60,754 nt of DNA from Salisapilia sapeloensis CBS 127946 (taxonomy: Eukaryota > Protista > Oomycota). Position numbers and translations under genes: made by a program. Below the pieces are notes generated by a model. The model ran no database searches. It was given only the letters and a program-made list of their open reading frames with translations, and was not told the DNA's origin. Where the stretch lies: contig JAADVB010000098.1 in assembly GCA_023334545.1 (NCBI GenBank), positions 1-60,754 of the forward strand. The letters run 5' to 3'. Shown here piece by piece: positions 1 through 60,754 of the stretch; position 1 is the stretch's first letter; the number at the start of each line of letters is the position of its first letter.

Positions 1-613
1 CCAGCACTCCATCCTTCATCGACACTTTGGCCTTCCATACATGGATCCAAGTGATGAGCAATAACACTTCAGTTTTAAATGGGGCCGTACCCATGGAGCC
101 CGGCGATTACCTGGCTTCGGCTTGGAGATCGTTTCAAAGGTTCAAGTTTACTTAATGGGTAATGTGGAGGTATGTATTATTATTTATTAATTTTTTTGTA
201 CATACTAAATGCAGTGGACGATGTAGTTGCCAAGCAGAGTGGCTCCAGTTGTGATGTCACTTTACTGGAACGTACTAAATATCTCGTAATATTATACGAC
301 TAGTAGCTATATTTATGCCAGCACAGTGTTCTTGCCTACTTTTACTTTGCTGGGGCAGTGCATGCACGCGCTTTCGATTGTATCCCAAGCTAACCCCAAT
401 TCGCCTTTCCAAGCTTCGAATAATCACTTCTGGCACACGAACGACTCAGTCCTATACCCTGCTTCTAACTTCAAGTTCGACCATCAACTAAGCATACATA
501 ATCCAAGTCAAATAAGGCGGAATGCGCAAACACGCCATCCAACGTATCTCCTCGCGGCATCAGATCATTTTACCAATTGCTACGTCGATCGCACCACCGG
601 AAGTTGAGCAGCG

Positions 614-2740
614 ATGGCAAGCGACAAACCGCCGATGAACGTCGTTGAAAAGATTCTCTGTCACCATGCAGTAGGCCTCACGCAACCGTTTGTGCGTGTC
701 GGTGACATTGTGTGTGTCAAAGCCGACTGGACGGTCGCATCCGAGCTCACGTTCCAAGCCATGGACACCATGCATCGCGCCATCGGCCAGCCGCCGTTGC
801 ACCGACCGGATCGGTTCTGGCTCGCCCTTGACCACACGACTGACCCTCGTGTCAATGACAAACCCAAGCAAAAAGCACTCATCGACGCATCCACGAACTT
901 TGCACAAACCCACGGCTTGTCCGACTTTTGGGGCCCTAACACGACCATCATGCACACGGAGTTTGCTCGGAAACGTGCTCAGCCAGGCCAGATTGTCATT
1001 GGAGCCGATAGCCACACGTGCAGTGCTGGTGGCATGGGCTCCTTTGCTGCGGGTCTTGGCGCCGGAGACGTCGTCATGCCACTCGTGACGGGTCAGACGT
1101 GGTTCAAAGTGCCGGAAGTTGTCTTCATTGAGTTCGTCGGTACGCCAAACTTTGGTATTGGTGGCAAAGACGTCATTCTCCACATCCTCGGAGAGCTCAA
1201 GCGAAATACGGTGGCGTTCGAGCGATGCGTCTACTATGGCGGAGAAGGTCTCAAGTGGTTATCGGACGACGCTCGATTCGCCATTGCAAATATGACAACC
1301 GAGTTTGGTGGTATCGCCGGTGTATTCGAGGCCGATGAGATCACCCAACGTGTCCTCCAATCTCGCGAGTCGCACTATGACGAAGCTCGCTTCTTCCAAG
1401 CTGATCCTGGATGCCAGTACGCTGCCCACCACGTCATCGACCTGTCCATCGTCAAGCCACTGGTCGCTCTGTACCCTTCGCCTGACAACTGTGTCCCTGT
1501 CACGGAGAAGCTCGGGATGCAGCTGGACGGATGCTTCATCGGCGCTTGCACAACGACGCAAGAAGACTTGATCCTCGGCGCCATGGTCCTCCAGCAAGCC
1601 ATGATGGAGGGCAAGCGTCCGGTGGCTAAGGGTCATCGTCGTGTGACGCCAGGATCGCTCGAAATCATCGCGAAGCTCAAGGACCTAGGGTTTATCCGCG
1701 TGTACGAAGAAGCTGGCTTCACCGTCGGTGCGCCTTCCTGCAGCTACTGTGTCGGCATCGGTGCTGACGTTGCTGGCGAAGGAGAGGTGTGGCTGAGCTC
1801 TCAGAACCGAAATTTCCGCAATCGCATGGGTAAAGGCAGTATCGGTAACTTGAGCTCTGCCGCTTGTGTCGCTGCGTCTTCATTCGACATGCAAGTGACG
1901 GACCCGACGGACCTTGTGGCGAAGCTCAGTCGAGAGGACTTTGACCGATACCGTAATTGGCTCGATCCGGAAGACCAGGTGAAGGAAGCGCCGTTCCAAT
2001 ACAGCGACCCGGAACCAGTGCTTGCTGGTGAAGGCTCTGCAGAAGCTGAAGACGCGACGCAACAGGCTAATGTCGCGGAGATGGAGGCGTCGCTTCCACC
2101 CAAGTTCAGTGGCAAAGTGCAAAAGTTCGGTGATAACATCGACACTGATGCTGTCATCCCGGCACAGTTTATGGGTCTAAACAAGACGTCTCCTCTGTGG
2201 CCGGAAGGGTGTGAGACGGAGGAAGAGGTGCTTGGAAGCAAGGCATTTGCATACGTCAAGCCTGAATTCGCGGATAAAGTAAAAGAAGGGTTCAACATCA
2301 TTGTGGCTGGCACTGCATTCGGCAGTGGTTCGTCACGAGAGGAAGCTGCTATTTCCCTCAAGGCATGCGGTGTCCAAGCTGTGATTGCCAAGTCGTTTGC
2401 GTACATCTACTCTCGTAACCAGCCGAACAATGCCTTGTTGGGTATTGTCGTGACGGATGAAAAGTTCCATGAGCTGGCACAGGAAGGAGAAGAGGTGTGT
2501 GTGGATGTTCGCAATCGATGTGTGAGCGTTGGGGACCACTTTGTCCCGTTCTCTCTGACGCAAGTGGAAGAAAACTTTTTGAATGGTGGTGGCCTCAAGT
2601 CACTCTTCCGCAAGTACAAGGCGGATTTGTTCCGAGCAGCAATGAAAGGCAAGGCGCCAAAACCGATTTCGACTCCGGATGTCGGATGTGGAAGCGGATG
2701 TGGAACTGGTGCAGGTGATAAGGATGATGTGTCGTGGTAG
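614..2740 (+). CDS. Aconitase-superfamily dehydratase/isomerase, fused large and small subunits (LeuC-LeuD / HacA-HacB type); substrate uncertain
   Basis: 708-aa single-exon ORF. Large-subunit motifs DH, GADSHTC, GGKDVIL and IANMTTEFG; the three [4Fe-4S] Cys lie in FIGACTT and APSCSYCVG, with SQNRNF after them. An acidic linker leads to small-subunit motifs KFGDNIDTDAVIP, FGSGSSREEA and IAKSFAYIYSRN. Confidence 0.9.
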   Translation: MASDKPPMNVVEKILCHHAVGLTQPFVRVGDIVCVKADWTVASELTFQAMDTMHRAIGQPPLHRPDRFWLALDHTTDPRVNDKPKQKALIDASTNFAQTHGLSDFWGPNTTIMHTEFARKRAQPGQIVIGADSHTCSAGGMGSFAAGLGAGDVVMPLVTGQTWFKVPEVVFIEFVGTPNFGIGGKDVILHILGELKRNTVAFERCVYYGGEGLKWLSDDARFAIANMTTEFGGIAGVFEADEITQRVLQSRESHYDEARFFQADPGCQYAAHHVIDLSIVKPLVALYPSPDNCVPVTEKLGMQLDGCFIGACTTTQEDLILGAMVLQQAMMEGKRPVAKGHRRVTPGSLEIIAKLKDLGFIRVYEEAGFTVGAPSCSYCVGIGADVAGEGEVWLSSQNRNFRNRMGKGSIGNLSSAACVAASSFDMQVTDPTDLVAKLSREDFDRYRNWLDPEDQVKEAPFQYSDPEPVLAGEGSAEAEDATQQANVAEMEASLPPKFSGKVQKFGDNIDTDAVIPAQFMGLNKTSPLWPEGCETEEEVLGSKAFAYVKPEFADKVKEGFNIIVAGTAFGSGSSREEAAISLKACGVQAVIAKSFAYIYSRNQPNNALLGIVVTDEKFHELAQEGEEVCVDVRNRCVSVGDHFVPFSLTQVEENFLNGGGLKSLFRKYKADLFRAAMKGKAPKPISTPDVGCGSGCGTGAGDKDDVSW

Positions 2741-2801
2741 AAACCGTTTATAGATAAACAAGATGGAATACAAGACAGAATGTGCATGCATTAGAATGTT
2801 G

Positions 2802-5800
2802 TTAAACGTATGCAGGAATGGTTGAACTGTTGGAAGTACTGGGCGTAGGGAGATGACAGCTACTCCGACGACGGCGGTGGATGCGTATTCGATAGGCCCG
2901 AAAGAGAGCTTGGATCCGAACAGCCTGCATATGGCGATGTACAAAGTCTCGGATCACAAGTTCGTCTACTTTTCCCTCGACAGTACGACAGCGCGGTTGA
3001 ACAAGTCGAGATACGACGACGTATAGGACGTCTTGAAAGCGAAGAACGTTTTGCAAAATCTGTCTTCGCTTTGACTTTTGGTGGCGATACGCTATTTCAC
3101 TCAGTCTTCCTTGTATGTCGTAAAAGCATTGCATTCGCGTACGTTGAGCGACGGCATAAGTGTCTGCTTTATTTTCCGTCGTTGGTGCGTTTCTCGTTGT
3201 AGCAGCCAAAGTATCTTGATAGCTTCCAATGCCAAGTGGAGCGTCTAACTGGATTAATAGCGGTAGTAGTTGTTTTCTATGAATGTAGCCGATAGCGTCC
3301 GGATCAAAGTTTCTCCACATACGGGTAAACGTCTTGAAATGGAAACTTGAGCAACCGACGAGATATTCAAAATGGCTTAGATCCACACTCGAGGTGGATT
3401 CTTGCATGAAGCTGTCAACAATCGTCGCGAGGTACAAGTACCGGAGTACGAGCAGAACGAGAATATAAAAAGAACCAAATACTATTGGAGTGATGGCTGG
3501 TGCACCACAATCGCCCTGATGGCTTGCAGTCCAGAGAACACATGAAGGCGGATGTGTGCTAGCGCCTTGGAGTAAGGAAAGCCATTTTTCACCTGATGCA
3601 GCTTGAAACGATGCCGCGAATGCATTTGGAAACGTCGCAAAATTAGTGCCTTCATGAATACCATCAGTCCATTTCGTCTGTGCATATAGCTGCATGCCAA
3701 TCGTGGCAAATAGGAAGAGAACGTAGCTGAGCAAAAGACTAACTTTGAATAGTTCTTTTCTTGAAATTTTGAGCGTCTTGCAAAGCACGTGGAAATCGAG
3801 GTTACCACGAAAGAGTTTGAAGATGCTAGGCGAAAGGAGCATTCGCACAAGCCCAACAACTCTGACCCACTTTTCTCCTGCGAAGTGAGACCCAGTCAGC
3901 ATGATTATAGCTAAAAGCATCCTGAACTGATGTTTTCCAATTCGACGAGAACAGAATGCCGTCCATCCGACAGCCGTCGCATGCATGGTTGTTTCGGCAA
4001 AATATAGCAGCGCAAAGGTGTAGTGAATACGAGCAAGAGAAGGGGACGAAGAGAGCTTTGGGTTGTAAAGAAGGGCGAGGAATATTGCGTGCAATGCAGG
4101 TACCACCTTGACGCCTATTTTCCAGAGGTTGGACTGGACGACACTCCTCGCTGTAGACGCATAAATGGTCGAAGGCTCACGACAGAGAGGCCTAAAGCGA
4201 GCGAGTTCACGTTGTACCCGGTACCACACCAGCTGGGCTCGAGTTAGAAGCTGCTTTCCGTTATGGCAACGAAAGTTATTCACAATGACGCCTGCAAATG
4301 CATTTAAAATGAAGAAATGACCTGCGAATTTAATTGCTAGCAATACTACAGCACTTTCTCCTGCAGTGTCATCTGGCATGTTGTTTGTGAACAAGAGAAC
4401 GCTAGTAGAAGTCATTGCATGCATAAAGTCATGGAAATCCCCACCAGCAGAATATCCCCAAACTCTCGGTACTAGCATTCCACTCTCGGTAGCGAAATAT
4501 ACACCAACGCAATCTTCGAAAGAGGAAGTGAGTGGGTCATTACACATAGCAAGATTGGACGAAAGACACTTCCTCAAGATTGCTGCAAAAAAGAACACCA
4601 CCAACAGCGTCAAGAGCAAGCCACAAATAATCTGCTTCGTCGAGTGTAGTAGTGCCTTTGTAATTACGCGGAATGTTTTCACTCGATAAAACACTCGAAC
4701 CGGTCCTAATGCTCTGCCTAGTACGAACAAGGTTGCCATCGTTGATTTTGGTAGCAGCAACAATAAGCTGCAAGCCAACAGTCCAAGCATGTTTAATTGA
4801 TTCCAACGATCTGATAAGTAGCTATTCGGCGTGAACAAAAATCCTTGCGCCACCACTTTAACCGCAAATTCAAATAATAATACACCAGCGAATGCGACTT
4901 CGCTCGCTCGGGTAAGCTGCTGAATTGTTGAGGAGTACAGCGGACTTTCAAGTGTGAGCAAGATGGTTCGAATGACAATAACTACAAATATGAATGTTTC
5001 GCTAGACTTTTCAAGTTCTCGGCATCGACGTCTGAAGCGAGAATTTCGAGGAAATAGAAATAGTGACACGTCGGTACTTGAACATTTACATGCTAGAATG
5101 AGCTTGCTGTGGAGTATCGTGAACAAGTGCATGGTAGACACAGAGGTAGTTTCTGCTGTATCTGATGCCTTACAACGCGCTGACGTGAAACTGGGTTTAT
5201 TCTGCAGTCGGGAATATGCCTCGTGTTTCTCACAACGACCGATGAACTTCTTCGGAGTTGCTTCAATCTTTTTCTCCATTTTCATATTAACTGGCATTAC
5301 AGATTTTAATAGAGTTTTCTCCTTGTAGCCTGTTACTTTGTTCGTACTATTAAAGACAAAAGGGGCGGTGGAATACGTTATGTCTTCTTTCTGATAGAGG
5401 GAAGCGAAATCATGTAGAAATTGGAAGGTTTCAAACCGATACACTCGCTGCATGTATCGCATTCGCTTTGTAAACAGGTTGGCCATTGTTTGACGCTTCT
5501 CATCCGACTTCATAATAAAGTTTGTCTGGACAACGACAAGCATTGTGGCTGCGATTGTCCAGACACCAAACATAAAGTAAGTGATAAAGAAGACTGTGCC
5601 AAAGACTATTCCACCAGTGTCCAATGCATGTGGTATAATTTCCAATGTTTCTACACCAACTGATACTTTGAGAAGAGATATCATAGCTTCGCCCAACGTA
5701 CTAAAATGACCATTGACGATGGTGGCTGTATAATGCAACCAAGTCTGGCCGATCACGGCGAATATGACCGTAAACGCCGTATACAACAGGACGCAGCTGA

Positions 5801-7787
5801 AAAGCGTACGAGAACTGGCGTACAGAGCGTCAATGGTTCGTGCGAGAGCGCTGTGCTTTCTAGACTTTGAAAATGAGTTTAGCAACTGAAACAAGCGCAG
5901 TCCATACATTATCTGCGCGTATTTTGCATGCCCTGGTGCATTTGGTATCACTTTTAAAATTTCCAATAAGTTCATACATAATGCTATAAAGCAAAATGGA
6001 TTCCAAGAAGACTTCATGTAACTCGCTAGGCCATTTGAAGCTGCACAAACAATTACAAATTCAGTCATGAATACAATCATGCTACCGATATACATTGTTG
6101 GTAGTACAATGGATGTAGTGTTGCGTTGCAGCCAATCTTCAAAGGTGACAATAAACACATTGACAAGAATACTCGTAGCGATAAGATGCTGAAACAGAGC
6201 TGTTCTGCAAACTAACTGGCAGCATTTAGCCATAGTTTCTTTGTGGTATTTGAAGACGCGACAACAATAGCAAGACCAACCCGTAGATTCGTCATAATTG
6301 TTTAAGCTAATTCGAGTCCACCACACTCGCTTCAGGCATGATTGCTTAGCTGAGGTCCAGAATCTATACATTTTTGATATTCCGACTGCCACTATATCTG
6401 GAAATATATCTGTTGATAATGGAAGTGTCCTACGCTTTTGCCTGTATTTTGACCAAGCCAGTTCCCTAGATAAATGCATTTTATCCTTGTAGGATAGTTG
6501 CTTATAAAACGAGTTGCGGACTACCCCAGTAATGAGCGGTATAACAGCGTGAGATAGGAATAATACACCTGCAATGAACATGAGGATACTACTCGAAGAC
6601 CCGATAGATCGAATACTTTCCAGAATGCCGCCGTATCCAGCACCGAGGGTCAATATGAATGTTGTAGCTAGTGCTAATCGAAAACTTTCGAAATTAAGTC
6701 GGGACATCTGCGATTGGGATGTTGAAAGACATCTACTGCTTTCACTGCAAAAGGATTGGATCGACGGCTTGCAGATCTTACGGGGAAGCATTGAGCGGTC
6801 GCTAAGATTACCACTGATTAAATTAGGGTAAATTTTGCATTCAAATGTAAACAGGTCATCGAAGAGATAAAGGTAGATGGTTCCAAAGATCAGGAGATAG
6901 TACAAATACAGTGCAAGGGTCTTGAGAAGGTTTGGAAGTGACCTTGCATAAGTATCAATAACAGTGCGATACGACTTACCGCAATTCAAGTTGAACAGAT
7001 AGTGAACCAAACGGAGTGGTAATATGTTCAATCCAACTGAACTGCATACCACAATAAGAACATGGAAGCTGCGCCAACGACAATAAAGTGTCCGTCTGAA
7101 ACTTTCCATCGCGATGTATGACACTATGTGTTCAAATCCAAGTAGGATAAGCAGATAATAGCTCATAAACGTTACCCCTTCTTGTATATCTGCAATCCTT
7201 ACAACGAAGTCGATTATAAAAGACAAGAGGATCAAGTGATGGAAACTTGGGTGGTTGAGTAGCTGGAAGCATTTTATCGAATAGTCGTTAAACGAATCGT
7301 CAAGATCCGTCTCTGCTGCGCCGTCAGTATTTACAAGATGAGAAAACCTTGTAAGGAAATTTATTGCCGCATCTCTGTCTTCTTTCGAGGCAAATTCAAA
7401 GTCAAATGACTTCGATAGAATCGATGATCTTTCTATGATGCCTGTACCGGAAATAAAAATTGATAAACACTTCGCGTCATTTTCAAGTGCCTCGGACGGC
7501 TGTATGTACTTCAAAGTGCGTACAAAGTTCCTTGATTGACGACCAATACGAATATGATTAATATCCTTCAAACAAATTTCTTCTGCACGCTTAAAGCCAA
7601 AGCAAAGCATCATCTCAGATGACTTCCACCGAAGTATTTGATTCTCACTGCAGAGGATGAGTCGACCTCGAATTGGGGGACCTCTCTCACCATGGTAAGA
7701 CGCCAGTACACTTCCTTCAAGTAGTCGGCCTCGAAACAATGGATTTGGTACTGCATTCACATCCACTTCCGTGCTAGTATTAGTCAT
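2802..7787 (-). CDS. Divergent four-repeat (4x6TM) voltage-gated Ca2+/Na+ channel-like protein with an N-terminal PH-like domain and C-terminal EF-hand-like and IQ motifs
   Basis: 1661-aa ORF with four hydrophobic clusters. Each has a pore-helix-like segment (LNFESFRLALATTF, HFSTLGEAMISLL, DFHDFMHAMTS, NFATFPNAFAASFQAASGEKW). Repeat III carries the Cys-rich loop (CND...DCVG...F.DF). C-tail has WRNFDPDAIGYI and an IQ motif, IQALFRAYRIR. Confidence 0.8.
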   Translation of the reverse strand: MTNTSTEVDVNAVPNPLFRGRLLEGSVLASYHGERGPPIRGRLILCSENQILRWKSSEMMLCFGFKRAEEICLKDINHIRIGRQSRNFVRTLKYIQPSEALENDAKCLSIFISGTGIIERSSILSKSFDFEFASKEDRDAAINFLTRFSHLVNTDGAAETDLDDSFNDYSIKCFQLLNHPSFHHLILLSFIIDFVVRIADIQEGVTFMSYYLLILLGFEHIVSYIAMESFRRTLYCRWRSFHVLIVVCSSVGLNILPLRLVHYLFNLNCGKSYRTVIDTYARSLPNLLKTLALYLYYLLIFGTIYLYLFDDLFTFECKIYPNLISGNLSDRSMLPRKICKPSIQSFCSESSRCLSTSQSQMSRLNFESFRLALATTFILTLGAGYGGILESIRSIGSSSSILMFIAGVLFLSHAVIPLITGVVRNSFYKQLSYKDKMHLSRELAWSKYRQKRRTLPLSTDIFPDIVAVGISKMYRFWTSAKQSCLKRVWWTRISLNNYDESTGWSCYCCRVFKYHKETMAKCCQLVCRTALFQHLIATSILVNVFIVTFEDWLQRNTTSIVLPTMYIGSMIVFMTEFVIVCAASNGLASYMKSSWNPFCFIALCMNLLEILKVIPNAPGHAKYAQIMYGLRLFQLLNSFSKSRKHSALARTIDALYASSRTLFSCVLLYTAFTVIFAVIGQTWLHYTATIVNGHFSTLGEAMISLLKVSVGVETLEIIPHALDTGGIVFGTVFFITYFMFGVWTIAATMLVVVQTNFIMKSDEKRQTMANLFTKRMRYMQRVYRFETFQFLHDFASLYQKEDITYSTAPFVFNSTNKVTGYKEKTLLKSVMPVNMKMEKKIEATPKKFIGRCEKHEAYSRLQNKPSFTSARCKASDTAETTSVSTMHLFTILHSKLILACKCSSTDVSLFLFPRNSRFRRRCRELEKSSETFIFVVIVIRTILLTLESPLYSSTIQQLTRASEVAFAGVLLFEFAVKVVAQGFLFTPNSYLSDRWNQLNMLGLLACSLLLLLPKSTMATLFVLGRALGPVRVFYRVKTFRVITKALLHSTKQIICGLLLTLLVVFFFAAILRKCLSSNLAMCNDPLTSSFEDCVGVYFATESGMLVPRVWGYSAGGDFHDFMHAMTSTSVLLFTNNMPDDTAGESAVVLLAIKFAGHFFILNAFAGVIVNNFRCHNGKQLLTRAQLVWYRVQRELARFRPLCREPSTIYASTARSVVQSNLWKIGVKVVPALHAIFLALLYNPKLSSSPSLARIHYTFALLYFAETTMHATAVGWTAFCSRRIGKHQFRMLLAIIMLTGSHFAGEKWVRVVGLVRMLLSPSIFKLFRGNLDFHVLCKTLKISRKELFKVSLLLSYVLFLFATIGMQLYAQTKWTDGIHEGTNFATFPNAFAASFQAASGEKWLSLLQGASTHPPSCVLWTASHQGDCGAPAITPIVFGSFYILVLLVLRYLYLATIVDSFMQESTSSVDLSHFEYLVGCSSFHFKTFTRMWRNFDPDAIGYIHRKQLLPLLIQLDAPLGIGSYQDTLAATTRNAPTTENKADTYAVAQRTRMQCFYDIQGRLSEIAYRHQKSKRRQILQNVLRFQDVLYVVVSRLVQPRCRTVEGKVDELVIRDFVHRHMQAVRIQALFRAYRIRIHRRRRSSCHLPTPSTSNSSTIPAYV

Positions 7788-7956
7788 ACTCGATTGTGAA
7801 AACGTAAATGCGCTTTGATTCTTTTAATAGAAGCTAGCTACTGCAAGCAGTTAAAATGATACTTGATAATCCGCTTTGAGAAACCTGATCAACAATCGCT
7901 ATAACCGCTTGTCGGATACGTGTCCGTCACCAATTACGCGCAACAAATATTCAAAT

Positions 7957-10900
7957 TTACATAATTGATTCTAGAACTGGTAACTTAATCTCTCTTGCAA
8001 TGGAGAGTTCAGAAAGCAATTGCTTTTGCTGTTCCACCAGGATTTCCACAAGCTGCCGTTCTAGAGTCTTTAGTTCCCCTTCTTTCTCTGCCTTTCGCTT
8101 CCTTAAAGACTCCAACGTTTCTTCGCATCCCTCCTTTTCTTGCTTTTTCTTTTCCATTTGCTCCAAGAGTGCATCAAATTCTTCATTTAACCTTCGTTTC
8201 TTCGCCACAAATGTGCCGCTAATACCGCTGTCCCCACTGTTCTTTGTCGAAGAAGTTGAGCTAGAGCGCATCATTAACTCACGAAGACTTGCCTCTACCT
8301 CTTTTACTTCATGTTGCAATTGACTAATCTCCTCTTCTAAGTGAACCTTTGTTCCCATCACTTCTTCCATTTGCTGATCAACAAGTGACACTTCTTTATG
8401 CAAAACTCCGGAGGCACTTCGATGTGATACAAGTTCATCTCTCTTGTATGTTGTAAGTGTCGTCATCATCGATTCTTCATGGTGCTGCACTTGCTGCATT
8501 GTTCTCTCAAACGCCTCTGCTGCACTCTTCCATCGTGCCTTTTCTTCTTCATAGTGACAAAGATCTGCTTGTCGTTGACTCTCCAGCTCTTGCTTAGCCA
8601 TAGCATACTTTTGCTCGAGCTGAGCGACATCTCGTTTTGCAAACACCATCAGTTTCAGTAGTCGAAGGGCAGCCTGCTTCTTTTCTTTTCTAGTCTCTTC
8701 TTCCGCGTCAAACTGTGTATCTTCAGCTTCTTCGAGGGCTGATCTCAATCTTCCAATCTCTTCCTCTGCCACCAATTTCTGACGTTTTAACTCCTCCATC
8801 GCCTTTTCAACCGAAGAAATAACCCTCTCCGACTCACCCTGAGCCGCTTCAATTGCATCCTCTTTCTCTTGCGTCAATTGCGATTCGAGCTCTTCCAATT
8901 GTGCGATGGCTTGGCGATTCAACGATGTCTTCATCTCAGTCAAACGCTCATGGTAAGTTTTATCTAACTGGCTTTGAAGATCTGCTAGCTTTTCCTGAAG
9001 CTCGGCTGCATGACTTTCCTGCTGGACTTGGAGACGATTCTGGTAGCTAGTGTCCAAATCAACTCGAAGACTTTCAACCTTTTTCTCGTACTCATTGCGC
9101 AAATTCTCTTCAGTTGATGCCAACTGTGCTTTGTAGTTTCCTTGCTCACTTTCGAGCACCAATTGATGTCGAGCTTCGAGCTGTTGGAGTTGATCCACAT
9201 ACGTTTCACGCAACTCTTCTTCTCGGCTAGCAATCTTTTGGGTCCATGCTGCGTTCAGCTCAAGTTCTTGCTTTTTCACCGCTTCAGTCAATTTTGAGTT
9301 TAGCTGTGCTTGATAATTGTTTTCTAGTTCCTTCTTATTTGCTTCTAGCTCGACTCGCATTTTCATTCGATGACGGGTTTCTGCTGATTCCACTGCAGCT
9401 AAAGCCTCCTTCTGGACACTTTCCAGTTCTTCCTTCTGCTTCAATTTGATCTGTGCAGCGGCTCGTTGCCACTCTGCATCCCGATCTTGCAGTCCTCGAT
9501 CGTACTCTCCACGTTTCTCTGCATCAACTCGCTCTTGCAGCTCATCCATTGCACGTTGCCACTTCGCCGCTGTCTGTACTACCGCTGCTTCCTTCTTTTC
9601 CTTCCCTTCTCTACGAGCTTTTTCCACAGCGTCTTGGACTTTTATCTCCATTGCTTCTTTTGTCTCCTTTTGTTGTTCTTCATGTCGAGCGTTAGCTTTT
9701 GCAAGTTGACCCTGCCATTGATCCGTGAGTGCTTGTCTATGGTCATCGAGCTCCTTTTGGTGAAGTGAAACCAACTCGGCGTGTTGCTGGTCAAATTTCT
9801 TTTGAAGAGATAACGTTTCCGCTATGAGGTGTGTCTGTAGATCCTCAGTTACCATGTGAATACGCTCGTCTTCGAGACGATGAAGTTCAGACGTAATCTC
9901 GTCCATTTGGCTCGTATGAGTCTGCTTTGCTTCCTCTAAACGTTTGACTTTAGCCTCCTTTTCCTCTTGAAGTTTCTGCTCGAAATCATCACGTAAACGA
10001 GATAAATCCAGCTTTTGCTTTGTCTCCACTTCATCCAAGAGAGATTGATGCGCTTCTTCCTTCTTTACTAGACACGCCTTCAACTCTTTCACTTCCGACT
10101 CGGCAGCCTCTAATTCAATTCGTAATTGCTGCTGATTGTTTGTCATTGTGCTTGCTATTGTCTCTGACTTTTTCACGTATTCTTCTACTCGCTGCTTTTC
10201 TTGTCTAATCAGCTCGTCGTATTGGGCTTTGATAGCTTCTATTTGCTCTCGGTATCTATTTTCTACTTCCTGCATACATGATTGTTTGTCTTCTTGATGA
10301 GAACTACGCAGCTCATCGCAAGCGGATAAATGTGTTTTAGCCAGGTCCTCCATAGCTACTTCTTTTTCTTCTCGAAGACGATGTAGCATGTTATTGTACT
10401 GTTCATCGAATGTTTCCTTCAGCCGAGCTTCCAATTCTACGACTGTGTTGTCGTGATACGTTCGCCATTTACTACTCGTCTTGGTCGCTACTCTTTGTCT
10501 TTCCAACATGGAGAACGCACGACTGACGGCAATAATTTCCCACTTATACGTTGCTGAAGTAACCAACACAGCAAGTTTCTGCATCGACAAAGTTCGTTGA
10601 TACTTCTTGGTAGTGGCAGAATTTTCGTCTTGTTTCATTTGGATCTGGTTCTGTGCATCAGCAAGGCGACTTATATAAGCTTTACACTCTTCCTCCAATC
10701 TTAACACGCGCACTTTGTTGTCTTCTCCCATAGTCACCAGGGATTTCTTCACACTGTTCAATGCAGCTGACATACGATCACTTGAAGCTTTTGCATTCTT
10801 TCGCTCACTATCGAGTTCTTCCTTTAAGGCATCTAGCTCACTTTGAAGGCTAACGACAAGTATCTTGCTTTTCTCCACTTCATCTTTGTCCAGCACATGC

Positions 10901-13900
10901 TGCTCATTCAAGTTACTACACTTGGCAACATACGTATTCATCTGTTTTGACAATAGCTTTTTCTCTTCTTCGAGACACGCAATTTGGTCCTGAAGCTGTT
11001 TTTCACATTGACCTTTAGCTGTATTCACTTCATTTAATTTTTCTTCTCCAATGCTCATCATCTCATCCGCGTCCAGCTTCACTTGCTGCACTTCGCTCTG
11101 AAGTTGCTTGACCATCGTCTTTAACTCTTCCTTCCCTTTCTGTTCCGATTCCAACTGCGATTTTAAATATTGTCGTTCATTATCCAGCCGACGTAAGACT
11201 GCTTCCATTTGCATTCGCTGCGTTTCTTCATTCGCTGTCTTGCCACTTTTTTTACCACTCTCTTTTTCTTGGAATTCGTCCACTTGAGACTCAAGCTCTA
11301 TTAACTGTTGCGTCAGACGTAGATTTTCCTCTCCGCTCTTCTCTAATGCCAGCTGAGCGCTTTCTTCCTTACTCTTCCACAACACCACTTCCTGCTGTAG
11401 CTCTACAACATTCGCGCGTAGTTTAGACAGCTCACCTTGTGCTGCCGCACGCTCTTGTGCATATGCTTCTTGCTCCTGCTTCCATTTCGTTTCCAAGCGA
11501 TGAGACTTTTGTTTGAATGCTTCCTCCTGTTCTTGTAATGCAGCCTTCTTTTCCTTTTTCAAACTGTCCATCGAGTTCGTCAAGTTTGTTAGATGCTGCC
11601 CCAGTTCCTCACGACACTTCATCTCTGATGCTAGCTGCGCCTTCAAGTATTCCACCTTGTTGCTCCATTTGGTCTCCAAAGCCTCGATCTCACCTTGAGA
11701 CGGTGAAGACAAAGCCGTGCTATTTACAAACTTGGCATGTGCTGTTTTCGCTTCGCTTAATTGTCGCTCGAGACGTCTGCATTTGTCTTCAAGACCAACA
11801 AGTTGTGTCATAGACAATTCTTCCAAGGCCTTCTTTGCCTGTGCTGCCTGCGTTTTTGCTATCGTTGCCTCATTTTCCAAAGATGATACCTTTAACGCTA
11901 GCTTCTCCGTCTCTTCTTTTGCTGAAAACTCACTTAAGCGAAATGCTTCCAATTCACGCTGATACTTTCCATGTAGCTTTTTCAAGTCTGCTTGATGTGC
12001 TTTGCTCGACTGACGAATAAGCTTATCTTTGCTTGATGTCGCTTCGTCCAACTGATTGTTTAAAGTGTCAATGGTGTCAATCAGCCTGGATACTTCGTCT
12101 GCCGTGCTGCTCCGTTTGGAACCGAGACCCGAGGATTCCATGGCTTGCTCCGAAGTTTCCAGTGCGTGAATGCGACTGCGCAGTTGAGTAATTTCACTTT
12201 CTTTGTCATCTATCTTTGATGAAAACTCTTTTCTTGTGTCAACTAGTTGCCGTTCTAGATTCTGCCGACGTAGACTCTCTTCCTTTGCAGTTTCCATCGC
12301 TTCTTCTAGTGATTCTTGTAGCAACGTTGTCTGCCGGTCATCTGATGTATCTAGCTGTGAAGTTTCTGTATCTAGATATGAAGTGTCCTCCTTTCTACAG
12401 TTCTTCTTCGCTCCTTTCAGTTTGGGCATAGGTGACTTCTTCCTCGATGATGATTTAATTGGAGGTAGAGGCTTCTTTCCTGTCAGAGGTCTATCACTAC
12501 CATTTTCCGTATGCTTTGCAAGCTCCTGAAGAAACATGTTATCTAGCTCTGAATCTGCAGTCTCACTACCATCTTTTGTGTCATGGTTTGTAGTAGACAC
12601 ATCCAGCGATCGACTGCTTCCATCTTGATTCGAAACCAATAAGTTCAGCTTGTCTCCTGCTTCCTTGTTTACAAAGTTGCGTTCCCGAGCTGTGGAAAAG
12701 AGGTAGTAGATATTCCGGCAGTTTTCACACACAGTTGCTTGCTTATAGAACAGTGTTGGCTGAGCCCTTCCAATCTCTGATCGTACCTTAACATCTGCAT
12801 CTCTCCACCTCTTCTTCAATTCTCCGTCTGCGCCTTCTGCCATGATAAATTGTTTTTCAGCTCGGCAAAGTAGAATCACATTGTTGCCAATATCGAAGCG
12901 AGCGCCGGTGTCAAATACCGACGAAGGAGTAGTCGCCAGCTCCGATTCGGAAAAGCAGGAGGATAGTCCCAAAAGAGATGCTGTAGATGTCTTGCAAAAG
13001 TCACCCTGACATTTTGTTCCTTTATGCGTACTAGTTGCTCGCAGTGTCGGTAGTGAAGGGCTTTGCAATAATCCGGTTCCAGGGTCCTCCTGCACTCCGT
13101 CCAGATCATCTCGGGACACAACCTGCTTTAAGACGATTTGTGGAATGCCATGAATAGCAAGCACGTTATTTTCAATAGCATAATTCAGCCGAACAAGATG
13201 AATATTGTCTCGTTTTCTTCCGGGCGTACCGTCGGATGCTACATAAACTTGTACGAACGCCTGCGTCCATTGCTCTACTTGCTCATGGTGTCTGTCTAGA
13301 TTGTCATCGTTGCAATCAGTACGAACTACTAGCTCATTTATGTTTGTACAGTCGATCAAAGCCTTATAACTCACTTGATCGCTTGTAAAAGGCTGAATGG
13401 CGCGAATATCGCTCAAATTTAAAGATGCGGATGGCTCCCTAGGTGATGATGCACCAGATAACGCCGAATGGAGGTCGATGATGATGTTATGGAACGTTTT
13501 CGAGTCAATCGAAACAATCGACTTATCTTTCATAATGACCGAAGCAAATGGTTGATGATTTGACGAGGTTGACTGCTTCGATCCAAGTCGTGCAAATCGA
13601 TCTTGTGCTTTTGGTAACACCCGACGAGCATTCTCATCTGTTATAACCGTTGACGACATTTCGTTTTCACCGCTTTTAGCATACCAAACAACCTCCTTTA
13701 CTTTACTTGTTGCTGTATCTAAAGAAGACTGAAAAAGGAGTGTATCGTCCAGAGCGAATGGTACTGCGGAACTGCGTACGTGCTGCAAGGTTTCATATAC
13801 GGCAGATAGCGATATAGCTTTGCTTTTGTAGGTGCGAGAGGAAGATTGTGTCCCATGTGGAAGATGAGCTGGTTTCCGTTTGATCGATCGGCGTGAATGA

Positions 13901-13920
13901 TTCCTGGATGAAGACGACAT
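7957..13920 (-). CDS. Giant coiled-coil protein (1987 aa), function unknown
   Basis: Uninterrupted 5.96-kb ORF. The C-terminal two thirds is E/K/Q/L-rich with heptad character; the N-terminal part is globular or low complexity. Confidence 0.8.
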   Translation of the reverse strand: MSSSSRNHSRRSIKRKPAHLPHGTQSSSRTYKSKAISLSAVYETLQHVRSSAVPFALDDTLLFQSSLDTATSKVKEVVWYAKSGENEMSSTVITDENARRVLPKAQDRFARLGSKQSTSSNHQPFASVIMKDKSIVSIDSKTFHNIIIDLHSALSGASSPREPSASLNLSDIRAIQPFTSDQVSYKALIDCTNINELVVRTDCNDDNLDRHHEQVEQWTQAFVQVYVASDGTPGRKRDNIHLVRLNYAIENNVLAIHGIPQIVLKQVVSRDDLDGVQEDPGTGLLQSPSLPTLRATSTHKGTKCQGDFCKTSTASLLGLSSCFSESELATTPSSVFDTGARFDIGNNVILLCRAEKQFIMAEGADGELKKRWRDADVKVRSEIGRAQPTLFYKQATVCENCRNIYYLFSTARERNFVNKEAGDKLNLLVSNQDGSSRSLDVSTTNHDTKDGSETADSELDNMFLQELAKHTENGSDRPLTGKKPLPPIKSSSRKKSPMPKLKGAKKNCRKEDTSYLDTETSQLDTSDDRQTTLLQESLEEAMETAKEESLRRQNLERQLVDTRKEFSSKIDDKESEITQLRSRIHALETSEQAMESSGLGSKRSSTADEVSRLIDTIDTLNNQLDEATSSKDKLIRQSSKAHQADLKKLHGKYQRELEAFRLSEFSAKEETEKLALKVSSLENEATIAKTQAAQAKKALEELSMTQLVGLEDKCRRLERQLSEAKTAHAKFVNSTALSSPSQGEIEALETKWSNKVEYLKAQLASEMKCREELGQHLTNLTNSMDSLKKEKKAALQEQEEAFKQKSHRLETKWKQEQEAYAQERAAAQGELSKLRANVVELQQEVVLWKSKEESAQLALEKSGEENLRLTQQLIELESQVDEFQEKESGKKSGKTANEETQRMQMEAVLRRLDNERQYLKSQLESEQKGKEELKTMVKQLQSEVQQVKLDADEMMSIGEEKLNEVNTAKGQCEKQLQDQIACLEEEKKLLSKQMNTYVAKCSNLNEQHVLDKDEVEKSKILVVSLQSELDALKEELDSERKNAKASSDRMSAALNSVKKSLVTMGEDNKVRVLRLEEECKAYISRLADAQNQIQMKQDENSATTKKYQRTLSMQKLAVLVTSATYKWEIIAVSRAFSMLERQRVATKTSSKWRTYHDNTVVELEARLKETFDEQYNNMLHRLREEKEVAMEDLAKTHLSACDELRSSHQEDKQSCMQEVENRYREQIEAIKAQYDELIRQEKQRVEEYVKKSETIASTMTNNQQQLRIELEAAESEVKELKACLVKKEEAHQSLLDEVETKQKLDLSRLRDDFEQKLQEEKEAKVKRLEEAKQTHTSQMDEITSELHRLEDERIHMVTEDLQTHLIAETLSLQKKFDQQHAELVSLHQKELDDHRQALTDQWQGQLAKANARHEEQQKETKEAMEIKVQDAVEKARREGKEKKEAAVVQTAAKWQRAMDELQERVDAEKRGEYDRGLQDRDAEWQRAAAQIKLKQKEELESVQKEALAAVESAETRHRMKMRVELEANKKELENNYQAQLNSKLTEAVKKQELELNAAWTQKIASREEELRETYVDQLQQLEARHQLVLESEQGNYKAQLASTEENLRNEYEKKVESLRVDLDTSYQNRLQVQQESHAAELQEKLADLQSQLDKTYHERLTEMKTSLNRQAIAQLEELESQLTQEKEDAIEAAQGESERVISSVEKAMEELKRQKLVAEEEIGRLRSALEEAEDTQFDAEEETRKEKKQAALRLLKLMVFAKRDVAQLEQKYAMAKQELESQRQADLCHYEEEKARWKSAAEAFERTMQQVQHHEESMMTTLTTYKRDELVSHRSASGVLHKEVSLVDQQMEEVMGTKVHLEEEISQLQHEVKEVEASLRELMMRSSSTSSTKNSGDSGISGTFVAKKRRLNEEFDALLEQMEKKKQEKEGCEETLESLRKRKAEKEGELKTLERQLVEILVEQQKQLLSELSIAREIKLPVLESIM

Positions 13921-14078
13921 GTCCGTGCAGGTTTTCGTAGATGTCGTTGGATGGGAATGGTGAGTAGTCGTTTCATATAGGTACTTGGCATATTTTTGGA
14001 TTGACTAGCTAACACAATACGATGAAGCATGCTCGATGGAGAAAGTCGACACTTGCAAGATACGTGAACGACGGATGA

Positions 14079-14435
14079 TTAGCATTCATCTACGTTACGG
14101 TGGTAGACTTTATTTCCAAGTTGTTCTTGCTCCTCCTCGAAGCGCCGGCGAGCCTCGACCTCGACCTGGAATCCAACCTGCATACAGCAATTTTATCATC
14201 AAGCATATCAGTATCGAAAGAATGAAATGATAGTCGAAATGAATGCAAAAAGTCTTACCCGACGCTCCTCCATGTATTTGTTTTGCAGGTAAAAACCAAT
14301 GTAGGCTCCAATAAGACCACCACAAAGTGCGAAAACGGCTCGTCCTGTCGAACTGCCACCGCCTACATTTGCTCCTCGCGACGGACCGGCCGTAGGCATG
14401 CCTTTCGGCGCTGAACTAGGCTTATCTCCTGCCAT
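14079..14435 (-). CDS. Small single-TM protein, 91 aa, two exons (14435-14259, 14177-14079)
   Basis: ATG at 14435, GTAAGA donor at 14258, TGCAG acceptor ending at 14178 (81-nt intron, phase 0). Exon 2 reads VGFQVEVEARRRFEEEQEQLGNKVYHRNVDEC*. TM segment AVFALCGGLIGAYIGFYL. Confidence 0.65.
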
Positions 14436-15232
14436 TTAGCTATTCGTATCGTGCTATCTGTACTACTTTTGTACGCAATTTAGCGCTTGGGCTTTTGTTT
14501 AGCATGTCTGTAGCCATATCATGAGGCGTCGTAACGGAGAGGAAGGTCGGAGCAAACCTGTATCTGAGAGCTTGTAAAGCCAGTAACTCAACAAGTTAAG
14601 ATAAGAGGAACGATGACGCTACGAAGAACCAAATCATTGGATAGGAAATCTTTCGCAATTACCCATGAAGTATTGATGTTAAAAATAGAATTTTCGGACG
14701 TCAGTGTGCGATGCTTCGTTGGTGGGTACATGAGCCATTAAGCGTGTGCAAGGATATTTAACAAGATTAATTTGAGGATGTAAATGTTGCGCTTCGTACT
14801 CTGACGGTGGTTTTCGTATCATAATTCATACAGACGCTTTTTATGACGTAGCCATTAAGGTGCGTGGTTGAACTTGATGACACAGCTTGTTCCATATCTC
14901 CTCCTTTTACGCATCCCAACCATTCGTCTGCTACACTGCATCGTACCTCCAGTCACCAGGATATTTGGAGTTCATGCCTCGAAGCAGCGACACTTTCGCA
15001 CGCACTCGATTCGAATAAATGCCATTCCAAAGTAGTTTCCAGCGTCATATGATTGAAGCTAGATCTTGGTTGAGTGTGAAGTGATGCACATCTCACCGTG
15101 ACTATGGACTTGCCACCTGTGTAATCTCTGTTATACACCAAAGATTTTCACCCAGCCTGGTCTCACTCTTCGATTTGCCACTGCAAGGTTGCCATCACTC
15201 CACCGCGATACGTGGACGAATAGCAGCGAGCA

Positions 15233-15248
15233 GCTCACTACACATTTT
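15233..15248 (+). promoter_or_regulatory. Oomycete Inr/FPR-like core promoter of SWEET-1
   Basis: GCTCACTACACATTTT, two mismatches to GCTCATTYBNNNWTTY, just upstream of ATG 15255. Confidence 0.4.
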
Positions 15249-15254
15249 ACCATC

Positions 15255-16028
15255 ATGGTCTCATCCTTCTTCCTCAACACTCTAAATCTCATATCGACGA
15301 TTTCTGCGGTCGCTATCTTCTCGAGTCTCATTCCAGACCTGTACGGCGTCTACAAGACGAAGCGGACAGACTCGGTTAATTTCTACCCTCTACTAGCTAT
15401 GCTGGCGCAGAGCGCACTATGGACGTTGTATGGATGCTTAACAGGCCTCGTTTACCCGTTGGCAGTTGTCAATGGCTATGGCGCCGTTATGGGCTTGGCA
15501 TACCTCGTCGTGTACTGCATCTTTGAAACTACACGACGACGTCAGTATCTTGCCTATATTGGTATCGTGATGAGCGCATTCGTCGCATTGATGCTGTACG
15601 CTGCGTACAGTCCAGAGGAAAAGGACACTATTAATGGCCGTATCGGATACTTGTCCAATGCTGCTGCCATTACCTTCTTTGCTTCGCCTCTTGGAGCGCT
15701 TCAGCGAGTCATTCGAGAAGGATGCTCGGACATTTTATCCATTGGCATGGCCTTTACTGGCTGCATTAACGGCACGTTGTGGGGACTAATTGGCTACGTC
15801 CAGAACGATACATTTGTCATGGTACCTAACTCGATCAGTGCCGGGCTTTGTGCCATTCAGATAATGTTCATTGCCTACTTCCCACGTTCAAATAATATAA
15901 ACGTCAAGTCTCTCGACGAGGACACTTCGCTTATGCATGCGCATCACTCGTACAGCGCAGGTGGTGGCCCAATTGATATTCGAAACTTGGAATACGCCAA
16001 CGACCACCAAGTCGCTTCGAAAGCATAA
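15255..16028 (+). CDS. SWEET (MtN3/saliva) sugar transporter, copy 1
   Basis: Seven TM helices in two MtN3 repeats (P..Y...K.K.T..VNFYP..W.LYG..NG; FASPL..L.RVI..S..W..G..D.FV.VPN). The start is probably ATG 15255, not 15189. Confidence 0.93.
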   Translation: MVSSFFLNTLNLISTISAVAIFSSLIPDLYGVYKTKRTDSVNFYPLLAMLAQSALWTLYGCLTGLVYPLAVVNGYGAVMGLAYLVVYCIFETTRRRQYLAYIGIVMSAFVALMLYAAYSPEEKDTINGRIGYLSNAAAITFFASPLGALQRVIREGCSDILSIGMAFTGCINGTLWGLIGYVQNDTFVMVPNSISAGLCAIQIMFIAYFPRSNNINVKSLDEDTSLMHAHHSYSAGGGPIDIRNLEYANDHQVASKA

Positions 16029-16339
16029 GTATGTAATGTACATGCATGGTATTCTCCATACTTTACGTGTTAGAAGTCAGAAACAAGAGGTATACGACAC
16101 AATAAACTCTGATCTTTGCCATCGTAATCTTTAATTGTTAAACTATCGTCTACTTATGTTCCTCTGGCAGTATCTGAATAGGGTGGGCAGATGTCTAGCG
16201 ACGCAAATGTCTCCATTTAGTTCTACTGACTTTGTACCTTTTCATCGACCGCTTTGTTTTCTACCATGTGATCACACACGCATTCAATGATGATGGGAAA
16301 AGAAGCTCTATGGCAGTCAGAACGTATTAATTTGCTAGA

Positions 16340-16355
16340 GTCCATTCTCATATTT
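16340..16355 (+). promoter_or_regulatory. Oomycete Inr/FPR core promoter of SWEET-2
   Basis: GTCCATTCTCATATTT matches YCATTYY-NNN-WTTY about 55 nt before ATG 16410, which argues against the upstream ATG at 16287. Confidence 0.55.
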
Positions 16356-16409
16356 AACGTCTGCATACCAGCCTCGAACGATTTGACCGTCCTTTACTGT
16401 TTTACAGAA

Positions 16410-17135
16410 ATGTCCGTGCTCGATGTACTCGGAGTCATGGGGACCTGCACCTCTGCCTGCATTTTTGTTAGCCTCGTCCCGGACCTTTACTTTGTTTACA
16501 AAGTGAAGGATACATCTCGCGTGAACTTTTATCCTCTGCTCTCGATGCTAGCGCAGTGCTACGCATGGGTGTTGTATGGCTACGTGTCCAACTTCTTCTA
16601 CCCTCTCGGTACGATCAACACATTCGGTACTTTTATGGGAATTGGCTATGTCTCCGTCTATTGTTACTACGAGAAAGAAAGGAAGCAACGGTACCTACGT
16701 TACGCTGGTCTACTGTTGCTGGCGATGGTTAGCCTAACTGTATTTGTTGCGTTCGCTCCGATCGACAATGACCTGTTACAAGACATCATTGGATACATTG
16801 CGAATGCCGGAACGCTCATACTCTTTGCGTCACCATTTACAGAGCTCTTACAGGTCATTCGAGATAAGTGCTCTGATATCATCCCGCTTTGGATGGCGAT
16901 CACAGGTTTTGCAGACTCCTCTACTTGGACTTTGATCGGCATCGTGAAGATGGATCTGTTCTTGGCGCTACCGAACATCTTACCAGCGCTGCTTTGCGCG
17001 GCGCAACTGGTACTTATCATAATCTATCCACGTAGCAGAATAGTTGACGTTGAGAATGGAGACGCGTTAATAAAGCCCGTGTCTTACGGAACAATTTCCA
17101 GTGATAATGAGGGTACTGCTGCCGATGTTAAATAA
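16410..17135 (+). CDS. SWEET (MtN3/saliva) sugar transporter, copy 2
   Basis: Same 7-TM MtN3 architecture (VNFYPLL, WVLYG, FASPF, LPN); tandem paralogue of copy 1. Confidence 0.92.
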   Translation: MSVLDVLGVMGTCTSACIFVSLVPDLYFVYKVKDTSRVNFYPLLSMLAQCYAWVLYGYVSNFFYPLGTINTFGTFMGIGYVSVYCYYEKERKQRYLRYAGLLLLAMVSLTVFVAFAPIDNDLLQDIIGYIANAGTLILFASPFTELLQVIRDKCSDIIPLWMAITGFADSSTWTLIGIVKMDLFLALPNILPALLCAAQLVLIIIYPRSRIVDVENGDALIKPVSYGTISSDNEGTAADVK

Positions 17136-18363
17136 ACCTTTTAAGTCGTCCCAAATTATCTTGCTTTGGTTTTTTTCATGAAAATGATTCTCTATTAATC
17201 GTGAGCGCAATAAAAATTAATTGGAAGGTTAGCATGGAGACCATACGATGCTCTACACTCAAATATCTTTTGCGTCACGAGTCTTCATAGTGAATGGTAA
17301 CTTGACTGATTAGAATGTATGTCTTTTAAATTAGAAAGCGAGTTCATCAAAAATTAAACATTTATAGGGAGGTGTTTCATTGGACATCGCTAGGCAAACT
17401 TTCCGTGTCCACCTTGGTATGTTTGCTATCATCAACGTATTTCCTGTGACCTACTATTATAGGAATGCACAAAGGCATCTGAGCAGGCTGTTTTGTTCTC
17501 TGCAATGCCCGTAGGCTACTTGATGTCTCAGGGTTTGTCGCCAAGAATAATAGATTATGTATGCATGCATGGTAACATGAGAAGTGGATGGAAGTACTAG
17601 TGTGAAGACTCTGGTTCGTTAATCTTTTGTTGTACGAGTCGATTCTATCCTAGTCTCTCCTAAACTTTCTCCTACAGACTCGATGTCAGTATGGTATGCA
17701 TAGCAGCTTCCGTGGCATGTAAGCAAGTTCGTCAACGATAATAGTTTATAACATGCATTTTTTCTCCGTTCGATGGCGTGAAGGCTTAACATCATCGGCT
17801 GACAGTTTCCTTCATTTTGTATTACAAGCAAGTTGTGTGCTTGAGTGCATCCTACTACTGATCAAAGTAGCATTGATAACCCTTGTACCTCATTCATAGC
17901 ATGCAATCGACTTTACCAGACTCTTGCTCTCTTAAACTACAAAATTTGTAGGTTGCAAGATCGACATCAGCGATTGCAATGACTCATGTCGATCTTGTAA
18001 GCTATTTATTTTAAAAAGCACATCAGAACGATAGACAATAGATAACAAAGAGACTTGATATGCAATTAAAGTATAGACAAACGAATTGAAATGGTAGCTC
18101 TAGTAACACGCACCAGTCCAGATCTCATCAAGCTTACCATTATCTGAGGGAAACAACCTTATTCATCAGACATATAAAACCTCATCTATACGATCCCTTC
18201 AACTACAGGCCACAATACCAGCATCTCTATAAAATACTCTCCATCTCCACCTGTACAGTCGTCATACCACCGCTGCAAGATGACCAGTGTACAGTCCTCT
18301 CCAACTTCCACGAGGCCATCAATCCCATTGGTACGTCAGTGGCACAGCGTACCTCCTTTTCGT

Positions 18364-18400
18364 CCAATCAAGAGCTCCTTCGCGCCAAGTCATTTCGCGC
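18364..18400 (+). promoter_or_regulatory. CCAAT box plus two E2F-like sites upstream of PCNA
   Basis: CCAAT at 18364-18368, TTCGCGCCAA at 18379-18388 and TTTCGCGC (canonical TTTSSCGC) at 18393-18400, which is 75-110 nt before the PCNA ATG. Confidence 0.5.
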
Positions 18401-18475
18401 CATTTCCGTCGCTCACAATCCCAAAGTCACGACAACCAGCAACGAAACCACTTTACCACATCTTCCCTTGCCATC

Positions 18476-19365
<890 letters not shown>

Positions 19366-19418
19366 TTCCAAGCGTCAATATAAATCTTTACGTTTGAAAA
19401 AACGAGGTAGCAAGTGTT

Positions 19419-21112
19419 CTATTGTCCATTACCAGCCCATTGACGAGCATTATCAGCCGTCACATAGACGAACGTGAGGATGCCGATGAAGATGACAGTG
19501 CCATCGATGATCTTGTCTTTCCATGAAAGTGTAGGAGCGAGCTTTAAGTAGAAGAGTGGAGGGTAGATGAAGCTCAGAGGGACACAGCAGAAGGCTCCGA
19601 CAATCGAAACGAAGAGGTCGAGTCGGTCCTGACCGTAGTACGCCACGATGACCGTGACGAGGACGGCAAGCGCTCGGAAACAGTTCTTGACGATCTTCTT
19701 TCCAGACTTTTGGGACGGGAAGCCGAGCATGTCTTCAATGATCTTGACAGCAGGGAAGAGGAACAATGGGTAGGACAGCAGCTGCGCGATGCTGTATCCG
19801 AACTGGACGCTGATGGCCCATCCGTTACGCGGGAGACTGGACGTGACGATCGGTTGGATGCTGTCTCCGAACGTGATGTAGTTGATGCCAGCGAATCCGC
19901 TGTAGAAGATCAAGAGGCCGACGACGGTGTAGGTAAGTAAGCTTGGGAACTTTTCCTGACGCTCCTTGTTCAACGACGTTTGGGTTGGAATGACTAGACC
20001 GATGCCTTCGAAGGTGAAGATGGAGGTGCCGATGAAGACCGTGTAGTCTTCCGAGTTAAAGTACGTCACGTCCGATGGTCCTTCTTGACCTAATTGGATA
20101 AAGCACGTGCCGAGGATATAGGCGAGACCATACAAGATGAAGACGTCAGCTACGAGGTTACTGATGCTAAAGTAGCTGATGTAGCGGACCCAGGACAGGG
20201 GGACGTAGCAGGCTGCTTGGAGGATGATGAGGGTGGACAGTTGCAGAGGGACGCCGACGTAGTTGAGTACGTCCTGCATATTCTGAGCGACGAAAATGAT
20301 GTAGGTACAGCAAAAACCAGACTGCATGAGGATGATGGACGCTTGGACCATGCGACGACCCCACTTGCCCATGGCTTTGCTCCCGATTTGACCGTACGTC
20401 CCACCGACAAATTCACGGCATTGGAGAAGACGCAGCATAGAATAGAGTGTCAGGGCAGAGATAACGAGGAGACAGAGAGGGGAGAAGAGGAGACCTCCGG
20501 ATTTGAATCCGTTTGGGAGAAATAGGATACCAGTACCAACAAAAGCTTTCAACAGTGTCAACAGAGCATGCCACAACGTCGTCGTCTTAGCTTCGTCCGC
20601 ACGCTTATCACGTAATTTGCGCTCTGGTGTATTCAAAGGCGTACGCTCCGATGGTTCGTAGCTAGGAGGTGGATTAGAATTAGATTTGGAGATATCATTA
20701 TATAGACTCACTTTCTACCACGAGGTGTAAGCTTTCCAGGCGTACGTATGGCTTCAGGTGTTAGCAAGAGTCTCTTGGCTCGCTCCTGGAGACTCAAGTT
20801 CGGGTACAAGTCCGTGTCTTGGGATAAGACACCGGCAATGAACGGATCGTAAAAGTTTTCTAATTGCGAGATGATGGATCGACGCACGGCGGACGATGGA
20901 GGATTGGGAGACTCTTGCTGCAGATGGTGGCGTCGGAAGCCGCCAGGCACAGCTAACGCTGCAGCTTTGGGCGTCGAGGCATCTCGTGATACGACAGAGA
21001 CAGCAGGATCCGAGTCACTTCGCGGACGGTTTGGTGACGTCGGGTACCCGGCATTCACCGCCGTGTTATTCTTAGCCGCTTTCTCCAAATCTCTAATGGC
21101 CTCGTCTGACAT
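19419..21112 (-). CDS. Amino acid/auxin permease family transporter (Avt3/Avt4-like, probably vacuolar), 547 aa, two exons (21112-20712, 20661-19419)
   Basis: LLKAFVGTGILFLP, IFTFEGIGLVIP and YPLFLFPA motifs with about 11 TMs; the N-terminal tail contains VPGGFRR. A 50-nt GTGAGT...CCTAG phase-2 intron joins the two ORFs in frame. Confidence 0.92.
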
Positions 21113-21208
21113 ACTGTGGTTGGATGGACGCTACTCCAGGTATGAGCTCTGGTAGAGGATTAGAGGACTGATCGATCTGATAAGCACGTCGAAAAATCGA
21201 CACAATTG

Positions 21209-21340
21209 ATTTGTATCCGAAGAATCCGAAAAAATGTACCGGTCAGTTCACATAACCTGAACCAAAGTATACGATTTCAATGAAATCTAGCAAGGTATAA
21301 ATGTAGGATATATAGCAGGTTTTTTCGGATAGATACAAAT
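21209..21340. repeat. Imperfect inverted repeat in the divergent promoter between the transporter and CDC40
   Basis: ATTTGTATC (21209-21217) and ATCCGAAAAAA (21224-21234) are mirrored by TTTTTTCGGAT (21320-21330) and GATACAAAT (21332-21340). Confidence 0.6.
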
Positions 21341-21382
21341 TTCAAGTCATGCACTACCAACCAAAAACACTTAATTGGAGAG

Positions 21383-23212
21383 ATGGAGGCGCTAGGTGAG
21401 TATTATAGCTCCAGTGAGGACGAGACGCCGACATCCGTGTCTTCCTCTGCTCCTGCGATCAACTCTGCACCAGGAATACCTTCCACAGCTCTAACGACCA
21501 CTTCTCAGCCTCAGCATGAGTTCATGGCAGCTGCTAATAACAAGGAGCTCCATTTGAATCTACCAGTCGAACTCACACTCGCGCCTTCCCATGGCCCCAC
21601 TCGCGAGTACATGAATATCAATGGTGCTATTACGCTCTCAGATGGTTCTCATTCAGTCGGGAATGGCAAGGAAATTGCCACTGGTGTCGTGGAATCCACC
21701 ACTGTCGACGACATTGCGTTCGATTCGCAATATCACACGTATAACCAGTCTTGCACTGGCTTGGAGACCAAACCAAAGTACCAGAATCCGAATATTCCTG
21801 CAGCACCTCCCATCGGGAAGCTTTCTGGCGAGACAGAGCCAGTTGTGCCGGAAAAGAAGAAGGAAGTTGTCGATAGCACCACTCGCAAGCGACGGAATCG
21901 GGCGATTGCTAGGTCCAAGGACAAGGCTGAGGTCCACGTAGAATCTCTTGGTGACTATGAGACGCATGGCATTTGGGCTCCTCAAGAGGACAAGACAAAA
22001 TATCTGACGGATGTCGAAAAGGGAACTATATCAGAGGAACAGCAAAAGCATTTAGATGCACATAACGAAGCTAAGAAGCGCAAGACGGAAGAAGCATCGA
22101 CGATGGATGAAGACATGGACTTTGACAGGATGGTGGAGAGGAAGATGGGGCACTTGCTGCCTGCTCGACTCAAGCAGGGAGAACAGGCCGTACAGGCAAC
22201 ATCCGAGTTCCTCGGAGATCAAGAGTACGACTACCAGGGACGCTCCTGGACAGAACCGCCACGGACTCTCCGTCCAGACGATGGCGACCACGACGTCTAT
22301 CTTCCGAAGAAGAACATTCACACCTGGACTGGCCACACAAAGGGCGTGCAAGCGATCGAATTATTTCCACAGTATGGTCATTTATTACTCTCCGGTAGTC
22401 ACGACCACACACTCCGCATCTGGGATGTGTATAACGAACGCAAGTGCAAGCGCGTGTACGACGGCCATCGACATTCCGTTCGTGATTTGAACTTTTCCAA
22501 TGACGGCAAACAGTTCCTGTCTTGTAGTTTCGATCGATTCATTCAGTTGTGGGATACAGAAACCGGTCAATCGATTCACTCGTTCACGAATCGACGTGTC
22601 CCGTATTGCATTCGATACTACCCGGAAGACAATAATTCGTTCGTCATTGGCGACAGTAATAACATGGTCGTTCAGTTCGATGCTCGATCCGGTGAGATCG
22701 TACAAGAGTACAATCACCACTTGCAGGCAGTCAATTCCGTCACGTTTGTCGATGACAACCGACGGTTCGTCTCGACTTCAGACGATAAGAAGATCTTGAT
22801 CTGGGAGTGGGGCATCCCTGTGCCTGTCAAGTACATTTCTGAACCAGCCATGCACTCGATGCCGTCCGTCTCGTTGCATCCTTCTGGTAACTTTTTCGCT
22901 GGACAGTCACTCAACAATCAGATCGACGTGTACCAGGCACGTGACAAGTTCAAATTGCAACGCAAGAAGGTCTTTAAGGGTCATGACAATGCCGGATATG
23001 CGTGTCAAATCGGTTTTTCGCCGAATGGGCAGTACATTGTGTCTGGAGATGGTAAGGGAAATGTTGCTTTCTGGGACTGGAAGAGCACGCGGCTGTACAA
23101 AAAGTTACGAGCGCATGAAAAAGGACCTTGCATGGGTGTCGTGTGGCATCCGCTCGAGCCGAGTCGCGTCGTCACGTGCGGATGGGATGGTTTAATCAAG
23201 TACTGGGACTAG
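21383..23212 (+). CDS. CDC40: Pre-mRNA processing factor 17 (WD40 splicing factor)
   Basis: 609 aa. QEYDYQGRSW, YLPKKNIHTWTGHTKGV, QEYNHHLQAVNS, WEWGIPVPVKYI, GHDNAGYAC and a C-terminal GLIKYWD are hallmarks of Prp17/CDC40. Confidence 0.95.
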   Translation: MEALGEYYSSSEDETPTSVSSSAPAINSAPGIPSTALTTTSQPQHEFMAAANNKELHLNLPVELTLAPSHGPTREYMNINGAITLSDGSHSVGNGKEIATGVVESTTVDDIAFDSQYHTYNQSCTGLETKPKYQNPNIPAAPPIGKLSGETEPVVPEKKKEVVDSTTRKRRNRAIARSKDKAEVHVESLGDYETHGIWAPQEDKTKYLTDVEKGTISEEQQKHLDAHNEAKKRKTEEASTMDEDMDFDRMVERKMGHLLPARLKQGEQAVQATSEFLGDQEYDYQGRSWTEPPRTLRPDDGDHDVYLPKKNIHTWTGHTKGVQAIELFPQYGHLLLSGSHDHTLRIWDVYNERKCKRVYDGHRHSVRDLNFSNDGKQFLSCSFDRFIQLWDTETGQSIHSFTNRRVPYCIRYYPEDNNSFVIGDSNNMVVQFDARSGEIVQEYNHHLQAVNSVTFVDDNRRFVSTSDDKKILIWEWGIPVPVKYISEPAMHSMPSVSLHPSGNFFAGQSLNNQIDVYQARDKFKLQRKKVFKGHDNAGYACQIGFSPNGQYIVSGDGKGNVAFWDWKSTRLYKKLRAHEKGPCMGVVWHPLEPSRVVTCGWDGLIKYWD

Positions 23213-23699
23213 GTAGGCTCAAATGCAATCGTTACTTTGTCCTTGGTTATTCATTCTCTTCGATGATCAGTACTACTTATCCTTTAAAACGACGAGTGCG
23301 AATGGAGGTGAGTGTATATGTAGTAGGCAAGCACTTGGCCAAGTCTACCAACGAGTAGAGGGTGGAAGGATGAAAGAGAGCAGTAAAAAATTTCGAGAGT
23401 ATACACTGAGATGCTTCTTCATCGCCTGTCATGGTACGTTTCAAATGTACCTAGCAACAGGACGGATGCAACTTACTTTTGGAGGTTGACATCGTCGACC
23501 TCGAGGATTGTGACAATGTCGTACTTCGGTACGCTCGATGATATACTGCATTTGTAAAGATAGAGATAACTGAGCACTTTGAGTATTACTTTACATTCTT
23601 CTATTGCAGCTTGAGTGCGCCAAGGTTTCCATTCCCTTCTTTCGCGTATATCCGGACATTTTCACCTTCAGCTTTAAACAAAAAATAACAGTACGTCGA

Positions 23700-25450
23700 T
23701 GCTGATATCGTGACCTACAACAGATCCGATCGCTGCCCAACCAAAAGTACGCACAACAATCCCCCGCCACAAGACCAACGTATTATGTATCCTCTGCAAC
23801 AGATCTCCATGCCGTACTGATTGATGGAAACCCTGCTTTTGGAAGCAGAAGGGAGCGTCATGATGTACATCACCACGGACGCTCCCCAGGCAACGTACTG
23901 CCTAGTCCAGTCAGAGACTGCCACCTTCCCGAGCTTCGCTGCGGACCTCGGACCCAAGCTTTGCTTCTGCTTCTCTTTATCTAGACGTGGTCTACACTTG
24001 TAGAATGCAGACTATCACAGAAGCCGCTATGAAACACTATTCCATCCTGCATGTGAAAGCGACTATCCGTATTGAGTTTGAAGACGAAACACCATCCCCG
24101 AGTCTTCGAGCTCCAACCGAATAGTGTCTTCAGTCTGTTCAGAAATGTCGAACTGGAAACCGTCTTCTCACTGCTGTCAGAGCAGGTTCATCGACCGTTG
24201 ATCGTATCCAATACAGCGCGATCGGGAAATGTAGGCGACACTGAAGAGAAGGTTTTGTAAACCACCATGAAGTAGATGGAGGCGGAGAAGGTCTGCGTCT
24301 TCGATCTACCTACCTTGGTTCCAACGTCCATACAGCGTCCCAAATCTTATCGACGCTCGCCAACGTGCTCATGAGAGCGCAACTGCTGTTCACAAGAGCC
24401 AGAAAGCAGCTCGGACGCGCAGCAGACAACAAATGTCGAGCTGGCTTACCGAATCGAAACGCAGGCTCCGACAGACATCAGAAATCTAGGCCCAACAGCG
24501 TAGCGAGCACTTCTGCCACTATATCCCACAAGTGTCTGATGTATATTGCCAGAGTCGCATCATCCGACTAGCAGCTCCACACTACTGTTCTTCAGACTCA
24601 ATGCCGTACCTGTGAGGCTCTAGTCATCCAGTCATCCGAAGAGCAGTACGTACACTGCGTCGACTGCGCCGACGTTTCCACATCCGACGAAGATTGCCGG
24701 AACATACTGTACAAACTTGGACCCTATGCACTGCTACTCAATGAGTACTGGCGTGTCCTGTAGACTCACACGAACCTGAAACATATGCCGGATTGTAAAT
24801 AACACGACCAGCAATCTGCCAGCCTCGAGGTGTGCTCACGCTTCCATCTATTTCGCTCCATTAGGATCATCCTGTGCTGCATGTCATTCGTGCGATCATG
24901 GCTGATCCCATCCCACTTGCTGCAATAGGGAACGGATGGTACGCGACACTGTGGTCAGCGATCGTCATCTCCATCCAGGCAAGAGGCAGAGGCAGGGTTA
25001 CCGGAAGATCCATTGTCAAGAGCTATGACCGACGGAGAGCCGATCTCATGTCCGTACTGTGGAATCTGAGCCTTTTGACTGGAGAGCGACTGCAAACACA
25101 TATTGTGTCCGAGTTCGACGTCATGAAAGCGTTTGGTCTTGATAAGCCAACGTCAGAGGTCCAGATCGTGTCGGTACGTGTGCGGCGGAGATCATACCTG
25201 GAAAAGATGCGAATCGGTAGCAAAAGAGAGGCTGTTGTACCGGATTACACTCTTCGGTCCGCACATATCAGTAAATAAATCATCAGAGGGGTCAGACGAC
25301 GTGGTCAGGACACGGGAAAAGTAGAACGCAACATGTCGTTCTGCGTCGAAATGAAGTCACTGGGCGCCAAGTCGGCCCAAAAGCAGCGTGCTCACCAAGT
25401 TACACACCCGTCTCGACGCCTCACCTCCACTAGTGGCTCCCCTTGTCACG
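23700..25450. pseudogene. Decayed ORF relic, possibly a retroelement fragment
   Basis: Protein-like frames broken by many stops. Cys/His clusters on + (CRTC...CVDC, CPYCG, CRYVCGGDHTWKRC); on - a segment ESEE-x-VVWSC...HLWDIVAEVL recalls a LINE C-terminal zinc finger. Strand and identity are unresolved. Confidence 0.3.
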
Positions 25451-26217
25451 CTTGATATTCGAGTCAATTGATGGCACCGAGACGTGTTATCTCATGACAG
25501 CCGTACGAGACTCTGGTTCGGCGACTCTGAGCCACATGACATGATGTGTACAAAATCCAGGAATGGCTACCTGCGCGGACTTCAATCGGTTTTAAAGCTG
25601 AGGAAAAGGTATTCAGCGGATGCAGTTGGTAAGGAAAGAAAAGGTAGGAAACTATAGATGAAGTCGTTTCGTCGTTTACTCCGAGTCGATCATATGCGAT
25701 GAGCAACTAACTCCTATAAGGATGGGAGATGGTAGAGGATAGAGAATAGAATCAAGGATGTGGGGAGTGGGATAAGTCTGGAGTAGCATTGTATTAAAGA
25801 ATGCCTTTCCTACTACACCACATATTCCATCCCATGGTTTCTATAGCTTGCTGCGCACGCGACGAGAGAAATGCGATCAATAGAGCAGTCCCGCACGCCA
25901 GCACGCGCCTCGCATAGAAAAAACTCAGGTGCAATGGAGTGGAAACGGCCGAAACATGTTGAAGCCGTGGGGATCGGTCTCGTGACCCGGTCGTGAGTGG
26001 GGAGAGCAATCGTGAGCAGGGGTGCAGTATGACGTCCGACCATCATGTTACAGTGCATGATAAAGGATTCTACCTTCGCTCCATGCTCTGCAAGCTGTTG
26101 GAGGAAGATCCTGCCATGGGTTTGGCCGGCCTCTGTCACACTTCCACCGGCTGGCCTGGATACTTTCAACGAGTAGCTCTCGTGGATGGATAGCAGGCGT
26201 AAGACCACTCCTTCCGT

Positions 26218-26233
26218 CTTCATTTCCCATTTC
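26218..26233 (+). promoter_or_regulatory. Oomycete Inr/FPR core promoter of the Myb gene
   Basis: CTTCATTTCCCATTTC fits TCATTYY-N-CAWTTY and ends 32 nt before ATG 26266. Confidence 0.6.
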
Positions 26234-26265
26234 TCCATCCGAGACACACTTGCTCATAATTCCAA

Positions 26266-26973
26266 ATGACTATCACTGACGACGTGCGCTCGCAGCTTTT
26301 TGTCCGCACGAACAGCTCAAATCAATCCAAGCTCATCCGGCTAGCCGACTCGAGCGTCCCGCAGACGGTTAACGGCAAGGCCTGGACTGCGTCGGAGCAC
26401 GCGCGCTTCCTTGAGGGGCTCGAGATGTTCCCGAGCGGTCCGTGGAAGGAGGTGGCCAAGCACGTCGGTTCTCGATCTACTCGCCAGACTATGACTCACG
26501 CACAAAAATACCGTGAAAAGATCGCTCGACGCCAACGAGGTCTGCGATGCACGTCTCCGAACGGTGGTCGTAAGACGCCTAGAGCAAAGAAACAAGCGAA
26601 GCGCACGACGCCTGCAGAGCTGCTAGCAAGTGCAGTCGAGAGTCCACTGGCGATCGACACTTGGAGCTTGAACTCCGGCGCAAGAGAGACTCGGTCACCG
26701 TGTGCGGTGGAAGAGAGCGTCTCGAGCACAAGCAGCAGCAGTAGCTTTGACTTTGAAGGTTGCTTTGAGAACTTGGGTGAGGACTTCGGACCAACCTCGC
26801 TTTCGACCGAAGGCGACGACCTGAACCTCATGCTGACCACGGACGACGGACTGATGTCGCTACTGGCGAACGACTTGAGCGTTCCGTCGCTGGACGAGCT
26901 GATGCTGCCGCAGTTCGAGGTGTCATGGAGCGGTGCGACGACATTTGGTGACAGCACCATGGTGGATGTGTAA
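26266..26973 (+). CDS. Single-repeat Myb transcription factor, SHAQKYF class
   Basis: WTASEHARFLEGLEMFPSGPWKEVAKHVGSRSTRQTMTHAQKY, followed by an acidic, Ser-rich putative activation region. Confidence 0.92.
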   Translation: MTITDDVRSQLFVRTNSSNQSKLIRLADSSVPQTVNGKAWTASEHARFLEGLEMFPSGPWKEVAKHVGSRSTRQTMTHAQKYREKIARRQRGLRCTSPNGGRKTPRAKKQAKRTTPAELLASAVESPLAIDTWSLNSGARETRSPCAVEESVSSTSSSSSFDFEGCFENLGEDFGPTSLSTEGDDLNLMLTTDDGLMSLLANDLSVPSLDELMLPQFEVSWSGATTFGDSTMVDV

Positions 26974-27873
26974 GCTGGTTCTCGGTACCTGATACGAGGA
27001 TTTTATTTCGATAGGCAGGCCTCTCGGTCTATTGACCGTCGCACGAGCCTTGCAGATGTGAACGGAATACAAATATTTAAGTTTCAAAGCAGCATTTAGG
27101 AGTTTATTGTCATTAGATCGGATGGTGCGCGGTGGAGGGAGCATGCGATGGAAGTTGTATCTATCATTGGGCGTTTTGGATTCGACCTGAGTCGAAGCTT
27201 TACAGCGTGTACCTTCAACCCCCACTTGCGTTTGCAGATGCGTCATTCGGCGATGCGTTCTGGTGGCTCCGGAGTAAAATGGGATTCTCGAAGGTATCTT
27301 ATCCAGTCAGTGGTCAATTCAGCTCCGGGGGACAGTCAAGAGATGAAGTAGATTTCCTGCGTCTTCTCAAGGTACAGTCCAAGGATGGGGCGCTTGCATG
27401 CCACATCTACTCGACACGCACTATCTGTCGCTTGGAGGAGCGAGATGATCTAAATAGAGCGTGCTATGTGTGCATTAGTGGGAGAGATAATCTACATGGT
27501 GATTTATGAGGAACATTCACATATAATTACTGTATGGAATTAAGCAAGGTTTCTATGTTCCCAAAATCTTTTGCTGCTCTCTTTGATCTGACCAACCTCT
27601 ACTCGTTAGTAAACTTGAGCAACTGCTTGCCTAGTACATATACACTCACCTCCAGTCACACTCACTCGTCGGTTCAAAAGTATAATTAGAATATTTGAAA
27701 TGAGATCTACTTGCAGGTGCCAATCGAGTACTACTCTTCATGTCCGTGTACAACTTCAACATGCTACTATACTAAACTTCATATAGAATAGTGACGTGCA
27801 AATGGAACGGCATTTTTACGTCTGAGTCGACATTTCTCAGCATCTGCGCGACGAATCACACGGACGTGGCTCG

Positions 27874-28371
27874 ATGCGATTTGCTCCATTTTCACTCCTT
27901 CTTGTGCTCTTCGCATCCGTTGCTGTAATTACTCTAACGGCTTACACATTTTCCGATTGCTGCTTGGCTGACTCTCACTCCCAATCGTCCTCTATCACCA
28001 TGGTGGACAAGCTGACACCAGAACTGCGCGAAGAAATTGAGTCTCATCCAGATCATCCGAAGGATGTGATCATCTCGTTGGACCCAGATCGCATGCCCAC
28101 CGACGATCCAAACTGCACGGATGAAGCCCTTAGTAGTAACAACAACTACGTCGCATCACGCCGCCAGAAAGCAGCGTGCTTACAGACAGAAGTGAAGAAT
28201 TATTTGGATGCAAACACGGACATGTATGATGAAGTCAAGTACTTTTGGATCAAGACGGATGTGAGCGTGAAAGGTGCGATGCCCAAGCTACTTTCCAGCT
28301 TATCGGAACTCGATTCGGTTACTGAAGTCCGAGAAGATAAGCCAGTTGCGACGATCAATGGTTCTCAGTAG
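27874..28371 (+). CDS. Stand-alone subtilisin-propeptide-like (I9-type) protein with a predicted signal peptide
   Basis: Hydrophobic N-terminus, then DVIISL...LQTEVKNYLD...YFWIKTDVSVKG...LSSLSELDSVTEVRED. This aligns by eye with the prodomain of the subtilisin at 38885. No catalytic domain follows. Confidence 0.72.
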   Translation: MRFAPFSLLLVLFASVAVITLTAYTFSDCCLADSHSQSSSITMVDKLTPELREEIESHPDHPKDVIISLDPDRMPTDDPNCTDEALSSNNNYVASRRQKAACLQTEVKNYLDANTDMYDEVKYFWIKTDVSVKGAMPKLLSSLSELDSVTEVREDKPVATINGSQ

Positions 28372-28434
28372 TGATATAACATGAATTTTGATCCCTTTCG
28401 AAAATTGCTTCGTCAAGAGTATGTGTATTTCGTT

Positions 28435-31400
28435 TTATAGCGATATCGTGCTTTCATGATCCTCTTCGTCGTCATCGTCCGCTTCGTTCCACCCTGTGTA
28501 GTGACCTGTCTGCTCTTCGGACCATTCGGTCGCTGCTCCATACTGCCCCATTTGTGCATGCCATGCTCGTATCGATTCTTCATCCCACCCCTGATGGTCG
28601 TATGTGGTATATTCGCTGTGTGGAATGGAAGCATAGGATGGATCCTGTGTATACTCATCTGGATGCCCTTCATTCCATCCATGCTCATACGTTTGATATG
28701 CAGGATCAATACTTGGGTCGTAGTTAGCATCCACCCACGCATTCCAATTCTGCTCTTCCGAGGTTTGCCATTCTACTCCTGGGGACAGCATGCTTTGGTC
28801 TTGTACATATTCGGCCGTGGATAGCATGTCTATTGTTGCTACTCTGTCATCGTATTCAGCAAATTGATCGAAAGGTAGCTGAGGATGGCTTTCTTCAAAT
28901 GAAGGTGACACATTTTCTGAAACTTGTTCTACTTGATCGAGTATTGCTGCCATGGTGTCTGCCACATATGCTTCTTCTTCCAAAGTATCCTCTAGCATGT
29001 CATTGTCAACGGCAGGCGTTAATGGTCCTAGTATTGCATCATCATCTTCTTTTACGACTTGTTCAGACTCCTCCAGCAACACAGGCACTGTATCTACTTC
29101 GTCATGCTCATTCTGTGGTATCGGCTCTTGAACTTGTTCCTCTTCGTCTAATGTATCTCTAGATATCTCTGAAGATGAAGCTTTATCAGGAAGAATTAAA
29201 TCCTCGCAGGTGTTTAATTGAGGATCAGTTTCCAATGATGAATCTTCGACGGGTATACGAGGACCCTCAGAGCTATTGGTTTCCATGTCACTCTCCAATG
29301 GTGAAACTTCAATAGGTGAGATGGGAGTTTCGAAGGTATCTGATTGACTATTCGCTTCCAATGACAAAGCTTCAGCAGGTAAAATGGGACTCTCGGGTAT
29401 ACTCGTTTGGAGATCAGTCTCTAATGTTGCATCTTTGACAGGGAAGATGAGAGTACCGAACGTATTCGGCTGAGGATTAGTTTCCAATGTTAAAGCTTCA
29501 CTTGGTGGGGTGAAATCCTCATAGGCACTCAATTGTGAACCTGTTTCCACGAGTAATGGTTCTACTGGTAATACCGGAGCCTCACAAGTACTTGATCGAG
29601 AATCAGTTTCCATTTTAAACTCAGCAGTCTGAACAGCACGTGAATAGCTTTCAGTCTTACGCTGTTCCTTTTTTGGTTCATCCTTTATCACAGTAGCCGA
29701 CGTTGCAAAGAGCGTTGCTGAATCTGTTTCAAGGAGCAGAATAGCAAGCACTTGACAAAAGTATTGAAGGAGCTCCAACGTCAGTTGGTCATGAGCTTCT
29801 TGAGCTGCTTCCTTTTCCCTATCCTTCTTCTCCGAATCTGGCTTTGATCCAGTGCGTGCCATCTCTATCATACCGAGAGGAGTATTCTTAACAGGTGATG
29901 CAATTCTTACCAAGTACAGCCCAGCATCGCCAGTGCTTAAGTCTTCTGCATCATTATATGTACCAGCTTCCAATACATTTCTGAGTATCTCATACCCGGA
30001 TGCAACCAGCTCTGATGTATTATTAACTGCTTTAGCGCACAAGCATGACGTCGTGGTGACGTATCGCCGGCGTATAACTTCTTCTCCATCATCTTTTTGT
30101 TCCTTTCGTATATACCATGTTTGGTTTTGGTCACTTGTAAAGACAAAGATGCGAGCTGCTCGTGCTTGTAGTATATCTAATAATCTCTCTTCGGCTTCAG
30201 CAACAACAGCTAGTTGGGATCCTGGAGCTTGTGACGATGATTGAGAGAGCGTGCCAAAGAGATGAAGGATTTGAGAGGCCTTCTTCTGCGACCGCTCTGT
30301 ACTCGATGTAACATGCGTCTGCAGTAGAATGGAGGCGGCATAGTGGCTAAGTAACGTTCCAAGTATCTCGTCTGTTGACGAGAATGGCCTTCCATTGATA
30401 GTATTCCAGCATTGCAGCACAGCAAAGGCTTTATCTGAGGATGCTGTTGCCATCGGTATGCACAAGACTTGGCGAGACGGCATACTCGTGATAGAGTCCG
30501 AGGCACTGTAGAATCGAGCGTCTTCATAAGCCCTTTTAACGTTGCAAATCGAGTTTTGTCTCGCAGCAAACCCTGCAAATCCACGATCCAGTGGAAACTG
30601 CCATTGAACTGGTCCTCGCTCGCAGGCATGAGATACTAATAGCTTGGATGATTCATCAACAACAAAGACAGCAGCATGGTCACACTTTAAGAGTGAGCAT
30701 GCTTGCTGCAGTAATCTAGACGTATCGTAAGGACATATTGGACAATAAATGAAAATAAAGATAGTACGAATGGAGGACAGTCGGAGCATGAAGCGAACGA
30801 ACAATGGTTTGGCATGCCTGGATCCATTTCTTGATGGAGACAGACAAGTTGATCGCCAACGTGATATTAAAGTCCGGATCGAGTTTGTCAAGCACTTTGA
30901 GGATGCTTGGGTCAATGTACTGGACGTCATCACTATGGACTTGATGAGATGAAGGCTCGCGGGTGGTAGAAAGCGATGCTGACGGACAGCGACTTGGACT
31001 ACAGTTGGAACTCCTTGAAGTGTTAAGAGGAGAATATGTTCCCTTTGATTTAGGAGGAGGTTGTAGTTTTGTTTTTGAATCCTCGTGGTTTAGTAGAGCC
31101 GGTGGACTATCACTAGAGTTGTGTTCGGATACAAAGTCGGATGGATCATCGACTTCATTCATCTGGCGCACAGCTTCCATCTCAGCTTTAATTTCCCTTA
31201 GCTGGATAGCCTGTCGATTGGTTACTTCTTTGTCCTGCACATGCCTAGCTTCCAGGACCTACAGTCAAGTAGATTATCTACTTTGAGTTATCAAGTCACA
31301 ACAAATCCAAGTCGCAATGCATACCTTTAGTTTTCGAATGAGTTCTTGGTTTTCTTTCGCCAGTCGATTAATGGTCTTTTGGGTAGAAGAAATGTGGTCA

Positions 31401-32158
31401 CTTGGGCGATTTGCAGGTGATTTCGACGACATCTTTTCAAGTGCAGAATATGCAGACGCGTACTTGCCTGTCAGCTTGTCAATCGCCTGCTTGTGTTGTC
31501 GATTCTCTGCCTGTGTATCTTGTACTTTAAGAAGAGAGCTACGCAGTTGGCTCTTCAGGTCTTTCGCATAATCTTTCAGATGCAGAACTTGTGCCTCCAA
31601 ATTTCTCTTGTCTTTGACCAAGGTTGACATTTGCCGCTCCATCAACTGTACTTGATGTCGTAAAGAGTGTGCATCGCCTTCATCGTCATTGCTATTGCTC
31701 ATGAATGCACACGGAGAAGGCGAAGTATGCGTTGCTAAAGGCTCTAACCGAGGTCTATGCAACGAAGGACTGAATGCAGCGGACGAATTTGATGATGCGG
31801 AGGCTAGAAGCATACTACGATTTTGATATGACGAATAGACTTGGGCTGACGGAGGATTCGACCATGGTAACTCTGGCGATGATCCACATCGATTCAAAGA
31901 TGAAATAAACGGTGGAGATACCGTGGTTTCCTGCTTATAAACGTTCAAGTCCGCAGGTACTGGAAGAGGTGTCGGCTCTACTACTTCATTATTCGACGCT
32001 AGAGCAGTTCCAGGTGAAGGTTCCGGTCGCTTTGGCTTCTTTCTCGAGCTACTATGACTTAATGAGCCAGTTGGTTGCTGGACAATGAAGAAAGTAGAGG
32101 CGGATGGAGGAGGTAATCGCTGGTTCTTCAAGCGTGATGAAGTAGATCGATTCTCCAT
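28435..32158 (-). CDS. Coiled-coil plus GAF-domain protein with an acidic repetitive C-terminus, 1201 aa, three exons (32158-31325, 31258-30768, 30715-28435)
   Basis: Introns GTATGC...TGTAG (66 nt) and GTACTA...TCTAG (52 nt) join three ORFs in frame (3606 nt). GAF signature LLKCDHAAVFVVD...FPLDRGFAGFAA...NVKRAYEDARF...VLCIPM...VLQCWNTINGRPFSSTDE, followed by a second degenerate GAF. Confidence 0.8.
29188..29565 (-). repeat. Six degenerate 63-nt (21-aa) coding tandem repeats
   Basis: A TCCAATG-like word recurs at 29231, 29294, 29357, 29420, 29483 and 29546 (exact 63-nt period). Peptide unit approximates xExxxLETxxQxxTxExxIxP. Confidence 0.75.
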
Positions 32159-32236
32159 TTGAATATGAAAAGAACAAGATGAAACGGATATGATTTTTGA
32201 TTTGTTTGAAAAGATATGAAAGATGCTTGAGGAGAA

Positions 32237-33919
32237 TTATTCCGAGTCGGCAAGTATCTGGTGCGTACCGACAGACACGGGGCTATTCAATGCTGCAAGC
32301 GCAATCGCTTTTGCGGCAATCACAGCGTTCCGAAGGCCGGAAGATTGGCGTGACACAGTGCATTCACGATACAAGGACTCTGCTTTGGCTTCGAGAAGCT
32401 CTAGCTTATCCACAGCCGACTGCAGGCCCTTCATCGTACGCAGCGGTCCGACGCCTTCCCACATGATACGCTGCGTCGCCAGCATCACTTCCTTCAAAGC
32501 TGCTTCATTGGCATCCTTTCCTTCGGTAGGGAAGTCCACAGCAGGAGGTTCACCCTCCACTTCATCTTCATCGTCGTCATGACTGCCAAGGAAGTGGTCA
32601 GCAGCGCCACATCCCCACACCAGGCCTTCCAGTAACGAAGTAGACGCGAGACGATTAGCACCGTGGAGACCAGTGCAGCTCACTTCACCTGCAGCATACA
32701 ATCCCTTGACCGAAGTGCAGCCATTCAAGTCGACTTCCACACCGCCGCAGTGGTAGTGGGCCGCAGGCACGACCGGTACAGCTTGGGTAGTCATGTCGTA
32801 ACCGAATTGGAGGCAGCGGGCGTAAATGGTCGGGAATCGACTGCGAATCCAGGACGCATCTTCATGACTGATGTCCAGGAACATGCACGGCTCGTTTTGC
32901 TTAGCCATCTCGGCCAGAATGGTACGTGCGACGACGTCACGCGGCGCCAATTCACCGTCCGGATGGTAATCCTTGGCAAAAGCACGTCCGGATCGGTCAC
33001 GCAGAATAGCGCCTTCCCCTCGAAGTGCTTCCGTCAGCAGGAAACGGCGTTCATTCGGAATAAAGAGCGTCGTCGGGTGGAATTGGACGTACTGCATGTT
33101 CTTCAGCTTGGCACCGGCACGCATCGCCAGGGCGATCCCTTCGCCGCGTGCTCCATCCGGGTTAGACGTGTTCTCATACACATCACCGACGCCGCCAGTA
33201 GCAAGGAGCGTGAAGGGTGCGTTGAAACGCTCTACCTTCCCGGTAGAAGTCACAGTCAAAGCACCCACGCAGTGGCCTTTGGCGTTCGTAACCACTTCAA
33301 AGGCGCTACGTCCATTAAGCAGCGTGATGTTGTCGTGCATACGCACGGCAGCAACCATGCTCTCCGTGATAGCTTTGCCACTCTGGTCATCCTTATAGAG
33401 GATGCGGGCGCGATTGTGAGATGCTTCGAGCGTGAGCGCGAGTTCGCCCTTGTCGTCGCACGTGAACGGTGTCTTAGAGACTTTCAATAGCATCTCCTCC
33501 ACGCGTCCTGGACCATCGATTGCCAGCTTTTGAACCGCAGCGTCATCACAGACACCGGCACCGGCGCGGTGGACGTCCATGGCAAGCAAGTCGGGCGAGT
33601 CATCGTGACTCTTGTAGATAATACCGCCTTGCGCGTAGTAGGTAGCGCTCTCATGCGGATCATCCGCAGCGGAGATGACAGTAACTTTCACACCGGCATT
33701 CGCAAGACGCAGTGCGGCGGCATTGCCCGCGACACCGCATCCGATCACAAGTGCGGCGCAATCGTGGGTTTCGATAGACGGCGAGACAGACTGGGCGGAG
33801 GCAGAGGACGCAGAGTTGGACCGATGAAGCGCATCTAGCTTACGGTACTGGACGGCCTCTTCGGTGCGGGTGTCCACGAAGGACGAAGAGAGGCGTCGGG
33901 CAAAGTCGATTTGGGTCAT
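32237..33919 (-). CDS. nadB: L-aspartate oxidase (de novo NAD+ biosynthesis)
   Basis: FAD motif GCGVAG, ATYYAQGGI, LEASHNRARI, QFHPT, TEALRGEG, ELAPRDVVAR, PAAHYHCGGV and GEVSCTGLHGANRLASTSLLEGLV. Confidence 0.95.
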   Translation of the reverse strand: MTQIDFARRLSSSFVDTRTEEAVQYRKLDALHRSNSASSASAQSVSPSIETHDCAALVIGCGVAGNAAALRLANAGVKVTVISAADDPHESATYYAQGGIIYKSHDDSPDLLAMDVHRAGAGVCDDAAVQKLAIDGPGRVEEMLLKVSKTPFTCDDKGELALTLEASHNRARILYKDDQSGKAITESMVAAVRMHDNITLLNGRSAFEVVTNAKGHCVGALTVTSTGKVERFNAPFTLLATGGVGDVYENTSNPDGARGEGIALAMRAGAKLKNMQYVQFHPTTLFIPNERRFLLTEALRGEGAILRDRSGRAFAKDYHPDGELAPRDVVARTILAEMAKQNEPCMFLDISHEDASWIRSRFPTIYARCLQFGYDMTTQAVPVVPAAHYHCGGVEVDLNGCTSVKGLYAAGEVSCTGLHGANRLASTSLLEGLVWGCGAADHFLGSHDDDEDEVEGEPPAVDFPTEGKDANEAALKEVMLATQRIMWEGVGPLRTMKGLQSAVDKLELLEAKAESLYRECTVSRQSSGLRNAVIAAKAIALAALNSPVSVGTHQILADSE

Positions 33920-33943
33920 GAAGGTTCGAGAGTCGGCGGGAAC

Positions 33944-34006
33944 TTAGTGGGTGGCGGTGAAGACGGGGTATTTCTTGTTAAAGCTCCAGGTGCACTTCAC
34001 GCTCAT
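33944..34006 (-). other. Candidate upstream ORF (MSVKCTWSFNKKYPVFTATH*) in the nadB leader
   Basis: ATG at 34006, TAA at 33946-33944, 24 nt before the nadB ATG and in frame with it. 17 of the 19 codons after the ATG end in G or C. Confidence 0.5.
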
Positions 34007-35038
34007 GTAGTGTGAAGATAGGATGGAGGAGGTCGACGGAGGTCTTGTACCGGCGTCTAGTAACTTGGAGAGTTGAAGTTGTCTTGAGCTCGTCGAGGCA
34101 GAAGCGATAATGGGCTCGTCCGGTAACGCGATCGATTGCTTGCGTATTTTTCACTGCGGATCAGGCCCCTATACAATATACAAGTATAATCTAGGGTTTT
34201 CTCAGGAGGCGTTGGTAATGGGCGCCATGTCCATGTGGGTAAATCATGTAGAGTCGCTCGTCGCGAGCTCTCTTTGGCTTCGATCGCACGTGAAGGCTTG
34301 TTCCTAACAGCTACCATGTCATAACGCCCTGACATGCGGCTAGGCAGTGGCATCTACATGCGATCGCTGTGTAAATGACTGTTGCCAGTTGCCATTTACT
34401 CCATGTAAAGTCTGACATGATCTATGTGTTCTAGCCTTAGATAGCGCATAGTTGAGATGCCGCCGATGGCCAACCGTTATGCCATGGTAAGGAGACTTAA
34501 CTATTATGGCACTTGGTAACCTGGCCAACTGCGTTGCTATTTTGAATTTGAATAATCTTATGCACTCGGAACACGGCGTACTCGCTGTTAGGAACAATCG
34601 TGGGATCAGTATTTCGCCTAACATGCAGGTGTTTGATTTCGATCGCATGAATCACTCTCGAGATGGTAGTTATAAAGCTATGGCTCATTGGTTTCGAAAA
34701 GGTGGACAGTCAGGTAGCATCTCATGTACGCACGACTACCAGAGTATCCACTAGTAGTTTGAAAACGTTATCCACGATAGACTATTCCCTCGTATATCAC
34801 ATCGGCATCCACTTCTGGGTGTATGCGACATACTCTGGGTCCAGATACCCAGAACGAACTAAGAATGTGTCAACGCAAGTAAACGACATGCTAGCGTACG
34901 CGTGCTTGTATTTGTTCTCGTTCATACGCGTACTGCTCCATCCCAATCTCTATTGTCGCGATTGTGCTGTGCAATGAAAAATAATAGCTTTTTAGAAACA
35001 TAGAAAAAATCTTTACTAGTCGTCTACGCTCATACGTT

Positions 35039-36135
35039 ATGAGATCGCTTCTCCCTTCTCTAGAGCTAGCGTTCTTATTTGTAGCTGGCGTTCGATGTGA
35101 TCTCCTGCCTTCGTTCGAGATATCCCCTCTTGATGTCGACGAGATTACCATTGCCGCTGGTATTGAGCATTCCTGTGCCATCCACATCCAGACGGAGGAG
35201 GATGTCGGCGGACGAGTAATGTGCTGGGGTGAAAACCGAGGTCAGCAGAGTATGCCTCCACCAGGCCACTTCATCCAAGTGAGCACAGGTCGCCTGCATT
35301 CTTGCGGTCTCAAGTCGGACGAGACCATCGTTTGCTGGGGTGTAGGAGCGCCAATTCAAAAGCCACCAGGTCTCTTTGATCAAGTCAGCAGCGGCGACTT
35401 CCACTTCTGTGGTCTTTTAAAAGACCAGTCTGTACAATGCTGGGGTAATGTTTTGCTTACAAGTCTTGTGATAGAAATGTACCAACAAATATACACTAGG
35501 AACGAAAGGAAGTAGCCTTTCAAAGTTACCGAAAGGTAAGTACGTTCAAGTGAGTTGCGGTAAAGACTTTTCCTGCGCAATCGGAGTCGATGGGCACGTC
35601 GAATGCTGGGGCGAGCATAGCGACGTACGTTTTGAACTCATTTGTGCATCAATCGTGCAGCTTATTGATAACTTGGATGTATAGGGACAATTGCAAGTAC
35701 CTCATGGCCTTCGCTTCCAACAAATATCATCCTCCTCCGGTAGCTTTGTATGTGGCGTTACTGATGATAATCATATTAAATGCTGGGGGAATAACATGCG
35801 CGGCCAACTGGACGCTCCTCAAGATGAGAAATTCATACTTGTCAGTTCTAGTAGACTCGCTGCTTGCGGCATCAAGGTACATTTTCATATTTTGTTGGTA
35901 TGGATATATTGCCTCAAGTCCTTTTAACGGCATGGACTAGATGGACCGACGCGTTGTTTGTTGGGGAATGAAATCTGGCGTCACAAGTGCTCCAACGGAT
36001 ATCCAGTTCGACGAGCTGACTCTGGGTTGGAATCACGGATGCGGCATCCAACATGAAGATGGGGTTGTAAGATGCTGGGGTGATAGCAATGGTAATCGAC
36101 TCGACATTCCCCCCAAACTACTTAGAGGCTTTTAA
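35039..36135 (+). CDS. Secreted RCC1/BLIP-II-type seven-bladed beta-propeller, 305 aa, four exons (35039-35444, 35500-35624, 35685-35876, 35941-36135)
   Basis: Signal-peptide-like N-terminus and seven repeats with the pattern S.G..H/F.C(G/A)I.....V.CWG. Three GT-AG introns (55, 60, 64 nt) keep the frame (918 nt). Confidence 0.87.
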
Positions 36136-36183
36136 CTCTTGTGAATAAAGCACAGGGGAATCAAGCATCTCTGTATATACTAT

Positions 36184-37461
36184 TCATTCACTCTCTCGAA
36201 ATGTTTCTAGTCGATTAGTAACCAGTACTTGTTTCCCTACGAGCACATGAAGGCTGCGTTCTTGCGAGTTGTTGGATGGTAAATCGGATTTTGACACGAG
36301 CGTGACTTTCTTGATAGGATCCAACAATCGTCCCACCCGTTCCTTACGGACAACATCCAACATAGAAGACTTCGACTGATGCAAGCGAAAATGTGTTCCA
36401 TCACTTGATGTAGGAAGAACGTGAGCAGATGCAGATTTTCGTAGTGACATCGGAAACGCATCAACTTGGGATGGCAATTTAATGCTTTGTAGTCGTCGAT
36501 CCGTGTGCTCATGAGCTTTTGCTAATGCCAAGGCAGATCTAGAATGACTACTTCCTGCTAAAGTATTTCGTTCAAATCCTCGTTGTGGAGCGGATTCATT
36601 TTCGGTCTGTTTCCTACGTAGTACAAGTAATGAACTATCCACTTCGTACTCCATGGATTTCTCAACAACGCCTAGGGAAGCCCAAGTGACAACATCAGAT
36701 GCTGCTGCAATCATGCCTGCAACATCTCCTTTCTTTGGGTGTGCTCCTTGCGTCTGGGATAATTTGTCCTTTGCAGCATATTTATTTGTCTTGCCAGAAT
36801 GCGCTTTGCAATTATATGCTGATGCCGCCAACTTGATAAGTGGTAACTCGAGGCATTTCAATATCTGGTTTTCGGCCACAATAATTGCCATTTCGATCTT
36901 GTCCTTTACAGCAGCGGAAAGCTGTTTCTTCATCGAGTAATACTTCCCCATTGGCAATGACAACATTATGGATTTAAACTTTGTTGTGATCACCGAGTAC
37001 TTGAGTGGCGTCTTGGTATTCACATTGTAAGCTAGCATTACATCTCCTGGTCTCAGTACTTTTTCCACATGACGAGTGTCTTGATCGAGCACGCTACCTG
37101 GACTATTCGACACTCTTTCCATGCATCTTGCACTGAAACCTCCGTATAAAATGAAGATCATCTCGGACGCTGTTTCGCCTTCATGCCAATTCATTTCTCC
37201 AATTACAGAAAACTTAATTGTGCACAGATCGAACAAGTTCTTCCAGGGTATTTCCTCCGCCAATATGGCCAATATGTGGTTTCGGTGCAGCACCTCGTAT
37301 TGAAACGCAAATGTTTTAAGTTGTTTATTCAGCAATGTGGTCGAACCAGATGACCCAGAAGCCGGGCGCGATGAACCTGGGGTCTTTCCCGAATGCGAAG
37401 CAGAACCTGGACGAGATCTGTCAGTTGGAAGCGAAGACACATGATTTTTTCCGGACATCAA
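36184..37461 (-). CDS. Protein with a degenerate cyclic-nucleotide-binding (CAP/cNMP)-like domain
   Basis: 425-aa ORF. LFDLCTIKFSVIGEMNWHEGETASEMIFILYGGFSA...LRPGD resembles the start of a cNMP beta-roll; the flanks are Ser-rich and disordered. Confidence 0.6.
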   Translation of the reverse strand: MMSGKNHVSSLPTDRSRPGSASHSGKTPGSSRPASGSSGSTTLLNKQLKTFAFQYEVLHRNHILAILAEEIPWKNLFDLCTIKFSVIGEMNWHEGETASEMIFILYGGFSARCMERVSNSPGSVLDQDTRHVEKVLRPGDVMLAYNVNTKTPLKYSVITTKFKSIMLSLPMGKYYSMKKQLSAAVKDKIEMAIIVAENQILKCLELPLIKLAASAYNCKAHSGKTNKYAAKDKLSQTQGAHPKKGDVAGMIAAASDVVTWASLGVVEKSMEYEVDSSLLVLRRKQTENESAPQRGFERNTLAGSSHSRSALALAKAHEHTDRRLQSIKLPSQVDAFPMSLRKSASAHVLPTSSDGTHFRLHQSKSSMLDVVRKERVGRLLDPIKKVTLVSKSDLPSNNSQERSLHVLVGKQVLVTNRLETFRESE

Positions 37462-38159
37462 TACTCTTTTAATTTGATGAATGCGTATTAGCGTGTCAAA
37501 ACAAGGCAGGAGAGAACGATATTTAATTCTAATAATAGCTTGCAGTTAGGTTCGCTGTCTGCGAATGTACCAATTGGTATTCATCACTCAAGCATGCCTA
37601 GTGCATGCTTCTATCTCTACTCAGTTTATATTTACAGGCGCACACTTTTAAAGCAAAGCTTGGGGAAGTATAGCAAAGCTGACGATCGACTGGATACATA
37701 TAACATTCACTTCAATCCAACTTCAAAAGAACGTACTTGAAGTTTCTTTTCGCTGCAGCACTCCCTTATAAAGGGATGTTGCTGACCAATGCTTTACCGA
37801 GGCACGATGTGTTATCTATGTACATCACGAGTGCTTGTAGCATACTGATGCCAAAGCGAGGAAAGGATTGAAATCACAGCCAATGACTACCTTGCGTCTT
37901 CGTCGAGCGCTATAACTGTATAATTTTCTTAGGCAACGATGACTTTACGGCATTAACTAGCACCTTCAGCCTAGTATTGGGAACTGGTACAAGGTGCTGT
38001 AGGCAATCTTTTCAAACCAAAACGTTAAGAGCAGTTGTATTATCGACCAGTTAGGATAGGATAGCATGCCAAGTGGTGTCTATATATAAGAAAGTGATCC
38101 TAACACTCGATTTTCATTCTATCGATGACAACCGGTATTTCTAATCAAAGGACAAGCTT

Positions 38160-38470
38160 CTGTACCTGTTCATATTATATCTAAAGAAAGTAGATTGAGA
38201 CATTCCTACAGTGTAGTCCAATACTATCAATGATTCTGTCTTTGACTTCAAGAGCTTCGCCAGGAATATCAATTTAGCGTGGTAGATGTCTGTGAGCGTA
38301 TGATCCCTTCATCAGTTTGCATCACCAATACGTCCGTTTATAGTGTCAAACAAGCCGTATGCTCAGGCTATTTCCACCCAAGCATGTACTCTCAACGTGA
38401 TGCAAAGTGCCTGGTTTGTCGCCATCAAAACCTCCAGCTACGCATAGAACTTGATGCAAGAAAAATCGTC
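38160..38470 (-). pseudogene. Possible decayed ORF relic
   Basis: One frame reads protein-like (GLFDTINGRIGDAN**RDHTLTDIYHAKLIFLAKLLKS) with scattered stops; family not recognised. Confidence 0.2.
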
Positions 38471-38884
38471 TCAAGATGTGGAAAGATCGTGCAACAATTG
38501 CTTGATAGCAAAAGGTGGAGAAATTGATTCTGTTTCAGGCTCATGTACATTGTGACACAACGATGCTCCGATCCATATAGACACCTTTTTCTTTGCTGTG
38601 GTAGGTAAGACTTAATTCCTCCAATACCTTTTGATAAGTCTTCCATATGTGGCTCTTACATTAGATATGGTTCATCACTTGAGTTTCAATTTTCAGGAAA
38701 TGTGCAAACGTCCGTTTCAACTCACAGTAGGCAGCAAGAGTTTCGGCTAAAAGTAGATCCTACAGAACTCGATTTGATCTCCACAAAGCAACAGTTGACC
38801 TACTATTGTTTGTGACTTCTGTAGAGTAGTAGTGGCGAGAAGAGCTATTGAATCTAGTCTGCGGAAATCCAATCGTACGAAGCA

Positions 38885-40372
38885 ATGAAGTGGTTGCCAG
38901 TCATTTTCGTTGTCCTCGCCTTTATTTCTATATTCCCTCGCCTCGAAGCATATGGACGTGAAGAGCCTCAGCGACAACGCACTCCAGTTACTGCTCGAAG
39001 TGCTAGAGACTTTATGAAAGCGAATAGAAAAATGGATGTTATTATTCGCGTTTATGACGATGCTTCTCGTCCACTTCGAGCGATTGGAGAGCAAAAGTTT
39101 GAATCCCGATCCAGTCACCTTAACGGTGCAAGAAGAATTCTTCGAAAGCACGCTCGAAGTTCCCAGGAGAGGATTATTGAATTGCTAGATAGACTAGGTT
39201 ACAAAACAAGTAACCCCAAGGGAGCTAAACGAGCAACACAGTTCTCTATATCCAATTCTATCCACGTAGATAGCATCACGGAAAAAGACCTTGGCGAGTT
39301 GGAATCTCACCCTGATGTGCGTAAAGTTGAGCAAGAAATGAGGCTTGATATTGTGGTACCAACGATTGAAACTCACTCTTCAGCTAAAGTTGTCAACACA
39401 GATCAAGAAAACTGGGGGATAAAGAAAATGGGCGTTGATGAGGTGTGGGGAATGTACGGAAATACTGGTGATGGTATCACCGTTGGTGTCATCGACTCCG
39501 GCGTCGATGGTAAGCATGAAGCCTTGAGTAGTAGCTTTGCAGGAGAATATGGGTGGCACGACCCGCAGGGTAAATTAGAACCGTACGATGAATCCGGGCA
39601 TGGTACTCATGTGACTGGAATAATCACTGGTGAAAACGGTATTGGTGTCGCTCCTGGTGCAAAGTGGATGGCATGCAAAGGTTGTAGAAGCAGATCGGAA
39701 GGATGCTTACTCTCAGACCTTTTAGAATGTTTCGAGTGGATGTCTTGTCCAACGAAGGCAGACGGAACGGATGAAGATTGCTCGAAAGCCCCGCATGTAA
39801 TCAACAATAGCTGGGGTGGCGGACGTAACTTGCAAGACTTTGACGATGTCATAGAAGTATGGCATGCACTAGGAATCATCCCGATCTTTGCAGCAGGTAA
39901 CACTGGTCCAAGATGCAATACGGTCACTTCGCCAGGCGATAAGTACAATGTCATTACTGTCGGCGCAACGGATTCGAACGATCAGCTTGCTCGATTCAGT
40001 TCCAAAGGCACGGGGGTTGATGGTATCGTCAAGCCCGACATCGTTGCTCCTGGTAGATCGATACTATCTAGCTGCCTATCTCCTAGACGACACGACTACT
40101 ACTGCCTCAAGTCAGGGACAAGTATGGCCACCCCTCAAGTAAGCGGTCTCGTCGCTTTATACTTGCAAGATCGCAAAGACGCTTCATACGATGAAGTTCG
40201 AGACGCATTGCTTCTTGCGACTGTCAAATCGATTTCGAATCCCACAAGACATACTTGTGGTGCACCGAAAACCCCGGATGACATCTTTCCAAACCAACAA
40301 GTCGGCAACGGACGTATCGATGCCGTCGCTTTAATCAATCATGCTCGAGCGAAGAACGGTGCCAACCACTAG
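38885..40372 (+). CDS. Secreted subtilisin-like serine protease (S8A) with prodomain
   Basis: Signal peptide, I9-like propeptide, catalytic triad VIDSGVD / HGTHVTG / GTSMATP, and the oxyanion Asn in AAGN. Confidence 0.96.
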   Translation: MKWLPVIFVVLAFISIFPRLEAYGREEPQRQRTPVTARSARDFMKANRKMDVIIRVYDDASRPLRAIGEQKFESRSSHLNGARRILRKHARSSQERIIELLDRLGYKTSNPKGAKRATQFSISNSIHVDSITEKDLGELESHPDVRKVEQEMRLDIVVPTIETHSSAKVVNTDQENWGIKKMGVDEVWGMYGNTGDGITVGVIDSGVDGKHEALSSSFAGEYGWHDPQGKLEPYDESGHGTHVTGIITGENGIGVAPGAKWMACKGCRSRSEGCLLSDLLECFEWMSCPTKADGTDEDCSKAPHVINNSWGGGRNLQDFDDVIEVWHALGIIPIFAAGNTGPRCNTVTSPGDKYNVITVGATDSNDQLARFSSKGTGVDGIVKPDIVAPGRSILSSCLSPRRHDYYCLKSGTSMATPQVSGLVALYLQDRKDASYDEVRDALLLATVKSISNPTRHTCGAPKTPDDIFPNQQVGNGRIDAVALINHARAKNGANH

Positions 40373-40504
40373 ACTCTTCAATCTACTAAACAAGACACCA
40401 ATCTATTCCTTTCCTTTCTACACCAGGCGCTTCCAATTCGTATCGATTTAAAGAAAAAGAAAAGTAGTAGAAAACCGCGAATTAATTATTCTCGCCTCGG
40501 AATC

Positions 40505-40514
40505 TCGCGCCAAA
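40505..40514 (-). promoter_or_regulatory. E2F-like site upstream of the P-loop kinase gene
   Basis: TTTGGCGCGA on the minus strand (TCGCGCCAAA on +), about 235 nt before ATG 40748. Confidence 0.35.
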
Positions 40515-40747
40515 TATTTTACTTGCGCTTTGTATACTCAAGTCATTTCAAAATCGCGCGGGACGGACATTGCCAGGCGCTTCCATTCATTCGCAAAAAG
40601 CTCCGTTCGACCTCACTGCTCCGTCACATCCCGAGACGTTGTCTGCGGTCTATATATATTCACGTCTTATCTATCCCTCGGTCGCACTACTCCCTACCGA
40701 CCTACATACACGTCAAGCTCGTCACGCCAGTCGAATCGACATTCATC

Positions 40748-41621
40748 ATGCCTCGCAAATCCCGCAAAAGCAACGACTCTAAGCTCATCGTCGTCGCCCT
40801 AGAAGGCTGCCACGGTACATCCTGCTTTATCTAGGAAATTATTTCGTAATTATAGAACTCGTGACTGAAATGTGTTGTGATAGGCTCGGGCAAGACAAGC
40901 CTATGCGCTGAGTTTGAGGCGCAAGGCTATAAAGTACTAGACGAAACGTTCATGACGATGCCGAGTTATTCTCTCCACCCTCAGTCAATGCTCATGGAAT
41001 CTGCCTGGGTCTGTTCTTGGTACATTTCTTCCATCTTTTACTATTTGTTGCACTTGACTCATCGTGTCTTGCAGGTTTGAACGTGTGCTGCGTCTAGCAG
41101 ATGAACTCCGTCGCGAGAAGCGCGCTGTGAATCGCACTCAAGTGTACTTTGCGGACCGGTCTCCATTTTCCGCTGTCTACTACGCCGGTGCCTCCGGTCA
41201 TTTGCTCGAACCTGTGATCCGAGCTCAGATGAAAGAAGTGGAAGAGCAAGCGAACATCCTTTTCTATACAGTACACGTCTCAGTCGAGAAAGAGTTGTTG
41301 TGGAAACGTATTTGCGATCGCTTGGAAGACGAACCGGAGCGTGTGCGGTACAATGAACACAAGCGTGATTGGATGGACAAGACACTCGCGTTCTACAATA
41401 CGTTCGAGTGGGATTTCACTATTTCCAATGACGATGGCAGTGTCTCGACGATCATGAAAGAGCTCGAGACGACCCTACGAGGTCAAGATGCTACTTTTCG
41501 AATGGTATATGAACGGAAGAAGCATGTGCTGACGGATGAAACCGTCAGCTCCGTCGCCAGCACGGACAGTGAAGAGGATGTAGATGGTACAAGTATGGTG
41601 GCTTTTAACAATCGTACCTAG
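40748..41621 (+). CDS. P-loop nucleoside/nucleotide kinase-like protein (dNK / thymidylate-kinase fold), 249 aa, three exons (40748-40814, 40884-41019, 41075-41621)
   Basis: Walker A LEGCHG|SGKT is split by intron 1; FADRSPFSA matches the dNK/TMPK DRS motif. Introns of 69 and 55 nt; 750 nt total. Confidence 0.83.
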
Positions 41622-41653
41622 AGTACTGTCACGAATGAAAAGCTCTTTGTTTT

Positions 41654-42577
41654 TTATATTCGAAGAAAGCGTTTGGCATTGGAACGTGTCAGATGGGCAA
41701 TTTCACTCGGCGTCTTGTCCAGGATCTCTGCGATACACTCGACAATCTTCGGAAGCGCAGTAGGTACATTCGGATGCTGTCGCTTCCGACTCGTAGGTTC
41801 CAAGTATCGACATTTTGGAAAGCCCATGTACGGTGCATCAGTTTCTATGACCAATCGATCAAGTGGAATGTGTTGGAGCATCTCGCGTAGGTTGGAACCA
41901 TGAGACTTTTTAATGAAACCTGTGATGCCGATGTAAAATCCGTTGGATATGTACGACTGGAGCTCTGCTTCTTCCCCTGTAAAGCAGTGGACGACTGCTG
42001 GCGGAAAGTAGCCGTTGAATTCATCTCGACAGTGGTTGATAGCAGCCATAAAGTCGTCATGCGCGAGACGTTCGTGAAGGAAGAGTGGCTTTTGAAGCTT
42101 GCAAGCTAAATGTAGTTGAGTTTGGAACCATTCTTTTTGAGTAGGAGAGTCCGGAAAAGAGGAAGAGTAGTCGAGACCGCACTCGCCTACCGCGACGACA
42201 TTTGTGCCGGATGCGAGAGACTCTAGTTGGGAAATTTCTGTCGCGGTGGGAGAGCTGGATGCGTTATATGGGTGTACACCTGCCGTCGGGAAAAGTTTCT
42301 AGTGTGCATAAGACGTGCTTAGTATTTGATGATGGTAGGAGTGTGAAATGCATACGGTTGGGTAGCGTTGACACAGATCGATGGCGGCCTTGCTTTCGGA
42401 TAGAGTGGCACCAGGCACGAGCATTTCGATGACGCCACATGCCTCTGCTCTTTCGAGAATACCTTCAATGTCATTCTCAAGCGCTTCATGTGTCAGATTG
42501 CAATCGAAATCAAAGTAATAAGAGAGCTCCGTGTTGGATGCCGTGGTTTCGGTAGACCTAGGATCGATAGATGTCAT
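41654..42577 (-). CDS. tatD: TatD family metal-dependent DNase, 288 aa, two exons (42577-42356, 42298-41654)
   Basis: DFDCNLTH, TAGVHPY, VGECGLDY, FLHER, VVHCFTG, IETDAPY and TRSNAKRFL. 57-nt GTATGC...CTAG intron. Confidence 0.92.
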
Positions 42578-44735
42578 GAATAACATATCTTACGTTGTAT
42601 GGGCACGAATGGATATATAAGAGTATTTTGAGGGCTTACTTGCTCATGGCGGAGTTGTTGGAGGTGGTATTATTGGGAAATAACGCCAGGGCGGAGGTTC
42701 GATCACAAGTGTCCGCGTAGTGTGTTTTCTGAGACGAAACCATATGTGTAAGATTATCTTGAAGAGATACATGGCATAGCACTCCTTGAAACCAAGATCT
42801 ACATTTGTACATCTTGCCAAGCGTGCTTTCACAAATGTCCACAGTCAAAAGCCTGTGGAGCGGATTGAGATTGATGTGCACTATACTTATGGAAACGGGC
42901 AAACATTTGAGCTTAAGAAATCTCGACAAACTACTCGAATTGTTCAGAACCTTGGGGATACTGATAGCAGGTTTCTTATTCGTCCATTCTCAATTAGATA
43001 GCCAAAAGAATAATCATAGTAGTAGACACCAATATAGCAGGCTTTACATAGAATGCAGATCTTGGCAATAATATAAGGCATAAATGCCGGAAAGGATAGC
43101 TTTTGAGCTTATACAAACACTTCCAAACATTCCTTCTTCTCACAGGTTTGCTCTATGCAAGAGTATGCTGAAACTATAGCTTTACCGGCCCTTTGATATC
43201 TTTTATCAATTACTACATGTGAACTTTCAGCACCGAATACTCATGTTATACCCAAATCGAGTTAGATATGGACAGTAGTCAACTAGCTCAATTTCAGCAC
43301 ATATTTTTTACGATCATGAGGCGATATAATGCCTGCTTATACACACAGGAAGCGCCTGATAGCTTTATCTTGCTCATTAGCCTTGCGTGATCGTTATAGT
43401 CATGCTTGCACATGAGCTCTTGCTCTTGATATACAACGTCACCACTGTGTTCTGAAAGTCAAACAAGGATAAATCGCACGAATTTAAGCATTTGTATTGT
43501 TACCATTCATCATGCATAACGCATACAAATCTGCCTTGTATGCTGTCTGCGTAACCATTAATGAATGTAGAAAGCGATCGTAATCTTCAACATAGGTACA
43601 ACAAACAGTACGATTTTTAATGGTACTCAGAGTGCTACATAGAAACTTTCGCTACTACAAGATTCTTTTGTACATTTGACTTATTTAGCCATCTTTCCAT
43701 ACATCGATTGTGCCGAACGGAGGTAGCATGGCACAATCTCCATAGATGTTATTGCTTCTACTGAGGTACCCGCACATCAAAGACTGTCATATACAAATAA
43801 GGACTTGTGATTCTATCCGAAGATAATCGGTAAAAGGTCAAAAGAAAGTGCCGAACACACTGCTTCGTACTCGCTAATGGATTGCATTGTTAAACACAGT
43901 AAGTTCACTGTATCTCTCGCATATATTTTTCTCCGGCAGTATATTGCCTATTTGATTATTAGACTTGAACTAGCCATCCAAGTTCCACGTATGCATCACA
44001 CAAGGACATCACGTTAGAATGACTTAAACTCATACAGGTGTACACTGCAACAGCACATAAATGACCAAGCAAACACACGGACGAAACAAAATAGAGAGAC
44101 ACATAACAATCAAATAAAGAAACACATATAAAGTCAAAGCAAGATTAATATAAAACATGAAATTAAAGAAAATAGTAACAACTTCTCATATCACTCCCCA
44201 CACTCACGCTGCCTTGGAATGACGGCTGCGGACGTTCATCAAACGGAGCGTTACCCACAAGTCAAAAGACAAGCAGGCAAGCGCCAAACTTCCCGAGTCA
44301 ATGAGAGGAGTCGAATACGATCATCAAAGTTGTTAAGATCGTCTACATTGGAAAACCAAGTAGAATAGAGAGTACTATAGAATTAGATCCTGTGCAAGTA
44401 CGGTCTTAACTATATATTGGTATGGTTATAGTTAGTTTATATGGTAAAATTGTTCGAATGGGTTCAATTTTTGTTTAAGCCTAATTCGTTCCTAATTCTG
44501 AAATTAACCGTAAAATTGTGTTAAAATTCGATAAGATAGGACTAAAGGTCTGGAAACCTGACTAGATTTTCGTTCCCAACGTCCATTGGACAGCTAACAA
44601 TAGTGAGGCAAGTATCCAAGGCTGGTCAAGGAGCTTGCCAACATGCTAGCTACCAGAGCTTCATTTTGGGTATTGCGAGCTACATCCTACCCTGTCGAAT
44701 ACCGGTTACTTCAGTCGAGATACAACGGCTAAGAA

Positions 44736-44993
44736 ATGTCGAACGAATGGAGCTGCCCGGAATGTACTCTAATCAACCCGAAGGATACAAGTGCATGTGA
44801 TGCGTGCGGGGCGACCAGCCCGGGGATGCTTATGGCCCTGAGAGAATCCAATGAGAATTCTCCACGATTATCTTCCTCGACATGTTTAAGCTCTTCGTCC
44901 GATAAGCAGCTGGCGGAGGAACTCGACCCGTGGTCAGAAGCTGAAAGAGAATGGGCTCACGTCGAAGCTCATCAAGAAGCACATAGCCACTAA
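44736..44993 (+). CDS. 85-aa microprotein with a RanBP2/NZF-type zinc finger
   Basis: WSCPECTLINPKDTSACDAC fits W-x-C-x2-C-x3-N-x6-C-x2-C; a Ser-rich linker leads to an acidic C-terminus. Confidence 0.75.
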   Translation: MSNEWSCPECTLINPKDTSACDACGATSPGMLMALRESNENSPRLSSSTCLSSSSDKQLAEELDPWSEAEREWAHVEAHQEAHSH

Positions 44994-45165
44994 ATATACA
45001 TGGTGCGATCTATACACTTTCGTTCGATTTGTAGTCATGCAATAGTCAATTTAGTCTTCCCATCGAAGCCTTCCATATTTATGTCGTTTCCATAAACCCT
45101 TTGTGATTTGTTTTAAAATCGATTTCAAACAGATAACAACACAAATCCGAACACGTCAGCCGAAG

Positions 45166-46252
45166 ATGGGCATCAGCGCCAACTTTGAGCTCTCCCTCCG
45201 CCCCGAGGCGAATAGAGATCTTCGCAATGTCTCCAAACAGGTATCCTAATCTTTCTTAGACGCCGAACGATATTTCATATCAATGCATATATCTGAATAC
45301 TGATTGAAACCTTGATCATGCTCCCAGACAGTGAATGCCGTGGCTCGTACTGCGAAAAATCCGCGTGATTTGGCCCAAAAACTGCAACGACAGATGGAAG
45401 AGGCCTTTGGCGAAGGATGGCATGTCCTCATTGGCAATGATTTCGCTGTCGACATTCGATACGTATGATTTATGGCTATTATCTGATCACCGTACGAGAC
45501 TGACGATACATTTACGACAGCGTAGAGGTGGATGTGTGTTGCTTGTGAATAAGAAGGACAAGCTCAAGCTGCTGTTGTACCGCACAACAACGCAAGCGAA
45601 TCCGAGACCAACGAACGTGCATCATGCTTTGAAAGCGTATGATCCAGAGACGTTCGTGCCTTCGCGTAAGCTCAAAGCGACTGTCTATGAGAGTGACATG
45701 TCGGACGGTATAAAGCAAAAAGTGATGCAGACGTTGCGTTTCCTCGTAGAAGAATTTAACGGAGATGAAGCTGCTCCTGCCAAGATCGCCGAGACCATTA
45801 AACACGCGTTAACGAAGGACTATGGTCCGACGTGGCACACGGCAGTCTCCCCCACACGGGATATGTGCTTGATCCCGAGGTGCATCCCTGGTACACATCT
45901 CGACGTGGCTCTTGATAAAACGAGAATTGTTGTGTACGCACATGACGGCATTAAAGCTGATGCCAATATGGATCTCGCTCGGCTACTGAACGCCTTCAGT
46001 CTTATCGTCGGCTTGATCTGTTTCGTGTTGATGGGCTACATCACGTATACGAAACCAGAGAACCATGACGAGTGCTTAGGACTGGAAGAAGACAATCTTC
46101 GAAAGGGATGTACGCAAGCGGAAGTAGATGCTGCAGGATCTCGTCGACTGTGGGAGAATGTGACGTTCTACGGAGCAACTGGATGCGCCGTCTTCGCTGC
46201 GATGCTACGCATGTTCCTCGGAATTTTGCGTACCAAGTTTAAACATGACTAG
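45166..46252 (+). CDS. Tandem dynein light chain (LC8-like) domains plus two C-terminal TM helices, 313 aa, three exons (45166-45240, 45328-45462, 45521-46252)
   Basis: Domain 1 LAQKLQRQMEEAFGEGWHVLIGNDFAVDIRY; domain 2 ESDMSDGIKQ...IAETIKHALTKDYGPTWHTAVS. Two hydrophobic helices follow. Introns of 87 and 58 nt; 942 nt total. Confidence 0.82.
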
Positions 46253-46918
46253 AGACCATTCTTCGTGGGTGTCAGAATTGAGATGAAAATAGTCCGATAG
46301 CTGCTAAGGCGAGCTTTAGTAATAGAAGCCTCATGCTCATCGTGTCCATTGGTTTTGATGATTTATATTATTTACAAGACCATGACCATGGATACAAAGA
46401 TTATACCATAAAGCTAGTAGAAGTACAAGGTAGCGAACACTCATAGGGTATCTGAGAATGTACACGATGACTAACTTAATGTCCTTCGAGCGAATGGTTT
46501 GCTTGCGTAATGATACACGGCTGATTAGTTTCGATGCGCCCACCCTTCTGAGGATGGTGGTACAGACGCACTTGTTAGTACTAGATGGAAATGCTGACCG
46601 GATCGAACTTCCTTTCATTCCAAAGTAGAGGGTGTATAAACCAATACTTACATCTTCATACTATGCTTCATCCTAAAGTCTACATGGACACGGCAAAAGA
46701 GAGTCTAGTCTATAGGGATGTGTCGGCAGTAAGCTATAACTGACAGCGAGGTAAAACGACTACAGTCACAGTGCATTCACCTGCACTACCTATAAGAGAC
46801 GCACGTATTTGCATAGATGTAGCCGCAAAGAAAACAACGACAGATCCTGTTATGCATTTGACTACCATCCAATACCTCGGATCCGACTACTATCTCAGAC
46901 ACTAAATACGATGCAGTC

Positions 46919-49378
46919 TTAAGCTTGTCCAATGGATGCCTGCAATCCCTCTTGCTTGTCCTTGTACTCATCAATGCCTCCTTCCAGTCTCTTCATGTTC
47001 ACCACGCCCTTCTTCTTCGTAATTTCTAGCACCCGCGCCTCTCTCTCGGATTCATCCTGGCTCGTGAACACATCCAGAAAGTGAAGGTCGTGACTAATGA
47101 GCACCACAGCACCTTCAAAATCCCGCAAAGCTCTCGCGAGGACATCGATCGTTCCCATATCCAAGTGGTTTGTAGGTTCATCCAACAGCAGAACATGAGG
47201 AGGGTGAGGGAATGTAGCCCACGCAAGACCTACACGTACCAACTGACCTCCAGACAATGACTCTAACGGCACTCCTACAGCCGTGTCACCCATGATACCG
47301 AAGCTGCTCAAGTGAGCTCTTAGCTTTCCGTCTTTGGCGTTCTTATTGGACGCCTGAGGCACCTCCCCTAGTGCCTCTTCCGACGCGCTATCTCGCTCAT
47401 CCTCCAGCTTCTTCAGAAGTGCTAGAGGAGTCAACCGACGAGACCAGTCCAACCGCTTGAGGTTCTCCACATTATGCTGCATGAGCGACACGACGCGAGC
47501 TCCATTAAACCGCTCGATCTTCCCAGAAGTAGGGGTCACAGCACCGTCCAGCAGCTTCATTAGTGTCGTTTTCCCTGCGCCGTTACGTCCGAGGACTACG
47601 ATCTTGTCTCCATACTCAATCGTCAGGTTCAGCTTGTCCATCTTTAGTGGTAAAGTCGACGTCTGAGTGTCTTGTGCTTCGTACTGGAAACTGACGTTGC
47701 CAAGAGACAGCATGGTCGTGCCTTCGAGCTTGGACAAGTTGCGGATCTGAGGAGGACTCGAGCTTAGAATCTTCCATGCCGGATAATCCACGACGCTCTC
47801 GTACTTGGCAGTGTCCTCTGCACCGTCTCGAATACCAAAGTAGTACCCTGCTCTGTCTCGATTCAGCTTCATCCGGTGTCCACTGGCGTTTCGCTCAAGT
47901 CCAATGCGCTCCATCTTCTTCTTCTTGGATGCTGCTACCTGTGCTTTCTTGTCGTCCTTCGTGGCCTTGGCTTGTGCATTCAAGCCCGACACCATCTTGG
48001 TCATCTTGTCTGTCTTTTGCTCGAGCTTGGTCTGCAGTCGTTCGTTGAAAAGCTTCTTGTGCTCCATGGCTTTTTCATACGCGTCATAGCTACCGTCATA
48101 GTACGCCAAGGTCTTGTCGTACCCTCGGAAGAGGATAGTCTCTTCCGTCGTGGCGTTCAGGAAGAAGCGGTCGTGGGATACAAGGACGAGCGTCACTTGG
48201 TAACCTAGTACATCTTCCAATGACAGTAAATAGTCTTTAAGCCACAATATCGATGGCATGTCCAGGTGATTTGTTGGTTCATCCAGCAGTAGAAAGTCAG
48301 GTTCCATAAAGAGTACTCGTGCTAGCAAGATTCGCACTTGCCAGCCTCCACTCAAGGAAGAGAGGGGCGCCTCCTGCTTCTCAGGACTGATCGACATGCT
48401 GCTCAAGATGCGACGAGCTCTTGCTTCCATTGACACTTCATCCAGAAGCTTAAGTTCCTGTTGATATCCCTCTGTTTTTTCATGAATCTGCTTGAGCAAT
48501 GAGCTCTCTTCAATGTCTTCCGGTTCCTCCTGTAGCGACTCTGTGTCCTTTAATCGCTTTCGCAGCGCCTTGAGACGATCCTCCGCCTCGATCAGACGCA
48601 AGCGAGCGTCCTTACCACGCATACCAGACCGCTTAATGGCTATCTTGTTGGCCTTTTCAAAGTCTTCTTCTGCCTCTAGCACCTGCACTTGTAGCAAGAA
48701 ATGCAGCATCCGGATTGTGCTACTAGTAAAGCTAAAATCTTCGATAGAACTAGTGCCCAAAGCCTTTTCAAGTAGTTCTAGCTTGTCCTTTACGATTTGG
48801 ACACGAGTGTCAGCGTCCAGCACCGTCTGCAGCACCGATCGGTCTCTTGCGTCTCGAGCTGTAAGGAGAGAAGTGTCCAATTGATTCAAGTATAGCACTC
48901 GTAGTGAAGTAGGTAGGCCTTCTACCAGTCCATCTGCTAGGGCCTGTAACAGTGTCGACTTCCCAATACCGTTCGCACCGACGAGGCCGTACTTGTACCC
49001 ATAATTGAGCTTTAACTGCGTATCTCGTAGCAGCTCCACCGACTTGTCTTTCCTGCCTGGAGGCTTCACGGACAGCGTAAATTGGTCCAGCATGATATTT
49101 TTGCCGAATTCGTCGTATGTACCCTTGTAGAACCGCGTCTGCTGTGCTGTTGCCACGATCGTTGCTGCTTCGGCTTCATCCACGGGATCCTCACTCTCCA
49201 GCGAGACCTGAGCTGGATGATCGCTCTCCTTGGTGACTGACGGAGTCCTCTTGGAAGCTTTCTTCGATCGCTGCTTTTGTGACCGCTTCTCCTTGCGAGA
49301 CAGCGTGGGCTTCTCTGGGTCCGTCTCCAGTACCGAATTTACAGGCTTTTGCCCTAGTGTATGCATCGATGGCAACAT
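46919..49378 (-). CDS. ABC-F family ATPase (two NBDs, no TM domains)
   Basis: GANGIGKS / LSGGW / LLLDEPTNHLD / VSHDRFFLN, then GRNGAGKT / LSGGQ / LLLDEPTNHLD / ISHD. The start is probably ATG 49378, with an Inr-like CTCATTGCGAATTC just upstream, rather than 49522. Confidence 0.93.
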   Translation of the reverse strand: MLPSMHTLGQKPVNSVLETDPEKPTLSRKEKRSQKQRSKKASKRTPSVTKESDHPAQVSLESEDPVDEAEAATIVATAQQTRFYKGTYDEFGKNIMLDQFTLSVKPPGRKDKSVELLRDTQLKLNYGYKYGLVGANGIGKSTLLQALADGLVEGLPTSLRVLYLNQLDTSLLTARDARDRSVLQTVLDADTRVQIVKDKLELLEKALGTSSIEDFSFTSSTIRMLHFLLQVQVLEAEEDFEKANKIAIKRSGMRGKDARLRLIEAEDRLKALRKRLKDTESLQEEPEDIEESSLLKQIHEKTEGYQQELKLLDEVSMEARARRILSSMSISPEKQEAPLSSLSGGWQVRILLARVLFMEPDFLLLDEPTNHLDMPSILWLKDYLLSLEDVLGYQVTLVLVSHDRFFLNATTEETILFRGYDKTLAYYDGSYDAYEKAMEHKKLFNERLQTKLEQKTDKMTKMVSGLNAQAKATKDDKKAQVAASKKKKMERIGLERNASGHRMKLNRDRAGYYFGIRDGAEDTAKYESVVDYPAWKILSSSPPQIRNLSKLEGTTMLSLGNVSFQYEAQDTQTSTLPLKMDKLNLTIEYGDKIVVLGRNGAGKTTLMKLLDGAVTPTSGKIERFNGARVVSLMQHNVENLKRLDWSRRLTPLALLKKLEDERDSASEEALGEVPQASNKNAKDGKLRAHLSSFGIMGDTAVGVPLESLSGGQLVRVGLAWATFPHPPHVLLLDEPTNHLDMGTIDVLARALRDFEGAVVLISHDLHFLDVFTSQDESEREARVLEITKKKGVVNMKRLEGGIDEYKDKQEGLQASIGQA

Positions 49379-50065
49379 ATCGATATGCTTGAATTCGCAA
49401 TGAGAGCTAGGAGCTCGGTATCGTACTGAAAAATGGTAGAAATAGTACCGAATCGACCGGCACCGCAGCGAAGTTTCCACTCCCGTTCGTTCTGACCGTT
49501 CCAAATACAAAAACGAGGTCATTCGGTGTAGGGGAGTTTTGATGAATCCTAGTCAGACGTAACTGATGATTGACACGCTCTAGTAAGCTCTATAATCATT
49601 TTGTAGAGTACATCGTAGGTTTGGTTTTGATGCAAGCTTGGCTAGCCATATTGGATCGAAAGGCTATTGCATAAATGTTTCGCAGAGGAACGCAAGTTGG
49701 TATCAATACACCGTCTTATACAGTCAGGAATTAATGATTGATACCCTGTTAGCTGGATTAATTGGTAAGGACTTAGGAATGGAAAAGCTTTTGTGAGGAC
49801 TGGGGCAAGATCCTTTCACCATTCCCAAGCACAGGATTAGATCGACGTAAATGTCACTGATGCCAGCGCTAAAGTTTTTTGTCTACAAAGATCTTTTGAC
49901 GTAGAACGATAGATTGTGTAAACAAGAAGTAAATTCATTTGTGTCTTTGATGGCAGGCGTACAAATTTCGATCTTGGGCTCCGGCGACCCATAATTATCC
50001 AGAATAGATGAAGTGTTCGATATATCTGCTGCCCATGTTCCTCCACGTCACAGTCTTCATGGATA

Positions 50066-52201
50066 CTAGTCCTCTTCTTCCTTATCGCCAGAGGTCTCAA
50101 AGCACGGGAAGTGCTTCAGGTCTGACAATGCATCCATGGCCGCCATGCCCTCGAGATATTCCTTGTTAACAGTGAGCCAGTCATCCTGTAGCAGGCCTTC
50201 CGTGTAATGTCCGAATCTATACAAGAAGCGATGATTCACAATTGGATATTACCAAGACCGTTCACAGTCAGAAGTCTTCCTGGACAGCTGATGTCGAATA
50301 GAAACTTTCAATGGGCACTTACGTATCTGCAGGATTGTATTGATAAGCCGATTCTGGATTCAGTGACCAACTGAAGCCTCCTGCATATCCATCTTTAAGT
50401 AGCACTTCGATGGTAAAGTCGGATGCACGTTTCGTTGTTCTCATTGGGTGTTCATCTTTGGCATATAGACCGACGAACTCACCGAGAAGTATGGCTGGAC
50501 CCTTATCATGCCTCAAAAAACCAAACATGTGCTCCATTGTCGCCTCAATGTTCCTACGTAAAGTTTTGTCGTCGAGTTCTACGTAGTTGTTCATTGCACC
50601 TTGTTCCCCCGCAGTACCCCTCTCGTACATATAAGGTGGTGGATACACACTAGGATTATAGTAGTGTGGAGCATAAACTACTTTATCCGGTATCGAGAAC
50701 TCAACAGGATCTTTTTTTGCATGCTGCAATCCGCCACCAAACCTAGGCCAAAGTAGAATTAAATACCTGCTTGACTCTATATTACTATTGTCATAAGTTG
50801 GGTCAAGTCACGAACACGTACCAGTCATAGTAGGACAAAACATCACCATCGACCTCAAACGAATGAGCCCCATTAATGCCTTCCACAAAGCCCATCCATT
50901 GTGGACACCTCTTGAGCATTCTATTAGCAATTCGCTCAGCACCAGCCTTAAAATCAACGGGAGAGCCATCGCCCCATGTCGCTTCATAAGGCTCATTTTT
51001 CAAATCGATACCCATCACGTTAAAGTATTTCTTGCTGCATAAGTTTTCCGTAAGCTTATCGATTGCGTCGAGGAAGTCATCTTCACTGTACTTGTCGTTG
51101 AACCAAACTTTTCCATGCTCGCCTCCTGAGAGCGTATGCATGGAGATCATCACTCCAATTCGTCTGAAAGCAAATGCCTCGATTATGCTCTGAAGCATTT
51201 CCATGTAGCCTTCGAGTGAAATGGCTCGATTCTCGTATGTATTCACTAAATCTTTGGACGGCTTTGTGTTTTCGAGCAAGTACTCGACGCTAACAGGTAG
51301 GCGAACAGCATTGAACTTGTTTGCGGATAAAAACCTCGCAATTTGATATAACGTGGTACCATTCTCCCCATTTGCCCATAGCCCCAACGGAACAATCGTG
51401 CCTCTACTCGAGTGAACATCAAAGACGCATTAAAACCGGAACATAAAGTGGCAAACGAATTCAAGCAATGTATCCACTTACGTTTCCATCCCGAACCAAT
51501 TCGTGCCTTTGATCGATATTGGTACTTCTGTACCGTTGCTTGCTCTCGCATAGATCTTACCATTCTTGCTCAAATAATTCGGAAGCTCACACGCTACCAT
51601 TAATAGCATACCCATGAGATTTAAGATCATACAATATTTCCCCATAACAATTTGATTTACATACAAGTTGCCGGGTATTTCTTTGGATTGCCGATGGCTC
51701 CGTCGTCTGAAATGATTTCATCCCCAAAAACTTCGTCCCCCACAATATCACCAGCTCCGCCTTTAATCGCTGTACGATGGAATACCTCCTTCTCGAATGA
51801 GTGAAACCGACTTGAAGCTTCATCTTCATACCTCATGGCAGCTACTACGATCCAAGTAATTGCAACGATACCACCAACCACTAACCCAAGTGCCCCAGGC
51901 CATCTCTAGGTAGGTATACACATTATACCAATTATACTAGACAAGAACGTTTGGAATAACATACACGGTGCCTGCCTCTAAAGTCGTTTAGTCTCTCCAT
52001 GCGAGTTGGCGCGAGAGCTGGATAAATCTCGCGGTCTATGACACGTTTTTTGGTAGAGGGATCGGTATCGTCTAGTAGCTTGTTTGTTGACTTGGACCAC
52101 ATCTCTGAATTACGATACGGTTGCGGTGCCGAACCGCTTTCATTGGTATGCTCGGTTGATCGAACGTCGACGGACTGGTAATCTTTAGCTGAGTCTTTCA
52201 T
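50066..52201 (-). CDS. Type II membrane-anchored GH5 endoglucanase-like enzyme, 580 aa, six exons (52201-51965, 51905-51665, 51593-51482, 51403-50822, 50742-50323, 50216-50066)
   Basis: IKGTNWFGMET, FNAVRLP, acid/base DLKNEPY, YAPHYY, nucleophile LLGEF and WSLNPES. N-terminal TM ALGLVVGGIVAITWIVVAAM. Five GT-AG introns keep the frame (1743 nt). Confidence 0.92.
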
Positions 52202-52926
52202 TTTTAAACTGAGCACGCACCACCAAACGGTAGATGCTTATGCTGTCTTTCGCCCTTGATACTCAACAACTGGAGACTACTTAGAGTGGGTGGTTTCATT
52301 CTGGTCGCGCGGCCTATCAGTACCAAAGCTGAAACGAACATCGCCAGACATTGTACGTTGAAGAAAATTCTGCTCATGTTTGGTAGCCTTGGCTATAGTA
52401 ACTTGGCCACCCTGAAATGTTATATGTTTCCCGCGGTAAATTGTTTTTCGATTTCTACCTCTTCATTCACTTCTATGCAGCTACGATAAGGCAAATGGAT
52501 GATGAGCATCATTCATGCTATTTAAATAAATATGCATTCAACAAAGCTTTGTAAGGAGCCAAGTTACCATAGCCGGGATGACTTGCGAATTTAGGGAGTG
52601 AAGCGTATTGCAGTCATGTACAGCGGTCCCTCTCGCCTTTAGGAATGCAGGAACAGAAAGCACCAAAGATTTTTGATATTGTCGCGACAAAACACTTTTT
52701 CTTGTCTACGTACCGGTCGATAGATCTAAGTCGAGAATGTAAAGATAAGTTATGCTTGAATGCTTGTGTATATGAGATGCTTTGTGATTTTGGTTGTCTA
52801 GGTGAAGAGGCCAACAAGCAACAGTGAAAGCATAGGCAGAAGCAAAAAGGTTTACAAGCGTTCATTGAGCAAGCTTGCGAGCTTCCTCTTTTCGGAATAA
52901 GACAGCTTCAAGCCTTCGTCGAGGTC

Positions 52927-53709
52927 TTAGATGGTACCGGAGATCACATCAGAATTGGTAGTCGTCTGTCCGCGAGCAGTCTTGAGCCAGCATGTGCCTC
53001 CATTGTACGAATTCCACGAGAAAGCACCGCAACCAGGAACTTCCCTGCATCTCGTGCAACATGCTTCAGCATTTGCGCCCCGCACCGGGTTAAGGTTGTT
53101 GCCCGTATAGTCGACCCCTTGTTCGATGGTGCAGCTCGGCTGGGTTGGTGCGGGAGTTTCCCCGAAAGGCTTTGGATACGGCTCTGCCGATACGGCTCCA
53201 GGTGATGAGATCGTGCTTCCCTTGGAACTCTTAAACCAACAGATTCCTCCACCATAATCCGTATGGGTGAATGCTCGGCATCCTGGGAACGCTTCACAAG
53301 CACTACAGCAATCGGATGGGTCCGACCGGAATGCACTACCAATGTCGTTGCCAACGTAGTCGACGTCATGCTCTGAGACGCAGGTAGGTTCAAGAAACTG
53401 CACCGATAGTGCAGAGATGACACCCGGTCTGTACGAAACCGCGCCTTGTTCACTCTTAAGCCAACAAGTACCTCCATTGTAGTCGTTCCAGCTGAATGCA
53501 TTGCAGCCTTCCCGATTGTAGCATATGTCACAGCAATCTCCTGGGTTACCAGCACGGGCAGTGCCAATGTTTTGACCATCGAAATCAAAATCTTCCTGGA
53601 GAGTACAGAAAGGGTCTAGATCAAGTTGCAACTGACGGAGAGAGTCTGCCGAGGCGAGAGAGTGTAGTAGAGACATGGAGAGGAAGATCGTAGACGTAAG
53701 AAGCTTCAT
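52927..53709 (-). CDS. Secreted CBEL-like lectin with three PAN/Apple domains
   Basis: Signal peptide, then three copies of C....D(F/Y).G..(I/L)......CC..C....GC.AF....Y.GG.CW.K. Confidence 0.93.
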   Translation of the reverse strand: MKLLTSTIFLSMSLLHSLASADSLRQLQLDLDPFCTLQEDFDFDGQNIGTARAGNPGDCCDICYNREGCNAFSWNDYNGGTCWLKSEQGAVSYRPGVISALSVQFLEPTCVSEHDVDYVGNDIGSAFRSDPSDCCSACEAFPGCRAFTHTDYGGGICWFKSSKGSTISSPGAVSAEPYPKPFGETPAPTQPSCTIEQGVDYTGNNLNPVRGANAEACCTRCREVPGCGAFSWNSYNGGTCWLKTARGQTTTNSDVISGTI

Positions 53710-53747
53710 GACTGCTCTTGTTGGTCTTCCGGTGGTTGATTTGAATC

Positions 53748-53763
53748 AAAATTGAAAATGAGC
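53748..53763 (-). promoter_or_regulatory. Oomycete Inr/FPR core promoter of the PAN gene
   Basis: GCTCATTTTCAATTTT is a perfect match to GCTCATTYBNNNWTTY and ends 38 nt before the ATG. Confidence 0.72.
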
Positions 53764-54822
53764 TTTCTATTAGAGCAAGTGTACATCTTTCTAGCGCCAG
53801 GTAGTCGCTGTGACAACATGGAGTATCTTGCAGTGTAAGAAGCGACACTGCTCTAGAAGGCTTTATTTGGAAAGAAATGTATTTATAAAGTTCCATGACT
53901 CGCGTACTTGGAGTTTCAATTATACAAAATCGTACGATCGAGGCGAAAACGCGGAAGCATTAGATTGACTACGAGAAGTTGGAAGCAATTTACTAGAAGA
54001 ATTTCTTTTAGGAGTCCTCGGATATGAAAAGGAGCAAAGTTAGTGCATGAATGGTCACTGCGGTCGGTTACTCCTACATATCAAGAGGCAGATTATGCTG
54101 TTCGAATAAACGTCCGATGAGAACGATAGAGTATATGCCGTCTAGTCATCTAGACAATCTTCTTCATCAGAGAGTATGGTGCTTGACATTTGCGAAGTCA
54201 AATCTTCGTCTTTCGAACGGCTTTTCATCACTGAAGAGGTGTTACCATGCTGACTACCGATCCACTTCCTGTTCGAATCTTGGCACTTCAGCATGTTCTT
54301 GAACACAGTACTCAGTCCACTGATCGGCCTGATATCTTCCATGTCTATCGTTCAGTCGTCGTGTAGATATTCTAGCATCAAAGAATCTGCGCAATGCGTT
54401 ATCATGAACTACGGCCGGATCCTTTAGTACTCGCCCGAGCTGCCTACATTACCATTCGGCCAAGTTCTAGTTCATTTATTCTGTTTACCTCGTCGAGTTT
54501 AATGTAGCTCACGACTCTCAAACCACTTCAAGTAACACTCGACTACGTCTGCCTTCAACTCACACACATCTAAGATCCAAGATTTATAAACAGATCTGAA
54601 TGATCAACTAGAAGACAAGTACGCCCTCCATCACTGAATCCAACCTCTACAACATGTCCATTCCCAAGCCAACGTCATTTTTGTCGTATTATCCAATTTA
54701 TGTACTAGCTGCTTCCTTGGCCTGGCCACTGTAGCTTTCACTCGCCATCCACTTCCATCGTGCATAAGCTGCTTCGGCCCACGTGAGAGTAAAAAGTAAA
54801 AAAAGTGCTCCAGACCAAGTCG

Positions 54823-57093
54823 TTAGTGGGCTTTACTCAGCCCAGTCGCGATCATTGCGACCGCCGCAGCACAGAATGCTCCACCAATCGAAAGCACCGT
54901 GTTCGACGGGCCCTTGGGTTTTAAATTTGGCGTTTTTTTTTGGGCGTCGTCAACAACGTGCGAAGGGTGCGAATCGTTCTCTTTGTTTACAATCCCATCC
55001 TCTTCGCTCTTGGCTTCCGATCCTAGCCCCTCTGTTACCTCCTCCGTCGCTGCAGCCGCTTTCATTGCATTCGCCGCAGCATTCTGCACACCCTCTGTGT
55101 CTGTCGCCTGCTCTGTCGCTTCGACTAGCTCCTCTGCCGGTTTCTCAGGAGATGCCACGGCTTCCTCTGCCTCAGGAGATGTCTCCGCCTCCTCTATCTC
55201 GGGAGAGACCTCCTCTGCCTCGGGGGATGCTACTGCCTTCTCCGGCTCTACTGGAGCAGCAGTCTCTTCGTCCTTCTCTGTCACGTCCGTGTTCGACGAG
55301 TCACTCGCAGCAGACAAGGCTGCGGCGGCAATGTCCCCATCCTCCACCTTTTCTTCCTTCTTCCGGTACTCCTTGGACGCCAGCTCCCGCTGCTCTTCCA
55401 CGAGCGTATTAAACTTTTCCTTTTCGTCACTCACGTGGATACTGCGTTCCGTTGGGAAAAACGAGTCCGCCGTCCGGTATTTGGGCTGCTGCTCTTCCGT
55501 CGCGAGGTTCTCATGCTTGTTCTTCTCTTCACTCACTTTGATGGAGCGTTCCGTCGGGAAGAACGAGTCGCTCGTCTTGTACTTGAGTTTCTTGTCGTCC
55601 TCTAGATTCTTCGTGAACTGGTCTCGAACATCACTGACCTTGCGACTTTGTGCGCCTTCAAAGAACGTATCAGCCGTACGGTACTTGGGTTTATCCTCCT
55701 CCGCATGCTTCGTGAACTGGTCTCGGACGTCACTCACTTTGCGACTCTGTGTACCCTCGAAGAACGTATCCGCCGTACGGTACTTGGGTTTCTCCTCCTC
55801 CGGTTTTTTCGAGAACTGGTCCCGTACATCGCTGACCCTACGACTCTGCGCCCCTTCAAAGAAGGTGTCGGCTGTGCGGTACTTCGGCTTCTCCTCCTTC
55901 TTCTCTTCAAACTGCTTTGCCATCTCTCGAAGACGGCTGCTTGGCTGTTTCTTCATCGGGTTCGGAGACTTGTCCTTGTCTGCATCCTTATCAGGAGACA
56001 TACGCGCGTTAAACTTTTCACGTTCTGCGCTAACGCTGACCGATCGCTCAGTCGGGAAGAACGAGTCACTCGTGCGGTACTTGAGCTGTTTATCGTCATC
56101 CAAGTTCTTAGTGAATTTGTTCCGGACGTCACTGACGTTGACATTGTCTGCGCCTTGGAAGAACGTGTCGGCCGTACGGTACTTGAGTGGTGCCTCTCCT
56201 TTACCTTCCTCCTGGTCCTTGGTCAGTCGGTTGTACTTTTCACGCTCGGCCGAAACGCTCATGCTCCGCTGCGTCGGGAAAAACTCTCGACTAGTGCGAT
56301 ACTTGAGACCATCGAGATACTCCTGGCTGTTCGTGTCAACAGAAGCTAGTTTCTCGTGCTTGTTCTTTTCTTCACTGACGCGAATGCTCTTTTCTTTCGG
56401 GAAGAAAGAGTCCGTCGTACGGTACTTGGGGCGGTCTTCCGGAGTCGATTGGAAGCGAGCACGCAAGTCACTTGGCTTGCTCGAATCTTCTACAGGGGAC
56501 GGCGGGTTGGACCCATCTTGGTCATTCGCCGGCTCCTTGACGGGTTCCGAAGGTTCCTCTGAGCTTGCTGATGCAGGGGACGTTGCTTCCGCACTCTCCG
56601 GTGCATTCTCAGATTCCTGTACTGATTCCGTCGGCTTGTCGTTGGAAGGGAGAGTGGTACTATCGTCCTGGACGGCATTCGTGCTAGATTCCGAAGCCTC
56701 CTTCGTGTCAATTGGAGCAGAGACTGGTGTCTCCTCGACGGCAGGTGCCTCCTCTACAGAAGACGGCGTGTTTGACCCATCTTGGTCATTCGCCGGTTCC
56801 TTGACCGGCTCTTTGACCGGTTCCGGCAATTCCTCTGTGCTTGCTGGCGCAGGGGACGCGGCGTCCTCACTGTCGTGTGCAAGTTCAGGTTCCTGTACCG
56901 GCTCGGTCGGCTTGTCGTTAAGAGGGAGAGTGGTACTGTCGTCCTGGACGGGCGCCGGGTTCGATTCCAACGGCTCTTTCGTGTCAATCGGAGAGGAGAC
57001 TGGCGTTTCCTCGACCGCAGGCGTCTCGACCTGTACGTCCTTTGTAGAAGTCGCCATGTCCGGAGCGCTTTGTGTCGTTTGAGGTTCCGCCAT
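54823..57093 (-). CDS. Acidic repetitive protein with nine KYRT-x-D-x-FF repeats and a hydrophobic C-terminal tail anchor
   Basis: 756-aa ORF with strong G/C-ending codon bias and internal repeats; it ends in VLSIGGAFCAAAVAMIATGLSKAH. Confidence 0.88.
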   Translation of the reverse strand: MAEPQTTQSAPDMATSTKDVQVETPAVEETPVSSPIDTKEPLESNPAPVQDDSTTLPLNDKPTEPVQEPELAHDSEDAASPAPASTEELPEPVKEPVKEPANDQDGSNTPSSVEEAPAVEETPVSAPIDTKEASESSTNAVQDDSTTLPSNDKPTESVQESENAPESAEATSPASASSEEPSEPVKEPANDQDGSNPPSPVEDSSKPSDLRARFQSTPEDRPKYRTTDSFFPKEKSIRVSEEKNKHEKLASVDTNSQEYLDGLKYRTSREFFPTQRSMSVSAEREKYNRLTKDQEEGKGEAPLKYRTADTFFQGADNVNVSDVRNKFTKNLDDDKQLKYRTSDSFFPTERSVSVSAEREKFNARMSPDKDADKDKSPNPMKKQPSSRLREMAKQFEEKKEEKPKYRTADTFFEGAQSRRVSDVRDQFSKKPEEEKPKYRTADTFFEGTQSRKVSDVRDQFTKHAEEDKPKYRTADTFFEGAQSRKVSDVRDQFTKNLEDDKKLKYKTSDSFFPTERSIKVSEEKNKHENLATEEQQPKYRTADSFFPTERSIHVSDEKEKFNTLVEEQRELASKEYRKKEEKVEDGDIAAAALSAASDSSNTDVTEKDEETAAPVEPEKAVASPEAEEVSPEIEEAETSPEAEEAVASPEKPAEELVEATEQATDTEGVQNAAANAMKAAAATEEVTEGLGSEAKSEEDGIVNKENDSHPSHVVDDAQKKTPNLKPKGPSNTVLSIGGAFCAAAVAMIATGLSKAH
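55400..56430 (-). repeat. Nine coding repeats of about 33 aa (two subtypes), including three near-identical 99-nt units
   Basis: The GTACTT motif recurs at 55681, 55780 and 55879 (99-nt period). Subtypes are KYRTADTFFEGAQSRKVSDVRDQF and KYRTSDSFFPTERSxxVSxExxK(F/H/Y). Confidence 0.9.
56487..57030 (-). repeat. Two-copy coding duplication of about 90 aa (92 and 88 aa), Pro/Glu/Ser-rich
   Basis: Shared blocks are offset by 276 nt (GGGAGAGTGGTACT at 56648 and 56924) and by 264 nt (ACCCATCTTGGTCATTCGCCGG at 56511 and 56775). Confidence 0.9.
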
Positions 57094-57431
57094 GCTTGTT
57101 AAAGATTCAGTCGGGAGAAGTGTGCTCTCTTGTGGTTAACGTGGCGTCTTGCGAACTGAGCTCCCCTCTTCCGCCGTGTCAAGACCCGCACATCCTCGGT
57201 CCAGTAAATGAGCACTCTTTGTATAAAAAGAACGAGGTTAAGAGTTGTTTTTATTATGAACCGCTCGATTGCGATGAAGCGATCCTTAGGAGTATTACTC
57301 ATTGGAAATCAGAGCGAATGGTATTGTCGTGTATGACTATGGCGCATTCTTTAAAAAAGAAAAAAGAATGAAGAAGCACAGGAGTAGACAATATCTCCCA
57401 TGGACGGTACATAGAGGAAGATAGAGACGAA

Positions 57432-58755
57432 TTAGTCGCAGTCCGGGACATCGACTTCCAGACTCGATGGGATGTAGTCGTTCACGAAGAGGCTTTCCCA
57501 TCGAAGGACGACGGAAGCTGCGACTTGGGCGAATTCACGCATGAGAATATCAGGAGATTTTTCCTGGATCGCATAACATCCTGCGGCTTGGACCAGACAC
57601 CCGCTCTGGAGTTGTCCAGCACTGGTTACTTGCTCCACGTCTTCGAAAACATGTCTAGCAAGGTCGTCGAATGAGACAAAAGAGAGGAGATTGTTAAGTC
57701 GTCACTGGCTTACCCATTGCACACGCTTTCGCGCGCCATTGTTGACGACCGACTGAACGCGATGGATCGGGCGGCACTGAACCAACGCGAGTTTGTGGCA
57801 TCCGACTCATCCTTGGCGATGAACTGAAGGTTCAAGGCTTCACTCGGTTGCTTTCCCGGCGTATTTGTTACGGTGCGCACGATTTCTGTGAACGCATCCA
57901 CGACACGCACAGTCTAGTTGAAAGCATGAGAAATGTAATCGACAACTTGATCGAACTGGACTCACCTTCTTTTCTTGGACTTCTGGAAATGCATCCATAT
58001 ACTTTTGCTTGTCGATACTGTGCGTTCGCATTGCTAGGTCATAAGCTCGAATGTGCGGGAAAAACTTTTTTGCTTTTGCAAAGTAAAGAGCACCGGACGT
58101 CCACATCTCAAACGTCCATCCGAAAGTCTGACGGGTCACCGCCGGTTGGATAGTGGTAGAGACGATCATATGAAGCCTCATCGTAGCGATGCGAATGATG
58201 TTTCGGATACTGCGCGTGCGTTCGTCATCCCATACCATGACATTCGCCACCTCATCGGCAGTGTACTCATCTGGTATGACGGCTGTCGAACAAGTTGGCC
58301 AAGTGGTCAACGCACTTTGCTCACTACAGTCCGTTGACGCCATCCTATGCGAATCCGACGCATTCGTGGAACTTGGTAAGGTTTCCAATGAGACCTGCGG
58401 GTCTACTTGACTCTGCAGTTGCAGTTGAGCAATTTGCTTTGAGAGATAGATGATGCGACTTTCTCGCGCCTGAAGCTCCTTTTCGTACGACACAACGGCA
58501 TTGTCCAGCAAACCGTCAAAAGCTTGGACCTTGGACTTTAGATTCTCCATCGCCACCTACCCGCAATATGACATAAATCAGTCATTTGGATAGAAGATAG
58601 TAACGTACTTTCCGGCGATGACGGCTGCGACGGGAGGCTACGCGCACTTGTTCCTGTCGGCGGAGCTTCTTTTGTCGGTTCACTTCTTCCAAACTCAAAT
58701 CCTCATTCTTCACCCTCTTTTTGGTGGTACTGGTGGAGGTCTCTTCACTCGGCAT
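57432..58755 (-). CDS. Oomycete-type bZIP transcription factor (Val at the conserved Asn position) with a C-terminal START-like domain; four exons (58755 or 58917-58609, 58556-57966, 57913-57714, 57654-57432)
   Basis: Basic region RRQEQVRVASRRSRHRRK is joined by an intron to a leucine-zipper-like segment, then FGWTFEMW... Three GT-AG introns (52, 52, 59 nt) keep the frame. The start codon is uncertain. Confidence 0.78.
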
Positions 58756-59264
58756 GTCTGGAATTGGCGTAGGCACGTTGGCTTGTTGTGTCTTGGCAAT
58801 CGATTGCTTGCAAGCAACTACGTATCTCCCAATGCGAGACAGCCTCGCGTCATCAGGAAAAGAGCGGTTAGATGCGCTCGCTCCGTTCGCGCTTTGCTTT
58901 TTGTAAGATCTCCACATGACTTGGACAGGGCAATAATGAAAATGGCCTGTTGGATTGTGGATGGCCCATGAACCTGGCTTTCATCGCACGGTCTAGATAC
59001 ATGACACCAGATTATCAAGCTGACGGAGCTTCTCGAAAGATAGAAGGCATTACATCTACTACAAGAATACGATACACAATTACAATAAAGATGGATAAGA
59101 ACTCAGATGCACTTTATTTCTACAGCCTATGTTTGAGTGGTTATCGATATTTTCTTTCGTTCTCTGATGGTCCTTGAAACAGAATAAAGGCTTTATACGA
59201 TATAAAGACTACCGTGTGCAAACCGTAAATCTACTTGTCTGGATTGACGTCCACAGGTTACCTA

Positions 59265-59947
59265 TTGCCACGACTTCAAAATCGTTCGAGTACGTGCAGG
59301 TCCTTGATGGTGCCATCATTTCTTATAGACCCGTCTAAAGAATATTCAATGACTTAAAACCAGGGTTGCAGCAGCTGACGATTTGGATAAAACAGTATTT
59401 GCAGTCATTACGCTGTTTGTTATGGAAGCAGTACCATCCAAAGTATACTTTGAATATGAGATTTTACCCTGGACAACTTCATCGATCTGTATGTGTACTA
59501 TTTCGTCTAGAGTCAACCGCAATTATTGACGATTAAAATCGTCTAGAAGTGTTGGGCTCACGTCAAAAATCTCCCAGTCCGTATGATCAGGTCAAGTTCT
59601 AGACTTTGACCGCCTTCATTGAAATAGTAACACACACCACCCCTTTCTACCTTCTTACTTACCTAATAATTTATTCAGACTCGAATTTCCATAGCTGGCC
59701 GCACTCATTTTCATAAGACGGTACGAAATTTTTATGAGCATACGCATCAAGTGGCTCATAAGGAATCATACGGAACACAAGTGCCAAAGACAGGATAACT
59801 GATACGGATACTCGCTAGGTGTACAAGAATGCTCGCTGTTCCTTGCTCTTGTTCCAATCTTGCAACACGTTTCTAAATACTTGTAGTGGGAACTCAGAAC
59901 GCATTTCATTTAATTGCTGCAGTTGCTCTAGACACGTTTTTTTCGTC
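59265..59947 (-). pseudogene. Decayed protein-coding relic of unknown family
   Basis: Long protein-like runs (CLEQLQQLNEMRSEFPLQVFRNVLQDW...; RMIPYEPLDAYAHKNF...; LRLTLDEIVHIQIDEVVQGK...YPNRQLLQPWF*) separated by single in-frame stops. Confidence 0.3.
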
Positions 59948-60754
59948 CTAGATTAAAGTAAACATCAAGACGAAGTTATATCTCTACTGCAATATCCGTA
60001 TAGCAAGACTCGAGGTAAATACGCCCATAAGGTTAGCAGATGTCAATAAAAACCGGAATCAAAATGCAGCCCTAAACTATTCCTGAACTCTTATTCATCA
60101 GGTATCTTTGGGATATGCTTGGGGAAAATCTTTGAATCGGAAGCTAATGATGGACATAAGCGATCCCATGAATGTGACTATGCTGTATAGTCACTGCCTG
60201 GCAATATTCCAAGTTTGTTTAAATCAACACTCGTATCTAAATCGAATCGATTTAGTTTCTGTCGGTATAGTGTGAAAGTGGGAGCATTAAGGCTTAAATG
60301 CCTAAATAGCAGAGTACCTTAATTACTGTTTAAATGGTAGGTATTAATAGTCGTCAGGTATCTGAGTGCTTACCTCTATACATTCTTACCCGAGTTACTA
60401 CTTTGCAAAGCGTTCTATGTCGCAACGCTTTGGGATGCATGAAAACCTAGATGTATAATGAAAAATCCTACTTAAAAATATGTTGATGAAAGTTCACGAA
60501 CAGTAAATTCTCTATAGAACTCCATCGACGTCGTAATGCGTACAGCCTACCTTCATTCGTTCCTCAGCGCATCACCAATCCATTTGCTATATCTTGCAAC
60601 TACGAACGTAGCGAGCGTATATAACACGTCGTTTGCACGCTGATACGACGAACATTCTTTCGCGCAGCCTTGGTAGCTTCCGATTGACCTGATCGTCGAT
60701 ACGACAATTGCCATCGAAACGTCGCGACTCCACAAGATCGAAATCGTTCATGGA

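What the first reader, a model, noticed from the sequence alone, without database searches (positions are those of the whole stretch)
27874..28371. Stand-alone subtilisin propeptide: a candidate protease-inhibitor or chaperone partner for the nearby subtilisin
Seen: the mature part aligns with the prodomain of the 38885 subtilisin. DVIISL matches DVIIRV; QKAACLQTEVKNYLD matches KHARSSQERIIELLD; YFWIKTDVSVKGAMPKLLSSLSELDSVTEVRED matches QFSISNSIHVDSITEKDLGELESHPDVRKVEQE. The ORF stops cleanly where a catalytic domain would begin, and the next gene starts 63 nt later, so nothing was left behind. Known: I9 propeptides fold and inhibit subtilisins, and free I9 proteins exist in fungi (POIA1, yeast IB2) and plants (SPI-1); the well-known oomycete subtilisin inhibitors are Kazal type. 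Inference: an I9-type inhibitor that controls self proteases or targets host subtilisins, forming a protease/inhibitor pair about 10.5 kb apart.
Basis: partly seen in the sequence, partly recalled or inferred. Interest (0 to 1): 0.75.

Follow-up and report, generated by a model that had tools for sequence, protein, structure and literature searches.

The report
Free-standing subtilisin prodomain gene in an oomycete
This small, expressed gene encodes a secreted copy of just the prodomain of a nearby subtilisin protease. It belongs to a conserved, unannotated oomycete family that most likely acts as a built-in inhibitor of that protease, a kind of regulator already known from fungi, plants and malaria parasites.

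Summary
The 165-aa ORF at 27874-28371 (+) is real, intronless and transcribed. Compared directly, it is no more similar to the prodomain of the 38885 subtilisin than chance would give (Smith-Waterman z 0.5).

- **Family:** about 20 small oomycete "hypothetical proteins" with no Pfam hit (Pythium, Globisporangium, Nothophytophthora).
- **Homology to the prodomain:** profile against profile of the syntenic subtilisins gives hhalign 97%, E 1e-10. An orthologous pair gives BLASTP E 4e-11.
- **Fold:** the AlphaFold2 model built on the family alignment (pLDDT 81) is a beta-alpha-beta-beta-alpha-beta fold. Its only PDB match at Z 8 or more, out of 48,161 chains, is the N-propeptide of Tk-SP (Z 9.3). 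Tk-SP is also the closest solved relative of the window's subtilisin.
- **End of the chain:** it stops 3-4 residues past the position of the prodomain's last residue.
- **Linkage:** the gene lies 0.3-10 kb from an S8 gene in five lineages and is missing from that position in one.
- **Selection and origin:** dN/dS is 0.12-0.34. The small family and the prodomains form two clean clans (100/100), so there was one ancient partial duplication.

The most likely role is an endogenous I9-type inhibitor, as for Plasmodium SUB1-ProM, yeast IB2 and plant SPI-1. Inhibition itself is untested. This is a new member of a known kind.

The parts
27818..28412 (+). Observed transcribed span of the small gene (union of the contigs). 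It is unspliced. The 5' end reaches at least 56 nt upstream of ATG1 and the 3' end at least 41 nt past the stop.
   Evidence: Contigs lie at X1 27818-28316, X2 27837-28365, X3 27873-28412 and X4 27941-28395, with 0-1 mismatches and no joints inside. Nothing is laid on 27664-27807. A 67-nt GT-AG joint in the upstream gene (X3) shows these runs hold spliced RNA.
27874..28371 (+). ORF of 165 aa plus stop: a stand-alone subtilisin-prodomain-like protein.
27874..27954 (+). N-terminal hydrophobic signal peptide, or possibly a signal anchor (residues 1 to about 27). ATG1 is the first AUG in the observed transcript.
   Evidence: The model has a helix at 6-25. Homologues carry MR-plus-hydrophobic N-termini. 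There is no ATG in 27818-27873. No signal-peptide predictor was available.
28000..28002 (+). Met43: a methionine kept just after the signal peptide in nearly all family members, and a possible alternative start.
   Evidence: Not resolved, because contig ends are not transcript starts.
28018..28044 (+). Extra N-terminal helix (residues 49-57) that precedes the core. The Tk-SP N-propeptide has it too.
   Evidence: model 44..157 aligned on 3afg_B 16..109.
28060..28335 (+). Core beta-alpha-beta-beta-alpha-beta prodomain fold (residues 63-154): strand 63-69, helix 92-113, strands 120-124 and 129-135, helix 137-143, strand 149-154.
   Evidence: mean pLDDT 81; ten-residue blocks over the core 71-97, lowest at 71-100. 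(3afg_B Z 9.3, rmsd 1.8 A, 82 aa, 22% identity)..
28114..28116 (+). Cys81: the first of two family-invariant cysteines, absent from the subtilisin prodomains. A disulfide with Cys102 is inferred.
   Evidence: The disulfide itself was not verified because model coordinates could not be read.
28177..28179 (+). Cys102: the second family-invariant cysteine, in helix alpha1.
28336..28368 (+). C-terminal tail (residues 155-165). Asp155 sits at the nearly invariant acidic position after the last strand. The tail reaches the position of the prodomain's P1 residue (about 161-162) and ends 3-4 residues later.
   Evidence: Tk-SP propeptide is Ala1-Ala113 (PMC3599501). The helix-capping role of the Glu/Asp pair in prodomains is described in PMC6993865.
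38885..40372 (+). Linked secreted subtilisin (495 aa, Peptidase_S8) with its catalytic residues conserved. It is the parental type of the small gene and its presumed target.
   Evidence: PF00082, E 2.5e-53. (closest PDB 3afg Tk-SP, E 5.9e-39). (D204, H239 and S413 invariant among orthologues).
39026..39361 (+). The subtilisin's own prodomain (residues 48-159), the segment homologous to ORF residues 61-163.

Best explanation
**Shown.** The ORF is a transcribed, intronless gene for a small protein that enters the secretory pathway. After the signal peptide, its whole folded part is a paralogue of the N-terminal prodomain of the Tk-SP-like subtilisin 10.5 kb downstream. It belongs to an oomycete-wide family that arose once, by an ancient partial duplication of that subtilisin lineage. 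The family has since stayed under purifying selection and usually near the S8 gene.

**Inferred.** It works as prodomains and known stand-alone I9 proteins do. Its beta-sheet face packs on the two surface helices of the mature protease. The conserved acidic residue after the last strand caps a helix. The C-terminal tail lies in the substrate cleft. The result is a tight-binding inhibitor acting in trans, which keeps the organism's own secreted subtilisin(s) silent in the secretory pathway or outside the cell.

The two family-specific cysteines probably form a disulfide. That would make the free domain stable by itself.
For: **Family.** phmmer against 1.8 billion representatives found three small homologues. 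A profile search found 18 proteins of 143-233 aa, from named oomycetes and unnamed assemblies. None has a functional name or a Pfam hit.

**Homology to the prodomain.**
- hhalign: probability 97%, E 1e-10.
- BLASTP on the orthologous pair: E 4e-11.
- tblastn of family members onto S8 prodomains in several loci: E 1e-4 to 3e-12.

**Fold.**
- AlphaFold2 on the 20-sequence alignment gives pLDDT 81 and beta-alpha-beta-beta-alpha-beta topology.
- In the exhaustive VIA search of 48,161 chains the only match at Z 8 or more is the Tk-SP N-propeptide: Z 9.3, rmsd 1.8 A, 82 aa, 22% identity.
- PCSK9 prodomain scores 7.2, POIA1 6.4 and subtilisin E/BPN' prosegments 5.9-6.3.
- Nine of the ten nearest ESM Atlas clusters are Peptidase_S8 proteins, both for this model and for the P. 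oligandrum homologue.
- The window's subtilisin is itself closest to Tk-SP.

**Conserved columns.** Those shared by the family and the S8 prodomains sit in helix alpha1, the W..N turn between strands 2 and 3, helix alpha2, and the V.....E.I stretch of the last strand and tail.

**Linkage to S8 genes.** P. oligandrum has three tandem S8 genes ending 313 bp upstream. S8 lies 6.5-7 kb away in Nothophytophthora, P. insidiosum and the three Logan contigs, and 10.5 kb away here.

**Selection.** dN/dS is 0.12 and 0.34, against 0.095 and 0.13 for the S8 prodomain part in the same pairs.

**Single origin.** The small family and the prodomains are split with 100/100 support.

**Expression.** Gene-bounded contigs in four runs.

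**Precedents.** SUB1-ProM lies in a syntenic locus next to Plasmodium subtilisin genes and is a potent SUB1 inhibitor. POIA1, yeast peptidase B inhibitor, SPI-1 and TgMIC5 are further examples (PMC6993865; PMC11371169).
Against: - No binding or inhibition was measured, and no complex could be modelled.
- The Pfam Inhibitor_I9 model does not match any family member. A family profile finds no PDB propeptide by sequence.
- The ferredoxin-like fold is common: NikR, ACT and HMA domains score Z 6-7.
- The window's member is the most divergent. It has an 11-residue deletion in helix alpha1. It has Arg rather than an acid at the first of the two helix-capping positions. Its tail may fall a few residues short of the true cleavage site of its subtilisin.
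- Globisporangium polare keeps the small gene but has no S8 gene within 10 kb, so linkage is not obligatory.
- The linkage sits inside a larger conserved block (kinase, nadB-like gene), so it may reflect only origin plus synteny.
- The RNA evidence is contigs only, from one study, and the run kind is guessed. Depth cannot rank genes.
Confidence: 0.6

Rival explanations
1. Host-directed effector. The free prodomain is secreted to inhibit host subtilases, for example plant P69/SBT-type defence proteases, as the Kazal inhibitors EPI1 and EPI10 of Phytophthora do.
For: - It has a signal peptide-like N-terminus.
- Its contigs carry high word depth in the RNA-like runs (with the tool's caveat on depth).
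- Oomycetes are known to secrete inhibitors of host subtilases (PMC5700374).
- Pathogen-derived subtilase inhibitors are mentioned in PMC11371169.
Against: - There is one copy per locus, in conserved synteny, with dN/dS 0.12-0.34 and no expansion. That is unlike arms-race effectors.
- The family occurs in oomycetes with very different life styles: a mycoparasite (P. oligandrum), a mammalian pathogen (P. insidiosum) and plant-associated Globisporangium. The life styles are stated from general knowledge.
- Its closest sequence relative is the organism's own subtilisin prodomain.
Confidence: 0.12
2. Neo-functionalised prodomain fold with a role unrelated to proteases, as with plant DAG/MORF RNA-editing factors, which share the I9-like fold.
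For: - MORF9 appears among the structural matches at Z 5.5-5.8, along with many other ferredoxin-like proteins.
- DAG-like proteins share similarity with inhibitor I9 (PMC5515838, abstract).
- G. polare keeps the gene without a linked S8 gene.
- The family has its own features that the prodomains lack: two cysteines, and a lysine-rich tail ending in a TFGF-like motif in many members.
Against: The columns conserved in both the family and the S8 prodomains are the strand 2-3 turn, the last strand and the acidic residue after it. In solved complexes these contact the protease (PMC6993865). The secretory targeting matches that of the subtilisin.
Confidence: 0.15
3. Trans-acting folding chaperone: the free prodomain helps fold a subtilase catalytic domain.
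For: Prodomains act as intramolecular chaperones (PMC6993865). The fold and homology are as described above.
Against: The linked subtilisin and all its orthologues keep a full prodomain of their own. The characterised stand-alone propeptide-like proteins named in PMC6993865 are described there as protease inhibitors or regulators, acting independently of any chaperone activity. [quoted passage not shown]
Confidence: 0.08
4. Non-functional remnant: a truncated subtilisin gene copy drifting neutrally.
For: It arose by partial duplication of a subtilisin gene. The window's copy is a long branch with a deletion.
Against: - The ORF is kept open across genera at 26-31% identity to the window, with invariant residues.
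- dN/dS is below 1.
- It is transcribed.
- It has gained conserved cysteines.
Confidence: 0.03

Closest known systems
[quoted passage not shown] 2020, PMC6993865)
   Same: Both are small stand-alone prodomain-like proteins with a secretory signal. Both are encoded in a conserved syntenic locus next to subtilisin genes, and both are structurally closest to the prodomain of a subtilisin of the same organism. SUB1-ProM is a potent, selective inhibitor of that subtilisin.
   Different: This is a different lineage (stramenopile rather than apicomplexan) and a different subtilisin type (Tk-SP-like). Sequence homology to the parental prodomain is statistically demonstrable here (E 1e-10 to 4e-11), and the family carries two conserved cysteines. 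Inhibition is untested here.
MEROPS family I9 free inhibitors: Pleurotus ostreatus POIA1, yeast peptidase B inhibitor (IB2/PBI2), Arabidopsis SPI-1
   Same: The fold is the same. The whole of POIA1 (residues 1-76) superposes on model residues 61-162 (Z 6.4, rmsd 2.4 A, 17% identity). Both consist of a prodomain only, with a C-terminal tail ending at the P1-equivalent position.
   Different: The Pfam Inhibitor_I9 model does not match. This protein has an extra N-terminal helix and a much longer helix alpha1, as in the Tk-SP N-propeptide. It is secreted, whereas IB2 is cytosolic (general knowledge). According to PMC6993865 those three lack significant sequence similarity to prodomains, while this family has it.
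N-propeptide of Tk-SP, Thermococcus kodakarensis (PDB 3afg)
   Same: It is the best structural match: Z 9.3, rmsd 1.8 A over 82 residues, 22% identity, with the N-terminal helix included. Tk-SP is also the closest solved relative of the window's subtilisin.
   Different: It is covalently part of a protease precursor and is removed by autoprocessing after Ala113 (PMC3599501). Here the domain is a separate gene product.
Oomycete Kazal-type (EPI1/EPI10) and cathepsin-propeptide-type inhibitors
   Same: They are secreted oomycete protease inhibitors. The cathepsin-propeptide type is likewise a free prodomain (PMC5700374).
   Different: The folds and families are unrelated (I1, I29). Kazal inhibitors are expanded in copy number and target host proteases. 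The surveyed section of that paper names only these two inhibitor types as the most abundant and does not mention an I9-type inhibitor.

Membership tests
Pfam PF05922 Inhibitor_I9 / MEROPS I9 | Match to the Pfam Inhibitor_I9 profile at or above the gathering score | tested here: not met
   No I9 hit at E up to 10 for the ORF, for its mature part, or at E up to 1 for any of the 20 family members. The subtilisin's own prodomain is not detected either.
Pfam PF05922 Inhibitor_I9 / MEROPS I9 | Beta-alpha-beta-beta-alpha-beta open-sandwich fold that superposes on subtilase prodomains | tested here: met
   Model pLDDT 81 with that topology. 3afg_B scores Z 9.3 and is the only match at Z 8 or more among 48,161 chains. 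PCSK9, POIA1, subtilisin E/BPN', CspB and EpiP prodomains score Z 5.7-7.2. Nine of ten Atlas neighbours are S8 proteins.
Pfam PF05922 Inhibitor_I9 / MEROPS I9 | Sequence homology to a bona fide subtilase propeptide | tested here: met
   hhalign probability 97%, E 1e-10. BLASTP E 4e-11. tblastn E down to 3e-12. The direct window-to-window pair alone is not significant.
Pfam PF05922 Inhibitor_I9 / MEROPS I9 | C-terminal tail that reaches the P1 position of the prodomain and so can occupy the S4-S1 subsites | tested here: inconclusive
   Model 62..162 aligns to BPN' prosegment 7..77, and 44..157 to Tk-SP 16..109 (P1 is Ala113). The P1 equivalent is therefore about residue 161-162 of 165. However, the sequence alignment to the window's own subtilisin leaves its true cleavage site uncertain by about 5-9 residues.
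Pfam PF05922 Inhibitor_I9 / MEROPS I9 | Tight-binding inhibition of a subtilase | not testable with these tools
   Needs recombinant protein and enzyme kinetics. No multimer modelling was available.
Stand-alone propeptide-like proteins (SUB1-ProM type) | A separate gene with no catalytic domain attached | tested here: met
   The ORF ends at 28371. No splice joints appear in the contigs across it. A convergent gene ends at 28435. There is no S8-like sequence in the window other than 38885-40372.
Stand-alone propeptide-like proteins (SUB1-ProM type) | Conserved genomic linkage to subtilisin gene(s) | tested here: met
   S8 lies within 0.3-10.5 kb in the window, L001-L003, L004 (three tandem S8 genes), L005/L007 and L006. 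The exception is L008, G. polare.
Peptidase S8 (the neighbouring gene 38885-40372) | Subtilase domain with an Asp-His-Ser triad | tested here: met
   PF00082, E 2.5e-53. D204, H239 and S413 are invariant among orthologues. Closest PDB entry is Tk-SP, E 5.9e-39.

The most novel reading that the evidence does not exclude
This may be the first free I9-type regulator whose origin can be read directly from sequence. It would be a partial tandem duplication of its own target's gene (divergent origin, not convergent), then stabilised by a new disulfide and co-inherited with the subtilisin across a wide range of oomycetes (Pythium, Globisporangium, Nothophytophthora and this divergent lineage). It would define a previously unrecognised class of oomycete protease regulators, missed by Pfam-based secretome surveys. 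Such regulators might gate secreted proteolysis during growth or infection.
Probability: 0.35. Interest if true: 0.6.

Novelty: new member of a known kind. Interest (0 to 1): 0.5.

Why it matters
Oomycete secretome surveys list Kazal and cathepsin-propeptide inhibitors (PMC5700374). This family is invisible to Pfam, and every named member is annotated as hypothetical or uncharacterized.

It gives a clean evolutionary example. PMC6993865 raises convergent evolution as a possible origin for stand-alone propeptide-like inhibitors. Here a free prodomain is demonstrably a paralogue of the neighbouring protease's prodomain, so its origin by partial gene duplication can be argued from sequence.

If it does inhibit the linked subtilisin, it is a handle on how oomycetes control a conserved secreted protease. 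It would also be a natural, specific inhibitor scaffold for that enzyme.

Tried and rejected
- **Pfam scans** of the ORF, its mature part, the subtilisin N-terminus and all 20 family members found no I9 or other credible family.
- **Word-based homologue search with the single ORF** found nothing.
- **Single-sequence AlphaFold2 model** had pLDDT 52, and its Foldseek hits were meaningless.
- **Family profile against PDB sequences** gave only a spurious MscM hit at E 0.36.
- **The top phmmer hit P0001**, a 901-aa bacterial repeat protein, matches only a short DDPNCT-like stretch and was discarded.
- **Bacterial promoter and terminator scan** is not applicable to a eukaryote and found nothing.
- **The BLASTP segment VDKLTPELREEIESHPD against VDSITEKDLGELESHPD** (E 0.015) is in a different register from the true alignment. 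I treat it as chance or local helix mimicry.
- **An exon of a larger gene** was considered and rejected. No splice joints appear in the contigs, and the convergent gene ends 63 nt downstream.
- **Not possible:** the disulfide could not be checked because model coordinates cannot be read.

Full report
**1. What is at the coordinates**

An ATG-initiated ORF of 165 aa runs from 27874 to 28371 on the + strand. The 63-nt spacing is right, but what begins at 28435 is the stop-codon end of a long convergent ORF on the minus strand (28435..30933 and beyond).

The gene 10.5 kb downstream (38885-40372, +) is a 495-aa Peptidase_S8 (PF00082, E 2.5e-53). It has a signal-peptide-like N-terminus and an invariant Asp204/His239/Ser413 triad among its orthologues. 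Its closest solved relative is the archaeal subtilase Tk-SP, PDB 3afg (E 5.9e-39).

**2.

From the window alone, it is not.
Its best segment (E 0.015) is in a different register.
- A Smith-Waterman shuffle test gives z 0.5, and 550 of 2000 shuffles reach the observed score.
- Pfam sees no Inhibitor_I9 domain in the ORF or in the subtilisin's own N-terminus.

With homologues, it is.
- An exhaustive phmmer search found three small homologues (E 1e-5 to 3e-4), plus one spurious bacterial repeat protein.
- A profile of those four sequences then found 18 proteins of 143-233 aa at E 1e-26 to 1e-69.
- The named members come from Pythium oligandrum, P. insidiosum, Globisporangium polare, G. ultimum and Nothophytophthora. 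Each is called "hypothetical" or "uncharacterized", and none has a Pfam domain.
- On the contigs of these homologues an orthologue of the window's subtilisin lies nearby.
- The pair from one contig aligns by BLASTP at E 4e-11, 31% identity over 103 residues, covering prodomain residues 44-146.
- Profile against profile (family A2 against three subtilisins A3) gives hhalign probability 97% and E 1e-10.
- tblastn confirms cross-hits between small proteins and S8 prodomains in every locus that has both (E 1e-4 to 3e-12).

**3. Fold**

The single-sequence model was useless (pLDDT 52). With the 20-sequence alignment the model reaches mean pLDDT 81 (ten-residue block means over the core 71-97, lowest at residues 71-100).

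The topology is: helix 49-57, strand 63-69, helix 92-113, strands 120-124 and 129-135, helix 137-143, strand 149-154.

- Foldseek's top hit is ProN-Tk-SP (probability 0.99).
- In an exhaustive alignment to 48,161 PDB representatives, the only match at Z 8 or more is the Tk-SP N-propeptide. It scores Z 9.3, rmsd 1.8 A, 82 residues, 22% identity, with model 44-157 on chain 16-109.
- Next come the PCSK9 prodomain (7.2), generic ferredoxin-like domains (NikR, ACT; 6.5-7.0), the free inhibitor POIA1 (6.4, its whole chain on model 61-162), and subtilisin E/BPN' prosegments (5.9-6.3 at 17-18% identity).
- Nine of the ten nearest ESM Atlas clusters are Peptidase_S8 proteins, for this model and independently for the Atlas's own model of the P. 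oligandrum homologue.

So the best structural match is the prodomain of the very subtilase type encoded next door.

**4. Where the chain stops**

Model residues 62..162 align to residues 7..77 of the 77-residue BPN' prosegment. Model 157 aligns to Tk-SP residue 109, and the Tk-SP propeptide ends at Ala113 (PMC3599501). The P1-equivalent position is therefore about residue 161-162, and the protein ends at 165.

The true autoprocessing site of the window's subtilisin is not known. It could lie 5-9 residues further on.

**5. Expression and gene model**

Four runs of one study (organism coded, contigs only, kind guessed as RNA) hold the stretch. Their contigs are bounded by genes:
- 27818-28316, 27837-28365, 27873-28412 and 27941-28395 over the ORF;
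- nothing on 27664-27807;
- separate contigs for the convergent gene starting at 28422-28443.

One contig of the upstream gene carries a 67-nt skip with CT..AC ends, which is a GT-AG intron on the minus strand. That shows spliced RNA is present.

There are no joints inside the ORF, so the stop is not spliced around. The transcript reaches at least 56 nt upstream of ATG1, and 27818-27873 holds no ATG. ATG1, and with it the hydrophobic N-terminus, is therefore the first AUG.

Word depth of the ORF contigs (455-2950) far exceeds that of the convergent gene (10-18). The tool warns that contig depth should not be used to rank genes.

**6. Evolution**

*Selection.* Nei-Gojobori dN/dS for the two close pairs is 0.12 (dS 0.41) and 0.34 (dS 0.14). 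The prodomain part of the linked subtilisin gives 0.095 and 0.13 in the same pairs. The gene is not drifting neutrally.

*Origin.* A maximum-likelihood tree of 18 small proteins and 9 S8 prodomains splits the two groups with 100/100 support. That means one duplication before these lineages diverged. Both window proteins are long branches.

*Linkage.*
- P. oligandrum has three tandem S8 genes ending 313 bp upstream of the small gene.
- Nothophytophthora (two haplotype-like contigs), P. insidiosum and three Logan contigs have the order small gene, unknown gene, nadB-like gene, S8 within 6.5-7.5 kb.
- The window has the same order over 10.5 kb.
- G. polare keeps the small gene but has no S8 sequence within 10 kb.

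The block also holds unrelated genes, so linkage may be only a trace of origin plus synteny.

**7. Mechanism**

Columns conserved in both the small family and the S8 prodomains are:
- an Arg and Q..V..LL in helix alpha1;
- W..N at the turn between strands 2 and 3;
- A..L...L in helix alpha2;
- V.....E.I in the last strand and tail.

In solved prodomain-subtilisin complexes, the sheet face, a plug at the hairpin turn, a Glu/Asp helix-capping pair after the last strand, and the C-terminal tail make the contacts (PMC6993865). The window protein has Asp155 at the conserved acidic position.

Both proteins carry secretory N-termini. The subtilisin keeps its own prodomain, so it does not need a chaperone in trans.

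The family has two invariant cysteines (Cys81 and Cys102 here) that the prodomains lack. I infer a stabilising disulfide, which I could not verify.

The best-supported reading is a trans-acting, prodomain-type inhibitor of the organism's own subtilisin(s). I give this 0.6. That the gene is a stand-alone prodomain paralogue is close to certain. The rivals are a host-directed inhibitor (0.12), a neo-functionalised fold (0.15), a trans chaperone (0.08) and a dead remnant (0.03).

**8. Comparison with what is known**

Stand-alone propeptide-like inhibitors are an established kind: POIA1, the yeast peptidase B inhibitor, Arabidopsis SPI-1, Toxoplasma MIC5 and Plasmodium SUB1-ProM (PMC6993865; PMC11371169). 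SUB1-ProM also lies in a syntenic locus next to subtilisin genes.

A survey of oomycete effectors lists Kazal and cathepsin-propeptide inhibitors only (PMC5700374). My searches of the paper library found no description of this family.

It fails the Pfam I9 profile test. It meets the fold, homology, stand-alone and linkage tests.

My verdict is a new member of a known kind. Its useful extra feature is that divergent origin from the target's own gene is demonstrable.

**9. Peculiarities of the window's copy**

It is the most divergent member (26-31% identity). It has an 11-residue deletion in helix alpha1 relative to both the family and all the prodomains. It also lacks the lysine-rich C-terminal extension ending in a TFGF-like motif that many homologues carry.

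Noticed in passing
window 28000-28002 (Met43); alignment A2: Nearly every family member has a methionine right after the signal peptide, and three database entries start there. tblastn shows in-frame extensions of the ORF upstream of the annotated start in two of them: L008, where the extension aligns with the signal-peptide N-terminus of the window protein, and L006, where it is only 21 nt. This could be an alternative start giving a non-secreted form, or just a conserved first residue of the mature protein. The contigs cannot settle it.
   Followed up: partly
homologues P0003, P0004, P0009-P0015, P0017, P0020 (C-termini); absent in window 28336-28368: Many family members carry a lysine-rich C-terminal extension ending in a (T/S)FG(F/L) motif. 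MAFFT places it against the TQWG(V) motif at the start of the mature subtilisin. The original duplication may have included the cleavage site and the first residues of the catalytic domain. The window's copy lacks this tail.
   Followed up: partly
window 28372-28434: After the double stop (TAG TGA) the same frame reads on as YNMNFDPF... for 20 codons. This faintly recalls the M-x-F-G-F tail of homologues and could be a relic of a tail cut off by a stop. It is not statistically supported.
   Followed up: no
window 28177-28215 (helix alpha1): The window's protein has an 11-residue deletion (about three helical turns) in helix alpha1, relative to all other family members and to all S8 prodomains, including the window's own.
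   Followed up: partly
L004:4568-10540 (Pythium oligandrum): Three tandem Peptidase_S8 genes (459, 458 and 450 aa) are followed 313 bp later by the small prodomain-only gene. This arrangement looks like the tandem-duplication state from which the family arose.
   Followed up: partly
L008 (Globisporangium polare): The small gene is present, but the syntenic slot between the nadB-like gene and the Lip_C gene has no S8 gene. tblastn finds no S8 catalytic sequence in the 20-kb locus.
   Followed up: partly
window 27463-27531, minus strand: A 67-nt GT-AG intron of the upstream minus-strand gene is seen as a joint in one contig (run X3). That gene and the small gene share a divergent intergenic region of about 150-230 bp with no contig cover (27664-27807).
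   Followed up: no
window 28395-28443: Contigs of the small gene and of the convergent GAF-protein gene end within about 10 nt of each other (28412 against 28422), so the two 3' UTRs nearly abut.
   Followed up: no
window 27967-28053 vs 39233-39316: BLASTP's best local match between the two window proteins (E 0.015, 14 of 29 identical; the core is VDKLTPELREEIESHPD against VDSITEKDLGELESHPD) pairs the small protein's N-terminal helix with the alpha2 to last-strand region of the subtilisin prodomain. This is a different register from the true homology. It may be chance or an internal echo.
   Followed up: no
window 28435-32158 vs L001-L008 downstream neighbours: In the other oomycetes the gene just downstream of the small gene is a + strand ORF of 382-503 aa with no Pfam hit. 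In the window it is a minus-strand GAF-type protein. I did not check whether these are related, or whether an inversion occurred.
   Followed up: no
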